Under the pieces are notes generated by a model. That model searched no databases, was not told the origin of the DNA, and worked only from the letters and a program-made list of their open reading frames with translations. Of a DNA stretch of 64,000 nt, positions 1 to 64,000 are shown piece by piece (positions within the stretch are counted from its first letter, which is position 1; the number at the start of each line of letters is the position of its first letter). The DNA lies in assembly GCA_963664435.2 (NCBI GenBank), contig CAXXKM010000002.1, positions 704,001-768,000 of the forward strand, read 5' to 3'. The position numbers and the translations under genes are program-made. The stretch comes from Longimicrobiales bacterium. GTDB lineage: Bacteria; Gemmatimonadota; Gemmatimonadetes; Longimicrobiales; Gaopeijiaceae.

Positions 1-854
1 AGGGCGAGAGGCTCGCCGTCGAGGGAGACCTCGATCTGCTCGCCGGGGGTGACGCCGCCGGTGATCTCGCCGGTCGTGGTGTGCTCGAACCAGAGCTGGA
101 AGTTGTATTCGCCGTCGGCCGGGAAGTTGTGCACCACGCTCACGCCCCCGCGGGTGCCGCGGGGCGCGCCGGGCACCCTGTCCCACTGCGAGGCATAGCC
201 CGAGTTGGTGTAGGTCACCGAGTTGCTGGGGGCGTCGGGTATACCCACCGCAAGCCGGCTGATCTCGTCGGCGGCGCGCAGGTAGGCGTCCAGGTTGGTC
301 GGGGAGAGCATCTGAACGTCGGCGATGTTGTCGAAGTTCGCGCTCTTGGTGTCGAGCGGCAGATAGTCGCCGCCATCGATTTCGAGGTCGAGCAGGTCGC
401 GGATGGATGCCGCGTATTCGGCCCGGTTCAGCCGCTGGAAGGAACGGTTGCCCGGCATCGGGTTGCCCGCGGCGGCATCGTCGATGAGCTGTTCGAGAGT
501 CTCGACCAGCATGACCAGGGTGTCGCCCGCGGGCCTCGGCATTCCTGGCGGAGGCATCATGCCCGCGCGCAGCTTGCGGATCATCTTCTCTGCCGTCTCG
601 GCAGACTCCGGGGCGTTTTCGACGTGGAAGGCGGCGAGGCTGAGATTGCCCGTCAGGAGCGCGTCGTTGTGGCACACCTGGCAGTACATGCGCACGACGC
701 CCGTCAGGTCTTCGGGGGAGATGTCGCGGGAGGCTTCCGCTGCTGAGGAGAGAGCGACGAGTTCGGGGTTCCGGTCGGGGATCGACCCGGACTGATGCCC
801 GACTGCCGCGGTCAGGCCTGCGAGCGCCATCGCGCTGGCGAAGTGGAGTCTCAT
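1..854 (-). CDS. DUF1587/DUF1592-type (planctomycete cytochrome c domain) exported protein, partial (runs off the left edge)
   Basis: Manual minus-strand translation from ATG 854: MRLHFASAMALAGLTAAVG (signal-like), heme motif CQVCH, KLRAGMMPP, QRLNRAEYAASIRDLL, NFDNIAD. No stop before the window edge, so it is absent from the ORF track. Confidence 0.8.
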   Translation of the reverse strand, partial: MRLHFASAMALAGLTAAVGHQSGSIPDRNPELVALSSAAEASRDISPEDLTGVVRMYCQVCHNDALLTGNLSLAAFHVENAPESAETAEKMIRKLRAGMMPPPGMPRPAGDTLVMLVETLEQLIDDAAAGNPMPGNRSFQRLNRAEYAASIRDLLDLEIDGGDYLPLDTKSANFDNIADVQMLSPTNLDAYLRAADEISRLAVGIPDAPSNSVTYTNSGYASQWDRVPGAPRGTRGGVSVVHNFPADGEYNFQLWFEHTTTGEITGGVTPGEQIEVSLDGEPLA

Positions 855-1168
855 GGCGTCTGCCCTTCCGGATGTGCGTCGCGGTGACTCGGACCTGAGT
901 CCCTGGCTGGCCGGAAGATCCGGCGCCGGCCCGCCAAGGGCGGAAACCTGGCACCAGGAGACGGCTAGCCAGCATACACTGTACTGCCTGCGGACACGGT
1001 TCCGCAATATTCGCGCAAGAGAGAATCTACGCGTGTACGCGCACGTGGGAGCATCTCGCACGGATGAGGGCCGTGTGCTAACGTGGCGGTACGCCCCTCC
1101 GGCACCAGGGGCGGCCGGGCCCGACCGGACGTGGCCCGGCATGCCTTCCGAGTACAAGGAGCATCAAG

Positions 1169-2071
1169 ATGAAAGCATGGTCCGCTCTATCCGTTCTCAT
1201 CCTAGCGGCGGTCGGGTTTCTCGTCATGCGTCCCGGCCAGGACCCGGACTCGCAGGCACCCACCGCGATGCAGGCGCCGACGCCCGAGGAGCGGGAGGCC
1301 GCCTTCCAGGCCGAGATCCGCATGGAAAACCCGATCGCTCCGCTGAACTCGGTCTGGATCGAGGAGCTGACCTGGATCGAGGTCCGGGACGCGATGGCCG
1401 CCGGCAAGACCACTGCCATCATTCCCACGGGCGGCATCGAGCAGAACGGTCCCTACGTCGCCCTCGGGAAGCACAACTACGTGCTCGAGGGGGCCTGCGA
1501 CGCCATTGCGCGTGAGTTGGGCAACGCCCTCTGCACGCCCATCATCAAGCTGGTGCCCGAGGGCGGATTCGAGCCCAGGACCGGGCACATGCGCTATCCC
1601 GGAACCCTTACCGTGCGCGACGAGACCTTCCGGATGATGCTGGAAGACGTGGGGCACAGCCTGCATGTGCACGGCTTCGAGCACATCATCTACATCGGCG
1701 ACAGCGGCGGGAACCAGGCCGGCATGGCTGCCGCGGCAGCCGCCCTCAACGAGCGCTGGGGCGAGACCAAGGCGCACCACATCGCGGGCTACTACGACAA
1801 CGCCGGCGTCGTGGCGCGCATGAGCGAGCTGGGGGTGGAGGAAGGCCCCAGCGACGGCTACCACGACACGTACTGGCTGACCTCCATGCAGATGACGGTC
1901 GATCCCTCGTCGGTGCGCTACGACGAGCGCGTCGCCGCCGGGAAGGCCACCATCAACGGCGTCTCGATCGCTCCCATGGAGGAGACCATCGCGCTCGGCG
2001 AGCAGCTGATGGAGTGGCGCAACAACAAGACGGTGGAGCTGATCCGGGAAGCGATCGCGGGAAGCTCTTAG
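1169..2071 (+). CDS. Creatininase-fold (creatinine amidohydrolase family) protein, exported or membrane-anchored
   Basis: ELTWIEVRD, PTGGIEQNGP, HMRYPGTLTV, IGDSGGN; hydrophobic N-terminus; aggag RBS upstream. Confidence 0.85.
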   Translation: MKAWSALSVLILAAVGFLVMRPGQDPDSQAPTAMQAPTPEEREAAFQAEIRMENPIAPLNSVWIEELTWIEVRDAMAAGKTTAIIPTGGIEQNGPYVALGKHNYVLEGACDAIARELGNALCTPIIKLVPEGGFEPRTGHMRYPGTLTVRDETFRMMLEDVGHSLHVHGFEHIIYIGDSGGNQAGMAAAAAALNERWGETKAHHIAGYYDNAGVVARMSELGVEEGPSDGYHDTYWLTSMQMTVDPSSVRYDERVAAGKATINGVSIAPMEETIALGEQLMEWRNNKTVELIREAIAGSS

Positions 2072-2092
2072 CTTAGTTCATCCGACTAAGTC
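2072..2092. repeat. Palindromic intergenic motif, copy 1 (GACTTAGTC-N4-GAACTAAG on the minus strand)
   Basis: cttagttcatccgactaagtc immediately after the stop codon, between convergent genes; arms match the copy at 27751-27775. Confidence 0.6.
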
Positions 2093-2117
2093 AGGAACTC
2101 CTGGCGCACGCCGCGGG

Positions 2118-4016
2118 TCAGAACGCGAACCCTCCCCTCTGGAAGGCAGGGTTTCCGTCCACCAGCGTGAGCAGGACCCGGTCGCCCATCTCCAGGATCC
2201 GGTCCGGCTCGCGCTCCAGCTCCCACAGGTCCTCGAGGTCGAGCACCACCAGGTCGGCGACCTTGCCGGGCTCCAAGCTGCCGGTCCAGTCATCCGAGTA
2301 GGTCAGGTAGGCGTTGTCGATGGTCATCCCGCGTAGCGCCTCCTCGAGCGTGATGATCTGCTCCGGTCCATGCTGGTCTCCCCAGAGATCCGTGCGCGTG
2401 AGCATGGCGTAGAGTCCGATCCAGGGACTGTACGGCGAGGTGCCGTAGTCGGAGCCCACCGCGATGCGCACCCCGGAGTCCAGGTAGCTGCGCATCGGCT
2501 TCAGGCGGGCCATGCGCCCGGGGCTCAGGTTGGCGGAGAAGGAGCGGCCCTGGTGGTAGATGAACGACGGGTTGACGGCTGCGATGATGCCGTAGTCGGC
2601 CATCTTCTCGAGGACGCTGGTCTCCTCTTCCATGGGCAGGTAGGCGTGGATGACGCTCCAGCGCAGATCGGCGTCCGGGTCCTCGGCCCGGATGGAGTCC
2701 ATCAGCTTCGCGAAGATGTCGACCGTCTGCTTCATGCCCAGATCGCCGGTCGAGTGGATGTGCGGTTCCCAGCCGCGGTCGACGGTCGGGCGCAGCTGCG
2801 CCTCGCGCACATCGTCCTCCACCCAGTGGTAGCCGTGGTTGGGCTCGCCCTCGATGCTCTCCCAGTCCACGAAGGGCACGGACACCCATGAACTGCGTGT
2901 GCCGGCCCCGCCGTCGATCTGCCACTTGGTGCCGCGCCAGCGCAGGAAGCGGTCGCCCAGGTTGTTGAAGGGGAGGGCGGCGAAGTGGGCGTCGATCTCC
3001 TCCGGGGACTGGGTGTTCCACATGCCCTCGTATACCTGCAGGATGCGGAAGTGCAGCAGGCCGCGGTCGCGGGCGTCCTGGTAGGGGCGCATCACCCGGC
3101 CGCCTCCACCGGGGTCCACGATGGCGGTCACGCCCAGGCTGGTCATCTCGCGGCTGCCGTAGTCGATGGCGCGCAGCTGGGCCTCGTAGTCGCGCTGGGG
3201 CGGGTTCACCGTCACCAGCCGCGTCGCGTTCCCGAGGAACATCCCGGTGGGCACTTCCACCTCGCGGGTCTGCCCGTCCACCGTCAGCGTGCGCATCTCG
3301 CGGAAGACCCTGTCCTCGTAGTTGAACCAGTCCAGGTCCTGGAGCCACCAGTCGGGCCAGGTGGAGGAGTCGGAGTCGTCGATGCCCATCAGGCGGAAGG
3401 CGGCCGTGTTGACCGCGACGCCGCGATAAACCCGGCCCAGCCGGAGCGGATTGTCGGGCGTGTGCTCGTCGAGTTGCCAGCGGGTGAAGGGCCTCTCGTA
3501 CTTGTGCTCGTCCCATCCGCGGCTCGTGACCCACTCGCCGGGCTCGGGGTCGAGGCGCTCCATCAGGTCGGCGATCAGCTGCACGATCTCTTCGGTGCTC
3601 ATGGCGTAGCGGAGGTCGTTCTCGAATTCCGCCTCGATCCCCAATTGTGAGAAATGGAGGTGGGAGTCGATCAGGCCGGGCAGGACGACGCGTCCCCCCA
3701 GGTCGGTCACGCGCGTGTCCGGGCCGGCAAGGGCGAGAACCTCCTCGTCGGTGCCGACCCGCATGATCTCGGACCCGCCTGGACTCCGGCGCCAGGCGAT
3801 GGCCTGGGCGACCGAGAAGTCGTCGTCGACGGCGGCGACCTGTCCGTTGTGCAGGATGCGGTCGGGCGTCGCCGCGCCCGTGGACGCACCCTGCCCGCAC
3901 GCGGCCGCCCCGAGCAGCAGGACGCTGGCGAGGAGCGCGGCAAGAGGGCTGCCCCGGTCGAGGGGGAGGCGGATGTCCGGGCGCCCGGGCGAGCGGTCGG
4001 GTCTGGATGCGTGCAT
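2118..4016 (-). CDS. Amidohydrolase_3 (YtcJ-like) metal-dependent hydrolase, lipoprotein
   Basis: PGLIDSHLH, HIHSTGD, VIHA, GSDY, GSLEPGKVADLVVL; lipobox-like LGAAAC. True start may be downstream of 4016. Confidence 0.88.
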   Translation of the reverse strand: MHASRPDRSPGRPDIRLPLDRGSPLAALLASVLLLGAAACGQGASTGAATPDRILHNGQVAAVDDDFSVAQAIAWRRSPGGSEIMRVGTDEEVLALAGPDTRVTDLGGRVVLPGLIDSHLHFSQLGIEAEFENDLRYAMSTEEIVQLIADLMERLDPEPGEWVTSRGWDEHKYERPFTRWQLDEHTPDNPLRLGRVYRGVAVNTAAFRLMGIDDSDSSTWPDWWLQDLDWFNYEDRVFREMRTLTVDGQTREVEVPTGMFLGNATRLVTVNPPQRDYEAQLRAIDYGSREMTSLGVTAIVDPGGGGRVMRPYQDARDRGLLHFRILQVYEGMWNTQSPEEIDAHFAALPFNNLGDRFLRWRGTKWQIDGGAGTRSSWVSVPFVDWESIEGEPNHGYHWVEDDVREAQLRPTVDRGWEPHIHSTGDLGMKQTVDIFAKLMDSIRAEDPDADLRWSVIHAYLPMEEETSVLEKMADYGIIAAVNPSFIYHQGRSFSANLSPGRMARLKPMRSYLDSGVRIAVGSDYGTSPYSPWIGLYAMLTRTDLWGDQHGPEQIITLEEALRGMTIDNAYLTYSDDWTGSLEPGKVADLVVLDLEDLWELEREPDRILEMGDRVLLTLVDGNPAFQRGGFAF

Positions 4017-4208
4017 CTGTCAATCCGGGGTTCGGGGTCGGCGTGGGGGTTGTCCCGTCATTGTAGCGCGCGAACGCGCGTTCCGCCCGACTCCCGCGGC
4101 GTCCATCCGCTGCCGACCCGGTCGGGCAGAAGAAGCCCCGGCCCATCCCTGCCGGGCAGCAGGAGACCGGGATCCGAGGCGAAGGTGAACCCCGTGTCGG
4201 GAGCAATA

Positions 4209-4247
4209 GCGAACCCTCCCCGGAGATTGCTCCCGGGGAGGGTTCGC
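4209..4247 (-). terminator. Strong GC hairpin downstream of the lipoprotein gene; probable intrinsic terminator
   Basis: gcgaaccctccccgg-N9-ccggggagggttcgc, a perfect 15-bp inverted repeat 28 nt past the stop at 4275; U-tract is weak. Confidence 0.6.
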
Positions 4248-4274
4248 AGTACTGCCTGGACTGGCTGAGTCCTG

Positions 4275-4754
4275 CTAGCCGTCGTCGTGCTCGTGTACGT
4301 GAATGTGGAGTGGTTCGGTCACGAAGTCCGCGTGTCCGGACCCGACCGCGCCGTGCATCAGGCTGAAGGTGATCTCGGTGTCGCCTTCCGCCTGTCCGTG
4401 CAGGTGTCCGCCGAACTCCCCAGGGGTGTCCTGCTCGAATTCGGCGATGGCTTCGTCCTCGACTTCCGCTTGGAGGTAGTAGTCGTCATCAAGTACCACC
4501 GCCGCTCCGTTGTGGTCCAGGAAGCGTACGCTGATGTGGGCGGTCTCCTCGCCCGGCTCGACCTCCAGCTCTCCGGTCCACTCACCGTCGTGTCCATCGT
4601 AGGACGCGATGGTCTGGCCGCTCAGCACCAGCGCCACGCCCTCGACTTCCTCTGCATGGTCTTCTTCGGGTTCGGTCGCACTCTCGCATGCCGAGAGAGC
4701 CAGGATGCCTGCGGTCAGCAGGGCGAACGGTAGTCTCAGTCTCGAATGTCTCAT
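4275..4754 (-). CDS. His/acidic-rich lipoprotein, putative periplasmic metal-binding partner of the TonB-dependent receptor
   Basis: Lipobox LSAC; EPEEDHAEE, GGHLHG, MHGAVGSGHADF, C-terminal HIHVHEHDDG; directly downstream of the receptor. Confidence 0.75.
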   Translation of the reverse strand: MRHSRLRLPFALLTAGILALSACESATEPEEDHAEEVEGVALVLSGQTIASYDGHDGEWTGELEVEPGEETAHISVRFLDHNGAAVVLDDDYYLQAEVEDEAIAEFEQDTPGEFGGHLHGQAEGDTEITFSLMHGAVGSGHADFVTEPLHIHVHEHDDG

Positions 4755-4831
4755 CTTTCATTTTACCTCGTTGATGTTGTTCCCTGGCCGTCCCTGTCGC
4801 GAAGCGTCTCCGCAACTGCCGGGACCTCGCT

Positions 4832-7048
4832 CTAGAAGACGACCCTGTATGCCACGCTGATGGATCTCCCCGCTTCGGGCATGATTTCCTTTACGCGCGA
4901 CAGGTGGTTCCTGTACTCGGCATTGCCAAGATTCTCTCCCCGCACGGTGATCACGTTCAGCCGCCCCCTGACCGTGATCCGAATTCCGGCGGAGAGATCG
5001 AAAACAGCATATCCGTCCGTTGCGCTCTCGAAGGGGCCGGTCCGGTCCTGGCGAGCGGCAACCCGGGTTTCGGCCTCCACGAACCAGGCGCGCGGCGCGT
5101 AGCCGACGGCGAAACGCCCTTGCAGTGGCGGGATCAGGGGAAGCGGCTCATCGGTCGCCTTGATCCTGCCGCGGACGTGGGAAGCCACCGCTTCCACGGT
5201 CAGATCGCCGACCACTACCCATTCCAGGGCGCTCTCGAAACCGTTGAGCACGGCGTCGTCTCCGTGAAACTGGAAGATGGGCAGCCGCACTCGGCTCAAC
5301 TCTCCCGTTTCCAGGGGGAAGACATACCCCGAGATTGCGTTGTGGAACACGGTCATCTCGGCGTTGAGCCGGTCCCCCGTAAAGCGCACGAACATGTCGA
5401 TGCCGGTGCCGCGTTCGGTTTCGAGCGACGGGTTTCCCACTTCGAAGGCATAGGCCGCCAGGTGCGGACCCTCGGAGAAGAGTTCGTTGACGCTCGGGGT
5501 GCGGAAGGCCCGGGCGACGGAGGCGCCCACCGTGAAGTTCCGGGTCAACCGTCCGAGTGCCCCCAGCGATCCGGATGCCGCGCCGAACGATCGCGCGCGG
5601 ATGTGGCCTATATCGGATGAGGGATCCTCCCGATCCGGCCGCACGCGCGCCCAGTCGTAGCGAAGGCCGGCTTCCACGCGTATCGGATCCAGATCGATTT
5701 CTTCCAGCGCGTAGGCGGCGAAGGAGGCGTGGGTGGAGTTCGGGGTGTACAATCCGCCGCCGAAGCCGAAGCTCTCCCAGGAAGCCCGCGTTCCCACTCC
5801 CCCCGAAGTGAACGGTCCCCAGTCCGCGTGGCGGGCCAGGATCTCGCCGCTGACCGTCTGGCGCTCAAAGAGCGTCCCCAGAATATCGGGGGGTTCGATC
5901 TCCTTGTGCCGGTACCAGGTGTAGCCTGCGTCGATCTCGATGGTCTCGAAGACCCCATCGGACCTGACCAGGCTCCTGAGCCGGGTTGCGGTCCGCTCCA
6001 TTTCGACGCGAACCCCGGCTTCGTGACCCCCGATGAATCCTCCAGGGATGCCGTAGTCGTTGTCGTAGTAGCGGAAGGTGGCGCCGGCGTGGCCCCAGTC
6101 GTCCACCCAGGATGTTCCACCCGAGAACTCCAGGACATCGGTGCCGGTGTTCCGGAGCACTCCGGCCGGGGTCTTCAGGTCGCCGCTGGTGCGGCGCGCG
6201 AACTCCAGCCGCACGGGGATATGGTCGGTCAGGCCATACGTGGCACTCAGGCTACCGCCGGCCGCGTTGCTGACGCTTTGTCCCTGGAGGGTGAAGGCCC
6301 CGGTGAGGTGGTGGGGCACAGAGGCGGGCACGTCGTCGCGCACGACGTTGATGATGCCCCCGAGGGCGTTGCTCCCGTAGAGGATCGCGCCCGGTCCGCG
6401 GATGACCTCGACCCGGCGCGCCGACGAGGCGTCGATTGCCGTGGCGTGGTCGGGACCGCTCGCGAACTGGTCGCCCACCCTCTGTCCATCCTCGAGCATG
6501 AGGATGCGGTCCCCGCTGAGGCCCCGGATCACCGGGTGCGCGGAACCCGGTCCCATGCTGCTCACGGCGAGCCCGGGTTCGGAGGCCAGCGTTTCCGCCA
6601 GGGTCCCGGCCAGGCGACGCTGCAGCTCTTCTCCCGCGAATACGCTGGCCGGCCGCAACACCTCGTTGGCCGCGCGCGCCACCAGCGACCCGGTGACCAC
6701 GACGGGCGGCAGCGAGATGGGGTTGGCTTCCATCTCCACCACCACGATCTCATCGCTCGACGCGTCCACTTCAAGCGAAATCGTGCGATAGCCCAGGCGC
6801 TCGACCCGCACCGTGTAGATGCGCAGACCCGGCACGGGCACGTGGAACGTGCCGTCGCCATGGGAGACTGCCATGGCGGCCGCGGCGCCGATCGACACTA
6901 CGGCGCCGGCGAGGGGCTCGTTCGAGTCGACGTCGCGTACGACGCCCTCGATCTCGCCCTCGTGCTCGACCTGCGCGGACGAGCCTGCGGCCCCGAGAGC
7001 CATTGCCAGAACTGCCGGAATGGAACCGGTCAGTCGCCTCAGTTTCAT
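4832..7048 (-). CDS. TonB-dependent outer-membrane receptor, ZnuD-like metal-uptake type
   Basis: Signal peptide, carboxypeptidase-regulatory-like N-domain, VVVTGS, plug PVIRGLSGDRILMLEDG...GPDHATAID...VEVIRGPGAILYGSNALGG, ELFSEGPH, C-terminal RNHLSRVKEIMPEAGRS...YRVVF. Confidence 0.92.
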   Translation of the reverse strand: MKLRRLTGSIPAVLAMALGAAGSSAQVEHEGEIEGVVRDVDSNEPLAGAVVSIGAAAAMAVSHGDGTFHVPVPGLRIYTVRVERLGYRTISLEVDASSDEIVVVEMEANPISLPPVVVTGSLVARAANEVLRPASVFAGEELQRRLAGTLAETLASEPGLAVSSMGPGSAHPVIRGLSGDRILMLEDGQRVGDQFASGPDHATAIDASSARRVEVIRGPGAILYGSNALGGIINVVRDDVPASVPHHLTGAFTLQGQSVSNAAGGSLSATYGLTDHIPVRLEFARRTSGDLKTPAGVLRNTGTDVLEFSGGTSWVDDWGHAGATFRYYDNDYGIPGGFIGGHEAGVRVEMERTATRLRSLVRSDGVFETIEIDAGYTWYRHKEIEPPDILGTLFERQTVSGEILARHADWGPFTSGGVGTRASWESFGFGGGLYTPNSTHASFAAYALEEIDLDPIRVEAGLRYDWARVRPDREDPSSDIGHIRARSFGAASGSLGALGRLTRNFTVGASVARAFRTPSVNELFSEGPHLAAYAFEVGNPSLETERGTGIDMFVRFTGDRLNAEMTVFHNAISGYVFPLETGELSRVRLPIFQFHGDDAVLNGFESALEWVVVGDLTVEAVASHVRGRIKATDEPLPLIPPLQGRFAVGYAPRAWFVEAETRVAARQDRTGPFESATDGYAVFDLSAGIRITVRGRLNVITVRGENLGNAEYRNHLSRVKEIMPEAGRSISVAYRVVF

Positions 7049-7209
7049 GGACAGCCTTCTTCCAGCCGCACCGACGTGCCTCTCGCTCCTTGCGCCAGGC
7101 TCCGCGGTGCGACTCGCCGAAATGCTTCAGCGGTTAGCGCGAATTACGGGATGGGTTGTTGCCGCGTAATGAGCGGACTGGGGTTCCGGGACAACCAGCC
7201 CGGAAGGCG

Positions 7210-7563
7210 TCAGGCCCGGGGAGGGGCCCTCGGACCGCTGCCGCCGGGCGGAATCGGGCGGTTTTGCCAGGCGGATGCGGTCGGGGTGTCCATGCTGGTT
7301 TCGAATACCAGCGGGAGGTCGATCAGAACGAGGGGGGGAACCCTCGACGACAACGTGCGCGTCAGCTGGCACAGCAGGTGGCTGTGTCCCGTATCGCAGT
7401 GCTCGCTGTTCTCCCCTTCAATATGCACACCGGTGCTCAGCCCTCTGGCTTCGAGCACCGCATCCGCCGAAGGAAGACCGGCGAACGCGGCGAACTGAAC
7501 CAGCGAGAGGGAGAGAACGCCGAAGCGGCGAAGGTCCCGCGATCGAGGAGAAATCGGCTTCAC
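7210..7563 (-). CDS. Small exported leader protein with His/Cys motif and C-terminal RAPP arrest motif (DUF2946/CruR-like)
   Basis: Probable GTG start at 7563 (VKPISPRSRDLRRFGVLSLSLVQFAAFAGLPSADA); HIEGENSEHCDTGHSHLLCQ; ends GSGPRAPPRA*; 161 nt upstream of the receptor start. Confidence 0.7.
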   Translation of the reverse strand: MKPISPRSRDLRRFGVLSLSLVQFAAFAGLPSADAVLEARGLSTGVHIEGENSEHCDTGHSHLLCQLTRTLSSRVPPLVLIDLPLVFETSMDTPTASAWQNRPIPPGGSGPRAPPRA

Positions 7564-7753
7564 AACTATGCCGGCTGGGTACATCCGGGTGCGGCAGGAG
7601 AGCACTCCGGCCTGATGCAGCAAGCTGCGTTCGGCGGCGGAAGGTGTCAAGACGACAACGCGTGGTTTGACCCCCGCCGGCATCCGGCCCACAATACCCG
7701 GATCCCCGCCTTCGGGGACGGGGGGACGGAGTCACCTGAGAGGAGCGGACGAA

Positions 7754-8650
7754 ATGAAACCGGCGAAATGGATACTCGGACTACTGGTGGTCATCCTGCT
7801 TCCGGCTTCACCGGCGGAGGCCCAGGGGCGCCGCAACCTGACCCCGGAGCAGCAGGCCGAACGGCAGCGGCGCATGGAGGAGATGAGAGTTGCCGCGCGG
7901 CCCATCGAGGGCATCAACTCCATCTGGATCGACGAGTTGACGTGGATGGAGGTGCGCGACGAGATCGCCTCCGGGAAGACCATCGGCATCATCGCCACCG
8001 GCGGCGTCGAGCAGAACGGCCCCTATATGGCGGGCGGAAAGCACAACTACGTGCTCGAGGCGATGTGCGATGCGATCGCGCGCGAACTTGGCAACGCGCT
8101 GTGCGCACCGGTCATGAAGTACGTACCCGAGGGCGACCCCGAGAACATCCGGTATCCGGGCACCCTCAGCGTGCGCCAGGAAACCTTCCGCATGGTGCTC
8201 GAGGATGTGGCCAACAGCCTGAAGAGCCAGGGGTTCACCGATGTCGTCTTCATCGGGGACAGCGGCGGCAACCAGAACGGCATGTCGGACACGGCGGAGA
8301 AACTCAACGAGTACTGGGGCGGCACGGCGCGGGCCCACTACATCGAGGAGTATTATCGGGAAGACATCTGGAGCTGCGTATTCCTCGAGGAGGAGCTCGG
8401 GATCTTCCAGAAGCCCGATTTCTGCTCCGCCACGCGCGACATTTACCACGACGACGTGCACTACTCGTCGATCGTGGCCACCACCGACCCGGATCGCATC
8501 CGCGCGCGGCAGCGCATGGAGGAGGGGCTCTACTCGATCAACGAGGTGGAGCTGGGGCCGGTGGAGCGGACCATCGAGATCGGCGAGAGGCTGATCGAAT
8601 ACCGGACGGAGATCACCGTGCGGGCGATTCGCGAGAGCATGGGGCGGTAG
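7754..8650 (+). CDS. Creatininase-fold protein, exported (paralog 2)
   Basis: ATG 7754 with aggag RBS; signal peptide to AEA-Q; ELTWMEVRD, TGGVEQNGP, GGKHN, YPGTLSV, IGDSGGN, YHDD. Confidence 0.85.
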   Translation: MKPAKWILGLLVVILLPASPAEAQGRRNLTPEQQAERQRRMEEMRVAARPIEGINSIWIDELTWMEVRDEIASGKTIGIIATGGVEQNGPYMAGGKHNYVLEAMCDAIARELGNALCAPVMKYVPEGDPENIRYPGTLSVRQETFRMVLEDVANSLKSQGFTDVVFIGDSGGNQNGMSDTAEKLNEYWGGTARAHYIEEYYREDIWSCVFLEEELGIFQKPDFCSATRDIYHDDVHYSSIVATTDPDRIRARQRMEEGLYSINEVELGPVERTIEIGERLIEYRTEITVRAIRESMGR

Positions 8651-8667
8651 TCCGCCGGGCTCGGCTC

Positions 8668-10290
8668 CTATCCGAGCGAGGGCGCGAAGGTCGGCGCCCG
8701 GCGGTGCTGCGTGGCCTGCTCGAAGGCGTAGGCGATGCGGATCAGCACGGGCTCGCTCCACGCGCGTCCGAAGAAGGAGACGCCCGCCGGCAGCCCCGAC
8801 ACGAACCCCATGGGCACGCTTATGTCCGGGTACCCCGCGATGGCGGCCGGCCCGGCGCTGCTCCCGCCGTCCAGGCGGTCCCCCTTGATGTGGTCGGTGG
8901 TCCAGGGGAGGTCGCGTGTGGGAGCCACGATGGCGTCCAGCTGGTGCTCGTTCATCAGGGCATCGATGCCCTCTTCCCGGTTGCCGAGCTGGATGGTGCG
9001 CACCGCGTTCAGGTAGACCTCGTCAGTGAGGGGGCCGCGCGCCTGTGACGCGATCATGCGCTGCTGGCCGAAGTACGGCATCTCCAGCTCGGCATTCTGC
9101 TCGTTGAACTCGATGATCTCCGCCAGCGTGCGCATCGGCGCGTCCGGTCCCAGCGTCGCCAGGTAGGCGTTTAAGTCGGCCTTGAACTCGTATTCAAGAA
9201 CGATGAGGGGGAGTTCGTCTCTCCAGTTGGCCACGGGGAGGTTGGCGGGGTCCACGATCACGGCGCCCGCGTCCCGCATCGCCAGGATGGCATCCTCGAA
9301 GAGCGCCATGACGCGCGGATCGAAGCCGGTGAAGGAGCGCGCCACGCCGATGCGGGCTCCCTGGAGGCCGGCGGGGTCGAGAAAGCGGGTGTAGTCGGTC
9401 TGGAAGTTCCCTTCGCTGCGGGAGGTGGCCTCGTCGCGCGGGTCGACCCCCACGGCTCCCCCCAGGAGGATGGCGGCGTCGCGCACCGTGCGGGTCATGG
9501 GCCCCGCGGTATCCTGGGAGTGGGAGATGGGGATGATGCCGGAGCGGCTCCACAGGCCCACCGTGGGCTTGATGCCCACAATGCCGTTGCTGGAGGAGGG
9601 GCACATGATGGAGCCGCCGGTCTCGGTGCCGACGGTGAGGGCGCACAGGCTGGCCGACGCCGCCACCCCGGATCCGGAGCTGGAGCCGCAGGGGTTGCGG
9701 TTGAGGGCGTAGGGGTTCACGCATTGACCGCCGCGCGCGCTCCAGCCGCTGGTGGCCCGCTCGCCCCGGAAGTAGGCCCACTCGCTCATGTTGGCCTTGC
9801 CCAGCAGGATGGCTCCCGCGGCGCGCAGGCGCTCGGCCACGAAGGAGTCGCGCGGCGGGATGGATCCCTCGAGCGCGAGCGACCCGGCCGTGGTGGTCAT
9901 GCGGTCATGGGTGTCGAGGTTGTCCTTGAGGGCGACCGGGATCCCGTGCAGCGGCCCGCGCGCCCCGTTGGCGCGGCGCTCGGCGTCGAGTTCGTCGGCG
10001 ATCTCGAGCGCGTCCGGGTTGATTTCGATCATCGAGCGCAGTTCCGGGCCCTGCCGGTCCATGGCCTCGATGCGATCGATGTATGCCTGCGCGATGGAGC
10101 GCGCGGTGTGCTCCCCCGACTCCATCATGCGCTGCAGGTCGTCGACCGTGACTTCGTCGAACTCGAAGGGTGGGACCTCGCTTCCACCGGAGGCGGCGGG
10201 CGCATCGGGGGCGGGCGGCGAACACGCGGAGGTCATCGCCAGGCCCGCGCTGCCGGCTGCTGTCGTGCCAATGAATGTTCTACGGTCCAT
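8668..10290 (-). CDS. Amidase signature family protein, Tat (lipo)protein
   Basis: MDRRTFIG twin-arginine; LHGIPVALKDN, GSSSGSG, GTETGGSI. Confidence 0.92.
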   Translation of the reverse strand: MDRRTFIGTTAAGSAGLAMTSACSPPAPDAPAASGGSEVPPFEFDEVTVDDLQRMMESGEHTARSIAQAYIDRIEAMDRQGPELRSMIEINPDALEIADELDAERRANGARGPLHGIPVALKDNLDTHDRMTTTAGSLALEGSIPPRDSFVAERLRAAGAILLGKANMSEWAYFRGERATSGWSARGGQCVNPYALNRNPCGSSSGSGVAASASLCALTVGTETGGSIMCPSSSNGIVGIKPTVGLWSRSGIIPISHSQDTAGPMTRTVRDAAILLGGAVGVDPRDEATSRSEGNFQTDYTRFLDPAGLQGARIGVARSFTGFDPRVMALFEDAILAMRDAGAVIVDPANLPVANWRDELPLIVLEYEFKADLNAYLATLGPDAPMRTLAEIIEFNEQNAELEMPYFGQQRMIASQARGPLTDEVYLNAVRTIQLGNREEGIDALMNEHQLDAIVAPTRDLPWTTDHIKGDRLDGGSSAGPAAIAGYPDISVPMGFVSGLPAGVSFFGRAWSEPVLIRIAYAFEQATQHRRAPTFAPSLG

Positions 10291-10480
10291 TCTCGATCTC
10301 CTCGTCGGTGGCTGGCGTTGGCGCGTGGCGTTGGAAGCCGCCCGGGAAACGGGACGGGCCGGCCCCGAGGCCGGGATTACCCCCGGTCCAGGCCCGGCCG
10401 CGTCGCCGATGGATGTCGCGTCTGGGTGTGTTCCTCCGCCCGCCGCTCGCGACCCGGCGGCGGCTGGCGGACACTCGCCG

Positions 10481-12268
10481 CTATCGGTTTCCGATCCTCT
10501 CCTCGATGAGGCGCGCGGTGCGTTCGGCGCGGGCGTCGGAAATCTGGCGTGCGACCTCGAGCGACGCGCCCAGATCGGCGATCGAGACCCCGTTGATGAC
10601 CGCCTGTCCCGTCTTCACGCGTTCGGCCCAGCGCACCGAGGCCGGGTCGTCGAGCATCATGTTCAGCGTAATTCCGGGGCTGTCGTGCAGCCCGTCGCGC
10701 GGCATGTCGTCGGTTACGATGCCCAGGTCGCGCAGCACGTTGGGCGTGCCCGGCGGGGTCCGGTAGTACTCCGGGATGAAGTGGACGGCCGCCTCATCGC
10801 CCCAGGCCTGGTTCAGCGCGTTGGCCACGTTGTCCATGCCGCGCTGGTTGCCGCCGCTGTCGCCGATCAGGACGATGTTCTCGAAGCCGTGCATCTTCAG
10901 GCTGTGGGCAACGTCGGTCAGCACCGCCTCGAAGGTCTCCTGGCGCAGGCTGATGGTGCCCGGGCTGGTCATGTGGCCGCTGGGCGGCTCGATGTTGCCT
11001 TCGGGAACGGTCTCGATCACGGGGGCGCAAAGCGCGTTGCCGAGCTTCTTCGCGATCGCGGGGCAGTTGGCGCGCAGCACGTAGTTGTGCTTGCCGGTGA
11101 CCAGCCAGGGGCCGTTGGGCTCCACGCCGCCGGTCGAGATGATGGCCGTCGTCTTGCCGCCGGCGAGCGCGTCGCGGACGTCCATCCACGTCATCTCCTC
11201 GATCCAGAGCGTGCTCGTCTCGGGGAGCGGGTTGGGGGTGTCCGCGCAGTTGTAGGTGTTGGCGCGGCAGTCGCCTCCGCCCATGGAGCGCGGATCGGGT
11301 TCCGGGCGCTGCGCCGGCCCACCACCGGCGGCCCGCATGGCCTCGAAGCGGGCACGCATCGCGGACCGGTCGGGCGCGGGCAGGGTGCCCCGGTTGGCGA
11401 TGGCCTTGCGGATGGCGTCCGAGGTGTGTTCGGCGCGGAACTCCACGACCTCGCGGGCCCACTCGAGCGACTGGACCCGGTCCTCGAGGGAGACGCCGTT
11501 GATGGTCGCCTTGCCCGCCGCCACCCGCTCCTCGTAGCGCACCGAGAAGGGGTCGTCGTACAACATGTTCAGGGTGATGATCGGGTCGTCGTGCAGCCCG
11601 TCGCCTTCGCCGTCCTCGAGCCCCCGGAAGGCCATGTAGCGGGTTACGGAGTTGTAGTCGTAGTACTCCTGCACGTGCGCCACGACGGCGGCGCCCGCGA
11701 ACTGTTCGTTGAGCTTCTCGGCCACGGCGCGCTGACCGCCCTGATTCCCGCCGCTGTCGCCGATGAAGATGATGTTGCGGAAGCCGTGCATCTTCAGGCT
11801 GTGCGCGACATCGGTGAGCAGCGCCTCGAAGGTCTCCTGCTGCAGGCTGAGGGTGCCGGGGCTGGTCATGTGGCCGCTGGGCGGGTCGATGCTGCCCTCG
11901 GGCACCAGCTTGATGATCGGAGCGCACAGGGCATCGCCCAGCTCCCGGGCGATGGCGTCGCAGTTGGCGCGCAGCACGAAGTTGTGCTTGCCGGTGGCCA
12001 GCCAGGGGCCGTTGGGCTCGACGCCACCGGTCGGGATGATGGCCGTGGTCTTGCCGTCGGCGAGGGCGTCGCGGACGTCCATCCACGTCATCTCCTCGAT
12101 CCACACCGTGTTCGCCGCGGGAAGCGGGTTGGGCGTGTCGCGGCAGTTGTAGACGTTGGCGGCGCAGTCACCGCCGCCCATGCTGTTCGGATCGCGCTCG
12201 GGGCGCTGCTGGGCCATGGCGGCGGTCGAGGTGAGGAGCAGGGCTCCGGCGAGCAGGGCGGTCTTCAT
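10481..12268 (-). CDS. Exported protein with two tandem creatininase-fold domains
   Basis: ATG 12268 (MKTALLAGALLLTSTAAMAQ) with ggagga RBS; two copies of SMGGGDCxxNxYNCxDTPNPLP-WIEEMTWMDVRD-TGGVEPNGP-TGKHN-GHMTSPGT-IGDSGGN-DGLHD. Confidence 0.87.
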   Translation of the reverse strand: MKTALLAGALLLTSTAAMAQQRPERDPNSMGGGDCAANVYNCRDTPNPLPAANTVWIEEMTWMDVRDALADGKTTAIIPTGGVEPNGPWLATGKHNFVLRANCDAIARELGDALCAPIIKLVPEGSIDPPSGHMTSPGTLSLQQETFEALLTDVAHSLKMHGFRNIIFIGDSGGNQGGQRAVAEKLNEQFAGAAVVAHVQEYYDYNSVTRYMAFRGLEDGEGDGLHDDPIITLNMLYDDPFSVRYEERVAAGKATINGVSLEDRVQSLEWAREVVEFRAEHTSDAIRKAIANRGTLPAPDRSAMRARFEAMRAAGGGPAQRPEPDPRSMGGGDCRANTYNCADTPNPLPETSTLWIEEMTWMDVRDALAGGKTTAIISTGGVEPNGPWLVTGKHNYVLRANCPAIAKKLGNALCAPVIETVPEGNIEPPSGHMTSPGTISLRQETFEAVLTDVAHSLKMHGFENIVLIGDSGGNQRGMDNVANALNQAWGDEAAVHFIPEYYRTPPGTPNVLRDLGIVTDDMPRDGLHDSPGITLNMMLDDPASVRWAERVKTGQAVINGVSIADLGASLEVARQISDARAERTARLIEERIGNR

Positions 12269-12435
12269 GATCCTTCCTCCTGGTTCCGATGGGTGCACGA
12301 GCATGAACGAACCGCGTGCACGCAGAAGCACATCGTACATCATGGGTGGTTTCGGTGCGAGTTCCCCGCGTAACCAGGGACAGGGGAAAACCGCATAACG
12401 TTCGTTGGTGGCCCGTCGGGAGACGGATCGTCGGA

Positions 12436-13608
12436 TCACCCCTCGTGAATCTCCGCCGCGGCGCGGAGACCCGACTCGAGTGCGCCGTTCATCCATCCGC
12501 GCGCACCGGAAAGGTGCTCGCCCGCGAAATGGATCGGCCCCTCGGGCAAGGCGAGCGCGCTGCCGAGTTCGCGATCCTGGTCCGGCGTGGGCTCGGCCCA
12601 GGCGCCCCGGCTCCAGCGGTCCTGCTGCCAGGAGTGGGATGTGCCGGAGGCGAAGTGGCTGGAGGCACCCGGAAGGAGCGGTTCCCAGTGGGAGAGCACG
12701 CGGGCGACGCGGGCGGGGTCGTCCAGTCCATCGAGTTCCCGGGCGCGCGCGCCGCGGACGTAGGTAAGCAGGACGCCTTCGGGGCCGGCGGTATCCCAGG
12801 TGGGATGCCAGAGTTCTTCCGGCCAATCGGTCGTCCCCCACCCGTTCAGTCCTTCGGCCTCCCAGAACCGCGTCCGGAAGCGGACGAAGACCCGGGTCGC
12901 GCTCTGGTAGCGGAAGCCGCCACCCATCGCCTCGGATTTCGCAGCCGAGAGGGCCGGCGAGAAGTGGATGTTCGAGAGAAGCGGCACCGGGACGGTCACG
13001 AGCACACGGTCCGACTCCCGGGTCCGGCCGTCCATGGAAGTGGTGCGGACCGGGGTGCCCGCCGTGATGTCGACTACGGGCGATCCCAGGACCACCCGCT
13101 CGCCCAGCGCTGATCGGAAGGCGTCGGGAAGGCGATCGCTCCCGCCGTGGATCTTGACGTAATCCGGGCGCTCGGAAAGGAAGGAGGATGCGGGAACGAT
13201 TGCCCGATCTCCGCTTCGGACTTGAAGATAGAGCCCGTCGTCGGGGTAGAGGCGGTCCAGCTCCAGCCCGAAGTGGCGGGCGTATCCGAGGGTCAGGCCG
13301 TGTTCGGGGGGGATGCGCGCGGCGCCCGCCTCGGCCGATTGCCCGGGCGCGAACGGGGTGCGCAGCGTCAGCACCCGCCCGCCGACGCGGTCACGGGCTT
13401 CCAGCACGGTCACGTCGTGGCCTGCCCGGACGAGTTCGTAGGCCGCGCCGAGGCCGGAAATGCCGGCGCCGACCACGACGACGCGCAGAGGCCGGGCCGC
13501 GGGGGTCAGTACTCCGGGCGATTCCTCCGGCCCGACGAGATCCGTGCAGGAGACCAGGCCGAGCCCCGCCAGGCCGCCGGCGCGGAGAAGGAAGTCGCGT
13601 CGATTCAT
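12436..13608 (-). CDS. Flavin-containing amine/amino-acid oxidase family protein, Tat lipoprotein, unusually short
   Basis: MNRRDFLL...[48 protein letters not shown]. Confidence 0.85.
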
Positions 13609-13699
13609 GCGTTGCATCTGCGCTCTATGCGCGTTCACTTCATGAGTTCCGCCGCTCGCCGTCCGTTTCGTCCGCGAACTCCCTCCAGGAAGACATCAG

Positions 13700-16600
13700 A
13701 TGCACAGCTGTCGCCTCCTTCCGCTCGCTCGGGCAGTCCTCCTCGCTCTCGGCTTCGCCGGCGTCTCGTCCATCGCCCCGCAAGGTGCGCAGGCTCAGGA
13801 GCCTCCGGCCGCGGAAAACGACGACGACACCCCTGAGAACGAGGACCTTCCCCTCCCCGTCGACCGGACCGTTTCCATCGACATGACGGAGGGCAGCTGG
13901 ATCTCGCTGGACGTCAGCCCCGATGGACAGACCATCGTCTTCGACTTCCTGGGCGACCTCTTCACCATCCCCATCGAGGGCGGCACCGCGACCCGGCTCA
14001 CCTCCGGAATGGCCTTCGACGCCCAGCCGCGCTTCTCGCCGGACGGGACGCGCATCGTCTACACCTCGGACTACGACGGGGGCCAGAACGTCTGGATCAT
14101 GTCGCTGGACGGCTCGGACACGGTGCAGGTGTCCCGCGGCGCCTCGAACCGCACCGAATCGCCCGAGTGGATGCCGGACGGGGACTACGTGGTCGCGGCG
14201 GTGGGCAACTTCCGGGGCGGGAATCTGCCCAAGCTCAAGATGTTCCACGTGGACGGCGGCGGCGGCATCGAACTGGTCTCCGAGCCCGACAACATGAAGG
14301 TGACCGGGCCGGCGGTCTCACCCGACGGACGCCACGTGTGGTACGCGCGCCGTACCGGCGACTGGCAGTACAATGCACAGTTCCCGCAGTACCAGCTCGA
14401 GGCCTACGACCGCGAGGACGGCGAACGCTACCCAAAGTCGTCGCGCTACGGTTCGGCGGTGCGGCCCACGCTCTCGCCCGACGGACGCTGGCTGGTGTTC
14501 GGGACCCGCCACGACGACCAGACCGGGCTCCTGATCCGCGACCTGGAGACGAGCGAGGAGCGCTGGCTCGCGCATCCGGTGCAGCACGACGACCAGGAGT
14601 CGCGGGCGACGCTGGATGTCCTGCCGGGCATGTCCTTCACACCGGATTCGCGCTTCCTGGTGGTTTCCTACGGGGGCAGGATGTGGAAGCTGCCGGTCGA
14701 AGGGGGGGACGCCGAGGAGATTCCGTTCCGGGTGCAGATGGAGCTGACGCTGGGGCCGCGGGTCGATTTCGACTACCCCATCGAGGACACGCCCACCTTC
14801 ACCGTGCGCCAGATTCGCGACGCGGTGCCGTCGCCCGACGGCGGGATGCTCGCGTTCACCGCACTCGACCGGCTTTGGGTTTCCGACGCTGATGGCTCCA
14901 ACGCGAGGCGGATCACCGATGCCGACCGCTCCGAGCACTTCCCGGCCTGGTCGCCGGACGGGGAGTGGATCGCCTACTCGACGTGGGACGGTGAGGTGGG
15001 GCACATGTACAAGTCCCGGGCGGACGGCGGGGGGGATCCGGAGCGCCTGACCAGCGAGCCCGCGGCCTACTTCTCTCCCGCGTGGGGGCCGGGCAACCGC
15101 CTGGTTGCGCTGAGGGGCTTCATCCGCGCCTACGAAAGCCAGGGCGAGGCCGGTACCCCCGGTAACGAGATCGTCCTGGTGTCGACGGAGCCCGACGGCG
15201 ATGACGGAGGCCCCGTGACCGTGATCGCGCCAAGCGACGGGCGGCGCGACCTGCACTTCGTGGAGGGCGAAGAGGACCGCATTCATATGTTCCGCCCGCC
15301 CGACCTGCTGGTGTCGATCCGGTGGGACGGCAGCGACGAGAAGGAGCACGTGCGGGTGCGGGGCGCCACCCTGACCGGAGCGACCCAGGGACTCGCGCCC
15401 ACGACCGTGCAGATGGCGCCGCGCGGGGACCAGGCGCTGGTGGAGCTTCAGCGCGAGATCTACAGCGTGACCGTGCCCCGGATCGGGATCACGCCCACCA
15501 TCAACGTCTCCAACCCGGACAACGCGGCCTTCCCGGCGCGCCAGCTGACCGACATCGGCGGCGAGTTCCCGGCCTGGAGCGGCGACGGCCGCTCGGTGCA
15601 CTGGTCGCTGGGCAACGCGCACTTCATCTACGACCTGGATGCCGCCGAAGCGTTCGAGGACAGCGTTGCGGCAGCGGAAGAATCGGAGGAGGAAGAAGAG
15701 GAGGAGGCGGAAGAGGAAGCCGGGGAGCAGGAGGAAGCGGAGGACGAAGACGACGAAGAGTACCAAGCGGCGGAGTTCCGGGTGCTCATCGATGCGCCCC
15801 GTGACATCCCCGAGGGCCTGGCCGTGCTGCGGGGCGCGCGCGCGATCACCATGAACGGCGACGAGGTCATCGAAAACGCCGACATCGTGGTGCGCGACAA
15901 CCGGATCGAGGCGGTGGGCGCGAGCGGGTCGGTGATGGTACCGGAGGGCGCGACCGTGATCGACGTGTCCGGCCGCACCATCGTGCCCGGATACGTGGAC
16001 ACGCACGCCCACCTGCGGGCGCGCGACCAGCTGCACCGGACCGACGTGTGGCCCTACCTGGCCAACCTGGCCTACGGCGTGACCACCACCCGCGACCCCC
16101 AGACCGGCAACACCGAGGTGCTCTCGTACGCCGACATGGTGCGCACCGGGTCGATCCTCGGGCCGCGCGTCTACTCGACGGGTCCGGGCGTCTTCTGGCA
16201 GGACCAGATCGACACGGCCGAGGAGGCGCACGACGTCCTGAAGCGGTATTCCGACTACTTCGACACCAAGACCATCAAGATGTACGTGGCCGCCGCCCGA
16301 AAGGGCCGCCAGCACATCATCATGGCCGCGCGCGAGCTGGGGCTCATGCCCACCACCGAGGGCTCGCTCAACATCCGCCAGAACCTGACCGAGACCATCG
16401 ACGGATATCCGGGCCTCGAGCATTCGATCCCGATCTTCCCGGTGTACGACGACTACGTCCGCCTGTTCGCCGAAACCGGCCGGGTCTACACCCCGACGCT
16501 GCTGGTCTCGTACGGCGGTCCCTGGGCGGAGAACTACTTCTACAGCCGCGAGAACCCGCACGACGACGCCAAGCTTCGGCGCTTCACCCCGCATGACGAG

Positions 16601-17068
16601 ATCGACAGCCGGACCCTGCGCCGCCCGCAGTGGTTCCGCGGCGACCAGCACACCTTCTCGCGCCACGGCGAGTTCGTGAAGGACCTCGTCGAGGGCGGAG
16701 GCAAGGCGGGCGTCGGCAGCCACGGCCAGCTCCAGGGGCTCGGGTACCACTGGGAACTGTGGGCGATGGCGGCCGCGGACATGGACGAGCACGACGCGCT
16801 GCGCACGGCCACCATCTTCGGGGCCGAGGCGATCGGGCTGGACCAGGACCTGGGCACCATCGAGGCCGGCAAACTGGCCGACCTGGTCATCCTGGAGGGC
16901 AACCCGCTCGACGACCTGCGCAACACCAACACCGTGGACCGGGTGATGCTCAACGGCCGCCTGTACGATGGCGACACGCTGGACGAGGTCTATCCGCGCG
17001 AGCGGCCGCTGGCGCCGCTCTGGTGGTGGGACGACGAGCCGGAGGGGGTGCCGGGGGTGGGGCGGTAG
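13700..17068 (+). CDS. Exported amidohydrolase with N-terminal TolB/PD40 beta-propeller repeats
   Basis: Repeated SPDG/PxFSPDG blades; PGYVDTHAH, GVTTTRDP, GSHGQLQG, GTIEAGKLADLVIL; acidic linker between domains. Confidence 0.9.
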   Translation: MHSCRLLPLARAVLLALGFAGVSSIAPQGAQAQEPPAAENDDDTPENEDLPLPVDRTVSIDMTEGSWISLDVSPDGQTIVFDFLGDLFTIPIEGGTATRLTSGMAFDAQPRFSPDGTRIVYTSDYDGGQNVWIMSLDGSDTVQVSRGASNRTESPEWMPDGDYVVAAVGNFRGGNLPKLKMFHVDGGGGIELVSEPDNMKVTGPAVSPDGRHVWYARRTGDWQYNAQFPQYQLEAYDREDGERYPKSSRYGSAVRPTLSPDGRWLVFGTRHDDQTGLLIRDLETSEERWLAHPVQHDDQESRATLDVLPGMSFTPDSRFLVVSYGGRMWKLPVEGGDAEEIPFRVQMELTLGPRVDFDYPIEDTPTFTVRQIRDAVPSPDGGMLAFTALDRLWVSDADGSNARRITDADRSEHFPAWSPDGEWIAYSTWDGEVGHMYKSRADGGGDPERLTSEPAAYFSPAWGPGNRLVALRGFIRAYESQGEAGTPGNEIVLVSTEPDGDDGGPVTVIAPSDGRRDLHFVEGEEDRIHMFRPPDLLVSIRWDGSDEKEHVRVRGATLTGATQGLAPTTVQMAPRGDQALVELQREIYSVTVPRIGITPTINVSNPDNAAFPARQLTDIGGEFPAWSGDGRSVHWSLGNAHFIYDLDAAEAFEDSVAAAEESEEEEEEEAEEEAGEQEEAEDEDDEEYQAAEFRVLIDAPRDIPEGLAVLRGARAITMNGDEVIENADIVVRDNRIEAVGASGSVMVPEGATVIDVSGRTIVPGYVDTHAHLRARDQLHRTDVWPYLANLAYGVTTTRDPQTGNTEVLSYADMVRTGSILGPRVYSTGPGVFWQDQIDTAEEAHDVLKRYSDYFDTKTIKMYVAAARKGRQHIIMAARELGLMPTTEGSLNIRQNLTETIDGYPGLEHSIPIFPVYDDYVRLFAETGRVYTPTLLVSYGGPWAENYFYSRENPHDDAKLRRFTPHDEIDSRTLRRPQWFRGDQHTFSRHGEFVKDLVEGGGKAGVGSHGQLQGLGYHWELWAMAAADMDEHDALRTATIFGAEAIGLDQDLGTIEAGKLADLVILEGNPLDDLRNTNTVDRVMLNGRLYDGDTLDEVYPRERPLAPLWWWDDEPEGVPGVGR

Positions 17069-17139
17069 GAGCAGGACGTCCGGCTGGAGTCCGTGCGTCG
17101 GACCCTGGCGGGCCAATCGGGAAAGGGGTCTGTTGGCCC

Positions 17140-17733
17140 CTAACCCTTTTGCTTCTCCATCCAGCGCATCGGCGGAATGACCTTGCCGGCGGCGCACGAC
17201 TCGATGAGGATCCCCAGCCGGCGCAGGCGCGTCTCCTCCCGCTTGGCGCCGACCACCCAGCGGGTTACGTGCTTGCGGTACGAGGGTGTCGCGTTCCTGA
17301 AGTACGCCCATGCGCCCGGCCGCGCCTTGATCAGGCGCTCGTACGCTGCCGGCATCACCACGGCATCCCTCGCGCCCGGTTGCTCGTCCTTGGCGGGGTC
17401 GCGCCTTCGATATGCGGCGAGTCCGGGTTCAGCCACGACCCCCTGCGCGAGGAGCAATTCCATGCGCGCGAGGTTGCGCGCGCTCCAGCGGCTGCGCTTC
17501 CGGCGCGGGGTGAAGCGGATCTTGTAGGCCTTGTCGTCGACCGAGCGCTTCAGCCCGTCGATCCAGCCGTAGCAGAGGGCCAGGTCAACCGATTCGGGCA
17601 CGGTGACGCTGGGCAGCTTCGTTGCCTTCTTGTAGTAGCCCACCCACATCACGTCGACCTTGTCATGGTTCGCCTCGAACCAGGCGCGCAGGTCGGCCGG
17701 GGTGGGAAAGAAGTGGGGGGTGGCGTCTTCCAT
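17140..17733 (-). CDS. YdeI/OmpD-associated family protein
   Basis: LRAWFEANH, ALCYGWIDG, RFTPRRKRSRWS, AKREETRLRR. Confidence 0.88.
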   Translation of the reverse strand: MEDATPHFFPTPADLRAWFEANHDKVDVMWVGYYKKATKLPSVTVPESVDLALCYGWIDGLKRSVDDKAYKIRFTPRRKRSRWSARNLARMELLLAQGVVAEPGLAAYRRRDPAKDEQPGARDAVVMPAAYERLIKARPGAWAYFRNATPSYRKHVTRWVVGAKREETRLRRLGILIESCAAGKVIPPMRWMEKQKG

Positions 17734-17760
17734 TGGGATGTCCGATTCCGACCGAGCGAC

Positions 17761-17791
17761 TGATTACGTAAATTACGTATTTTGTGTAATT
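17761..17791. promoter_or_regulatory. AT-rich element with nested direct and inverted repeats upstream of the YdeI-like gene
   Basis: attacgta twice (17763-17770, 17772-17779) and aattac-N9-gtaatt (17771-17791), about 30 nt upstream of the ATG. Confidence 0.4.
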
Positions 17792-17875
17792 GGGCCGAAA
17801 GGCAACGCAGAGCAACACGATCCAACGAGGATGCATCGCCGCTCGAATGGCGGGAGGAGTTTGGCCACGAGCTCC

Positions 17876-19573
17876 TTAGATCTCTCCCCGCCTCGACGCC
17901 CACACCGCGTAGTGGCTCGCCCGGGCCGCGAGCGCCATGTAGGTCAGCGACGGGTTCTGGCATCCGGACGAGGTCATGGCCGCGCCGTCGATGACGAAGA
18001 GGTTGGGCACGTCCCAGGCCTGGTTGAAGGCGTTGAGCACGGACGTCGCCGGGTCGCGGCCCATGCGCGCGGTGCCCATTTCGTGGATGGCGAGCCCGGG
18101 CGGCGAGACCACTGGCTGGGGGATGATGTCCCGCGCGCCCGCAGCCTCCAGCATTTCGGCGGCCTGTTCCACCGCTTCCCGCATCATCGCGCGCTCGTTC
18201 TCGCTCCAGTCACAGCGGATGCGCAGCGTGGGGACGCCCCAGGCGTCGACCTGCTCCGGGTCGAGGGCCACGTGGTTCTCCTCGCGCGGGAGGCACTCGC
18301 CGAAGGCGTGCAGCCGGAACTCCCAGGGGCCCGGGCGGGTGAGCTCGCGCTTGAAGTCGGCTCCGAAGCCCGGCATCGAGGTTCCGCGTCCCCATCCCAG
18401 GCGCTCGGCGGCGCCCTGGAACCCGTAGCCGCGCACGAAATCGGAGGAAGGCTCGGTGACGTTGGCGAAGCGGGCGATGTAGATGCCGTTGGGCCGCCGG
18501 CCGCGCGTGGTGCGGTCGTCCCAGCCGTCGAAGGTGGCGCGCGTGTCGTCGCACATGGCGTGGTCCATGAGGTACTTGCCGAGCACGCCGCTCGAGTTGG
18601 CCAGGCCATCGGGGAAGTCGGATGACGTCGAGTTGAGGAGGATGCGGGTCGATTCCAGGGCGGAGGCCCCCAGGAAGACGGTGCGCGCGTGGTACTCCAG
18701 CTCTTCGTGGGTCTCGCGGTCGATGACACGCACGCCGGTCACGCGTCCCCTCGCCGGGTCCCAGATGACGCTGGGCACCACGCTGTTGGGGCGCAGGGTC
18801 AGGCGGCCGGTCGCTTCAGCCGCGGGAAGGGTCGCGTTGATGGAGCTGAAATAGCTGCGGGTGCGGCAGCCGCGGTGACACGGGCCGCAGTAGTGGCAGG
18901 CGCGGCGGCCCTTGTGGTCGCGGGTGAGCACGGCGGTGCGCCCGATGGTCATGCGCCGGGTGCCGCCGTACGCACGTTCGATCGAATCGCGCATGTGCTC
19001 CTCGACGCAGGACATCGGCATCGGCGGCAGAAAGACTCCGTCCGGTACCTGGGCCAGCCCCTCGGCCTGTCCGCTGATGCCGACGAAGGCCTCGACGTGG
19101 TCGTACCAGGGGGCGATGTCGGCGTGGCGGATGGGCCAGTCGATGCCGTGGCCGTCGCGGGCGTTGGCCTCGAAGTCGAGGTCGCTCAGCCGGTAGCACT
19201 GCCGCGCCCACATGATCGAGCGGCCCCCGACCTGGCGTCCGCGGATCCACAGGAAAGGCTCCTCGGAGTCGCTGGTGTAGGGGTGCTCGTTGTCGTTGAC
19301 GAAGAACTTGCGCGCCACTTCGTCACAGGCGTAGCACTGGCTCTGGATGGGCTGGTCGGTGGCCAGGGCCTTGCGGTCGTTCCAGCCCCGGTAGGGCATC
19401 TCCGATGGGCGGGTGTGCTCGCCGTAGTCCCGCTCGGGGTCGATGGCGGGCCCGGCTTCGAGGACGAGGACGGTGGCGCCCAGTTCGGTGAGTTCCTTGG
19501 CCGCCCATCCGCCGGACATGCCCGAGCCGACGACGATGGCGTCGTATTCCTGGCGGCGTCGGCGGATGTTCAT
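17876..19573 (-). CDS. GMC oxidoreductase, glycoside 3-dehydrogenase-like flavoprotein subunit
   Basis: VVGSGMSGGWAAKEL, GGRSIMWAR, Fe-S motif CHYCGPCHRGC, HEMGTARMG, CQNPSLTYMAL. Confidence 0.92.
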   Translation of the reverse strand: MNIRRRRQEYDAIVVGSGMSGGWAAKELTELGATVLVLEAGPAIDPERDYGEHTRPSEMPYRGWNDRKALATDQPIQSQCYACDEVARKFFVNDNEHPYTSDSEEPFLWIRGRQVGGRSIMWARQCYRLSDLDFEANARDGHGIDWPIRHADIAPWYDHVEAFVGISGQAEGLAQVPDGVFLPPMPMSCVEEHMRDSIERAYGGTRRMTIGRTAVLTRDHKGRRACHYCGPCHRGCRTRSYFSSINATLPAAEATGRLTLRPNSVVPSVIWDPARGRVTGVRVIDRETHEELEYHARTVFLGASALESTRILLNSTSSDFPDGLANSSGVLGKYLMDHAMCDDTRATFDGWDDRTTRGRRPNGIYIARFANVTEPSSDFVRGYGFQGAAERLGWGRGTSMPGFGADFKRELTRPGPWEFRLHAFGECLPREENHVALDPEQVDAWGVPTLRIRCDWSENERAMMREAVEQAAEMLEAAGARDIIPQPVVSPPGLAIHEMGTARMGRDPATSVLNAFNQAWDVPNLFVIDGAAMTSSGCQNPSLTYMALAARASHYAVWASRRGEI

Positions 19574-20256
19574 GGGCCGAGTTCCGCAGTGGGGGCGGAC
19601 GCCGCGTGGGGCGCCGGGCTGCCGGATTGGACATCCTCAGCCCCGGTCGAGCCGCTTTCTGCGGCCGTCAGCGGCGCGCACCCCTCGAAGGCGGGGAAGG
19701 TGGTGCGGTAGCCGATGGCCTCCAGGCCCACCTCCGAGGTGAAGTACGCGGTCAGGGTGAAGCGCTTCACGTCGTGGAAGAAGTGCCGGGTCTCGTCGGT
19801 GGCGGGGTCGTCGCGGAGGCGGGTCAGTTCGGCGTCGAGGTCGCCCACCAGCGCCGCCTGCTGGGCCGGCGGGCAATCGGCGAAGTCGCTGCCGAAGCGG
19901 TCGCGGGCCGCCGGGTCCACCGTGTCGAGGCCCGCCAGGAACCGGTCGCGGTCGTCGTCGTCCAGCCACCCGTCCACCAAAGCAGCCACGAATTCCGTCA
20001 CACCGGCCTCCGATGCACCCGGGGTGTCGGTCGCGGGGATGATCACCTCGGCCAGGGCGGCCATTGCGCGCGCGCGGGGAGGGGTGAGGAGGCTGGCGGC
20101 CACCTGCGCCGCAGCGGCGTCGGTTCCCGCGGGCGCTCCGGCGGACGCGCGCACCCGCTCCGCCCAGGCGACCAGCTCCGCGAAGGCGCCTTCGGGCGCG
20201 AGCAGGGGACCGCCCACGATCCCGCCCAGCACGCCGATGGCCCGCCTTCGCTTCAT
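19570..20256 (-). CDS. Gluconate 2-dehydrogenase subunit 3 family (Tat escort subunit)
   Basis: MKRRRAI Tat-like N-terminus; IIPATDTPGA, YFTSEVG; ATGA overlap with the GMC gene. Confidence 0.88.
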   Translation of the reverse strand: MKRRRAIGVLGGIVGGPLLAPEGAFAELVAWAERVRASAGAPAGTDAAAAQVAASLLTPPRARAMAALAEVIIPATDTPGASEAGVTEFVAALVDGWLDDDDRDRFLAGLDTVDPAARDRFGSDFADCPPAQQAALVGDLDAELTRLRDDPATDETRHFFHDVKRFTLTAYFTSEVGLEAIGYRTTFPAFEGCAPLTAAESGSTGAEDVQSGSPAPHAASAPTAELGP

Positions 20257-20331
20257 GGGTTACCGTTTCCGCCGCCTGACGCGGCCGTGTCGGGACGAGG
20301 TTTCTCCGAACGAATTGGAGGCTCGGAAAAG

Positions 20332-21210
20332 ATGCCCAACCTTACACGTCGCCAAGTCCTGAAAGCAACCGGCGCCGCTTCGCTGGGGTTGATCGTCCCG
20401 GGGGCCGCCCAGGCGGACATCACCAGCCCCGTCGCCGCCTCCCAGACCGGCATCATCCAGTCCGTGGCCCGCTGGTGCTTCGAGGACATCCCCCTGCGCC
20501 CCTTCTGCGGCGCGGTCGCGGAGATGGGGCTGCCCGCCATCGATCTCCTGCTCGTGGAGGAATGGGCGGTCGCGCACGACCACGGCCTGGTCGTCTCGTG
20601 CGGCGACGTTGGTGCGGGCACCATCGAGGACGGCCTGAACGAGCCCCGCAATCACAGCACCATCATCCGCGCCTTCGAGGAGCACATCCCGCGAGCCGCG
20701 CGCGAGGGCGTACCCAACGTGATCTGCTTCTTCGGCAACCGCCGCGGCATGCCGGATGCGCCGGCCATCGACAACTCGATCCAATGCCTCCGGGAATGCG
20801 CGCCGATCGCCGAAGCCGAAGGCGTGACGATCCTGGTCGAGGCGCTCAACTCCAAGCCGGGCGGCCACGTTGACTACATCGGCGACCACATGTCCTATGC
20901 CCTCGAGGTGATCCGCGCCGTCAACTCCTCCCGCGTGCGCATCCTCTACGACGTCTACCACATGCAGATCATGGAGGGGGACATCATCCGCACGCTCACC
21001 GACTCCAGCGACTGGATCGGCCACTACCACACCGGCGGCGTCCCCGGGCGCGCGGAGATCGACGAGTCCCAGGAACTCAACTATCCCGCAATCGTGCGCG
21101 CCATCCGCGACACGGGATTCAGCGGCTACATGGCCCACGAGTTCATCCCGCAGAGCGGCGATCCCCTGCGCTCGCTGAGGGAGGCCGTGGAGATGTGCGC
21201 GCAGGCGTAG
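20332..21210 (+). CDS. Hydroxypyruvate-isomerase-like TIM-barrel (sugar isomerase/epimerase) protein, Tat-exported
   Basis: MPNLTRRQVLK; QSVARWC, EALNSK, LYDVYHMQIMEGD, HYHTGGVPGR, HEFIP; ggagg RBS. Confidence 0.88.
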   Translation: MPNLTRRQVLKATGAASLGLIVPGAAQADITSPVAASQTGIIQSVARWCFEDIPLRPFCGAVAEMGLPAIDLLLVEEWAVAHDHGLVVSCGDVGAGTIEDGLNEPRNHSTIIRAFEEHIPRAAREGVPNVICFFGNRRGMPDAPAIDNSIQCLRECAPIAEAEGVTILVEALNSKPGGHVDYIGDHMSYALEVIRAVNSSRVRILYDVYHMQIMEGDIIRTLTDSSDWIGHYHTGGVPGRAEIDESQELNYPAIVRAIRDTGFSGYMAHEFIPQSGDPLRSLREAVEMCAQA

Positions 21211-21335
21211 GGTTGATCGAATCCGCAAGTCCATGAAATGGAAGAAAGAAGCGGTCAAGAACGCGGTCACCCAACCTGCCAAATAACGTATCAGACATCG
21301 GATTACTACTTCCCTATCTACCTGTAATACATTAT

Positions 21336-21365
21336 CTTGTTCTGTCACATAACGTGTCAAACAAG
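21336..21365 (+). promoter_or_regulatory. Imperfect inverted repeat (candidate operator) in the AT-rich promoter region of the Fic gene
   Basis: cttgttctgtcac-ataac-gtgtcaaacaag, just downstream of a -10-like tgtaat (21323-21328) and abutting the RBS. Confidence 0.4.
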
Positions 21366-21376
21366 GTGCACTAAAC

Positions 21377-22573
21377 ATGGATTGGTCGCGGTTCAGCTTC
21401 CAGTACCTTCTGGATCTGAAGGGCTTCATGCGCCTGCTCATCCGGATTGAGGGACGAAAAGAAGCGGCGATGAGCCTTCTACTGCCTTCCGAGTGGAAGG
21501 AAAGGCTAGACCTCCTGAACCGAATCAGAACGATCCACGGGTCGACCGCTCTAGAGGGCAACCCTCTGTCAGAGACCCAGGTCGGCAGGTTCCTTGAGGG
21601 GAAGGCAGAGCTTGATCCCATGAGCAGGGACATGCGTCAGATCCAGAACGCCGACGCCGCTCAAGAGTGGGTTAGAGCTCGGTTCGGTCCGGACAGGGCA
21701 CCGATCAGGCTCGAAGACATCCTACAGATGCACGAGCTGATGACGAGGCACTCCGACGAAACCAACAACGTTCCCGGCCGATTTCGCTCCCACGACGTTC
21801 AGGTCGGGACGCCAGACCTGGGTGGCATCCACGTGGGAGCGCCTTACGAGGGACTTAGCGGGTTCATGGCCGATTTCATATGCTTCGTGAATTCACCTCA
21901 GCTCAAGAACGAACACCCCGTGGTCAAGGCGCTGCTGGCCCACTTCTTTCTGGTCACGATCCATCCGTTCGGGGATGGAAACGGTCGTGTCTCGCGTCTC
22001 GTCGAAGCGGCCATCCTCTACGAGGGAGGCTACAACATCCACGGATTCTACGGGCTCTCGAACTACTTCTACCGAAACGGAGACGAATACAAGAGGCGGC
22101 TGCAGGAATGCCGCCGGCAACAGCCGTTTGATCTGGCGCCCTTTGTGGCCTTCGGGCTGCGCGGCTTCGAGGCCGAGCTGGAAGGAATAAACAACTTCAT
22201 CAAGACGAAGCTGAACCGCCTGGTCTACCGCGACACCATCACCAGCGCGCTCGCTCAGCGCGTGAGCAAGCGCCGGCGACTGCTAAATGTCCGAGAGTAT
22301 CAGCTTCTCGCCTTCCTTCTGGAAGAAACCGAGCCGCAGGATCCCTTCTCAGAGGATCCGTCCGAAAAGATCCGTTTGAGCGACCTGGTCAACTCGCCCT
22401 ACGTGAGAAGCGCCTATCATGATGTGACCAACAGGACCTTCAGGCGGGAACTGACGCGGCTGGCTGAACTGGGGTTCATCGTTTTCGACCATCTGCCCGA
22501 GTCCGGCGAATACACCGTCGAGATCGATTTCGGAGTCATCGAGAAGAATTTCGCCGAATTCAGCAGCGGTTAA
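21377..22573 (+). CDS. Fic family protein (AMPylase) with N-terminal autoinhibitory motif and probable C-terminal winged HTH
   Basis: Canonical HPFGDGNGRVSR; STALEGN matches (S/T)xxxE(G/N); C-terminal TFRRELTRLAELGFI; less GC-rich than neighbours. Confidence 0.92.
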   Translation: MDWSRFSFQYLLDLKGFMRLLIRIEGRKEAAMSLLLPSEWKERLDLLNRIRTIHGSTALEGNPLSETQVGRFLEGKAELDPMSRDMRQIQNADAAQEWVRARFGPDRAPIRLEDILQMHELMTRHSDETNNVPGRFRSHDVQVGTPDLGGIHVGAPYEGLSGFMADFICFVNSPQLKNEHPVVKALLAHFFLVTIHPFGDGNGRVSRLVEAAILYEGGYNIHGFYGLSNYFYRNGDEYKRRLQECRRQQPFDLAPFVAFGLRGFEAELEGINNFIKTKLNRLVYRDTITSALAQRVSKRRRLLNVREYQLLAFLLEETEPQDPFSEDPSEKIRLSDLVNSPYVRSAYHDVTNRTFRRELTRLAELGFIVFDHLPESGEYTVEIDFGVIEKNFAEFSSG

Positions 22574-22580
22574 CGCCGGG

Positions 22581-22614
22581 CCGGGGCGTGTCGACCGCGC
22601 CCTCGGTATTTCTT
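22581..22614 (+). terminator. Possible intrinsic terminator after the Fic gene
   Basis: gggcgtg-tcgac-cgcgccc stem followed by tatttctt. Confidence 0.4.
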
Positions 22615-22654
22615 CCTCCTGGCCTCGCGATGCCGGAGCAGTCGCCCTGAGTAC

Positions 22655-23713
22655 CTAATACATCCGCTCCCCCTGGAAGACGTTGCGCATGTCTTCGTAA
22701 CGCCCGTCCAGGTAGCAGCGGAGGTTGTGGCGGAAGATGTCGGTGATCTTGCGGTTCTCGCTTGCGGCGTTCGCCGAGGAGTGGGGGCTGACGATCACGT
22801 TGGGCAGGTCCCAGAAGGGGCTGTCGGGCGGGAGCGGCTCGTCCGCGAACACGTCCAGGCCCGCGAGTGCGATGCGGCCGTCGCGCAGCGCTTCCAGGAG
22901 GGGCGCCTCGTCGACGACTCCGCCGCGGGCCACGTTGACCAGGACCGTCCCCGGCTTGAGCGCTCGCAACGCGGCGGCATCCAGCAGCCCGTCCGTTTCC
23001 GGCGTGTGGGGGACGCTGAGGACCAGGGCGTCGGCTTCGGCGAGCATTTCGTGCATGGCGTCGTTCGGATGGAGCGCGTCCACGCCGAGTTCCGCGGCTG
23101 AGCGGCGCGATCCCGGGCTGGCGAGAGCGACGACGCGCATCCCGAAGCAACGAGCCACCCGTGCCACCTGGCGCCCGACCTCCCCTGCCCCGACAATCGC
23201 GAGCGTCCTGCCCTCCAACTCCTCTCCGCAGAAGCGCTCCCACAGGTGCCGACGCTGAAGGTCGGCGAGATGGGAGAGCCTGCGCACGTGCGCAAGGAGG
23301 ACCAGGAAGACGAACTCGGCCAGAGGGCCGCCGTGCACGCCGCGCGCGGTCGTGATCAGCAGATCCGAGTCGAGCAGGCCCAACGCTTCGACTGTCCGGC
23401 CCACCCCTGAACTGGTCGCCTGGATCCAGCGCACATTCGGCGCGTAGGCGAGCCCCCCGCTGCCGTCCGGGTTGCGTGGCGGGAAGTCCCAGAGGATGTC
23501 GGCGCGCTCGAGATGCGCTCGCCAGCGCGCCTGTTGCTCGGGTGTGCGGCGGAAGTCGGCGGGACCGGTGTGGTCGGCCTCGTAGCGTTTGGGGGGCAGA
23601 ACATCCGGGTCGTAGACGACTTCGAGCCGCTCGGTGTCGACGGCTCGGATACGCTCCACCTGTTCTGACTCGAGCGGGCTGGCGATGAAGATGTTGAGGC
23701 GTTTCGGGGTCAT
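22655..23713 (-). CDS. D-2-hydroxyacid dehydrogenase family protein
   Basis: IVGAGEVG, VPHTPET, VNVARG, LDVFADEPLP, VSPHSS. Confidence 0.92.
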   Translation of the reverse strand: MTPKRLNIFIASPLESEQVERIRAVDTERLEVVYDPDVLPPKRYEADHTGPADFRRTPEQQARWRAHLERADILWDFPPRNPDGSGGLAYAPNVRWIQATSSGVGRTVEALGLLDSDLLITTARGVHGGPLAEFVFLVLLAHVRRLSHLADLQRRHLWERFCGEELEGRTLAIVGAGEVGRQVARVARCFGMRVVALASPGSRRSAAELGVDALHPNDAMHEMLAEADALVLSVPHTPETDGLLDAAALRALKPGTVLVNVARGGVVDEAPLLEALRDGRIALAGLDVFADEPLPPDSPFWDLPNVIVSPHSSANAASENRKITDIFRHNLRCYLDGRYEDMRNVFQGERMY

Positions 23714-23796
23714 GGGGGGCTGTGGCAGGCGGGGGTCGATGGAATGCGAGGAGGCTGGGAGCCTGTGCGCTCGTCCCGGCCGTTGGGGAGCGCACC

Positions 23797-23820
23797 TCGG
23801 ATAACCTATCGGATAACCTA
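23797..23820. promoter_or_regulatory. Perfect 12-bp tandem direct repeat in a divergent promoter region
   Basis: tcggataaccta twice (23797-23808, 23809-23820) between the divergent dehydrogenase and M14 peptidase genes. Confidence 0.45.
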
Positions 23821-24014
23821 CTCGTCAAGGCCTCACGTGCGGATGGGCGGCATCATGGCGGATGTCCCGAGCGGCCGCCATCCGCCCCCGCGCATCCGTC
23901 ACTCGGGCTCGCGCATGTTCCGGTAAGCCCGCCGCCTCCTTAGTATCATCCGGTTCCGGTCCCCGCATCCTCCGGTGCTGAACGCCGTTCGTTCCCCCAT
24001 CCTCTACGAGAATC

Positions 24015-26636
24015 ATGCTTGCCACCATCGCCCTCGCCGCGCTGCTGCAGCTTCCCGGACCCCAGGCCCCCGCCTCGCCGGGCGAGTTCGTTCCCGGTAC
24101 GACGTACGACCCGGCCATCCCCACGATAGCGTCCGTGGTGGGGCACGAGGTCTGGGAGGTGGTCACGCCTCCGGACCAGGTCGTGCGCTACTTCGAGGCG
24201 CTGGCCGAGGCGGCCCCGGAACGCACACACATGATCCAGTACGCCGACAGCTGGGAGGGGCGGCCGCTGGTGATCATGGTGATCGGATCGCCCGAGCGGA
24301 TCGGGTCGCTGGACGAGGTGAAGGCCGGGCTGGCGCGCCTGGCCTATCCGGATGGGCTGTCGGACGCCGAGGCCGCGGAACTCATCGCCGGGCTGCCGGT
24401 CGTAACCGCGCTCATGCACGGCATCCATGGCAACGAGATCAGCTCGAGCGGGGCGGCCATGATGGAGGCGTACCACCTGCTCGCGGCCGAGAACGACCCC
24501 GACGTCGACCTCATCTTCGCCGAATCGCTGGTGCTCGTCGATCCGGTGGAGAACCCCGACGGGCGCAATCGCTTCGTTCAGGAGAACACCATGGCGGCGG
24601 CGGTTCGGCCCAACGTCGAGTCCTGGTCGGCGGAGCACGACGAGCGCTGGCCGGGCGGGCGCGTCAACCACTACCTGTTCGACCTGAACCGCGACCTGTT
24701 CATCCAGAGCCAGTCGGAGACGCAGGGGAAGGTGGAGGTCTTCCTGGAATACTGGCCGCATATCGTTGCCGATCTGCACGAGATGGGCGGCGACGCCACC
24801 TACTTCTTCCCGCCCACCGCACCCCCGGAAAACCCCTGGTACGGGGAGCGCCAGATCGCGCTCATGGACGTGTTCGGACGCGCCAACGCGGCCGCCTTCG
24901 ACGCACGGGGCTTCGCCTACTTCAACCGCGACGTCTACGACGCCTTCTATCCGGGCTACGTGGACATGTGGCCGATGAACCACGGCGCGCTCGGCATGAC
25001 CTACGAGCAGGCGTCGGCGCGCGCGCTGGTGCTCGAGCAGTCCGACGGCGACATGCTGACCTATGGGGACGGGGTGCTGCACCACTTCACCGCCGCGATG
25101 GCCACGGCGCACACCTCGGCCGTGAACCGGGAGCGCATCCTCACCGACTATCTGGAATTCCGGCGCGAGGGGATCGAGCTGGGCGGCCAGGGCGTCGCCG
25201 AGTACGTGCTTCACTCGGCGCACGACGCGGGGATGGCGGAGCGGCTCGCTCGCATGCTGGTGCGCAACGGCATCGAAGTGCGTGAGGCGAGCGGGCCTGT
25301 GAACGTAGCCGGCCGCCAGCTTCCCTCCGAGGGCACCTTCATCGTCCCCATGGACCAGCCGGCGCACCGCTTTGCGCGCAACCTGCTCGACGCGCACGTG
25401 CCCATGGCGGAGGACTTCGTTCAGGAGCAGATCGAACGCCGCGCCCGGCGCGAGCCCGACCAGATCTACGACCTGACCGCCTGGAGCCAGTCGCTGCTCT
25501 GGGATGTGGAGGCCATCACCGTCGAGCGGCCCACCGGGGCGGCCGGGGCGGCCGTCACGGCCACGCGCGAGCCGGAGGCGCTGGCGCTTCCGGAGGCCAC
25601 CGTCGGCTACCTCCTCCCGTGGGGAACGAGCGCGGCCGGAGCCGTGACCGAGGCCCTGAGCGAAGGCGTGCGCGTTCGGGCCGCCGGCGCCCGCTTCACG
25701 CTGGACGGACGCGAGTACCCGATGGGGACCGCGATCGTGCGCACCGCCGAAAACGGGCCGGACCTGCGCGCGACGCTGGGGCGCATCGCCGGGGCGCACG
25801 GAGCCGAAGTGGTTCCGATCGACGGCGCCTACGTGACCGAAGGGGCGTCGCTGGGGAGCCGGTCCACGAGAGGGCTGCGCGAGCCGAGGGTGCTGCTGGT
25901 CTACGACGAGCCCGGCCAGACATACTCGGTGGGCTGGACCCGCTACGTTCTGGAGCGCCGCTACGGTCAGGCCACCACGGTCGTGCGCGCGTCCAGTCTG
26001 GGCGGCGCGGACCTGAACCGCTACGACGTGATCGTCTTCCCGAGCGGCAACTACTCGGGCGCCGTCGGTGGCGGCCTGCAGGACCGGCTGAGCGAGTGGA
26101 TGCGGGGCGGCGGCACTCTCATCACCATGGCCGAGTCGACCCGCTGGGCCACGCGGGCCGGCTTGCTTGCCACCACGGCCGAACGCCGCGGTGGCCGCGC
26201 CGAGGCCGACGATCCCCCGGATCCAGGCACGCCCGAACAGCCCATCGAATACCTGGATGCCATCGCGCCGACGGACGAGGCTCCGGAATCCGTGCCGGGC
26301 GCCATCCTCCGGGTGCTGCTCGACGACGAGCACTGGCTCGCCTCCGGGACCGACGGCGAGATCGGGGTTCTGGTGGAGGGATCGCGGGTATTCCGCCCGG
26401 TGACCCTGAATGACGGCACCAACGTCGGACGCTACGCCGGCGAGGAAGACCTGGTGCTCTCGGGCATCGTCTGGGAGGAATCGCGTCCGCAGCTGGCCAA
26501 CAAGGCCTTCCTCATCCATCAGCCGGTCGGATCCGGCCAGATCGTCGCCTTCGCCGAGGATCCCAACTATCGTGCGTACGCGGAAGCGACCCAGCTCCTG
26601 TTCATGAACGCCGTCCTGCTCGGACCGGGGCGCTGA
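24015..26636 (+). CDS. M14 zinc carboxypeptidase family protein, exported
   Basis: GIHGNE, NPDGR, DLNRD, DLHEMG; C-terminal glutamine-amidotransferase-like region. Confidence 0.9.
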   Translation: MLATIALAALLQLPGPQAPASPGEFVPGTTYDPAIPTIASVVGHEVWEVVTPPDQVVRYFEALAEAAPERTHMIQYADSWEGRPLVIMVIGSPERIGSLDEVKAGLARLAYPDGLSDAEAAELIAGLPVVTALMHGIHGNEISSSGAAMMEAYHLLAAENDPDVDLIFAESLVLVDPVENPDGRNRFVQENTMAAAVRPNVESWSAEHDERWPGGRVNHYLFDLNRDLFIQSQSETQGKVEVFLEYWPHIVADLHEMGGDATYFFPPTAPPENPWYGERQIALMDVFGRANAAAFDARGFAYFNRDVYDAFYPGYVDMWPMNHGALGMTYEQASARALVLEQSDGDMLTYGDGVLHHFTAAMATAHTSAVNRERILTDYLEFRREGIELGGQGVAEYVLHSAHDAGMAERLARMLVRNGIEVREASGPVNVAGRQLPSEGTFIVPMDQPAHRFARNLLDAHVPMAEDFVQEQIERRARREPDQIYDLTAWSQSLLWDVEAITVERPTGAAGAAVTATREPEALALPEATVGYLLPWGTSAAGAVTEALSEGVRVRAAGARFTLDGREYPMGTAIVRTAENGPDLRATLGRIAGAHGAEVVPIDGAYVTEGASLGSRSTRGLREPRVLLVYDEPGQTYSVGWTRYVLERRYGQATTVVRASSLGGADLNRYDVIVFPSGNYSGAVGGGLQDRLSEWMRGGGTLITMAESTRWATRAGLLATTAERRGGRAEADDPPDPGTPEQPIEYLDAIAPTDEAPESVPGAILRVLLDDEHWLASGTDGEIGVLVEGSRVFRPVTLNDGTNVGRYAGEEDLVLSGIVWEESRPQLANKAFLIHQPVGSGQIVAFAEDPNYRAYAEATQLLFMNAVLLGPGR

Positions 26637-26761
26637 GAAGTGAAGGAGGAGGCATCGAGCATCGAGGCTCGGGGGCGGCAGCCTCGTTCCGGCCTCCGCG
26701 AGGCAAGAGCGCGCATCGGCAGCGCGCGGAACCCGAACCTGACTGACCGGAGAACGACCGA

Positions 26762-27745
26762 ATGAAGATCTGCGTGGTGGGCGCGGGAGCCATCGGCGGA
26801 CTGCTCGCCGTGAAGCTTGCGAATGCGGGGGAGGACGTGACGGTGATCGACCAGGGTCCGCACCTGGAGGCCATCCAGCGTAGCGGGCTCAGGCTGATCA
26901 TGGCCGACGGATCCGAGCACCAGGCCGCGCTCGACGCCCGGGACGACATGGAGGGCGTGGGCGAGCAGGACCTCGTCATTCTGGCGGTGAAGGCGCAGGT
27001 GCTGCCGCTGGTGGCCCCAGGGGTCCGCGGCATGCTCGGTCCCGGGACCATGGTGGTGCCGGTTCAGAACGGGCTTCCCTGGTGGTACTTCGAGAAGCAC
27101 GGCGGCCCGTTCGCCGGGCACCGGCTGCAGTCGCTCGACCCCGACGGCATCCTCGCCGACAGCATCGACGTCGATCACATCGTGGGCACCGTGACCTTCC
27201 CCGCGGGCGAGATCGCCGCGCCCGGGGTGGTGCGCCACACCGAGGGCAACCGCTTCCCCATCGGCGAGCTGGACGGGTCGCGCACGGAGCGCGCCCAGCT
27301 GCTCGTTGACACCCTCACCCGCGCCGGCTTCAAGTCGTTCGTCATCGAGGACATCCGCGCGGAGATGTGGCTCAAGCTGTGGGGCAACCTCTCCTTCAAC
27401 CCGATCAGCGCCCTCACCCGCGCCACGCTCGTGGACATCTGCCAGTACCCGCTCACTCGGCAGCTGGCGCGCACGCTGATGGAGGAGGCCCAGGAGGTGG
27501 CGGGCAAGCTGGGGATCACCTTCCGGGTCGGGATCGACCGGCGCATCGCGGGCGCGGAGCGCGTGGGCGCGCACAAGACGTCGATGCTCCAGGACGTCGA
27601 GGCGGGCCGCTCGCTCGAGATCGACGCCATCATAGGCGTTGTCGGCGAGCTCGGCCGGCTGGTGGGGGTGCCCACCCCGAGCGTGGATGCCATCCAGGCC
27701 CTGGTCGCGCTGCTCGACAAGGGGGTGCGGGAGGGAACGGTCTAG
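26762..27745 (+). CDS. panE: 2-dehydropantoate 2-reductase family (PanE/ApbA), PanE2-like clade
   Basis: VGAGAIGG, QNGLPWWYF, WLKLWGN, KTSMLQD, EIDAI. Confidence 0.85.
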   Translation: MKICVVGAGAIGGLLAVKLANAGEDVTVIDQGPHLEAIQRSGLRLIMADGSEHQAALDARDDMEGVGEQDLVILAVKAQVLPLVAPGVRGMLGPGTMVVPVQNGLPWWYFEKHGGPFAGHRLQSLDPDGILADSIDVDHIVGTVTFPAGEIAAPGVVRHTEGNRFPIGELDGSRTERAQLLVDTLTRAGFKSFVIEDIRAEMWLKLWGNLSFNPISALTRATLVDICQYPLTRQLARTLMEEAQEVAGKLGITFRVGIDRRIAGAERVGAHKTSMLQDVEAGRSLEIDAIIGVVGELGRLVGVPTPSVDAIQALVALLDKGVREGTV

Positions 27746-27750
27746 AGGCT

Positions 27751-27775
27751 GGACTTAGTCAACAGAACTAAGTCC
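27751..27775. repeat. Palindromic intergenic motif, copy 2
   Basis: ggacttagt-caacaga-actaagtcc in the 36-nt gap between convergent genes. Confidence 0.6.
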
Positions 27776-27781
27776 GCCAAT

Positions 27782-30052
27782 CTAAAGCCCCAGCTCGTTC
27801 CAGGCCTCCATTCGCCGCAGCATCATGTCGGCGGTTGCCGTGTCGCCGCGCAGGCCGGCTTCGCGGTAGAGGGCGAAGTAGGCGAGGGCGTAGTAGGTGG
27901 GAATCCCCAGGCTGCTGGGGTCGCGCCAGTAGTCCCACCCTTCCGGCAGGCCGCTCCGGTGCACGTACACCTCGTCCACCAGCGTGCGGGTGCGCTCGGT
28001 ATCCACCCAGACTCCGACCCCGGACACCCGGTTCGGGTCGCCTACCTGGGCGATCCCCCGGGCCTGCAGGGGCGCCGGGTCACCGGGCCAGAGTCGATAG
28101 GCCACCCCTTGCCGGACGATGTACCTGCGCAGCCCCATGTCCTCCGGGGCTCCGACGGCGGAGGCGAAGTAGATGGGCCGGTCCTCGATGGAGTTGGCGA
28201 TGAACGACAGCGCGAACTGCATCCACGGCTGCATCTGGCGCCCCTGCGCGACCGCGGCCGTGACCGGGCCCAGGCGAAAACGGCGCTCCTCGGGCAGCGG
28301 CGCGACGCCGGTGACGACGACCCGGTCGATCATCTCGTCGGTCAGCTCGGTGCTCACCACCGATCGCGTCGGGGGCGAAAGCGGCTCGCGCAGGACCAGC
28401 GGCACCAGTCCCGCGGCCTGCGCCGAGGCCGGGTCGTCGGTGTACAGCGCCGCCGTTCCCACCGGGGTGTAGGGACGCTGGCACAGGATCCGGGTGGGGT
28501 CCGCGTCCGGATCCTCTCCGGGACCGCAGGGACGGCTCAGGCCCCTCAGCTGCTTCACGTACCAGTCGGTGTTCAGGTACGACGTCACCGCCACGACGAC
28601 ATCGCGCCGGATGCCCTCCACCTCCTGCAGATACCAGAGCGGGAAGGTGTCGTTGTCGCCGTTCGTGAAGATGAGCGCGTAGGGCTCCACGCTCATGAGC
28701 AGATTGTAGGCCCAGTCGCGCGCGGAATAGTCGCCCGTCCGGCTCGCCCGCTGGAAGTTGAAAAACAGCGGTACCAGCGCCAGCAGGAGCACCGGCGAGG
28801 CCATCCTCAGCGAACCCAGTTTTCTCGACAGCGATTTCCACAGGCCCGCGAGACCGATCCCCGAGATGAGGCCCCAGACGGAGAAGCCGACGATGAAGAA
28901 GTAGTCGCGCTCGCGCACTTCCTTTTCGATTCCCTGGTCGGGGAAGGAATAGCCGAGCCTGAAGTTCAGATAGTAGACCAGCCCGATGGAGAGAATGCCG
29001 AAGAGCGATGCCAGATAGAGCCAGCTGGCCCGGTCCCTCCGGTAATGCTCGCGCAGGCCGAGAGCGCCCAGTGCCAGGAAGAGCATCGTGAAGAGGAGCC
29101 GGCCGGGCGGAAACCGGTTGTCCGCGAAGGCCACGCCTCGCGCCCACTGCCAGTCGAAGTACTGCATCCAGTTGCCGTACTGGGCGAAGAGCGGTGCCTG
29201 GCGCGGGACGAGCGGCGGCTTGGCGTACTGCTCCCGCTTGAGCGCCGACGACAGCTCCTCGCATCCCGCGTTGCCGTAGGTGGCGATGCTCACCAGCGCG
29301 TCGGAGACCCCTTCGCAGGTCGGCTGCGCCTCGTTGATGACCGGGTCCAGCCCGGAGCGGATCGGGAGGAAGAGGTGGATGCTCAGCCCCAGGAGGACCG
29401 CCACCAGCGAAGTCGCGTAGAGGCGCGGGCTGAGGAGCGTGCGCCCGCGCACCGCGAGGATGAAGACGAAAAGGGAGGGCAGCACCAGCAGCGCCATGAG
29501 GTGGTTGCCCACCGAGAGCGCCATGATGAACGCCATCAGCACCAGGAGGTTGTCTTCCCTTCCCTTCCCGAGGTTTTCCTGCCAGCGGAAGGTGAGCCAG
29601 GTAAGGAGGGCGATGGTCAGGAGGGATACGGTGTAGACCTTCTCGTTGACGTTCGACTGGTTCCAGACCGTGAACGCCGTTGCGCTGATCAGAACCGCCG
29701 CGCACGCGCCCACCAGCCGGAAGCGGCGGTCGGAGGAGAAGAAGCGCAGGATGTGGTGGACGACGAGGAACCAGAATCCGTGCGCGGCCGCGCTCACCGC
29801 CGCCGAAAACAGGTTGATGCGGACCGCGGTCGAGATACCGAGCGGCGCCAGCAGGATGTCCCAGGCGCGCGCCAACACGACGAAGAGCGGGTTCCCCGGG
29901 GGATGCGGGATGCCGAGCATGTGCCCGGTGGCGATGTATTCGCTCGTGTCCCAGAACGCCGTGGTGGGGGCCACCGTCGCCGCATAGAGGAGGAATACGG
30001 CACCCGCTACGCCGGCTGCCCAGCGGTAGGGAGGTGAGTTGTTGTGGGCCAC
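27782..30052 (-). CDS. DUF2723/TMEM260-like GT-C membrane glycosyltransferase
   Basis: APTTAFWDTSEY...LGIPHPPGNPLF, many TM helices, EVRERDYFF, FTNGDNDTFPLWYLQEVEG; probable GTG start overlapping the upstream TAG. Confidence 0.88.
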   Translation of the reverse strand: MAHNNSPPYRWAAGVAGAVFLLYAATVAPTTAFWDTSEYIATGHMLGIPHPPGNPLFVVLARAWDILLAPLGISTAVRINLFSAAVSAAAHGFWFLVVHHILRFFSSDRRFRLVGACAAVLISATAFTVWNQSNVNEKVYTVSLLTIALLTWLTFRWQENLGKGREDNLLVLMAFIMALSVGNHLMALLVLPSLFVFILAVRGRTLLSPRLYATSLVAVLLGLSIHLFLPIRSGLDPVINEAQPTCEGVSDALVSIATYGNAGCEELSSALKREQYAKPPLVPRQAPLFAQYGNWMQYFDWQWARGVAFADNRFPPGRLLFTMLFLALGALGLREHYRRDRASWLYLASLFGILSIGLVYYLNFRLGYSFPDQGIEKEVRERDYFFIVGFSVWGLISGIGLAGLWKSLSRKLGSLRMASPVLLLALVPLFFNFQRASRTGDYSARDWAYNLLMSVEPYALIFTNGDNDTFPLWYLQEVEGIRRDVVVAVTSYLNTDWYVKQLRGLSRPCGPGEDPDADPTRILCQRPYTPVGTAALYTDDPASAQAAGLVPLVLREPLSPPTRSVVSTELTDEMIDRVVVTGVAPLPEERRFRLGPVTAAVAQGRQMQPWMQFALSFIANSIEDRPIYFASAVGAPEDMGLRRYIVRQGVAYRLWPGDPAPLQARGIAQVGDPNRVSGVGVWVDTERTRTLVDEVYVHRSGLPEGWDYWRDPSSLGIPTYYALAYFALYREAGLRGDTATADMMLRRMEAWNELGL

Positions 30053-31245
30053 TAGCCGGCTCCCGGCACGAGCGTGATGCCTCCGGCCTGTTTGCCCACT
30101 TCCGCCACCCCGACGCGGGCGTAGATCGCGAGGTCGATGACCTCGACGATGCCGGGCTGCCCTCCGATACCTTCGACGGTGACGAAGGCGAAACGGTTGT
30201 CCGAGGTCACGGCGACTCCGTGCGTAACCTTCCGCGTGCTCTCGATCTTCGCCAGCTGCTCGCCGGTCGCGAGGTCCCACACGGCCAGGTGGCCGCTGCC
30301 CTTGAGGGTCGCGAGCAGGCGCGAGCCGTCGCGGGTGAGGGCCAGGTTGTAGGGCGCGCCTTCGGCCGGGATGCGCCGGGTCACGCTCCACGACTCGATG
30401 TCCACCTGGACGATCTCGTTGCCCCGGTTGCACGCCACGTACACGAAGCGCCCGTCGCCGGAGAGGGTTGTCCAGGTGGGCGAGCAGGCGGCCATGCCGG
30501 AGCTGGCCATGTCCCCGGCCATGTCCCTGGCCATGTCCCCGGCCATCGCACCGCCCGCGCCACCGGCCATCTCGCCGCCCGCGCCACCGGCCATTGCACC
30601 GCCCGCCATGGCCCCGTGCACGACCGGATCGGTGACCGGCTCACCCGTCACCAGGTTCAATCGCCGTGTCACCTCGAGCGAAAAGGTGGACATCTCCACC
30701 AGCTGGTCGTCCATCATGCAGGCGGAGTAGTTGTGCATGCCGTCCGGCGACATGCGCGACCCGTGCGGCATGGTGCATGTGGTGACCTGTTCGATCTCGT
30801 ACATCTCCTCGGTGTCGACGATGGACACCGTGCTCGGGACGTGGTCGCCGTAGAAGTTCGAGTTTACCGCGAAGGCCAGCACGCCGTCGGGCGTGAGTGA
30901 GATGGTCGCGGGGAAGAACCCGAGTTCCGTCGCGGCCACCACGGTGTCCGGGCCGGTCTCGTACTTGAGCAGATAGCCGTTCGGGAAGCCGTGCCCGAGC
31001 GTCAGGTACCAGTATTCGCCGGACGGATCGAAGAACATGCCGTGCGGGCCCTCGATCTCGGCGGGCCAGCGCCCCACCCGGATGACCTTCTCGACTGAGA
31101 GCCCGGTTTCTGGCGTGAACTCGAGCACCGCGACCTCGTCTTCCGACTCCGCGGCGACATAGGCCCGGTAGGATTGCGCCTGGGCGGGGCTGGCGGCCAC
31201 GAGCACGGCCAGCAGGGCGACGGCGGCGAGTCTGCGAGGCATCAT
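30052..31245 (-). CDS. YncE/YVTN-type beta-propeller protein, exported, with Met-rich low-complexity insert
   Basis: Signal peptide to AQA-Q; AYVAAESED, EGPHG, TCTMPHGSRMSPDG, FVYVACNRGNE, THGVAVTSD. Confidence 0.82.
   Translation of the reverse strand: MMPRRLAAVALLAVLVAASPAQAQSYRAYVAAESEDEVAVLEFTPETGLSVEKVIRVGRWPAEIEGPHGMFFDPSGEYWYLTLGHGFPNGYLLKYETGPDTVVAATELGFFPATISLTPDGVLAFAVNSNFYGDHVPSTVSIVDTEEMYEIEQVTTCTMPHGSRMSPDGMHNYSACMMDDQLVEMSTFSLEVTRRLNLVTGEPVTDPVVHGAMAGGAMAGGAGGEMAGGAGGAMAGDMARDMAGDMASSGMAACSPTWTTLSGDGRFVYVACNRGNEIVQVDIESWSVTRRIPAEGAPYNLALTRDGSRLLATLKGSGHLAVWDLATGEQLAKIESTRKVTHGVAVTSDNRFAFVTVEGIGGQPGIVEVIDLAIYARVGVAEVGKQAGGITLVPGAG
30484..30618 (-). repeat. Intragenic tandem repeats encoding a Met-Ala-Gly-rich loop
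   Basis: 12-bp units (ggccatgtcccc-like) and 24-bp units (ggccatcgcaccgcccgcgccacc-like) encoding HGAMAGGAMAGGAGGEMAGGAGGAMAGDMARDMAGDMASSGMAAC. Confidence 0.8.
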
Positions 31246-31393
31246 GCCGGCCTCACCGGCAAGTCTGCCGCCCGGCGCGGGAATCCGACGCATTCCGTGG
31301 ACGCGCCGCAACGCAACGGCATCGCGGTCGAGCTGCGTGCCATACCCGGGCAGCGAACAGGCACGGGGCTGCGGCGATGCTCCGGCTCGTCGC

Positions 31394-33379
31394 TCACGGA
31401 ACCAGCGTCCTCCTCGGCTGCAGCCTCACCGACCAGAGTCCGGAGTGGTGTTCGGCGATGAACAGGTGTCCCTTGTGGACCTGTGGGCCCCAGCTGAAGG
31501 GCGCGTTGGGCACGAAGGCGTCGGGGTCGTTGGCGGCGTAGTGCGCGATTTCGCGGCCCTGGAGGCCCAGGTTGCCCTTGAGCTCGCCGGAGATGTCGAT
31601 GACGCGGGTGCCGCCGTTGTAGAAGGCCGCGTAGAGGCGGTCTCCGTCGATCCACATGTTGTGCGACCCCGCCTCGGGGATCTCGTAGCGCGCGACTTCC
31701 TCGGGGTTGTTCGGGTCGGTGAAGTCGACGACATGGATGTAGCCGGCCATGCGCGGGGGCGTGCGCTCGGCGTCCAGGTCGTTGAAGCCCGGGCGGCCGA
31801 TCTCGTCGCCCATGAAGATGTAGAAGCGCCCGGTCGGGCTCCAGTACGGGAAGGCCGCGTGGGTCGCCCCGCCGATGTCGGCGAATTGGCTCATGAGCAC
31901 CGGGTTGGAGGGGCTGCCGCCCCGGTCGCCGCCGCCCACGTCGATGACCGCCACGCCGTCGGCCCAGTTGGAGGTGTAGGCGATCCCGTCCACGATCCAG
32001 ATGTCGTGAATCCCATGGCCGGGGGTGTCGAGCTCGAAACGGCCCACCCGGTGGGGGCTGGTCGGGTCTTCGATGTTGATCACGTCGAAGCGCACGCCGT
32101 TGTTCACCGCGTACACGTGGTTGTCATGGACGAAGACGTTGTGCACGCCGCCGGTCAGCTCGTCGTCGAAGGTGGAGAGGATCTCGACGTTGCGCGGATC
32201 GGAGCAGTCCACGATGACGATGCCGTTGCGCCGGTTGGACGCGCCCTCGCGCGAGATCACGCAGACGCGGCCGTCCTCGGAGACCTTCACGTCGTTGGTG
32301 GTGCGCGCGTCCACCACCAGGGAGTCGGTTATGACCGGGGCGGCCGGGTCGGTCACGTCCCACCAGTAGGTCGCGCCGAAGGCGCCCCAGGTGCCGGTGA
32401 TGGCGTAATCGCGGCCGTCGACGCCTTCCCACACCCACAGGTCGGAGGTGGGGACGTCCTGCACCGCGCCCTGGCCGATGAACTCGACCGTCTCGCTCAC
32501 GTTGCGGGGCTCGATGCGGATGGTCTGGTTGGCCGAGTGACCGGGCACGGTGGCCATGACGGTATACACGCCCGGCTGGTACGCCACGAAGCGGCCCTGC
32601 TGGTCGATCTCGGCGGGCGCAAAGTCCGCGGTGGCCTCGATGTCCGCATAGGGCACGACCGAATAGGTCACCGGGATGTCGCTGGGCTCGTCCCCCGCCA
32701 TGGGCGCGGCCTCGAAGCGGATCACGTCGCCGGTGCGGCCCACCTCCTGGCTGCCCGACAGCGAAACCGAGGTGACCGGGCTCGCGACCACGTCATAGAC
32801 CACCTCTCCCGCGACCCCTTCGGCGGCGGCGCTCAGGGTGACCTGGCCGGGCGCATGCGCGACGAACACGCCGAAGCGGTCGACGCTGGCGACCGACTCG
32901 TCGCTGGTGCTCCAGCCCAGCTCCACGTCGCCGCGGACGTCGTCGACCGCGTCGTACACGGTGGCCCGGTGGCGCATCACCGTGCCCACGTAATAGCGCC
33001 CGCTCTCGCCCGGCGAAATCTCGACCCGGTCGAGCGGCGGATACGGCACTGCGACGATCATCTCCGCGCGGATGTTGCGGTCGGTGGCGACCATCAGCGT
33101 CACCAGGTACTCACCCCCGTACACGGCCTCGACGGCCCCGGTGGTGCGGTTCACATCCAGGCGGCCGCGCGCGCCCCGCGCCATGTACATGATCGGGGCA
33201 TCGACGGGATTCCCCCCGGCATCGACCACGCTGGCCGCGATCTGCCCGGTCTCCCCGGGCTGGAGGGTGAGCCGGTCTTCCTCCACGACGATGCGCGCCG
33301 GCTCCTGGGCGGCGAGGGACGACGCGCCGAGCGCGAGCAGGGCGGCGGACCAGAAAGCGGCGATCGGACGAATCTTCAT
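31394..33379 (-). CDS. Exported protein with Ig-like (Big_2-type) domains and a C-terminal LVIVD-repeat beta-propeller
   Basis: WSTSDESVASVD; SDLWVW, NDVKVS, GVHNVF, IHDIWI, THAAFP, GSHNMW, YNGGTRVIDIS blades. Confidence 0.8.
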   Translation of the reverse strand: MKIRPIAAFWSAALLALGASSLAAQEPARIVVEEDRLTLQPGETGQIAASVVDAGGNPVDAPIMYMARGARGRLDVNRTTGAVEAVYGGEYLVTLMVATDRNIRAEMIVAVPYPPLDRVEISPGESGRYYVGTVMRHRATVYDAVDDVRGDVELGWSTSDESVASVDRFGVFVAHAPGQVTLSAAAEGVAGEVVYDVVASPVTSVSLSGSQEVGRTGDVIRFEAAPMAGDEPSDIPVTYSVVPYADIEATADFAPAEIDQQGRFVAYQPGVYTVMATVPGHSANQTIRIEPRNVSETVEFIGQGAVQDVPTSDLWVWEGVDGRDYAITGTWGAFGATYWWDVTDPAAPVITDSLVVDARTTNDVKVSEDGRVCVISREGASNRRNGIVIVDCSDPRNVEILSTFDDELTGGVHNVFVHDNHVYAVNNGVRFDVINIEDPTSPHRVGRFELDTPGHGIHDIWIVDGIAYTSNWADGVAVIDVGGGDRGGSPSNPVLMSQFADIGGATHAAFPYWSPTGRFYIFMGDEIGRPGFNDLDAERTPPRMAGYIHVVDFTDPNNPEEVARYEIPEAGSHNMWIDGDRLYAAFYNGGTRVIDISGELKGNLGLQGREIAHYAANDPDAFVPNAPFSWGPQVHKGHLFIAEHHSGLWSVRLQPRRTLVP

Positions 33380-33520
33380 CTGTCATGACTCCATGCGACG
33401 GGTACCTCGGCGAGCCCTGAAAACTTGAGCGACGAGCGGTTTTGCGCAAATGAAATCGGGACTCTGCGCGTCAGGAATGGCCCTGCGCCTCACCTTGGGT
33501 CCTTCCGGCGTCCCCGGGAC

Positions 33521-34447
33521 CTAGAAATTCACCACCAGCGCCATGGTCAGCACCCGGTCCGACTTGGCCAGCGGGATCGGCACCTTGCCCGTGGACTCGC
33601 CCGCCACGCTGGTCAGCGGGACGTCGACCAGCGAGGGGCGGTTGTCGAACAGGTACTGGAACTTGGCCTGCAGCCCGAAGTGCTCGCTCATCGAGACGCC
33701 CAGCGCGGTTACCCAGTCCGCGCGCAGGTCCGCCGGATTGAAGCCGTTCTCGTCCACCACCAGGGTGCTCTTCAGCTCTGTGTTGTCGGTCAGCTGGATC
33801 TCGTATTCGCCGGAGACCTGGAGTCCGATGAAGGTGTTGGCGGCGTCGGGATCGGGCACTACGTCGTCCTGCCTGGTAAAGGTCAGCCCGTAGGAGCTGC
33901 GCAGCTGGTGAACTTCATCCTCCATCCACCGGGTCGCCATGCCGGCGACCAGCACGTAGCGGCCATCGATGCCGGTGAAGGTGTTGCGGGCCCACCCCAG
34001 CTGGCCGAAGACGGACGAGCGCTCCGAGAACTCGCGGTCGCCGCGAAAGCGGATGTGGTAGTTCTCCGCGGACACCCGGGTCTCGTTCTCCTCTTCGACC
34101 CGATAATCGTCGGCGGTGCCGATGGCGGAGCGCCTGAAGCGGGTGGTGTTGGTGCGCAGCGCTCCGAACTCCAGTTTGGTCTCGGTCCGCTCCCACTCGG
34201 TGATCAGCTCGTTGGCGAGTCCGAAGGTGGTCGATTCGGTGTTGCCGCGCGTCTGGATGAAGCTGAACTCGCTGGAGTTGGACCACTCCGGGGGGAGGGA
34301 GATCGGCGGGATCTGCGCGCTGGCGTCGGAGTTTGCGGCCAGGAGCAGAGCGAGGACAAGCGAGAAGCCGGGAACGCCGCCCTGGCTGCGGGCGAGGCGG
34401 TGGCGAAGGAGAAAGCCCGGCGCCGGCAAGGAGCAATGGCGAGGCAC
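33521..34447 (-). CDS. DUF481-type outer-membrane beta-barrel protein
   Basis: SFIQTRGNTES, WARNTFTGIDGRY, alternating beta-strand pattern, C-terminal LVVNF; start uncertain. Confidence 0.72.
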   Translation of the reverse strand: MPRHCSLPAPGFLLRHRLARSQGGVPGFSLVLALLLAANSDASAQIPPISLPPEWSNSSEFSFIQTRGNTESTTFGLANELITEWERTETKLEFGALRTNTTRFRRSAIGTADDYRVEEENETRVSAENYHIRFRGDREFSERSSVFGQLGWARNTFTGIDGRYVLVAGMATRWMEDEVHQLRSSYGLTFTRQDDVVPDPDAANTFIGLQVSGEYEIQLTDNTELKSTLVVDENGFNPADLRADWVTALGVSMSEHFGLQAKFQYLFDNRPSLVDVPLTSVAGESTGKVPIPLAKSDRVLTMALVVNF

Positions 34448-34539
34448 GAAGCCCGCAGGGCGGGCGAGTCCCGGACGGATGCCGGAACCCGCGTCCGGAG
34501 CGTGCTCGTCCGGCGGCTCGGCCGGCGAGCGCCCGCGTA

Positions 34540-34995
34540 TTACCAAACGCCCTCGTAGCCGTCCGCGGCCAGATTCCATTTGGGTCCGAAGACATGCACC
34601 CGGTTCGTCGGCGATGAGCCATCGGTGAGCTCTCCGCCGGCGTGGGTCCAGGCGAGCAGGCTTCCCTCCAGGTTCAGCACCGGAACACCCTTCCTGCCCA
34701 TGCGTCGGGCATATGCCGAACTGCGCGCTCCGACCGTGCAGTAGGCGACCACGGTACAGTCCCCCAGCTCGTCGAGCCGGCCATCGAGCTCCTCGGGCGT
34801 GATCGCGTCCGGGAGGGTGGACACCGCCCGTTCAGCGGGAGGCCGGACGTCGACCAGCACGGTGTCGTTCGCGGGCAGGCGCTCGCGCAACTCGACCGCG
34901 TCGATGGTCTTCACATCCGGAAAGCGCCGGCCCACCTGCGATATCATTCCGTCCAGCGCGCGCCGCCGCTCATCCTGTGAAGCCTTCCTGTTCAC
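34540..34995 (-). CDS. Rhodanese-like domain protein
   Basis: LVDVRPPAERAVS, active-site loop YCTVGARS, NLEGSLLAW; probable GTG start. Confidence 0.85.
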   Translation of the reverse strand: MNRKASQDERRRALDGMISQVGRRFPDVKTIDAVELRERLPANDTVLVDVRPPAERAVSTLPDAITPEELDGRLDELGDCTVVAYCTVGARSSAYARRMGRKGVPVLNLEGSLLAWTHAGGELTDGSSPTNRVHVFGPKWNLAADGYEGVW

Positions 34996-35090
34996 CCTTC
35001 GTCCCCTTTCCCGGGTACGTTCACGTCCATCGACGACATCCGGCCATCCATGCGCCGCGCCCGCGGGCATCGCGCTGGATTCCGGCGTCC

Positions 35091-36005
35091 CTACACGAAG
35101 AAAACGCCCCTCTTCAACCCGGCCGACTCCGCCCACTCGCCCGCGGCCATCTTCTTCCCCCCTTCGGGCCTCACCTTTGCGACCAGCAACTGGCCATCCG
35201 GGGCCGCGATGCGGATCCCCTCCGGGCCGACGCCGCTCACCCGGCCGGGACGAACCGACAGCGCCTCATCGATCCGCGAAGCGCCGTAAAGCTTTACCCA
35301 GGCGCCGTTGAAGGTACTCCAGGCGCCCGGCTGGGGATCCGCCCCGCGCACCAGGTCCCACGTGCGGCGCAGCGGCAGATTCCAGGACACGCGCACGTGC
35401 TCGTGCCTGCACCAGCCCTCGTAGGTGGCCGCGGAGTGGTCCTGCGCGATCTTCGGCGCCTCGCCCGCGCGCACCAGGTCGACCCCCTCGAGCATGGCGT
35501 CGACCCCCATGGGGAAGAGGTGGTTGAAGTAGAGACTGCCCAGGGTGTGATCCCCGATCCCGACCTCCTTCTGAAGCAGGATCGGGCCCTCGTCGAGCCC
35601 GTCGTCGGGCCAGAAGATCGAGAGCCCCGTCTTCTTCCTCCCCCAGATGATGGGCCAGTTGATGGAGCTGGGTCCTCGATGGAGCGGGAGCAGGGAGGGA
35701 TGATACTGGATCGTCCCGCGGGTCGGGATGTTGAGCGCCTGCTCGGGCACGAAGAGGGTGACGTAGGCCATCACGCCCAGATCGGGACGGAGCGACTGCA
35801 TCTGCGCCCAGGTGTCCTCGCTCCTGAAGGAGGAGGGCTGGAAGAGGGGCAAGCCGTGTTCGCGGGCCGCGTCCGCGAGCGGATCCGGGCGCTGACCGGG
35901 CTTTTCGGGACGGGTGTAGACGCCGACGATCTCCTCGCCGCGCTCCACCAGCGCCTTGAGCACGGTTGCGCCGAAGGCCTGCTGGCCGTTGACGATGATT
36001 CTCAT
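35091..36005 (-). CDS. Formyltransferase family protein, ALDH1L1/10-formyl-THF hydrolase-like rather than canonical Fmt
   Basis: GQQAFG, YHPSLLPLHRGPSSINW, SIFWPDDGLDEG, LYFNHLFPMG, ATYEG, RGADPQPGAW. Confidence 0.8.
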   Translation of the reverse strand: MRIIVNGQQAFGATVLKALVERGEEIVGVYTRPEKPGQRPDPLADAAREHGLPLFQPSSFRSEDTWAQMQSLRPDLGVMAYVTLFVPEQALNIPTRGTIQYHPSLLPLHRGPSSINWPIIWGRKKTGLSIFWPDDGLDEGPILLQKEVGIGDHTLGSLYFNHLFPMGVDAMLEGVDLVRAGEAPKIAQDHSAATYEGWCRHEHVRVSWNLPLRRTWDLVRGADPQPGAWSTFNGAWVKLYGASRIDEALSVRPGRVSGVGPEGIRIAAPDGQLLVAKVRPEGGKKMAAGEWAESAGLKRGVFFV

Positions 36006-36045
36006 GAGGGTTCTCTGTGAGGGACGATGGCGTCCGGCGCGTGCC

Positions 36046-38085
36046 TCAGCTCACCGGGCGGCTGGCGTTCATGACCCAGCGGTCGTACCAGGCGAGGTAG
36101 CGCTCGTAGCGGTCCTTCTGATAGCTGGGGACGCGGATGCCGTGGCTCTGGCCCGGGTAGACCACGAGCTGGGTGGGCACGCCGCGCCGGCGCAGCGCCT
36201 GGTAGAGCTGCTCGGAGTTGAGGATGGGCACGTTCCAGTCGTCCTCGCCGCCCATGATGAGGGTCGGTGTGCTGACCTCGTGCACCTTGTTGAAGGGGCT
36301 GATGCGCTCCCAGTTGTCGCGGTTGTCGCCCTCCCACGGGAGCCCAAGCTCAGCCTCCCACTGCCGCTGGTAGTGGTCGTGCCCGTAATTGGCGATGTAG
36401 AGCACTTCGCTCGCCCCGGTGATGGCGCCCTCGAAGCGGTCGGTCTGGGTGATGACGTAGTTGGTGAGGATGCCGCCGTATGACCAGCCGCCCACGCCCA
36501 GCCGGTCGGGGTCGGTCCAGCCCTGCTCGATGGCGTAGTCGATGCCCGCCATCACGTCCTTGAAGTCGGGGTTGCCCCAGTCGGCCCACAGCGCCGCCGA
36601 GAAGTCCTGCCCGTAGCCCGACGAGCCGCGCGGATTGGTGCGCACGACCACGTAGCCGTGGGCCGCGAAGAGCTGCGACTCGAACTGGAAGGAGTGGCTG
36701 TACTGGGAGACGGGGCCGCCGTGAATGCGCAGGATCGTGGGATAGGCGCGCCCTTCCTCATAGTCGGGCGGGAACGTGACGAACCCCTCGACTTCGATTC
36801 CGCCTTCGGAGGGGAACTGGATGTTGCGGGTTTCGGCGATGTTGACGGTCTGGAGGAAGGCGTCGTTGTGGCCCGTGATGCGGCGCAGCGCGGCGTCGCC
36901 GTCGTCGAAGTCCTCCACGGCGTAGATTTCGCCGGGACGGTCCAGGTAGTTGACCCGGGCCGCGAAGGTGCCGCCGTTCCAGTCGAAGCCCGATGCCGAG
37001 AGCCCGCCGGAAACCGGCCGCTCCAGGTCCGAGCCGTCCGGGCGGATGCGCGCGATGTGGTTTTCAGAGGAGTCCTCGAGCCCGAACCAGATCCATTCGC
37101 CGTCCGGGGAGAAGCGGGGCGAGCGCACATTGCGGTCCAGGTCGGTGGTGAGCAGGCGGGGCTCGCCCCCGTCCGCCGGGACAACCGCGAGGTGCGAGGT
37201 GGCGTACCAGATCAGGTCGGGACGGATGCCGGTGCTGTAGGCGAGCCAGCGACCGTCCGGGCTCCACTGCGGTGAACCGTCGGAGCCGGGGTTGGTGGTG
37301 ACCTGCCGGGGGGAGTCCGTGGGCTCCTCGAGATCCGCGGACACCACCCAGATGTCGTTGTTGGCGTTCAGGTCGGGATCTTCCGTGCGGTTGGAGACGA
37401 ACGCGATCCGGGTTCCGTCCGGGCTCCAGACGCCCAGGGATTCATTCCAGCGTCCCGTGGTGAGCTGCCGCAACTCTTTGGCATCGATCTTGTAGACATA
37501 CAGGTGCGTCATACGTGAGCCGGTCAGGTAGCCGGCGCCGTCCCGCTTGAACTGGATGCGGTCGATGACCCAGGGATCCTGCGGGGCGTTGGGCTTCGCG
37601 TCCTCGTCCTCCTCCTCGGCATCGCGGATGGTGAGGAGGAGACGGGTGCCATCGGGGGACCAGCGATATCCGCTGATGCCCTGCTCGACATCGGTGAGGG
37701 GGAAGGCCTCACCGCCGCGCCGGTCCAGCGCCCATACCTGGGTCGCGTCCCCGTCGCGAGCCGCGGTGAAGGTGAGGTATCGGCCATCCGGGCTCCAGGC
37801 TGGAGAGCCGGCCGACTGCTGGTCGCGCGTGAGCGGGACGGGGTCGCCGCCCGAGACCGGCGCCATGTATACGCGGGTGTAGGAGCGTTCATCCTCCAGG
37901 GAGGTGCGCGAGACCGTATACGCGACCCAGTCGCCCTCGGGGCTGACCACCGGCGAGCCTACGTTCTCGAGCTCGAAGAGGTCGTCGACCGTGATGTTGC
38001 GCCGCTCCTGCGCGACTGCGGCTGGAGGGGCGAGCGCAGCCGCGAAAAGCACGAACCCGAGGGCTGCCGTTACGAGAGCCTTCAT
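36046..38085 (-). CDS. S9 family (acylaminoacyl/prolyl oligo-) peptidase, exported
   Basis: WSPDG propeller repeats, IHGGP, NPRGSSGYG, GWSYGG nucleophile, EDDWNV, QSHG. Confidence 0.93.
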   Translation of the reverse strand: MKALVTAALGFVLFAAALAPPAAVAQERRNITVDDLFELENVGSPVVSPEGDWVAYTVSRTSLEDERSYTRVYMAPVSGGDPVPLTRDQQSAGSPAWSPDGRYLTFTAARDGDATQVWALDRRGGEAFPLTDVEQGISGYRWSPDGTRLLLTIRDAEEEDEDAKPNAPQDPWVIDRIQFKRDGAGYLTGSRMTHLYVYKIDAKELRQLTTGRWNESLGVWSPDGTRIAFVSNRTEDPDLNANNDIWVVSADLEEPTDSPRQVTTNPGSDGSPQWSPDGRWLAYSTGIRPDLIWYATSHLAVVPADGGEPRLLTTDLDRNVRSPRFSPDGEWIWFGLEDSSENHIARIRPDGSDLERPVSGGLSASGFDWNGGTFAARVNYLDRPGEIYAVEDFDDGDAALRRITGHNDAFLQTVNIAETRNIQFPSEGGIEVEGFVTFPPDYEEGRAYPTILRIHGGPVSQYSHSFQFESQLFAAHGYVVVRTNPRGSSGYGQDFSAALWADWGNPDFKDVMAGIDYAIEQGWTDPDRLGVGGWSYGGILTNYVITQTDRFEGAITGASEVLYIANYGHDHYQRQWEAELGLPWEGDNRDNWERISPFNKVHEVSTPTLIMGGEDDWNVPILNSEQLYQALRRRGVPTQLVVYPGQSHGIRVPSYQKDRYERYLAWYDRWVMNASRPVS

Positions 38086-38321
38086 GATGAACTCCTGAAC
38101 CGATGAGTGATGATCCTGACCGTGAGGAGGCAAAGATGAGCGATGAAGCCAGGGGAAACCGGGCGCAGGCAAGAATAACAGCGAGTGAACGGGGGGCGCG
38201 ACCCGAATCGCCCGCGCGCCCGCGGGGCGTGGAGTTCCCGGTGAGCAGGAGCGGATCGGGAGTGTCCGCTGCGGTGGACAGTGCCGGACCCGGGGGTGCT
38301 CGCCGGGTGACGTTTCCGTTC

Positions 38322-38714
38322 ATGCGAGTCATGCTGGCAGCTGCGGTGACCGCCCTCGGCGCAGGCTGCGCCGCGGGCGCCGGGGAGGGAAACCCGGCCA
38401 TCACGCCCGGCCTCGAGGATCAGATCGAGATCCGCATCATCAACAACAACTTCAGCGACGCCCGCATGTACGCGGTGCACCCCCGTGGGCGGGAGTACAT
38501 CGGCATGCTCACCGGGAAGACGGAGGCCAACTACACTCTCGACTGGGACATGTCGCAGACGCTCTCAATCGAGATTTCGCTGCTCGCCGGCGGGACCTGC
38601 ACGACGGAGGAACTGATCGTCGATCCCGGCGAAGCCCTCTTCCTCAGCATCGATTCCACGCTGGCCACGATGACGAACTGCCGGGGGAACGCGACGGGGG
38701 TCGGCGGGGGTTAG
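38322..38714 (+). CDS. Hypothetical lipoprotein
   Basis: [16 protein letters not shown] lipobox; beta-rich body; host-like codon usage; start uncertain. Confidence 0.6.
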
Positions 38715-40144
38715 TCGCGGTCGGCTGCCAGCCTCAGTGCCCCCAGACGATCTTGTCCCGCTGAGGTAAGGCGAAACCGCTGGTTTACGCTGCTCGGCTT
38801 CTCGGGAATCGTCATCTCGATCCAGCCCTCCTCAAGGCAGGGCTTGAGATACCGCTCACGCAGGTTTCCGAGGTTGCGGAGCCCCAACGCGGTCAGGATA
38901 TCCTTTCGGCTCATGTCGCCCGAGATGGCGAGAAGAAGTTTCTCTCGTGGTGTGAGAACGGACACCGGTGCCGGGACCTCCGGCAAGTCTCCCTTGGGAT
39001 GTGGCTTGGGGTCTTCGACGCCATTGGCGGTCCGGTCATCCCCTTGCCCATGAATCGGCCGACCCGATTGATGCTCCCGCACCTCCCGGTTCCCGAGAAG
39101 TGACAGGTCGTACTGTCTGGACGCAGGTTGTGAAGCCGGTGCGGCAAGTTGGTCCTGTAGAGGGTCACCTCGAAGGACTCTGTGCAGCGCCTCCGGCGTC
39201 TTCGGATTTGGCCAGGGCTTCGCACCACGATCAAGTAGCCGCTCAAGGCCCTCGGAACGCTCGCCGCAAGCGCGAACGTAAACCGACACGAATCTCAGCT
39301 TGTCCAGTTGGCCGGTCGCCCCTGACCAGGTACCCCCATGCCCATAGTCCGAGTTGACCACCAGGGCGGCGTCCGACAGCGCGTAAATGAGCTTGTTGCG
39401 CTGCATGGCGTGGCCCACCAGGAAACGGACGGCCGGATCGTAAGGACAAACCAAAACGAGTCGCCCGTCCATCAGGGCGCCGCGGTTTCCCCGGTTCAGG
39501 GCCGCGCGTTCGAGGCCGTTGGCCAAGACGCCGACCGACCCGCCCCCGGCCTCTAGTGCGCCCCTCATTGCGGCTTGGTCGATTCCACGCGCTCCACCGG
39601 ATATGATCGCCGTTTTCGCTTCAGCGCTGAGTCGACCCACGTTTTCGGCGTACTCGACAAGGTCTTCCTTGACGTTCCGCGAACCGACCACCGCCAGCCC
39701 GCCACGTTCCAGAATCGTGCGATCTCCGCACCCGTAGAGAACTGGCGGGGCGTTTCCTCCCATCCGGGCCTTCAGCCGCCGCGGATAGTCTGGGTCAGCC
39801 CGGGTTACGATCCACAGGGCGCGGGCACGCCACCGTTCAACCGCCTGTGCGAGGAGGAATCCGCGGTCAAGCAGCCGTTGGATTCGTTCGCCGTCCAAGC
39901 CGGCTCGGCATTGGCGCAACACGTTGATAGCCTCACGACCGAGCAAATCGGCAGGCTCCCGTCGGGCGGCCCGAAGCTGCTTGGCGAAATCGCGGTACTC
40001 GGCGGTGCTTAAGGGACGGGGGTTCGCAGAACGGGCATTCCCCTTCACAGTCCGTGGCCGCGACGGGCGCCTGCGGGAGCCCGCGAGCAAAGGCGCGGTC
40101 AGCAGCAGAATCGCCTGCGCGTTTGGGCTTAGGTCGGCGGTCAT
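38711..40144 (-). CDS. dprA: DprA/Smf-family protein with C-terminal Fic-associated-type HTH extension
   Basis: [50 protein letters not shown]; tail [29 protein letters not shown]. Confidence 0.88.
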
Positions 40145-40590
40145 CAGCTCCCACGCAGTGACGAGAGAGCGAGCGGCCACACCTCGCCGCTTCCGTAATG
40201 GCGCAAGAGCCACGCGGCCACTGCAAAGGTCCAGCGCGAACCGACGATATCGTCCACCAGAAGGACGGACCCAGGCAGTGGCTTTTCGTGCACTTCCAGC
40301 ACGCCGTCGAGGTTGAGTGCCTGTTGCAGGCTGTTGGCCATCGACTTTTGCTCTTCGGGCGCCCTCGTCTGTTGGAGAACCGCGCGAAACGGCAACCCCA
40401 GAGCACGTGCAAGCCTTCGGGCAAAGTCTGGAACCAGGTCCGGGTTCCGGCGCGAGGGAATGCAGGTCACCCACGACGGAGTGGGTTCCGGGTTCCATCG
40501 TTGCATCATCCGGACGCAGGCGTCAACGAGCTCATCGTCGAATCTACTTCCGAGTTTTCCTTGCCGGACCCTCTCGCCCCATCCCCCGTC
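40144..40590 (-). pseudogene. Phosphoribosyltransferase-like domain, probable 3' remnant of a RecQ-PRTase fusion gene
   Basis: GWGERVRQGK...FDDELVDAC...WVTCIPS...[10 protein letters not shown]...[13 protein letters not shown]; stop overlaps the dprA start (TGATG); no in-frame start or helicase domain in the short gap before the amidase gene. Confidence 0.62.
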
Positions 40591-40684
40591 GCGCTTCGCA
40601 CGTCGGATCTCTCGGTCTTGGCCCGTCCCGACATCCGCAAATGTTCGAGAACCAGAGCTGCGACGGGATCGTCGCGTCGAGTCG

Positions 40685-42238
40685 CTAGCGCAGCGCCGGG
40701 GCGCTGGCCGGCGGCCTCCGGTGTCCCGTCGCCTGCTCGAAAGCATAGCCGAAGCGCATCAGCATCCCTTCAGCAAAGGGGCGGCCCAGGAACTCGATTC
40801 CGATGGGAAGGCCGTCCGGGGTGAAGCCGGCGGGGACGGTGACCGCGGGCCAGCCCGTCAGCGGACTGAGCAGGCGGTTGTCGCCGAGCCCGTAGTCGTC
40901 GGCCGGGGAGGGATTGGTCTCGACGTCGGGGGCGATGAGGGATGGCGGGTGGTCGAAGGTGGTGTGCACCAGCGCGTCGAGGCCGTGGTCGGCCATCACC
41001 TGGTAGACATCCTGGCGGAGCTGGTCGCGGGCCAGCATATAGGCCAGGTACCCGGGGTCGCGGGTGGTCTTCCCGAGTGAACCCGCCAGCCCGGTCGCCC
41101 TCCAGGGCGTCACCCGCCCGCTGAGCAGGATGGAGCGCAGGGTCGTGTAGGGCGGGTCGCCGAGTTCCGCCAGGTAGGCGTTGGTGGCGGCCTCGGTCTC
41201 GTGGGAGTTCAAGGAGTAGATGGCGTTGACCCGGTCGACGCCCGGGATGGCGACGTTGTCCACCACTTCGGCGCCCAGCGCACGCAATTGGTCGACGGCG
41301 GCGTCGACGAGCGCGCGCACCTGCCGGTAGCCCTCCGAATCCGTGTCCAGCGCCTGGTCCATGGGATCGCGGATGATGCCGATGCGGGCCCCGTCGAGCC
41401 CATCCTCGGAGAGCCCGTCGCTGTAGGAGTCCGGGACCCGGCCCACCGACACCGCGGTCACCGGGTCGTTGGGGTCGTACCCGGCGATTGCGTCCAGGAG
41501 GATGGCCGCGTCCATGACGGTGCGGGTCATCGGCCCCATGGTGTCGGTGGTGGGGTTGGCGGGCATCATCCCGTATCGGCTGACCAGCTGCAGCGTGGGC
41601 CTGAGCCCGACCAGCGAATGCACCGCCGACGGCCCGCGGATGGAACCGCCGGTGTCCTCTCCGATGCCGATCATCCCCAGGTTGGCGGCCACGCCCGCGC
41701 CCGTTCCGCCGGACGAGCCGCTCGGGTTGCGCCGCGGGTCGTACGGGTTGCGGATGAAGCCGAAACCCGAGCCCACGTAGCGCGAGGCGAACTCGCCCAT
41801 GTTGGTCTTGGCGAGGATGAGCGCGCCCGCGTCCTTCATGCGCGTGACGATGGTGGCATCGCGGGAGGACACGAAGTCGCTGAAGAGCGCCGATCCGTAG
41901 GTGGTCGGCATGCCGCGGGTCTCGACCTGGTCCTTGAGGAGAACCGGGATGCAGTGCAGCGGCCCGCTGAGTCCGCCGGAGGCGAGCGCCTGGTCGAGGC
42001 GGGCGGCCTCGTCGAGGGCGGCGGGGTTCAGGTTGGCGATGGTGTTGAGCCGCGGTCCCTGCTGGTCGTAGGCCTCGATGCGGCCGAGGTAGCCCTGCAC
42101 CAGGTCGACGCAGGTCAGCGCCCCGGAGAGGAATGCGGCGTGCACCTCCGCGATGGTTGCTTCGTCGAGCTGGAAGTCCTGGGCGAATGCGGCGCCGGGG
42201 GCAGCCAGGAGCAGGCTGGCGCCCAGCAGGAGCCTCAT
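40685..42238 (-). CDS. Amidase signature family protein, exported
   Basis: [46 protein letters not shown]. Confidence 0.92.
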
Positions 42239-42518
42239 CGGGCGCGGAGTGCGAGAGCAGGTGCGCGGAGTGCGAGAGCGGGTGCGCGTCTGCCGTGCAA
42301 AGGGAAGCCATCCGGGATTCATCGGCGTTCTCCGGCGGGGCATTGTGGTGGACTTGTGGAAGGGCATCTACGTTCTCTCCTCGTTTCCGGGATGGCAAGC
42401 AAAACCGCTTGCATCCGCTTGCGGCCGGGGCCATGGTGAGACGCCCCGCCACCCGTGGGTGACCGCAACCCGTCTACCATTCGGTATGACCCGGCAAACA
42501 TCGCAGAGACCGGAAAAC

Positions 42519-43439
<921 letters not shown>

Positions 43440-43526
43440 CGCGCCGGCTCCGTCGGCGCCGCCGGTCCCCCGCCGGTCCGGGGTTGGACCTCTCGAGGAG
43501 CGGCCCCCGCGTCCGGGGGTGACCCG

Positions 43527-45830
43527 TCAGCCTCCCGGCGCCAGCACCAGCCGGTTCTCCGCCTGCGCCTCCACTGCCTCGCGCGAGAAGAGCATCGGGA
43601 AGTACTCCCGGTTGGCCCAATCCTCGGTGAGGTTGCCGTAGTAGGGGCTCCCCGGCCGGCCGGACTGTCCCGGCGCGTTGGTAAGCAGCGACCCGTCCAG
43701 GTCGCCGAAGTCGACGATGTGGCGGTAGGTGGCTCCCGTCGCCGCCACCGTGCCCGCGCCCCCGGAGCGCTCCGCCGGGGGCAGGTCGTAGGCGGTGACC
43801 AGCGCGTGCGGGAACTCGTTGCGGTGGTCGCGTCCCCAGCGCCATTGGGCGGGATCGTCGCCCTGGTCGCGCGCGATCCGGTCCAGGGCGGCGGCGAGGG
43901 CTGCTTCCAGCGCGGCCGCTGAATCCCCGCCCCCGTCGCCCGCGACCTGCTGGAGCAAATCCGGGTCGAGGCGGCGGTAGATCGCGGCCGCGCGGCTGTC
44001 GCGGTCGAACACCCCGCTCCAGGCGGCCAGCTCGGCCCGGTAGGACTCCACTTCGGCGTCGCTCGCCGTCCATCCGCCGAAGAGCGCCGCGTGGGCCGCG
44101 CCCGACGCCGAATACGCATCCTGCTGGAGCGCCCGCGAGTCCTCGGGCGTGAAATCGCTGCCCGCGTTCAGCACCTCACGCACACGCGCGAAGCGGGCGA
44201 AGGGCCCGGCGGTCTTGAAGAAGAGCGGCGGGTCGTATCCCGGGGGATGAATGTCGTGGTTGGCGGTTCCCACCCATCCGCGCTCCGGATTGTATTCGGT
44301 GGGAAGATCATCGCGGAAGCCGTCCCACTCGTATTCCCCCGTGCCCGGCACCGGCAGCCGCCCGTGCCAGTTGGGACGGCTCGGCGAGAGCGCCGCGGCC
44401 TGCCAGGCGATGTTCCCGTCCGCGTCGCCGCAGATCATGTTCTCGGTCGGCGCCAGCCAGTAGCGCATCTCCTCCAGAAACGCGCTGCAGTCGGAGACCA
44501 CGTTGAGCCGCAGGCCCGCCAGGTATCCCGTGGTCCCCGGTTGGTGCATGGTCGAGCGCATGGCGTAGGCCAGGTTGTTTTCGGGATCCCGGTGGAAGAT
44601 CGGTCCGTGACGCGAAAACTCGAGCTCCATGGTCACGGGCTCGCCGTCCCTGACCTGGACGGTTTCCGTGATGGTCCGCACCTCCTCCCAGCCATCGCCC
44701 CAGCGCACTTCCTTCGGGTTGTCCGGGTTCACCTGCTCGACGTACACGTCGGACTGGTCGGTGCCGACGATGGTGAGCCCCCAGGCGATGCGCCCGTTGT
44801 GCCCGATCGCCACCCCGGGAAGCACCGGCTCGGTCGAACCGATGGTGGTCCAGCCGGGCGCATCCAGGTGCACCACGTAGCGAAGGGACGGGTTGGTCAC
44901 CCCGCGGTGCGGGTCGTTGGCCACGATCGCATGGCCGCTCGCGGTGCGGCTCCCGTGGATCGCCCAGTTGTTGCTCCCGGGGGAGGTCTCGCGCGCGCCA
45001 AGGTTGAGCGCCATCTCCGACCCCATCCAATCGGTGTAGGGGGCGACCAGCGGCGGGCTGCTCATGGCATTGCGAAATCCCGTCACCCCGGCCAGCACTT
45101 CGCCCGAGATCAGCTCCATGTCGACGCCGTCGGGCACGACCAGGTCCCGCCACGGCGTCGGATTCGCCTGCCGGTTGGCCTCCTCCGCGCCCAGATCGCC
45201 CACCCGCAGCGCCAACTGCAGCTCGCGCCGCACATCCGCCAGAGGCATCGCCGTCTGCATGCGCAGCAGAGGCGTCTCGGCGCTCCAGTATTCGGGCTCG
45301 AGACCCGTGAGCAGGAACTCCACGGGGAGCTCACCCGCCGCCGTGGCGTGATCGATGTACGCATTGATCCCCGCTGCGAAGGCCTCCAGGATGCGCCGGC
45401 CCTCCGGGTGGTAGCTGGTGAACTCGGCGTCGTCGAAGGGGCCCCGGAACATGAGCAGGCGCGCGACGCGGTCGTGCTGCAGCGCCTCCGCGCCCAGCAC
45501 CTCGCTCAGCCGGCCCTCGCCGGCCCTCCGGTACATCTCCATCTGCCAGAGACGGTCCTGTGCCTGGACGAAGCCCTGTGCGAAGAACAGGTCGTCGAGG
45601 CCCGAGGCGTAGATGTGGGGGATGCCCCAGGGATCGCGCAGCACCTCGACTTCGGCCTCGAGCCCCGGGACTTCGATACGCCCATCGATCCGGGGCAACT
45701 GCGCCTGTGCGAGCTCTTCGAAGCTTGCCGTTGGACTCTCCGCGCACGCGCAGACGAAGGCGAGGAAGCCGAATGTGGCGACGGCCACGCCGGGGTGCCG
45801 GGCGAATCCGGAGACACGGATGGGGCTCAT
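43527..45830 (-). CDS. Penicillin acylase family (S45) Ntn-hydrolase, probable lipoprotein
   Basis: RDPWGIPHIYA, AQDRLWQME, GSNNWAI nucleophile, ANDPHR, PGQSG. Confidence 0.93.
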   Translation of the reverse strand: MSPIRVSGFARHPGVAVATFGFLAFVCACAESPTASFEELAQAQLPRIDGRIEVPGLEAEVEVLRDPWGIPHIYASGLDDLFFAQGFVQAQDRLWQMEMYRRAGEGRLSEVLGAEALQHDRVARLLMFRGPFDDAEFTSYHPEGRRILEAFAAGINAYIDHATAAGELPVEFLLTGLEPEYWSAETPLLRMQTAMPLADVRRELQLALRVGDLGAEEANRQANPTPWRDLVVPDGVDMELISGEVLAGVTGFRNAMSSPPLVAPYTDWMGSEMALNLGARETSPGSNNWAIHGSRTASGHAIVANDPHRGVTNPSLRYVVHLDAPGWTTIGSTEPVLPGVAIGHNGRIAWGLTIVGTDQSDVYVEQVNPDNPKEVRWGDGWEEVRTITETVQVRDGEPVTMELEFSRHGPIFHRDPENNLAYAMRSTMHQPGTTGYLAGLRLNVVSDCSAFLEEMRYWLAPTENMICGDADGNIAWQAAALSPSRPNWHGRLPVPGTGEYEWDGFRDDLPTEYNPERGWVGTANHDIHPPGYDPPLFFKTAGPFARFARVREVLNAGSDFTPEDSRALQQDAYSASGAAHAALFGGWTASDAEVESYRAELAAWSGVFDRDSRAAAIYRRLDPDLLQQVAGDGGGDSAAALEAALAAALDRIARDQGDDPAQWRWGRDHRNEFPHALVTAYDLPPAERSGGAGTVAATGATYRHIVDFGDLDGSLLTNAPGQSGRPGSPYYGNLTEDWANREYFPMLFSREAVEAQAENRLVLAPGG

Positions 45831-45932
45831 GGGCTTCTCCAGGGGGAAGTGTTGCGGCTGGACGCGGTGCCGGAACGCGCGCAGACTACTAGCTTCGGGA
45901 CGTAACCGGGTCCACGCAAACCGGAATACTCG

Positions 45933-46574
45933 ATGAACTGCGATTCCAGGCCGATGAAGTGCACTTCGTCGGCGTACGCACTCGCTTCAGGATTCCTTCT
46001 TCTGGGCGGGATCTCGTTTTCCGCGCCGCAGGTCGTGCATGCCCAGGACCCGGGGATGGGCTTCGAACATCTTGCGGGCGTCGATGTCGTCCTCGCCTTC
46101 GACGATCCCACCGCCAATCGCGTGCTGGAAGCGGCGTTCCAGGAATCGCTCGGACGCCGGATGGGCATCAACCTGCTCGCCACTGCGCAGCCGGATGCGC
46201 TGTCGGTGGTGGCGGTGGCGACCTGCGTGCCTCAGGACTGCGCGAGCGCCGAGTTCTACTCCGTGGCGCTTCTGCTGTCGAATCACTACGACGCCACCTG
46301 GGCCATCGAACTGCTCTCGCACGAGTCCCAGGAGCTCGCGGACCTCTACGCCCCGCGGGTCGCCGAGCTGATGGAGCCGCTCGGCATGTGGGCGGAGGCC
46401 TGGCGCCCCGGCGAATACCGGACGCAGGTGGACACCTTCGTGGATCGGCTTGAAGCCCGGTGTTTCGGGCCGGCCCTGGCCAGGCGCGGCATCGTTGCGG
46501 CGATGGCGATCGGGGACAGCGCCCGCGCCCGCCAGCTGGACCAGGTGGCCAGCGACGAACGGGCGCTCTGTTAG
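45933..46574 (+). CDS. Hypothetical exported protein
   Basis: Signal-like N-terminus ending HA-Q; fills the gap between flanking genes; no family recognised. Confidence 0.55.
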   Translation: MNCDSRPMKCTSSAYALASGFLLLGGISFSAPQVVHAQDPGMGFEHLAGVDVVLAFDDPTANRVLEAAFQESLGRRMGINLLATAQPDALSVVAVATCVPQDCASAEFYSVALLLSNHYDATWAIELLSHESQELADLYAPRVAELMEPLGMWAEAWRPGEYRTQVDTFVDRLEARCFGPALARRGIVAAMAIGDSARARQLDQVASDERALC

Positions 46575-46584
46575 GTGGCCGGGG

Positions 46585-47769
46585 CTACGCGCCCGCCGCC
46601 CTCCACGCATCCAGGACCTCGCGCTCCCGCTCACGGTTCATGCCGGCGCGCCGGTTGAGGCGCTCCTCTTCGGGCCGGGTCCTGTCCCAGTCCACGGTGT
46701 CGCGGCTGGTCACCGCCAGCGGGCGGAAGCTGAGGCCGGTGGCGAGCGCGCGGTCGATGTCGACGTACATCAGGTCGGCTCCGGGCGCCCACGCCGGCAG
46801 GTCGCCGAAGGGCCTCACCCCCTGCGCCTCCAGGAAGTCCTCCGGCACCCAGGTGAACTCGACCGGCGTCGAGGTGGCCGCGCGAATGCCGTAGAGCATC
46901 TCGGCCATCGACATGCGGGCGGCCGGACCGGTGGCGTTGAAGTCGCCGGCGACGCCCTCCTCGGCCAGTCGTACGATCCACTCGGTGATGTCGCGCTGGT
47001 CGATGATCTGGTTGGCGTGCTCCGGGTTGCCGGGTGCGAGCACCTCGCCGCCCTCGAAGATGCGCAGCGGCCAGTAGGTGAAGCGGTCCGTCCGGTCGCC
47101 CGGTCCTACGATCAGGCCCGGCCGCACGATGGTGGCGCGGCCCGGGAAGGCTTCGTGAGCGATGTCCTCGCTCAGCGCCTTCATGAGCCCGTAGTGGGCT
47201 TCGTCCCCGTCCTGCCAGCCTTCGGGGGGCGTAAAGCGCGCCGAGTCCTCGTCGATGAGGTGCTCATACAGGACGCGGTCCTTGTGCTCGTACGCGAGTC
47301 CGGGGCTGAGATAGGCCGAAATCGACGAGACGAAGATGTATTGCTCCGCGGCGTCCCGCAGCAGCTCCGTGCTCAGCTGCGCCCAGCGGTAGTTCTGCGT
47401 GTTGTTGTCGAGCACGACATCCCAGTTGCGGCCCTCGAGGGCGGCCAGGTCGCCGTTGCGGTCGCCGACGAGGTGCTCCACGTCCGGGAGGTCGGCCTGC
47501 GCGCGCCCGCGCGTGAAGATGGTCACCTCGTGGCCACGCTCGACCGCGTAGCGAACCATGTGCGGGCCGATGAAGCCGGTGCCGCCCAGGATGAGGAGCC
47601 TCTTCGGCGACGGAGCCTGCTGGGGCCGCGGGCCGGATTCGTCGCCGGCACGACGCGCGGGCGGGCCGCTGATGGAGGCGAGGCTGACGCCGGGGGCGCC
47701 GAGCCCGAGTCCCAGTCCGGCCCCGGCGATGCCGGTCGTGCGCAGGAAATCCCGGCGTGTCGGGTTCAT
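46585..47769 (-). CDS. NAD-dependent epimerase/dehydratase (atypical SDR), Tat-exported
   Basis: MNPTRRDFL; ILGGTGFIG, FVSSISAY, YGLMKA, RPGLIVGPGD. Confidence 0.9.
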   Translation of the reverse strand: MNPTRRDFLRTTGIAGAGLGLGLGAPGVSLASISGPPARRAGDESGPRPQQAPSPKRLLILGGTGFIGPHMVRYAVERGHEVTIFTRGRAQADLPDVEHLVGDRNGDLAALEGRNWDVVLDNNTQNYRWAQLSTELLRDAAEQYIFVSSISAYLSPGLAYEHKDRVLYEHLIDEDSARFTPPEGWQDGDEAHYGLMKALSEDIAHEAFPGRATIVRPGLIVGPGDRTDRFTYWPLRIFEGGEVLAPGNPEHANQIIDQRDITEWIVRLAEEGVAGDFNATGPAARMSMAEMLYGIRAATSTPVEFTWVPEDFLEAQGVRPFGDLPAWAPGADLMYVDIDRALATGLSFRPLAVTSRDTVDWDRTRPEEERLNRRAGMNREREREVLDAWRAAGA

Positions 47770-47785
47770 CGTGTTTTCTCCCCGG

Positions 47786-48241
47786 CTACTGACGCGTCAG
47801 CGAGCCTGAAAGGATTACGCGCCCGCAGAAGTCCGTGTCGGCATGCTCCGAGACCTCCGCGCTTCTTCCGAAAAACCTAACGGTTGAACTGAGCGTCCTG
47901 GTGGGCCCGCAGAACTCCTCGTTGACCGAGGCGGAAAAGCCTCCGCCCGTCAACTCCAGGAATCCGGTGGCGTCCAGTGTTCCGGTAACGGCGGGGATCG
48001 TAGCGCTTCCGCCGGCAGCCTGGACCTCGCCTGTAACCGTCACGCTTTCCCCGGCCTGCTCCACGACGACGATCAGCGATCCCTGTATGCCCTGCTGGTT
48101 CAGCAGGAACTGGACGATGAACGATCCGGTGTAGGTGCCCGCGACATCGGGAATCGGCCCGGTCGGCTCATCGTCGCCGCATGCCGCCCCGACGAGCACG
48201 AGGACAGCTGTCGCAAGGCCTCTTCGCCATGGCTGCGTCAT
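47786..48241 (-). CDS. Hypothetical lipoprotein
   Basis: MTQPWRRGLATAVLVLVGAAC-GDD lipobox; DVAGTYTGS; two Cys in the C-terminal half. Confidence 0.65.
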   Translation of the reverse strand: MTQPWRRGLATAVLVLVGAACGDDEPTGPIPDVAGTYTGSFIVQFLLNQQGIQGSLIVVVEQAGESVTVTGEVQAAGGSATIPAVTGTLDATGFLELTGGGFSASVNEEFCGPTRTLSSTVRFFGRSAEVSEHADTDFCGRVILSGSLTRQ

Positions 48242-48381
48242 GATCGTGTCCGACCTCCTCTCGCGTACACCGGTTGTGCGCCCGTCGCCTGCACCGAAAA
48301 GCCTAGCTGCGGGATGGTCGGGCTGCAACGGCTTCGAGCGGGGCTGGACGTTCCGCTGGCGGCTCACCATGGTGCCGGGAC

Positions 48382-49425
48382 ATGAGAATCTCGATGGCGC
48401 TCGTCATCGCGGCTGCCGCCGCATGCGCCGACTCCACGCAGACCACCTCGGTGGACCAGCCACTCGAGGGCTGCCCCGCCCCCGGCGCGGGCACCACGAT
48501 CGGAGGGCTTCCAGGAACCGGAGCGGATGCTACCCCGTCTCCCGTGCGCCGGCTGGCGCTCATGGGAGGCGGCCCGGAGGAGGACGGCGCCGCCCGCCGT
48601 TTCGCGGAGGCGGCCGCCGGGGGCGACATCGTCGTGTTGCGCGCGACCGGATCGCTGACCAGCTACCCGGACTACTTCTCGGTGGAACTGGCTCCCGGTC
48701 CGGCTCCGGCCTCCGTGGTCACGATTCGTACCGACACGCCGCCGCTGGCGGACCACCCGAGCGTCCTCTGCCGCCTCGACAGAGCGGAAGCGATATGGTT
48801 TGCGGGCGGAAGCCAGTGGGACTACCTGGGGCGTTGGCCGCATCCCGTCCATGTCGCCATCAGGGAAGCGGCGCGGCGCGGCGCGGCCATGGGTGGCACC
48901 AGCGCGGGCGCGGTTTCGATGGGCGAAGCCGCATTCGATGCCCGGCACGGTACGGTCACCTCGGATGAGGCTCTCGCGGGCCCGGCGGACGCCGCGGTCA
49001 GCGTCGGGCCGTCCAACATGCCGCAGCCCGAGCTTCGCAACATGATCGTGGACTCCCACTTCACGGAGCGTTCCCGCGAGGGACGGCTGCTCGCCTTCCT
49101 CGGGCGTCTGCTTGCCCTGCATCGTGCGGGATCGTTCGTCGGGATCGGCATCGACGAGGGGGCCGCGCTGGAGATCGAGGACGACGGCTACAGAGTGTCT
49201 TCTGTACGTGGAGGCGCGGTGTGGATGTACGAGGCTACGGGTCCGGCCGTCGTGCAACCGGGCAGGCCGCTCTCGCTGGACGGCATACGCCGCGTGCGGC
49301 TGGCGGACGGAGCCTCGGGCCGCTGGCCCTTCCTGTTCGATGAGGCCGAACGTGTGCAGGAACTCGTGGTGGAGAAGGGGGAGGTGCGGGTCAGGGGCGT
49401 GAGCGCTGCGGGCGACAGCAGATAA
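48382..49425 (+). CDS. Cyanophycinase-like S51 peptidase, lipoprotein
   Basis: Lipobox AAAC; LMGGG, FAGGSQ, GGTSAG nucleophile, DSHFTERSREGR, GIGIDE. Confidence 0.87.
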   Translation: MRISMALVIAAAAACADSTQTTSVDQPLEGCPAPGAGTTIGGLPGTGADATPSPVRRLALMGGGPEEDGAARRFAEAAAGGDIVVLRATGSLTSYPDYFSVELAPGPAPASVVTIRTDTPPLADHPSVLCRLDRAEAIWFAGGSQWDYLGRWPHPVHVAIREAARRGAAMGGTSAGAVSMGEAAFDARHGTVTSDEALAGPADAAVSVGPSNMPQPELRNMIVDSHFTERSREGRLLAFLGRLLALHRAGSFVGIGIDEGAALEIEDDGYRVSSVRGGAVWMYEATGPAVVQPGRPLSLDGIRRVRLADGASGRWPFLFDEAERVQELVVEKGEVRVRGVSAAGDSR

Positions 49426-49452
49426 CAACTCCGGAAAGGCGAGCCTCCCCGT

Positions 49453-50820
49453 CTATCTCCCCGCTTCCACTCGTACGCAGGCCCGCCGCAGCCGCTCCAA
49501 CCCTTCTGCGACCTCCTCCCGGCTGATCAGCATGGAGGGGCCGATGCGGATTACGTGGCCGCCCATGCCGCCGAGGCCGATGAGCACGCCTTCCTCGCGG
49601 GCGGCTTCCAGGAGCGCCTTCCCGAGGCGGGGGGCGGGCTCCCTGGTGACCGGGTCCTCCACCAGCTCCAGGGCGATCATAAGGCCCATGCCGCGCACGT
49701 CGCCGATCCACGGATAGTCGCGCTGGAGCGATTCAAGCCCCGAGCGCATCTGGCGGCCGCGCTCGGCGGACCGGGCGGGAGTGTTCTCCTCGACCATGAC
49801 GTCCATGGTCGCGCGCGCGGCCGCCATGGACACCGGGCTGCCCCCGTAGGTGGAGAAGGTGAGCCCCGTCCAGGCGGCCGCGATCTCCCCGCGGGCCAGG
49901 GTGCCGCCGACCGGGAAGCCGTTCGCCACCCCCTTGGCCACGACCATGATGTCGGGCTCGACCTCCCAGTGCTCGATGCCGAACCAGCGGTCGCCCGTAC
50001 GGCCGAGCCCGGCCTGCACCTCGTCGCAGATGAACACGCCTCCGTAGGCGCGGATCACTTCGGCGGCGCGCGTGTGGTACCCGGGCGGCGGGACGATGTA
50101 GCCGCCCACCCCCTGGATGGTCTCGGCGAGCAGGGCCGCCGGGCGGCCGGTGGTCGTGGTCTCGATCACCTCGACCAGCTCGTCGATGTAGCGGTCGACG
50201 TTGTGGCCGTCGGCGTGCCGGTACGGGTAGGGCGCGATGGCGTGCCGGATCGGGGCCGTCGCGGGGAGCGGCTTCCACTGGGCCTGCCCGGTGAGGCTGG
50301 TCGCCAGCGTGCTGCGCCCGGAATAGCCCAGCCGCAGGCCGATGATCTCGCTGCGCCGGGTATGCATCTGCGCCAGCATGACCGCGGTCTCGATGGCCTC
50401 GGTGCCGCTGTTGGTGAACATGACCTGGTCGAGGCCGGCGGGCGCGAGGCCGGTGAGCCGCTCCGCCGCGGACACATACGGTTCCGTCACGTAGAGATTC
50501 GAGGTGTGGCCCAGCCGGACGACCTGGTCCTGCACCGCGGCGACCACCCTCGGATGGCAGTGCCCGATGGACGTGGTCAGAATGCCCGCGAACAGGTCGA
50601 GATACGCTCGCCCGTCGGCGCCTCTGGCCCGGACGCCCTCCGCTTCTACGAGCACCAGAGGCTCGTCGTACAACGGCTTCACGCAGGGGAAGATGGAGGC
50701 GCGCTGGCGGGCGATCAGGTCCGTCGCATCGACCCCTCGCGAGCCGTCCGCAGGCGATTGTGCCACGCCCGAGTGCGCCTCTGCCGCGGGCGCTTGAGCC
50801 ACGGTCCTGGTAGCTGTCAT
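49453..50820 (-). CDS. Class III aminotransferase (AGXT2/beta-alanine aminotransferase-like)
   Basis: YLDLFAGILT, NSGTEA, ETIQGVGG, DEVQAGLGRTG, AKGVANG, DVRGMGLM. Confidence 0.92.
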   Translation of the reverse strand: MTATRTVAQAPAAEAHSGVAQSPADGSRGVDATDLIARQRASIFPCVKPLYDEPLVLVEAEGVRARGADGRAYLDLFAGILTTSIGHCHPRVVAAVQDQVVRLGHTSNLYVTEPYVSAAERLTGLAPAGLDQVMFTNSGTEAIETAVMLAQMHTRRSEIIGLRLGYSGRSTLATSLTGQAQWKPLPATAPIRHAIAPYPYRHADGHNVDRYIDELVEVIETTTTGRPAALLAETIQGVGGYIVPPPGYHTRAAEVIRAYGGVFICDEVQAGLGRTGDRWFGIEHWEVEPDIMVVAKGVANGFPVGGTLARGEIAAAWTGLTFSTYGGSPVSMAAARATMDVMVEENTPARSAERGRQMRSGLESLQRDYPWIGDVRGMGLMIALELVEDPVTREPAPRLGKALLEAAREEGVLIGLGGMGGHVIRIGPSMLISREEVAEGLERLRRACVRVEAGR

Positions 50821-50839
50821 CGGATTGCGCTCACCCGCA

Positions 50840-52318
50840 CTACCACCGCGTGATCACCACGCGCTTGTCGGTGAAGAACTCGACGGAATCGCGCCCCTGG
50901 GCCTTGAGGTCGCCGAAGAAGGAGCCGCGCGACCCGCCGAAGGGGAAGAAGGCCATCGGCGCCGCCACGCCGATGTTGATGCCGATCATGCTGATGCCGG
51001 CGTGGTAGCGGAACTCGCGCGCCGCGCGCCCGCTCGTCGTAAAGATCGAGGTGGCGTTGCCGTACTCGCTCCGGTGCATGAGCTCGATGGCGTCCTCCAC
51101 GGTATCGACCCTGGACATCCCCATCACCGGCCCGAAGATCTCGTCCTTGCCAATCGCCATGTCGGGGTGCACGTCCTCGAAGATGGTCGGGCCGACCCAG
51201 TTGCCGTCCGGGTAGCCGGGCACCCGGGCTTCGCGCCCGTCCATCACCAGCGATGCGCCCTCCTGGACCCCGCTGTCGATGTAGCCCACCACACGGTCGC
51301 GGTGGCGGGCCGAGATCACCGGGCCCATGTCCACCCCGTCCTCGAGCCCGTTGCCCACGCGCAGCGAGGCGGAGCGGTCGAGAATGCGCTCGCGGATGTT
51401 CGCGTAGGCGTCGGCCACCCCCACCACGACGCTGCCCGCGAGACAGCGCTGACCGGCCGAGCCGAAGATCGACGACACCACCGCGTCGGCCACCAGGTCG
51501 TAGTCCGCGTCCGGGAGCACGATCATGTGGTTCTTGGCGCCCCCGAGCGCCTGCACCCGCTTCCCGGCCGCGCCCGCCTTCCTGTAGAGGATGCGCGCGA
51601 CCTGGCTCGATCCCACGAAGGACACCCCCGCGATGCCGGGATGCTCGAGCAGGGCGGTCACTGCCTCGCGGTCGCCGTGCACCACATTGAGCACGCCGGG
51701 GGGCAGGCCCGCCTGCTCGGCCAGCTCCACCACGTGCTGGTGTGTCAGCGGATCCTGCTCGCTGGGCTTGAGCACCACTGTGTTGCCCGCCGCCACCGCG
51801 TAGGGCCAGAACCACATCGGGATCATCACGGGGAAGTTGTACGGGGAGACGACGGCGAAGACGCCGAGCGGCTGCCGGATGGCTTCGCAGTCGATGCCCG
51901 GGGCCACGTCCTCGAGCACATCGCCCATCATCAGCGTTGGGATGCCGCAGGCGTGTTCGACGTTCTCGATGCCGCGCTGCACCTCGCCCCTGCACTCGTC
52001 CAGGTTCTTTCCGTGCTCGATGACCAGGGAACGGGCCAGCGCGTCCCTGTGCTCGTCGAGCAGGTGCTTCAGGCGGAAGAGCACCCGGGCCCGATCCACT
52101 GCGGGCGTGCCGCGCCAACCCGGGAAGGCCGCGGTAGCCGCGGCGACGGCCGTGTCCACATCCTCCCCCGTGGAGAGGGGCACGCGCCCCAGCGGCTCGC
52201 CGGTGGTGGGATTGGTAACCGGCAGAGAACCCGTGCCTGACGGCGCCGTCCAGCGGCCCGCGACATAGTTGCGGATGGGCTGGGCGGAAACGTCGATGGT
52301 GATGGTGTCGGCGGACAT
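50840..52318 (-). CDS. mmsA: CoA-acylating (methyl)malonate-semialdehyde dehydrogenase
   Basis: PYNFPVMIP, SFVGSS, RVQALGGAKNH, AGQRCLA, EIFGPV, PFGGSRGSFFGD. Confidence 0.93.
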   Translation of the reverse strand: MSADTITIDVSAQPIRNYVAGRWTAPSGTGSLPVTNPTTGEPLGRVPLSTGEDVDTAVAAATAAFPGWRGTPAVDRARVLFRLKHLLDEHRDALARSLVIEHGKNLDECRGEVQRGIENVEHACGIPTLMMGDVLEDVAPGIDCEAIRQPLGVFAVVSPYNFPVMIPMWFWPYAVAAGNTVVLKPSEQDPLTHQHVVELAEQAGLPPGVLNVVHGDREAVTALLEHPGIAGVSFVGSSQVARILYRKAGAAGKRVQALGGAKNHMIVLPDADYDLVADAVVSSIFGSAGQRCLAGSVVVGVADAYANIRERILDRSASLRVGNGLEDGVDMGPVISARHRDRVVGYIDSGVQEGASLVMDGREARVPGYPDGNWVGPTIFEDVHPDMAIGKDEIFGPVMGMSRVDTVEDAIELMHRSEYGNATSIFTTSGRAAREFRYHAGISMIGINIGVAAPMAFFPFGGSRGSFFGDLKAQGRDSVEFFTDKRVVITRW

Positions 52319-52524
52319 GGCGTCAACTCCCGCAGGCGGCGGCAGGAAGGGGCAGGGCGGCAACCTCGGACCGAAGAATCGCTCTCAACCCAGGGTCGAG
52401 GGATGGCTCTGAAGTGTCCGAACAGGCCCCTGCGGTGTCAAGGCATTTCGGGGCCCGCAACGAGTGGGCTGGTGTCTTCCGGAGATCGGATGAGGCTCGC
52501 CGTCCGGTCCTCCCGGCCGGCCAC

Positions 52525-52812
52525 TCAGTCCCGCTCCTCGCGGAAGAAGTCGATCCTGCAGCGCACCGGGCCATCGATCGCGACCCGGTGACGCATCCGG
52601 GGGTGGATCGTGACACCGTCCGGCGCGGCGATCCTCCGCGTCTCGCCGGTTTCGAGATTCACGAAGCGCAGGCTTCCCTCCAGGACGCTGAGCATCCCCC
52701 AGTGTCCCGGGGCGAGAGCGTGCTCCCGTTGCAATGCGTCCGGGAGCGTGTCCTGCGTGAAGATGGGGGAGCTGTGGCTGGAGATGAGCCCGTCGGGCAG
52801 AGGATCGGTCAT
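52525..52812 (-). CDS. DUF1971 (TehB N-terminal/YeaR-like cupin) protein
   Basis: SPIFTQDTLPDALQREH, GHWGMLSVLEGSLRF, HRV, IDFFRE. Confidence 0.82.
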   Translation of the reverse strand: MTDPLPDGLISSHSSPIFTQDTLPDALQREHALAPGHWGMLSVLEGSLRFVNLETGETRRIAAPDGVTIHPRMRHRVAIDGPVRCRIDFFREERD

Positions 52813-52913
52813 TGTGCGCGATTGCTCGGTGCGGGTTCGCCGGATCATCTCGTGTGCCCCAGGGGAGCAGGTGTTGCCGTGTCTCGCCACTGTCCCCGGG
52901 CACGAGGCATGTC

Positions 52914-52950
52914 CGTTGTCCCGATGTCGTTGTCCCGATGTCGTTGCCCC
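52914..52950. repeat. 14-bp tandem repeat in a divergent intergenic region
   Basis: cgttgtcccgatgt twice plus a partial third copy. Confidence 0.55.
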
Positions 52951-53010
52951 GGTGGACATCGCCGGGTCATCTTTCTCAAGCAAACCAATTCCCCGCATCG
53001 GAGGAAGGCC

Positions 53011-55440
53011 ATGCGGTCGCCAGCAGCGCATCCGACACGACTCGGGATGTCGTCTTTCTTTCTGATTCTGGCCCCCGTCCTTGCGACTCTGGTCCCGATC
53101 CCCGGCGTCGCGCAGGAGGCGCCGCGCGCGCTCACCGCGGAGGACTATGCCCGGGCGGAGCGATACCTCGGGCAGCACATGAACCCGCTGGTGTTCAACG
53201 GCGCGGTCGACCCCAACTGGATGGCCGACGGGCGCTTCTGGTACCGGAACCGGACCCCGCGGGGCAGCGAGTACCTGATGGTCGATCCGGGCGCCGGCAC
53301 GCGCGAGCCAGCCTTCGACCACGAGCGGATGGCGAACGCGCTGTCGGCGGTGGCCGGTGCGGGCGCGACGGCGGAGGGCCTGCCGGGCGGGCAGTTCATC
53401 CCGGAGGCGGCGGTGGTTCTCTTCGCCCCCGAGGGTGAGGGGTTCCAGGAAGAGGGGCGCGCCTTCCGCTGCCGGTCCATCGACTACCGCTGCGAGGAGC
53501 TGGAGGGCTCCCCGGAGCAGCGCAGGGCCAACTACATGGCGATCTCCATGGGTTTCGAGGCGGCCTTCCGCCGCTCCGCCGGCGTCGTCTCGCCGGATCA
53601 GGCCCGGGAAGCCTTCATCCGCGACCACAACCTCTGGGTGCGCGAGACGCAGACCGGGGCGGAGACGCAGTTGACCTTCGACGGCGAGGAGGACTTCGGC
53701 TACGCGACCAACAACGCGGGCTGGGTCCGCAGCGCCCGGCCCGTGCTGCGCTGGTCTCCGGACAGCCGCAGGATCGCCACGTTCCAGCACGACGCGCGCG
53801 GCGTGGGGATGATGTACATGGTGAACACCCAGGTGGGCCATCCGGAGCTGGACGCCTGGCGCTATCCCCTGCCCGAGGACTCCGTGATCTTCCGCATCCA
53901 CCGCGTGGTGCTGGATCCGGACGCGCCCGCCGGCTCGCGCATGGTGCGCTTCGACATGCCTCCGGACCAGCACCGCTCGACGGTGTGCGACCACGTCGCC
54001 TGCGGAGGCACCTTCGCCGACGTGGAGTGGAGCGACGACGCCACCCAGGTGGCCTTCGTGTCGAGTTCGCGTGACCACAAGGTGGCCACGCTGCGGGTGG
54101 CCGACGCCCGCACGGGCGCGGTGCGCGACGTCCTGGAAGAGCGGGTCGAGACCTTCTTCGAGTCCGGAGACGGGTCGCACAACTGGCGCGTCCTCGAGGA
54201 GAGCGGCGAGGTCATCTGGTTCTCGCGGCGCGACAACTGGAGTCATCTCTACCTGTACGACCTGGAGTCGGGCGGCCTGAAGCGGCAGATCACCTCCGGG
54301 GAGTGGAACGTCCTGGAGGTGCTCGAGGTCGACACCGACGCGCGCACCGTGCTCTTCATCGGCAACGAGCGCGAGGACGGGGATCCCTACTTCCGCTACC
54401 TGTACCAGGTCGGGCTGGACGGCGGCGATGTGCGGCTGCTCACCCCGGACAGCGCGGACCACTCCATCTCGCGCTCCCCCGGCGGCGAGTACTTCGTCGA
54501 CAGCTGGTCTACCCCCGTGACCCCGCCCGTAAGCGTCGTGCGCGACATGAGCGGGCAGGTGTTGCTGGAGCTTGAGCGCGCGGACATCTCCGCCCTGGAG
54601 GCGGCCGGCTGGCAGGCTCCCATCCCCTTCGAAGTAAAGGCGCGCGACGGCGTGACCGACCTCTACGGGCTCATGTTCCGCCCATCGAACTTCGACCCGT
54701 CGATGCAGTACCCGATCGTCAACTACCTGTATCCGGGTCCTCAGAGCGGCAGCGTCGGAAGCCGCAGCTTCCGCACCGCGCACCGGGATCTCCAGGCGAT
54801 CGCGGAGCTGGGATTCGTGGTCGTCGAACTCGACGCCATGGGCACCCCCATGCGCTCGCGGGCCTTCCACGAAGCGTACTACGGCAACATGGGCGACAAC
54901 GGCCTCCCCGATCAGATCACGGGAATCCAGCAGCTCGCCGAGCGGCACGAATGGATGGACACCGACCGGGTCGGCATCTTCGGGCACTCGGGCGGCGGCT
55001 TCGCGTCGACGGCCGGCATCCTGCGCTACCCCGGGTTCTACAAGGTGGCGGTGTCACAGGCGGGCAACCACGACAACCGCAACTACGAAGACGACTGGGG
55101 CGAGAAGTGGCAGGGGCTGCTGGAGGAGTACGACGACGGCACCACCAACTACGACAACCAGGCCAACCAGCTGGTGGCTGAGAACCTCGAGGGCAAGCTG
55201 CTCATCGCGCACGGCACCATGGACACCAACGTGCCGCACTCGAACACCATGCTGGTGGTGGACGCGCTCATCGCCGCGAACAAGGACTTCGACCTGGTGC
55301 TTTTCCCGAATCGGGGGCACGGCTTCGGCAACGAGCCCTACATGATGCGCAAGCGCTGGGACTACTTCGTCCGCCATCTCATGGGCGCGGAGCCGCCGGC
55401 GAACTACGAGTTCGGGCAGCTGCGGCGTCCGGTCGGATGA
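53011..55440 (+). CDS. Dipeptidyl-peptidase IV family (S9B) protein, exported
   Basis: ggagg RBS; DPPIV_N propeller; YPGPQ, GHSGGG nucleophile, HGTMDTNV, RGHG. Confidence 0.93.
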   Translation: MRSPAAHPTRLGMSSFFLILAPVLATLVPIPGVAQEAPRALTAEDYARAERYLGQHMNPLVFNGAVDPNWMADGRFWYRNRTPRGSEYLMVDPGAGTREPAFDHERMANALSAVAGAGATAEGLPGGQFIPEAAVVLFAPEGEGFQEEGRAFRCRSIDYRCEELEGSPEQRRANYMAISMGFEAAFRRSAGVVSPDQAREAFIRDHNLWVRETQTGAETQLTFDGEEDFGYATNNAGWVRSARPVLRWSPDSRRIATFQHDARGVGMMYMVNTQVGHPELDAWRYPLPEDSVIFRIHRVVLDPDAPAGSRMVRFDMPPDQHRSTVCDHVACGGTFADVEWSDDATQVAFVSSSRDHKVATLRVADARTGAVRDVLEERVETFFESGDGSHNWRVLEESGEVIWFSRRDNWSHLYLYDLESGGLKRQITSGEWNVLEVLEVDTDARTVLFIGNEREDGDPYFRYLYQVGLDGGDVRLLTPDSADHSISRSPGGEYFVDSWSTPVTPPVSVVRDMSGQVLLELERADISALEAAGWQAPIPFEVKARDGVTDLYGLMFRPSNFDPSMQYPIVNYLYPGPQSGSVGSRSFRTAHRDLQAIAELGFVVVELDAMGTPMRSRAFHEAYYGNMGDNGLPDQITGIQQLAERHEWMDTDRVGIFGHSGGGFASTAGILRYPGFYKVAVSQAGNHDNRNYEDDWGEKWQGLLEEYDDGTTNYDNQANQLVAENLEGKLLIAHGTMDTNVPHSNTMLVVDALIAANKDFDLVLFPNRGHGFGNEPYMMRKRWDYFVRHLMGAEPPANYEFGQLRRPVG

Positions 55441-55607
55441 GCGAGGCCCTCAGAAGGCCAGCATCTGCGTGTCGGGCAGCTCCAGCTGCGCCGAGGTGCG
55501 CGTGACCCCGGCTGAGAAATTGAACCTGTAGGACGGTTTCAGCGTGAGGTTGAACCGGCCGCTCCGCCGGGCTCCGGCGGCTGCAGCGACCGCGGTCCGG
55601 GGCGGGT

Positions 55608-56150
55608 CTACCTGCCAGCCGCCGTCGCGGCCGCCAGCACGTCGCCCACCGCCTGCACGATGTCCTGCTGCGGGCCGATGCCGGTGTAGGCGACCTCACC
55701 CTCCGCGTCCAGGATGACCACGTAGGCGGTCGCGGGCGCCAGGAAGGCGCGCGTGGCGTTGCCGCGGGTGTCCCACAGCATCGGGAAGGGGATGGCGTGC
55801 CGCTCCAGGTGCCGGCGCACGGCGCGCCGGGTCTGGGCCACCGCGACCGCGACCGCGAGGAATCCTACCTCGTCGCCGTAGCGTTCGAAGGCGGCGTCCA
55901 TGCTCGGCTGCAGCGCCTCGCACTGCTCGCACCAGCTGGCCCAGAACTCGAGCAGAAGGGGCCGCTCGCCGACGTAGTCCGCCAGGTCGACCGGTTCCCC
56001 GTCGAGGTTCTCGATGGTGGGGGGATCCGGCGTCTCGCCCACGGCGATGCCGATCTCGCCCCGTTCCTGTGCGGCTGCGCCACTGAAGAGCATCACGGCG
56101 GCGCCGAACGCCGCCACTGTCGCCAGGAGATTCCGTCTGACCGTTTTCAC
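55608..56150 (-). CDS. TlpA-like thioredoxin/redoxin, exported
   Basis: GTG start overlapping the ccdA stop; signal peptide; LLEFWASWCEQC. Confidence 0.87.
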   Translation of the reverse strand: MKTVRRNLLATVAAFGAAVMLFSGAAAQERGEIGIAVGETPDPPTIENLDGEPVDLADYVGERPLLLEFWASWCEQCEALQPSMDAAFERYGDEVGFLAVAVAVAQTRRAVRRHLERHAIPFPMLWDTRGNATRAFLAPATAYVVILDAEGEVAYTGIGPQQDIVQAVGDVLAAATAAGR

Positions 56151-56875
56151 ATCACCAGTCCCGTTTGAATCAGGTAGTATTCCGCCACGCCCAGCATAAT
56201 GATACCCGCCGCCTTCTTGATCCATACCATCCAGGCCCCCGACTTCGGCAGCCAGGCAGCGGTGCCCGAGAAGAGCCCGACCGCGACCAGCAGCGAGGTC
56301 ATCCCCAGCGAGAACACGAAGAGATAGAGGAACCCCATGGCGCCCGCCTGGGTCGCCGCAACCCAGGTGAGGACCACGGCGAAGGCGGGGGCGCCGCAGG
56401 GCGCGGCCACGATGCCGGAGGTGGCGCCCAGCAGGAAGACGGCCGGGTAGGATCCGCCGCCCAGCCCGCCGGCCCAATGCAGCAGACGCTTGGGCGCGCT
56501 CACCGGAATCACGTCCAGCATGGCCAGCGCGAAGATGATGAGCAGGTTGGCGGTGGCGAACCGCACCCACGGGTTCGCGCTGATCGTGCCGAACAGCGTG
56601 CCGCTCAGCCCCGCGAGCAGGCCGAGCAGGGCGTAGAACATCGCCAGCCCCGTCACGTACGTGAGCGTCAGCCCGACGATGCGCGCGCGCGGCGCCTTGT
56701 CCCTGGAGGCACCGGCGATGACCGACGCGGTGATGGGGATCATCGGGTAGACGCACGGCGTCAGGCTGGTGAGGACGCCGGCCCAGAAGAGCAGCCCCAT
56801 CGCCAGGAGAGGGCTCGCGCTCAGGCTCTCGGAGATCCCTCCGATCTGTGCGGCGGCGGTCCACATGGAAGACAC
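56147..56875 (-). CDS. ccdA: CcdA/DsbD-beta thiol-disulfide transmembrane electron transporter
   Basis: SLTPCVYPMIP and AAPCGAP Cys-Pro motifs; about six TM helices. Confidence 0.88.
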   Translation of the reverse strand: MSSMWTAAAQIGGISESLSASPLLAMGLLFWAGVLTSLTPCVYPMIPITASVIAGASRDKAPRARIVGLTLTYVTGLAMFYALLGLLAGLSGTLFGTISANPWVRFATANLLIIFALAMLDVIPVSAPKRLLHWAGGLGGGSYPAVFLLGATSGIVAAPCGAPAFAVVLTWVAATQAGAMGFLYLFVFSLGMTSLLVAVGLFSGTAAWLPKSGAWMVWIKKAAGIIMLGVAEYYLIQTGLVM

Positions 56876-56899
56876 CTCCCGGCGGTCCCGTGCGCTGGT

Positions 56900-58189
56900 C
56901 TAGGAGCCCGGCCGGGACAGCACGCCGGCGGGGTCGAAGCTGTCCACGATGCCGCGCGTGAGCGCGAGGACGCCCGGGGCGGTCGCGGGTTCGGGCGCCG
57001 GCCACCGCGGGATGTTCGCGCGGGAGACGCGGAAGGTGGCGCCGGCCTTCACGACGCGTTCGCGCAGGCGGGCGAGCCGGTCGGAGACGGCGGTGCGGTC
57101 GTCGCCCCCGGCCGTACCCGCCGCTACCCGCACCACCCCCAGCGACACGTGCGCCGCCACCGTACCGCACTCCACGCCCGGCTCCGCCAGGTCGCCCAGG
57201 CGCGAGGGCAGGTGGCTGACGCGCGCCACCGCGGCCGCGTTGTCCTCGAAGCGCTCCAGCGCCGCGAACCAGCGCGAGGACGCCTCGCCCTTCAGGCGGT
57301 GGCTGGCCTCCCGGCCGACGCGCACGTTGAGGATGTGCTCGGATTCCTCCACCGCCTCCGGGGAGCCGAGCAGGCGCACGGCGACGGTCGGTTCCTCGCC
57401 GTGGCCCGCTAGCAGTTCCAGCGCCGGGATGCGCACCGGCGCGGTCGCCAGCGAGCGCGCCAGCACCACGGCCAGCGCCAGCCGGGGGGTCTGGTACAGA
57501 AGAGTCACGTCCTGCACCGGCAGCGGGTGCAGGCGCACCGTGGCGGAGGTCACGATCCCGAGCTGACCGCCGCTCCCCACGGCGACCTTCACCAGGTCGT
57601 AGCCGGCGACGTTCTTGACCACCCGGCCGCCCAGCTCGAGCACGCGCCCGTCTCCGGTGACCAGCGTCAGCCCGAGCACGTGGTCGCGGGGTGTGCCGAA
57701 CTTCCCCTGCAGCGGCCCGTAGGCCCCGCTCGCCAGCACGCCCCCGAGGCTGCGCCGTGCCCGCCGCGGGGGGTCGAGGGGGAGCCACTGGCCCTGGTCG
57801 CCGGTCAGCCGTTCCAGCTGCGCGAGGGAGACGCCGGCGTCCGCCGTGAGGGTCAGGTCGGCGGGGTCGTAGGCGTGCACCGTGTCAAGCGCGCGCGTGC
57901 TCAACACCAGGTCCACCGGTCCGTCGAGGTAACCGGGGGGGAGCGAGGTGGCGTTGCCGATGCAGCGCACCTGCCGGCCGTCGCGGGACGCCCGCGTCAT
58001 CAGGGTGCTCAGCTCCTCGACCGTCCGGGGCGCCACCACGGGCGCCCCTCCGGCTGCCTGCCGGCGGTCCACCACGGTTCCGCCGTTCATTCCGGCCGAA
58101 ACGCCGGGGTTCGCCTCCCCGTCCACGCGCTCGGTGCCCGCCTCGTCATCGCGCACCGTCGTCGAGCCGTTCAGCTTCTCCGGGCTCAT
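56900..58189 (-). CDS. glcE: FAD-binding oxidoreductase, GlcE-like
   Basis: YDPADLTLTADAG, LPLDPP, GGRVVKNVAGYDLVK, FDPAGV; ATGA overlap with glcD. Confidence 0.8.
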   Translation of the reverse strand: MSPEKLNGSTTVRDDEAGTERVDGEANPGVSAGMNGGTVVDRRQAAGGAPVVAPRTVEELSTLMTRASRDGRQVRCIGNATSLPPGYLDGPVDLVLSTRALDTVHAYDPADLTLTADAGVSLAQLERLTGDQGQWLPLDPPRRARRSLGGVLASGAYGPLQGKFGTPRDHVLGLTLVTGDGRVLELGGRVVKNVAGYDLVKVAVGSGGQLGIVTSATVRLHPLPVQDVTLLYQTPRLALAVVLARSLATAPVRIPALELLAGHGEEPTVAVRLLGSPEAVEESEHILNVRVGREASHRLKGEASSRWFAALERFEDNAAAVARVSHLPSRLGDLAEPGVECGTVAAHVSLGVVRVAAGTAGGDDRTAVSDRLARLRERVVKAGATFRVSRANIPRWPAPEPATAPGVLALTRGIVDSFDPAGVLSRPGS

Positions 58190-59706
58190 GCCGTGGCACC
58201 TGCGGGCACCGCCTTGCGGGTCCCATCCGTCCCAACCTCCGCCTGCCCGGCGTCCGCCGGCCCGGCTCCTGGCATGCCCGCGATCGCCGGGTCCGCGCCC
58301 CGGATCCACTCCGGGAGCACCTTGCCCGGGTTGCACACCCCTCGGGGATCGAACACGCGGCGCACCGACTCCATCGCCCGCAGGGTGTCCTCGGAGTGGA
58401 TGAGCGCCATGTAGTCGCGCTTGTCGAGCCCCACGCCATGCTCGCCGGTGATGGTTCCCCCGGCCTCGACGCAGATGCGCATGATCTCCTTCGAGGCCCG
58501 CTCCACCCGCTCCATCTCGGCCTCGTCGCGCCGGTCGAAGAGGATGTTGGGGTGCAGGTTTCCGTCTCCGGCGTGGAAGACGTTGGCGACCCGCAGGTCG
58601 TAGCGTTCCCCGATGCCCGCGATCTTCGCCAACACGTCCGGGAGCTGCGTGCGCGGGACGGTGGCGTCCTGCACAAGCAGGTCCGGGGCGATCCTGCCCA
58701 TGGCGCCGAAGGCCTTCTTCCTTCCCTTCCACAGGGCCGCGCGCGCATCCGCCGAAGTGGCCCTGCGCACCTCGCGCGCGCCCCACTCCAGGCACGCGGC
58801 CTCCGCGCGCGCGCCCTCCGCCCCCAGACCCGCCTCGATGCCGTCGAACTCCACTACCAGCGCGGCCGCCGCGTCCGTCGGGTAGCCGGCCGCGAAGATG
58901 CTCTCTTCCACGGCCCGGATGGTGGCCTGGTCGATGATTTCGAGCGCCGCGGGGAGCAGCCCGTGGGCGATGATCGCGGTCACGGCGCGCCCCGCGTCCT
59001 CCAGCCGCTCGAAGATGCCGAGCAGGGTGTGCGTCGCCTGCGGCAGCGGGAGCAACTCCACATCGATTTCCACCGCGATGCCGAAGCAGCCCTCCGATCC
59101 CACGAAGAGCCCCGCCAGGTCGAGTTCGCCGGTGTCGAACCCGCGGTCTCCCAGGTACACCCGGCTGCCGTCCGGGAGCACCACGTCCAGCCCCCGGATG
59201 TAGCGGGAGGTGACACCGTACTTGAGGCAGTGGGGCCCGCCCGAGTTCTCGGCGACATTGCCGCCGATGGTGCAGGCGCTCTGCGACGAGGGATCCGGGG
59301 CGTAGTAGAGGCCGTGGGGCCGGGTCGCCGCCGTGAGATGGGCGTTGACGACTCCGGGCTGGACGCGCGCCCGCCGGTTGTGCAGGTCGAGCTCCAGGAT
59401 CCGGTTCATGCGCGCCGTACACACCACCACGGCCCCGTCGACCGCGAGCGCGCCGCCGGAGAGACCCGTCCCCGAGCCGCGGGCCACGAAGGGCACGCCT
59501 GCCTGGGCGATGGCCCGGACCACCCGGGCGGTCTCGTCTCCGTCCCGGGGCAGCACCGCCGCCCGTGGCGGACACCGGTAGGCGGTGAGCCCGTCGGACT
59601 CGTAGACCATCAGCCGGGCGGGGTCGGTGATGACTGCGTCCGCCCCCACGATGCGGACGAGTTCCTCGGCCAGCTCGGCGGCCAGGCGCGGTACTTTGGT
59701 GATCAC
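58186..59706 (-). CDS. glcD: FAD-linked oxidase, glycolate oxidase subunit GlcD-like
   Basis: RGSGTGLSGGA, YAPDPSSQ, ENSGGPHCLKYG, FHAGDGNLHP, GEHGVG. Confidence 0.9.
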   Translation of the reverse strand: MITKVPRLAAELAEELVRIVGADAVITDPARLMVYESDGLTAYRCPPRAAVLPRDGDETARVVRAIAQAGVPFVARGSGTGLSGGALAVDGAVVVCTARMNRILELDLHNRRARVQPGVVNAHLTAATRPHGLYYAPDPSSQSACTIGGNVAENSGGPHCLKYGVTSRYIRGLDVVLPDGSRVYLGDRGFDTGELDLAGLFVGSEGCFGIAVEIDVELLPLPQATHTLLGIFERLEDAGRAVTAIIAHGLLPAALEIIDQATIRAVEESIFAAGYPTDAAAALVVEFDGIEAGLGAEGARAEAACLEWGAREVRRATSADARAALWKGRKKAFGAMGRIAPDLLVQDATVPRTQLPDVLAKIAGIGERYDLRVANVFHAGDGNLHPNILFDRRDEAEMERVERASKEIMRICVEAGGTITGEHGVGLDKRDYMALIHSEDTLRAMESVRRVFDPRGVCNPGKVLPEWIRGADPAIAGMPGAGPADAGQAEVGTDGTRKAVPAGATA

Positions 59707-59787
59707 GGCGTGGCTCCCGGTGAAGGAGAAGCGCGCGTCCGGCGGTAGTGTGCGGCCGCCGGTAACGCGCGCCGCGCTAACGAAATA

Positions 59788-60525
59788 CTACCCTTCGGCA
59801 GCCCGATAGTCGAGCATGGCCGCGATGCTCGCCTCGGCGGCGTCGCGCAGCAGGGGCGGCAGCTCATCTCCGTAGATGGTCGTCACCAGTTGCGCCGGCG
59901 TGGCGTCGGGGTGATTGCGCCGGGCCAGCTCCGCCTGCTCGATGCGCGCGAGGCGGTGTTCCCGATAGGCCGCGAGCGCGCTGGGCACTTCCTCCAGGGG
60001 AGGCCCGTGCGCCGGATGGATCACGCTGAGCCCGAGCGCCTCGACCCGTTCCAGCGACGCCAGATAATCGCGTACGCAGCCGCGATACTCCCCCACCCAG
60101 GTCGTGCTGCCCTCGCCGAGCATCAGGTCGCCCGCGAAGAGCGCCCGGGCGCGCGGCCAGTGAAAGGACAGGTGCCCGGCGCAGTGCCCCGGCGTATCCA
60201 CGGCGACCAGCCTGCCCTGGTCGGTCTCCACCGCGTCCCCGTCGGCGAGAGGGCCGTCCGCGCCGCGGCACGGCCCGAGCAGGGGAGCCCCCAGCGCATC
60301 CGCCCGGGCGCGGGCGCAGCCGGAGTGGTCGGCATGATCGTGGGTCACCAGCACGGTGACCCGGCGCGCACCCGCCACCGCGGCGCGGAGCGCGCCCAGG
60401 TGCCCGGGATCGTCAGGGCCCGGATCGATGACCGCTCGCGCTGCGCGCCCCACGATGTACGTCCGGGTCCCGTCCAGGGTGAACGGCCCCGGGTTGGCCG
60501 CTTTGACGACACGTGGCCGGATCAT
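59788..60525 (-). CDS. MBL-fold metallo-hydrolase (LACTB2-like)
   Basis: NPGPFTLDGT, IDPGP, THDHADH, TPGHCAGH, AGD, PAHG. Confidence 0.9.
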   Translation of the reverse strand: MIRPRVVKAANPGPFTLDGTRTYIVGRAARAVIDPGPDDPGHLGALRAAVAGARRVTVLVTHDHADHSGCARARADALGAPLLGPCRGADGPLADGDAVETDQGRLVAVDTPGHCAGHLSFHWPRARALFAGDLMLGEGSTTWVGEYRGCVRDYLASLERVEALGLSVIHPAHGPPLEEVPSALAAYREHRLARIEQAELARRNHPDATPAQLVTTIYGDELPPLLRDAAEASIAAMLDYRAAEG

Positions 60526-60609
60526 CGCTCCCGGCGCGCTCCGCCCGGGCGCACGCGCCGGTCGGGAGCAGCCACGGGCGCGGCGGGACCCGGTCCGTGC
60601 CGCGCCGTC

Positions 60610-61077
60610 CTAGCGTTGCTCGTGGACGAACTGTTCGGCGAGCTTGTCGGCGATCATCTGCACGGCCAGCTCGTCGTCCTCGCCGAAAGCCGCCGGAGTG
60701 CGGCTGTCGATGTCGATCTGACCGAAGATCTCCTTGCCCGCCCGGATCAGGACCACGAGCTCGGACTTCACGGCGGGGTTGCAGGAGAGGTAGTTGTCGA
60801 CCTCGCTCACGTCCGGCACGTTCTGGTTCTTCCCGGTCTCGACGGCGGTACCGCACACACCCGTGCCCACGGGAATCTTCGCGTGTTCGGTGCTGGCTCC
60901 GATGTAGTTGTGGAGCCAGAGCTCATCTCCTTCCTCGCCCAGCAGATAAACGCCGACCCAGTCGAAGTTCTCGGTCTTCGAGAGTCCCCGAACCGCGTGA
61001 CGCAGGAGGGCGTCCGACAGATAGCCCTGCTCTCTCAGGCGCTGCAGATCGCCGAGCAACTCAACGGTGTTCACCAT
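60610..61077 (-). CDS. GAF-domain protein, free methionine-R-sulfoxide reductase (MsrC)-like
   Basis: WVGVY, IPVGTGVCGTA, VPDV...YLSC, SELVV, GQIDIDS. Confidence 0.78.
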   Translation of the reverse strand: MVNTVELLGDLQRLREQGYLSDALLRHAVRGLSKTENFDWVGVYLLGEEGDELWLHNYIGASTEHAKIPVGTGVCGTAVETGKNQNVPDVSEVDNYLSCNPAVKSELVVLIRAGKEIFGQIDIDSRTPAAFGEDDELAVQMIADKLAEQFVHEQR

Positions 61078-61236
61078 GTTTTCGATCTTCCCCGTGGTGC
61101 GGAGCCCCGGGCCCCGCCAGTTCCTGGTTTCCCCTGCCGCCCTGACCCACGTCATCCCAAGATGAAAGGTAACGCGATCGAGCGCACGTTACGCACCGGA
61201 GGCCGTCCCCGGCTCCGGTCTCCGTCGTTCCCGGCC

Positions 61237-62300
61237 TCAGCTTCCGGTCCGGTCCTCCTCGGTACCCGGCTCCCGCCGCTCCCCGCCGCCGGCCGTCAGC
61301 GCCTCCGCGAAGTCCGACCCGCTGGGCTCCTGGAACGCCCTCAGCCCGAACTCCGGCAGAATCGCGATCAGATGATCGAAGAGGTCGGCCTGGAGCCCCT
61401 CGTAGTTCGCCCACGCCGTGTCGCTCGAGAAGCAGTAGACCTCGATGGGCACGCCCTGCGGTCCGGGCGCGAGCTGGCGTGCCAGCACCGTCATCTCCTG
61501 GCTGATGCGCGGATTGCCCTTCAGGTAGTTGAACACGTACAGGCGGAACGTTCCCAGGTTGGTCAGGCGCCGGATCTCGGGGATGATGCCGGGGTCGCCC
61601 TCGGCCTTGGCCGCGTTGTAGCTCTCGATCTTGCGGCGCGCCTCGGTCATGTACTCGCGCAGCGTCTCGTAGCGCGACAGGCGGTCGACTTCCCCGTCGC
61701 TCAGGAAGCGCACCGAATTCATGTCGATGCGCAGCGACCGCTTGATGCGGCGCCCCCCGGATTCCGTCATCCCGCGCCAGTTCTTGAAGGACTCACTGAT
61801 GAACTTGTGCGTCGGGATGGTCGAAATGGTCTTGTCCCAGTTCTGGATCTTGACCGTGTGCAGCGCGATCTCGATGACGTCCCCGTCGGTGTTGGCCTGC
61901 GGCATCGAAACCCAGTCGCCGATGCGGATCATGTCGTTGGACATGATCTGGATGCTCGCCACCAGCGACAGGATGGTGTCGCGGAAGATGAGCATGAGAA
62001 CGGCGGTGAGCGCGCCGATCCCGGAGAGGAAGACCAGGGGGCTCTGGTTCGCCAGGATCGCGATGGCGACGACGCCGGCCCCCAGGTAGGCCAGCAGGCT
62101 CGCCCCCTGGAGATAGCCCTTGATCGGCCGCGAGCGCGACTGCTCGAAGGCTTCGACGTAGATGTCGTTGACGGCATCGAGGAAGGCGCTGAACGCCGCC
62201 GCCGTGGCCATCACGATGACGGCCGCCGAAAGCCGGCGCGCCAGCGTCCACGCCAGAATCAGCCCGGCGGGTTCAGTCCCGGCTGCCGCCTCGGCGGATC
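61237..62300 (-). pseudogene. MscS-family (YbdG-like) mechanosensitive channel, apparently 5'-truncated
   Basis: IFRDTILSLVASIQ, IGDWV, TVKIQNWDKTI, GGRRIKRS, TNLGTFR. The frame stays open upstream of 62214 (ILAWTLARRLSAAVIV) to a stop near 62335, with no ATG/GTG/TTG start and no N-terminal TM helices. Confidence 0.65.
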
Positions 62301-62514
62301 GCCTGAGGCCAGAATCACGGCAGAGAATCGTCTAACTACTTACAGGGCTGCACGATCTGCGTTTTCTGTCGTTGGACTGGACACTACTGGACCGTGCCGC
62401 GAAAGCGGGAAAAGCGGACCTGAATGGCGGGAATTGGCCCGCACGGAGGCGGTCCCGTTTCATCAAGCTCTCGACGAATGTCTCTTGAGATCCGGTGGCC
62501 CATTAGGAACATAA

Positions 62515-62559
62515 CCTCCGTCTTCCCGTCGGGACCGCCTCCCGATGGGAAGACGGGGG
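62515..62559. terminator. Long GC hairpin (20-bp stem with two G-U pairs on the plus strand)
   Basis: cctccgtcttcccgtcggga-ccgcc-tcccgatgggaagacggggg. Confidence 0.5.
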
Positions 62560-63038
62560 GAACCGCCGAGGCTTCGGCGGTTGCAAGCGCAAGGTGCGCG
62601 CCCTACGCCTCCCTGGCAATGACGCCGGATCGTCCTCACCACGTTCCCGCACCTACGCGATAGGCTTCGTGCCAGCAGTCCGGCCAGCCACGGATCCGTG
62701 ATCTCGGGGCGTCGGCCTGCCGGCAGGCCGACGCGCTTCGCTTGCCCACCCTCGTTCGGGCGCCGGGAGACCCGCCATCCGAACGCGGGTCCGATTTCGG
62801 CCGCTGCTCTCCGCACGGGAGAGGCAAACCACATCAGAGACACCATCAACCCCAAGAACCAACCGTCCGTGAAGCGGGGCAGGTCCATGGTGCACTGATC
62901 CATTACATTGGTGTCCCACGGATACCGACTCGTTGCGGCGGGCGCTGCGGTTGTCCCCGTGGCGGTTTTCGTGTATCGGCGGTCCGAGCGCACTCCCGAC
63001 ACACCCGAATTCAAGCCCGCGAGGGAGAGGTTGACACA

Positions 63039-63602
63039 GTGATCGTCTTCGGCTCCACCCCGATCGTCAAACGAGCCGAACCGCGGCGGATCTTGGCAAG
63101 CAGTGCTCATTTCTGGCTGTCGTTGGCGTGCCTGGCCGTGTTGCCATGGCAGGTTCAGGCGCAGGAGGCACCGGGCCGTTTCATGCTCGAAGCCGGACTC
63201 GCCGGGGACACCAGACAGTGTCCCGGACACTACGTCGGCATCAACGCGCGGGTCGCGGGGCCGGTGTCGCTGTACGGGATGGTGGAGAACTACCGGTGCT
63301 CCGAGCGGACCGAAGAAGTCGACATCCTGGGCGACGCCATCAGCGCGACCCGCATCTACCCTCGTCGGGTCGCGTCGGACATTCGGTTCGGCGCGGAGGT
63401 TTTGCTCGGACGTGCCAGTTGGCTTGTTCGTCCCGCGTTGCGAGCGGGGATCCTGTATGGCAGCGGGGACTACTTTGGGCCGACCGGCGGTGCGAGTCTG
63501 ACCTTCGGACGGCGCTACGGGGCGCGCTTCATCCTCCACGTCGAGGAGTGCGGCAGCACAGCCTGTGAGCGCTTCCAGATGGGCGGATACGTCTCGTTCT
63601 GA
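63039..63602 (+). CDS. Hypothetical exported protein, possible small outer-membrane beta-barrel
   Basis: Signal-like WLSLACLAVLPWQVQAQ; amphipathic beta-strands; C-terminal YVSF; start uncertain. Confidence 0.55.
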   Translation: MIVFGSTPIVKRAEPRRILASSAHFWLSLACLAVLPWQVQAQEAPGRFMLEAGLAGDTRQCPGHYVGINARVAGPVSLYGMVENYRCSERTEEVDILGDAISATRIYPRRVASDIRFGAEVLLGRASWLVRPALRAGILYGSGDYFGPTGGASLTFGRRYGARFILHVEECGSTACERFQMGGYVSF

Positions 63603-63726
63603 GCTCCCCGGGGGGAAACGATCTCGCGGGCCAGAGAGCGGGGACCGGGACCTAACCTTGACGTGAAGCGTGACTTACACGCTTGGTCGATTGCGAGCGC
63701 GTTCCGGAAAGAGACCGACCGTCTTG

Positions 63727-64000
63727 CTACAACCTGCTGATGACGGTGGTAAGGAGAGCATGGGTGATGGGGAGGGCCCAGAACGCGGTGGAATCGTCCA
63801 GCCCGGACGCTTCCCCCAGATAGAAGAGCCCAAGGCCGAGGCCGACACCCGCTGCCGAACCGAGCAAGCCCCGGCTGAACCGAGCCCCCATGATGCTTGC
63901 GACCGCTGGTGGTCCCGCAACCATGGTCGCCGTGCCCAACAGCAGCCTGCCCGTACAATCACTGGTGCTGCCAAAGCAGTTCAGAAAACCATAGAAAAAC
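63727..64000 (-). CDS. Hypothetical membrane protein, partial (start beyond the right edge)
   Basis: Frame open to the window edge; Gly-rich hydrophobic helices GLLGSAAGVGLGLGLFYLG and FWALPITHALLTTVISRL. Confidence 0.5.
   Translation of the reverse strand, partial: FFYGFLNCFGSTSDCTGRLLLGTATMVAGPPAVASIMGARFSRGLLGSAAGVGLGLGLFYLGEASGLDDSTAFWALPITHALLTTVISRL

Follow-up and report, generated by a model that had tools for sequence, protein, structure and literature searches.

What controls a ZnuD-like TonB-dependent receptor that is preceded by a small RAPP-tailed ORF and by no recognizable Fur-family operator? The receptor lies in the 64,000-nt window, the whole stretch of DNA analyzed here, where the leader ORF, the receptor, a lipoprotein, and a closing 3' hairpin are all encoded on the minus strand (Table 1). 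The sequence-only reading had described a leader of ~117 aa with RAPP two codons before its stop and a gap of 161 nt, and these features are confirmed: the ORF runs from a GTG at 7563 to a TGA at 7210, its product ends with GGSGPRAPPRA, and the receptor ATG follows at 7048.

Table 1. Features of the leader-receptor locus, in window coordinates.
Feature	Position	Strand	Basis
Predicted sigma-70-type promoter: TTGACA, 17 nt, CAGCTT	7622..7650	(-)	alignment conservation
Leader ORF, 117 aa, predicted CruR/CutF-like RAPP arrest peptide	7210..7563	(-)	dN/dS 0.47 overall
Signal-like first 35 residues, with a basic N-region, a hydrophobic helix, and A-D-A	7459..7563	(-)	sequence and AlphaFold2
Predicted metal-binding module H47, E49, C56, H60, H62, C65	7366..7425	(-)	conservation, dN/dS 0.16
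Predicted RAPP arrest motif, R112-A113-P114-P115	7219..7230	(-)	conservation; synonymous codon variation in 17 orthologues
161-nt intergenic region, first half C-rich, hairpin-rich, without U-tract	7049..7209	(-)	sequence, folding
ZnuD-like TonB-dependent receptor, 738 aa	4832..7048	(-)	Pfam Plug and TonB barrel; N-terminal carboxypeptidase-regulatory-like domain
Lipoprotein of 159 aa, rich in His and acidic residues; Ig-like beta-sandwich predicted	4275..4754	(-)	lipobox LSAC; model pLDDT 87.8
Strong hairpin at the 3' end of the operon, lacking a U-tract	4202..4256	(-)	folding versus shuffles

The leader ORF and its family

Two alternative in-frame starts, ATG 7584 and GTG 7692, are located upstream of GTG 7563, the start common to orthologues and positioned downstream of the predicted promoter. 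Alignment of the promoter reports conservation of TTGAC and of the final T of the -10 element, and the same pattern occurs upstream of 31 of 111 leaders as compared with 0.8% of random genome windows. AlphaFold2 analysis predicts a helix covering residues 7-41 (pLDDT 86-97 over residues 11-40), which, together with the basic N-region and the A-D-A at residues 33-35, earns the N-terminus its signal-like label; within it, Q23 and D34 are family-wide conserved positions. The model is unstructured apart from two helices (pTM 0.36). Residues 47-66 (HIEGENSEHCDTGHSHLLCQ) comprise the predicted metal-binding module, and T68 in the local sequence C65-Q-L-T68 occupies the position of the second Cys of relatives, C65 and T68 being 46 and 43 residues away from R112, respectively. 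In the linker, the sequence evolves almost neutrally (dN/dS 0.87), yet the length is constant. With a dN/dS of 0.16 for the His/Cys motif and of 0.19 for the RAPP end, the leader shows the selection pattern of a real, conserved, translated gene.

The leader family is present in 153 of 401 Gemmatimonadota genomes, with the signature H-x-E-x6-C-x3-H-x-H-x2-C(xxC)...RAPP. Among the best 150 representatives, H47 is kept in 147, E49 in 138, C56 in 144, H60 in 147, H62 in 121, C65 in 149, and C68 in 83, while RAPP or RGPP is found in 146 (RAPP 133, RGPP 13), and in 130 just two residues follow it. The motif initially read from the letters, H-x7-HC-x3-HxH-x2-C, stands as far as the conserved Cys and His residues are concerned; its H55 is kept in only 41 of 117 homologues, and it omitted E49, present in 114 of 117. 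The description of the sensor as non-CxxC does not survive: C65-x-x-C68 is present, with the CruR spacing, in over half of the members, only the second Cys being lost here, and the second-Cys-to-Arg spacing is 43-47 with a mode of 45 (82 CxxC-bearing representatives). C68 is missing in the whole lineage of this leader, and C56 in several Palauibacter orthologues. Judging from the family alignment, the His/Cys motif of this leader is a degenerate CxxC, its second Cys having disappeared in this lineage. A quick search on 114 columns, the Cys68 column itself included, gave the tree of 146 leaders.

By chance, 209 of the 45,839 stop-to-stop segments of this GC-rich genome end with RAPP or RGPP in a six-frame scan, which is noisy. 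A segment with such a tail lies 20-400 nt upstream of 4 of the genome's 844 long ORFs versus 49 of 66 related receptor loci (those with upstream DNA), and a RAPP leader ahead of the receptor appears more often than expected by chance. A small exported zinc-binding protein with an incidental RAPP, or an ORF that is not a gene at all, would be compatible with the export-like signal, the six candidate ligands, and these chance tails; it is a most improbable reading in view of the near-constant presence and position of RAPP/RGPP, the fixed length of a near-neutral linker, and the poorly defined model. The homologue collection bears out the CruR-like logic proposed earlier, with a conserved signal-like N-terminus, His/Cys motif, and RAPP in a leader that is co-conserved with a metal receptor. 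Kinship with DUF2946, offered as a check by HMM search, is not detected at family level: PF11162 (gathering cut-off 23.7 bits) reports no match for this leader, and its homologues score 9-22.8 bits, none above the cut-off. Pfam and NCBIfam scans assign no family to the leader, and DUF2946 is carried by 11% of the members of an ESM Atlas neighbour cluster at 0.96. As far as these comparisons reach, the leader family is a remote CruR/CutF (DUF2946-like) relative, and the leader itself is very probably a regulatory arrest peptide.

The receptor, the downstream genes, and the metal

The TonB receptor, the His-rich lipoprotein, and the strong hairpin noticed initially are all recovered, by Pfam, by the LSAC lipobox, and by folding, respectively. 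NCBIfam analysis of the receptor reports ZnuD (NF038289) as the top of 30 matches with 201.8 bits, far under the 950 cut-off, as compared with 92.8 bits for the copper-receptor model. Its closest solved relative is Neisseria meningitidis ZnuD (PDB 4RDR, E 2.9e-34). Receptor residues D200, H201, E383, and H529 align with ZnuD Asp99, His100, Glu340, and His499, the high-affinity zinc site, in an alignment to 4RDR that uses a 14-residue numbering offset inferred by us, and all 64 related loci that could be aligned retain the four ligands. The receptor had been called Zn/Ni/Co-type; the metal type holds, and the four ligands out of four point to zinc rather than to this broader set. The genome encodes a second ZnuD-like receptor, 55% identical and with the same ligands, having neither leader nor box, and no ZnuA was found in this 96%-complete genome. 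In the lipoprotein, the lipobox Cys23, H134, and H141 are invariant and H33 nearly so; fold searches return only generic Ig-like matches, to S-layer and tail domains at a TM of about 0.4, and Big_2 is a weak lead. The hairpin, read from 4256 to 4202, has a folding energy of -49.2 kcal/mol (z -6.7, equalled by 0 of 200 shuffles) and is not among the intrinsic-terminator predictions.

Across the family, the next gene is of a metal-transport type for 67 of 67 sampled leaders: 37 ZnuD-like receptors, 14 ZnuA/B-type ABC systems, 12 TonB receptors of a family lacking the ZnuD site, and 4 CusA/CzcA-type efflux systems, for which the opposite regulatory logic would be needed. Uptake genes of two unrelated module types, ZnuD-like and ZnuA/ABC-3, thus follow 51 of 67 leaders. 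The zinc protein AztC is the best NCBIfam match, below cut-off, of the three binding proteins tested. For the ~430-aa protein ahead of ZnuA/B, Pfam, NCBIfam, and PDB yield no match.

On paper, a mixed His/Glu/Cys site does not select its metal, and the leader might respond to nickel, cobalt, manganese, or copper instead of zinc. ZnuA-family matches also include Mn and Fe binders, the ancestral CxxC is the CruR copper motif, and His-only CutF-like clusters precede HupE/UreJ nickel/cobalt transporters, as reported (PMC9973294; bioRxiv 10.1101/2025.02.05.636593). Such a metal is unlikely in view of the complete ZnuD zinc site, the lower score of the copper-receptor model, the lack of any copper chaperone or multicopper oxidase family among 45 downstream proteins scanned, and the resemblance of the box at paralogous loci to Corynebacterium glutamicum Zur sites, albeit with a 4-bp rather than a 3-bp centre. 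From these data, the leader is probably metal-responsive, and zinc is the somewhat likelier metal.

Absence of a Fur-family operator

The lack of a Zur/Fur box noted from the sequence is upheld, with the box found at paralogous loci and elsewhere in the genome as a positive control. Within the 66 related receptor loci, 34 of 34 with this leader type are devoid of a Fur-family box and 31 of 32 others possess one; the same 34 loci have no Fur-family gene, in contrast to 16 of the 31 box loci, where one is located upstream. The box matrix gives -14.2 at this locus, as compared with 23.5-50.6 for the training sites and 21.2 ahead of the DUF3299-MerC-Fur-family operon of this genome, and three Fur/Zur consensus patterns find nothing closer than 6-7 mismatches near the leader. 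The split between leader and box tracks receptor clades and may therefore reflect a single evolutionary event, not many. Moreover, 15 paralogous loci combine a CxxC-type RAPP leader with a Fur-family box, hence a leader does not necessarily take the place of a repressor. Comparison with solved structures fails to assign the Fur-family paralogue at C2:575416-575826 to Zur, as Fur, PerR, Nur, and Zur score alike. We tentatively propose, at somewhat less than even confidence, a nascent-peptide zinc sensor that in this lineage would control the ZnuD-like importer in response to zinc on its own, replacing Zur, and whose family would be coupled, across a third of the sampled Gemmatimonadota genomes, to two or more unrelated systems of zinc uptake.

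The intergenic RNA and the output route

The leader-receptor gap measures 153-167 nt in most orthologues, and Rho is encoded in this genome. In all 23 close loci, C exceeds G both over the last 49 codons of the leader and over the initial 80 nt of the gap; in the 74 distant loci, it does so in 65 over the leader segment and in 63 over the gap segment. At four-fold degenerate sites of the leader, the bias is gone (C 335 versus G 324 in close loci, 1081 versus 1081 in distant ones) and may thus only reflect Pro-rich coding there. A Rho-type output appears to us about evenly poised.

The same sensor might alternatively have a translational output, SecM/CutF-like, the stalled ribosome melting a structure that hides the receptor ribosome-binding site. 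CutF acts in this way (PMC9973294), the gap contains many hairpins, and the first post-stop bases pair, in its MFE fold, with the GAAGG ahead of the receptor ATG. Modelling is unfavourable to this route: blocking a ribosome footprint leaves start-region accessibility at 0.46 at this locus and causes small changes in both directions in 23 orthologues, the gap folds no better than its shuffles (z -0.76), and RNAalifold reports no covariation support (term +0.24; double change in 4 of 30 pairs). In addition, a gap of ~160 nt was argued to be incompatible with coupling in the CruR case (PMC9426467). Translational output is hence improbable, and an anti-SD switch is unsupported by the accessibility modelling of the 24 loci. 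A conserved hairpin right after the leader stop, conspicuous on visual inspection, is given little weight, as the z score falls below -2 at just 15 of 111 loci and averages -0.8. Rfam analysis of positions 4000-8000 returns two chance-level matches only, which indicates no known riboswitch there.

A putative zinc-relieved arrest attenuator

On balance, we lean towards a zinc-relieved, CruR-like arrest attenuator that would switch off the ZnuD-like receptor and the lipoprotein, probably via Rho. When zinc is scarce, the ribosome would remain stalled at RAPP, covering the C-rich end of the leader and keeping Rho off the RNA, so that the receptor would be transcribed. When zinc is present, it would bind H47, E49, C56, H60, H62, and C65 just outside the exit tunnel; the zinc-bound module would fold and pull the chain free, the ribosome would complete the leader, and Rho would then terminate transcription within the 161-nt gap. 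Zinc-dependent folding can indeed release an arrest peptide, as for ADR1a, which folds 20-30 residues from the arrest site (PMC4571824); with C65 located 46 residues from R112, this precedent is inexact.

Sensing might also occur on the periplasmic side, the stall being set by translocon pull through metal binding outside or through the state of the export machinery. In favour of this, the family conserves the signal-like helix together with Q23 and D34, and CutF reportedly requires its signal peptide. Against this, CruR, which shares the spacing and precedes an importer, regulates with its signal dispensable (PMC9426467). Once 114 residues are made, C65 would be ~49 residues from the transferase centre, by our estimate in or before the translocon, and sec or yidC is the first gene after 0 of 67 leaders. 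We consider periplasmic sensing quite unlikely and retain the zinc-relieved attenuator with a sensor at the tunnel exit.

Comparison with known systems

RAPP leaders before TonB receptors (PMC12992588) and His-only CutF-like leaders are already known, and since both kinds are published, the novelty of this locus is below what the sequence-only reading implied. RAPP and RGPP arrest in several contexts, both reported as robust, and CruR arrest was demonstrated by toeprint (PMC12992588). The same article calls RAPP/RGPP uORFs before TonB-dependent receptors a universal class in Gram-negative bacteria, and at least one member of the present leader family occurs in its source data. These uORFs belong to the same general class and come in that article without motif, family definition, or metal assignment; zinc and Gemmatimonadota have 0 occurrences in the main text. 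According to the CruR paper, riboswitches have been described for neither copper nor zinc, and leader peptides may fill the copper gap (PMC9426467). No zinc-responsive arrest peptide was found in the literature searched, and a zinc version, if true, would make zinc the second metal to be sensed co-translationally. The natural variants of the family, which differ in the presence of CxxC, of C56, and of an operator and in having an importer or an efflux system downstream, bear on how the peptide selects its metal and on what sets the on/off direction.

CruR (Bp2923, DUF2946/PF11162) from Bordetella pertussis precedes the TonB transporter BfrG, with a downstream gap of 162 bp and a spacing between its Cys motif and RAPP of 45, important for regulation (PMC9426467). 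Both leaders share a Cys-containing metal motif, a C-terminal RAPP, the ~45 spacing, the ~160-nt gap, and the first position in an operon for metal uptake in which a TonB receptor comes next; the signal-like N-terminus of the present leader may correspond to the export signal of CruR. In contrast, the present family adds the H-x-E-x6-C-x3-H-x-H module, this lineage is devoid of the second Cys, the host belongs to Gemmatimonadota, and the receptor has a ZnuD zinc site rather than a copper context, the operon headed by the leader being composed of ZnuD-like or ZnuA/B-type genes, not of copper homeostasis genes. In Rhodobacter capsulatus, copper stalls CutF, a stem-loop opens, and a detoxifying enzyme is switched on (PMC9973294); 29 CutF-like clusters are known, and non-copper variants were anticipated (PMC9973294; bioRxiv 10.1101/2025.02.05.636593). 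CutF, a small signal-bearing peptide, resembles the present leader, with its signal-like N-terminus, in having a Cys/His motif, a Pro-rich end, and a metal-homeostasis gene downstream, and differs in that here an importer lies downstream, the gap is long, and modelling found no stall-dependent opening. Lastly, the receptor shares with N. meningitidis ZnuD the four high-affinity zinc ligands (PMC4557270), whereas it possesses an added N-terminal domain and a downstream lipoprotein, scores far below the NCBIfam cut-off, and has no operator, in contrast to the Zur-controlled N. meningitidis protein (PMC4557270).

Locus organization and the leader gene

All coordinates of the sequence-only reading proved correct when rechecked on the sequence (Table). 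Of 111 leaders, 31 have the TTGACA-17-CAGCTT pattern upstream, as against 0.8% of random windows. An alternative, longer leader start (GTG 7692) lies upstream of this promoter-like element, so GTG 7563 is favoured. The predicted 5' UTR also contains an inverted repeat (7610-7585, minus strand), kept by close orthologues and absent from distant ones, which is a candidate RNA hairpin or operator of some regulator. Creatininase-family paralogues surround the locus (1169-2071 and 7667-8650, both confirmed by Pfam, and a two-domain look-alike at 10481-12841), one of them transcribed divergently, ~100 nt from the predicted -35. The closest receptor relatives (83-92% identity) belong to Gemmatimonadota MAGs, chiefly Longimicrobiales and Ca. 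Palauibacter.

Table. Features of the leader/receptor locus and of the box-bearing operon elsewhere in the genome
Feature	Position	Strand	Basis
Leader ORF, 117 codons	GTG 7563 to TGA 7210	-	translated sequence
Intergenic gap, 161 nt	between leader and receptor	-	sequence
TonB-dependent receptor, 738 aa	7048-4832	-	sequence
Lipoprotein, 159 aa	4754-4275	-	sequence
Strong hairpin	4256-4202	-	folding
TTGACA-17-CAGCTT promoter-like element (predicted)	7650-7622	-	common to orthologues
DUF3299, MerC-family and Fur-family regulator operon behind box	G000:C2:575416-576850	-	L073

Compared with 16 orthologues, the leader has a dN/dS of 0.16 over residues 45-70, which hold the His/Cys motif, and of 0.19 over residues 101-117, which end in RAPP, while the linker (0.87) and the signal region (0.68) are far less constrained; the RAPP codons vary synonymously. 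Judged by this pattern of substitution, the ORF singled out by the sequence-only reading is a real gene. A leader profile search returned 117 homologues, and a wider profile 1,107 representatives (50% clustering, E up to 0.001), with matches in 153 of the 401 sampled genomes of the phylum. A RAPP- or RGPP-tailed segment stands upstream of 49 of 66 related receptor loci (70 minus four without upstream DNA; the 49 include four assigned manually, one of these with RPPP), against 4 of 844 long ORFs of this genome taken as control.

Some loci depart from this layout. At L007 (~2850-3000; receptor 82% identical), the leader stops after the signal region and runs directly into the bases that precede the receptor start, so that the locus lacks sensor, RAPP and gap, through either a genuine deletion or an error of assembly. 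At L026, L153 and L154 (the last two from genome G373, L026 matching L154), the leader ends in RPPP in place of RAPP and has an insertion within the motif; the receptor is broken in one of these loci and the lipoprotein in another, a picture that suggests decay.

Predicted metal motif and kinship to CruR

Residue counts for the family refer to the best 150 of the 1,107 representatives: 147 have H47, 138 E49, 144 C56, 147 H60, 121 H62, 149 C65, 144 R69 and 148 R112, and 83 have Cys at position 68, which makes the motif of the family H-x-E-x6-C-x3-H-x-H-x2-C-x2-C. Two details of the sequence-only reading have to be revised: H55, counted there as a motif residue, is not conserved among homologues, and the supposed non-CxxC sensor owes its appearance to T68, which the frequency of Cys68 marks as the site of a Cys loss. 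According to a quick tree, midpoint-rooted and computed with the Cys68 trait column in the alignment, 63 of the 64 leader sequences without Cys68 fall on a single branch amid CxxC-bearing leaders (SH-aLRT 88), which suggests that its absence in the window's lineage is a derived loss. AlphaFold2 predicts helices 7-41 and 62-72 alone.

The spacing from the second Cys to the Arg of RAPP is 43-47 (mode 45), like that of the copper leader CruR of Bordetella pertussis, in which a spacing of 45 is required for regulation (PMC9426467). The suggested link to DUF2946 (PF11162), the family of CruR, stands in part: many leader homologues match the HMM weakly, but none scores over the cut-off, which leaves the leader outside the formal family. 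It is a remote relative of CruR and of CutF from Rhodobacter capsulatus, of the same design but with an added His/Glu/Cys module. The genome encodes another RAPP leader (G000:C1:810942-811334, minus strand; L071/L172), which has HTH...CSVC and scores 23.1 bits against PF11162, just below cut-off. Behind it come genes for an ABC ATPase and for DUF3526 ABC-2 permeases, one apparently split over two frames, in an arrangement like that of znuGHI, a Zur-repressed ABC-2 operon of Caulobacter; no palindromic box was found at this leader.

Receptor, downstream genes and the metal

The closest solved relative of the receptor is the zinc receptor ZnuD of Neisseria meningitidis, whose ligands Asp99, His100, Glu340 and His499 (PMC4557270) align to D200, H201, E383 and H529. 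All four are kept in 64 of the 64 alignable loci among 70 receptor loci, one of the six patterns used to gather these having contained E383. To avoid selection by receptor, 60 regions around leader matches were also hand-picked from ~164, spanning families and low scores. They hold 67 leaders, of which 35 are followed first by a ZnuD-like receptor and two by a lipoprotein and then a ZnuD-like receptor; 14 precede an uncharacterized ~430-aa protein, with ZnuA- and ABC-3-family genes next in all 14; 12 precede a second family of TonB receptors; and four precede outer-membrane efflux proteins (CusA/CzcA seen with three). Among the 37 ZnuD-like receptors behind leaders, 34 could be aligned, with D-H-E-H in 30, E-H-E-H in three and one masked. 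The main argument for zinc is that two unrelated zinc-type uptake modules stand behind one leader family. That the wiring varies is shown by the second TonB receptor family and by the leaders ahead of efflux proteins.

The leaders that precede efflux genes, encoding outer-membrane proteins and CusA/CzcA pumps (L122, L140, L142, L143), are divergent, one type having H for C56, and would need metal-on logic. Two leaders ~3.5 kb apart occur at L121, L133, L136, L147 and L165, in the order leader, ~430-aa protein, ZnuA/B, second leader and TonB receptor; at L165 the whole leader-receptor-lipoprotein cassette is tandemly repeated. This genome encodes a second ZnuD-like receptor (G000:C1:94151-96355, plus strand; L170/L173), 55% identical and with the same four ligands, beside which leader, box and lipoprotein were all not found.

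Leader or Fur-family repressor

Paralogous receptor loci bear a palindromic box, in its cleanest form TAATGATAA-N4-TTATCATTA, directly after the TTG of a putative -35. Over the 66 receptor loci, the window's leader type occurs at 34, with neither box nor Fur-family gene at any of these; 15 have a different, CxxC-type RAPP leader together with the box (Fur-family gene in five); 16 have the box without an intact leader (Fur-family gene in 11); and one has neither. Of 65 leaders sampled across the phylum, one scored above threshold with a symmetric, blurred box matrix, and six leaders ahead of ZnuA/B modules have a different Fur-like element. The split tracks receptor clades and may therefore represent one event.

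This genome has both the regulator gene and the box, the latter before the DUF3299-MerC-Fur-family operon (C2:576823), and despite this the matrix scores -14.2 at the leader/receptor locus, in agreement with the earlier impression that a Zur/Fur box is missing there. The operon is likely a Zur-like autoregulated unit, its regulator being Zur-like by context only. The box resembles the Zur sites of C. glutamicum with one more central base, and a study of a zinc operon in Vibrio reportedly mentions DUF3299. A perfect palindrome, TGAGAATCATTCTCA (G000:C1:1543928), likely an iron-Fur box, lies upstream of an ORF with a putative FeoB-like GTPase motif. Searches with the Fur-family regulator found no match in several 98-100% complete leader-bearing genomes (e.g. 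G061, G141, G133). Leaders and Zur can coexist, since a DUF2946 gene stands first in a Zur-activated efflux operon of Caulobacter (PMC4176598).

The lipoprotein, present at 47 of 70 receptor loci under either regulatory type, has a lipobox and a predicted Ig-like sandwich, with H134 and H141 invariant and H33 near-invariant, and may help the receptor to capture metal. In a relative at L025:6717-7997, the His-bearing domain occurs three or more times in tandem.

Proposed mechanism and comparison with known leaders

RAPP supports arrest in a variety of settings, and on CruR the ribosome halts with its P and A sites occupied by the two prolines (PMC12992588); the CruR stall shields the transcript from Rho and is relieved by metal binding (PMC9426467). 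Likewise, a ribosome on the leader would stall at RAPP and guard the transcript from Rho, until metal bound to the leader would relieve the stall, let Rho act and turn the importer off. Such metal-off logic is useful for an importer and is the same as that of CruR. We infer every mechanistic step for the leader. The gap length (161 nt against 162 in CruR), the absence of a U-tract terminator within the gap, the Rho encoded in the genome and the excess of C over G, seen in all 23 close loci across the end of the leader and the initial 80 nt of the gap, are consistent with the Rho route; synonymous sites do not show this bias, which counts against it. Besides canonical rho, the genome has a second Rho-like gene (G000:C3:794239-795342; 474 bits, below the TIGR00767 cut-off). 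For the CutF route, in which the stall opens a hidden start, folding models, which are weak tests, give no support. As to release, zinc-driven folding can pull a nascent chain from SecM arrest (PMC4571824), in a construct whose tether is shorter than that of the leader.

In the literature on DUF2946, CruR or RAPP with zinc or ZnuD and on nascent-peptide arrest that responds to zinc, covered mostly outside subscription journals, no account of a zinc-sensing arrest peptide was found. The source data of PMC12992588 include one member of the leader family and nine leaders ahead of 'zinc-regulated' receptors, zinc being unmentioned in its main text. Already published are the copper-sensing CruR (PMC9426467) and CutF (PMC9973294), His-only CutF-like leaders ahead of nickel/cobalt transporters, and RAPP uORFs ahead of TonB receptors (PMC12992588). 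Beside these, the window's leader is a real, conserved regulatory leader and probably a zinc-directed variant of the CruR kind; in its lineage a zinc-relieved arrest may stand in place of Zur at the receptor operon.
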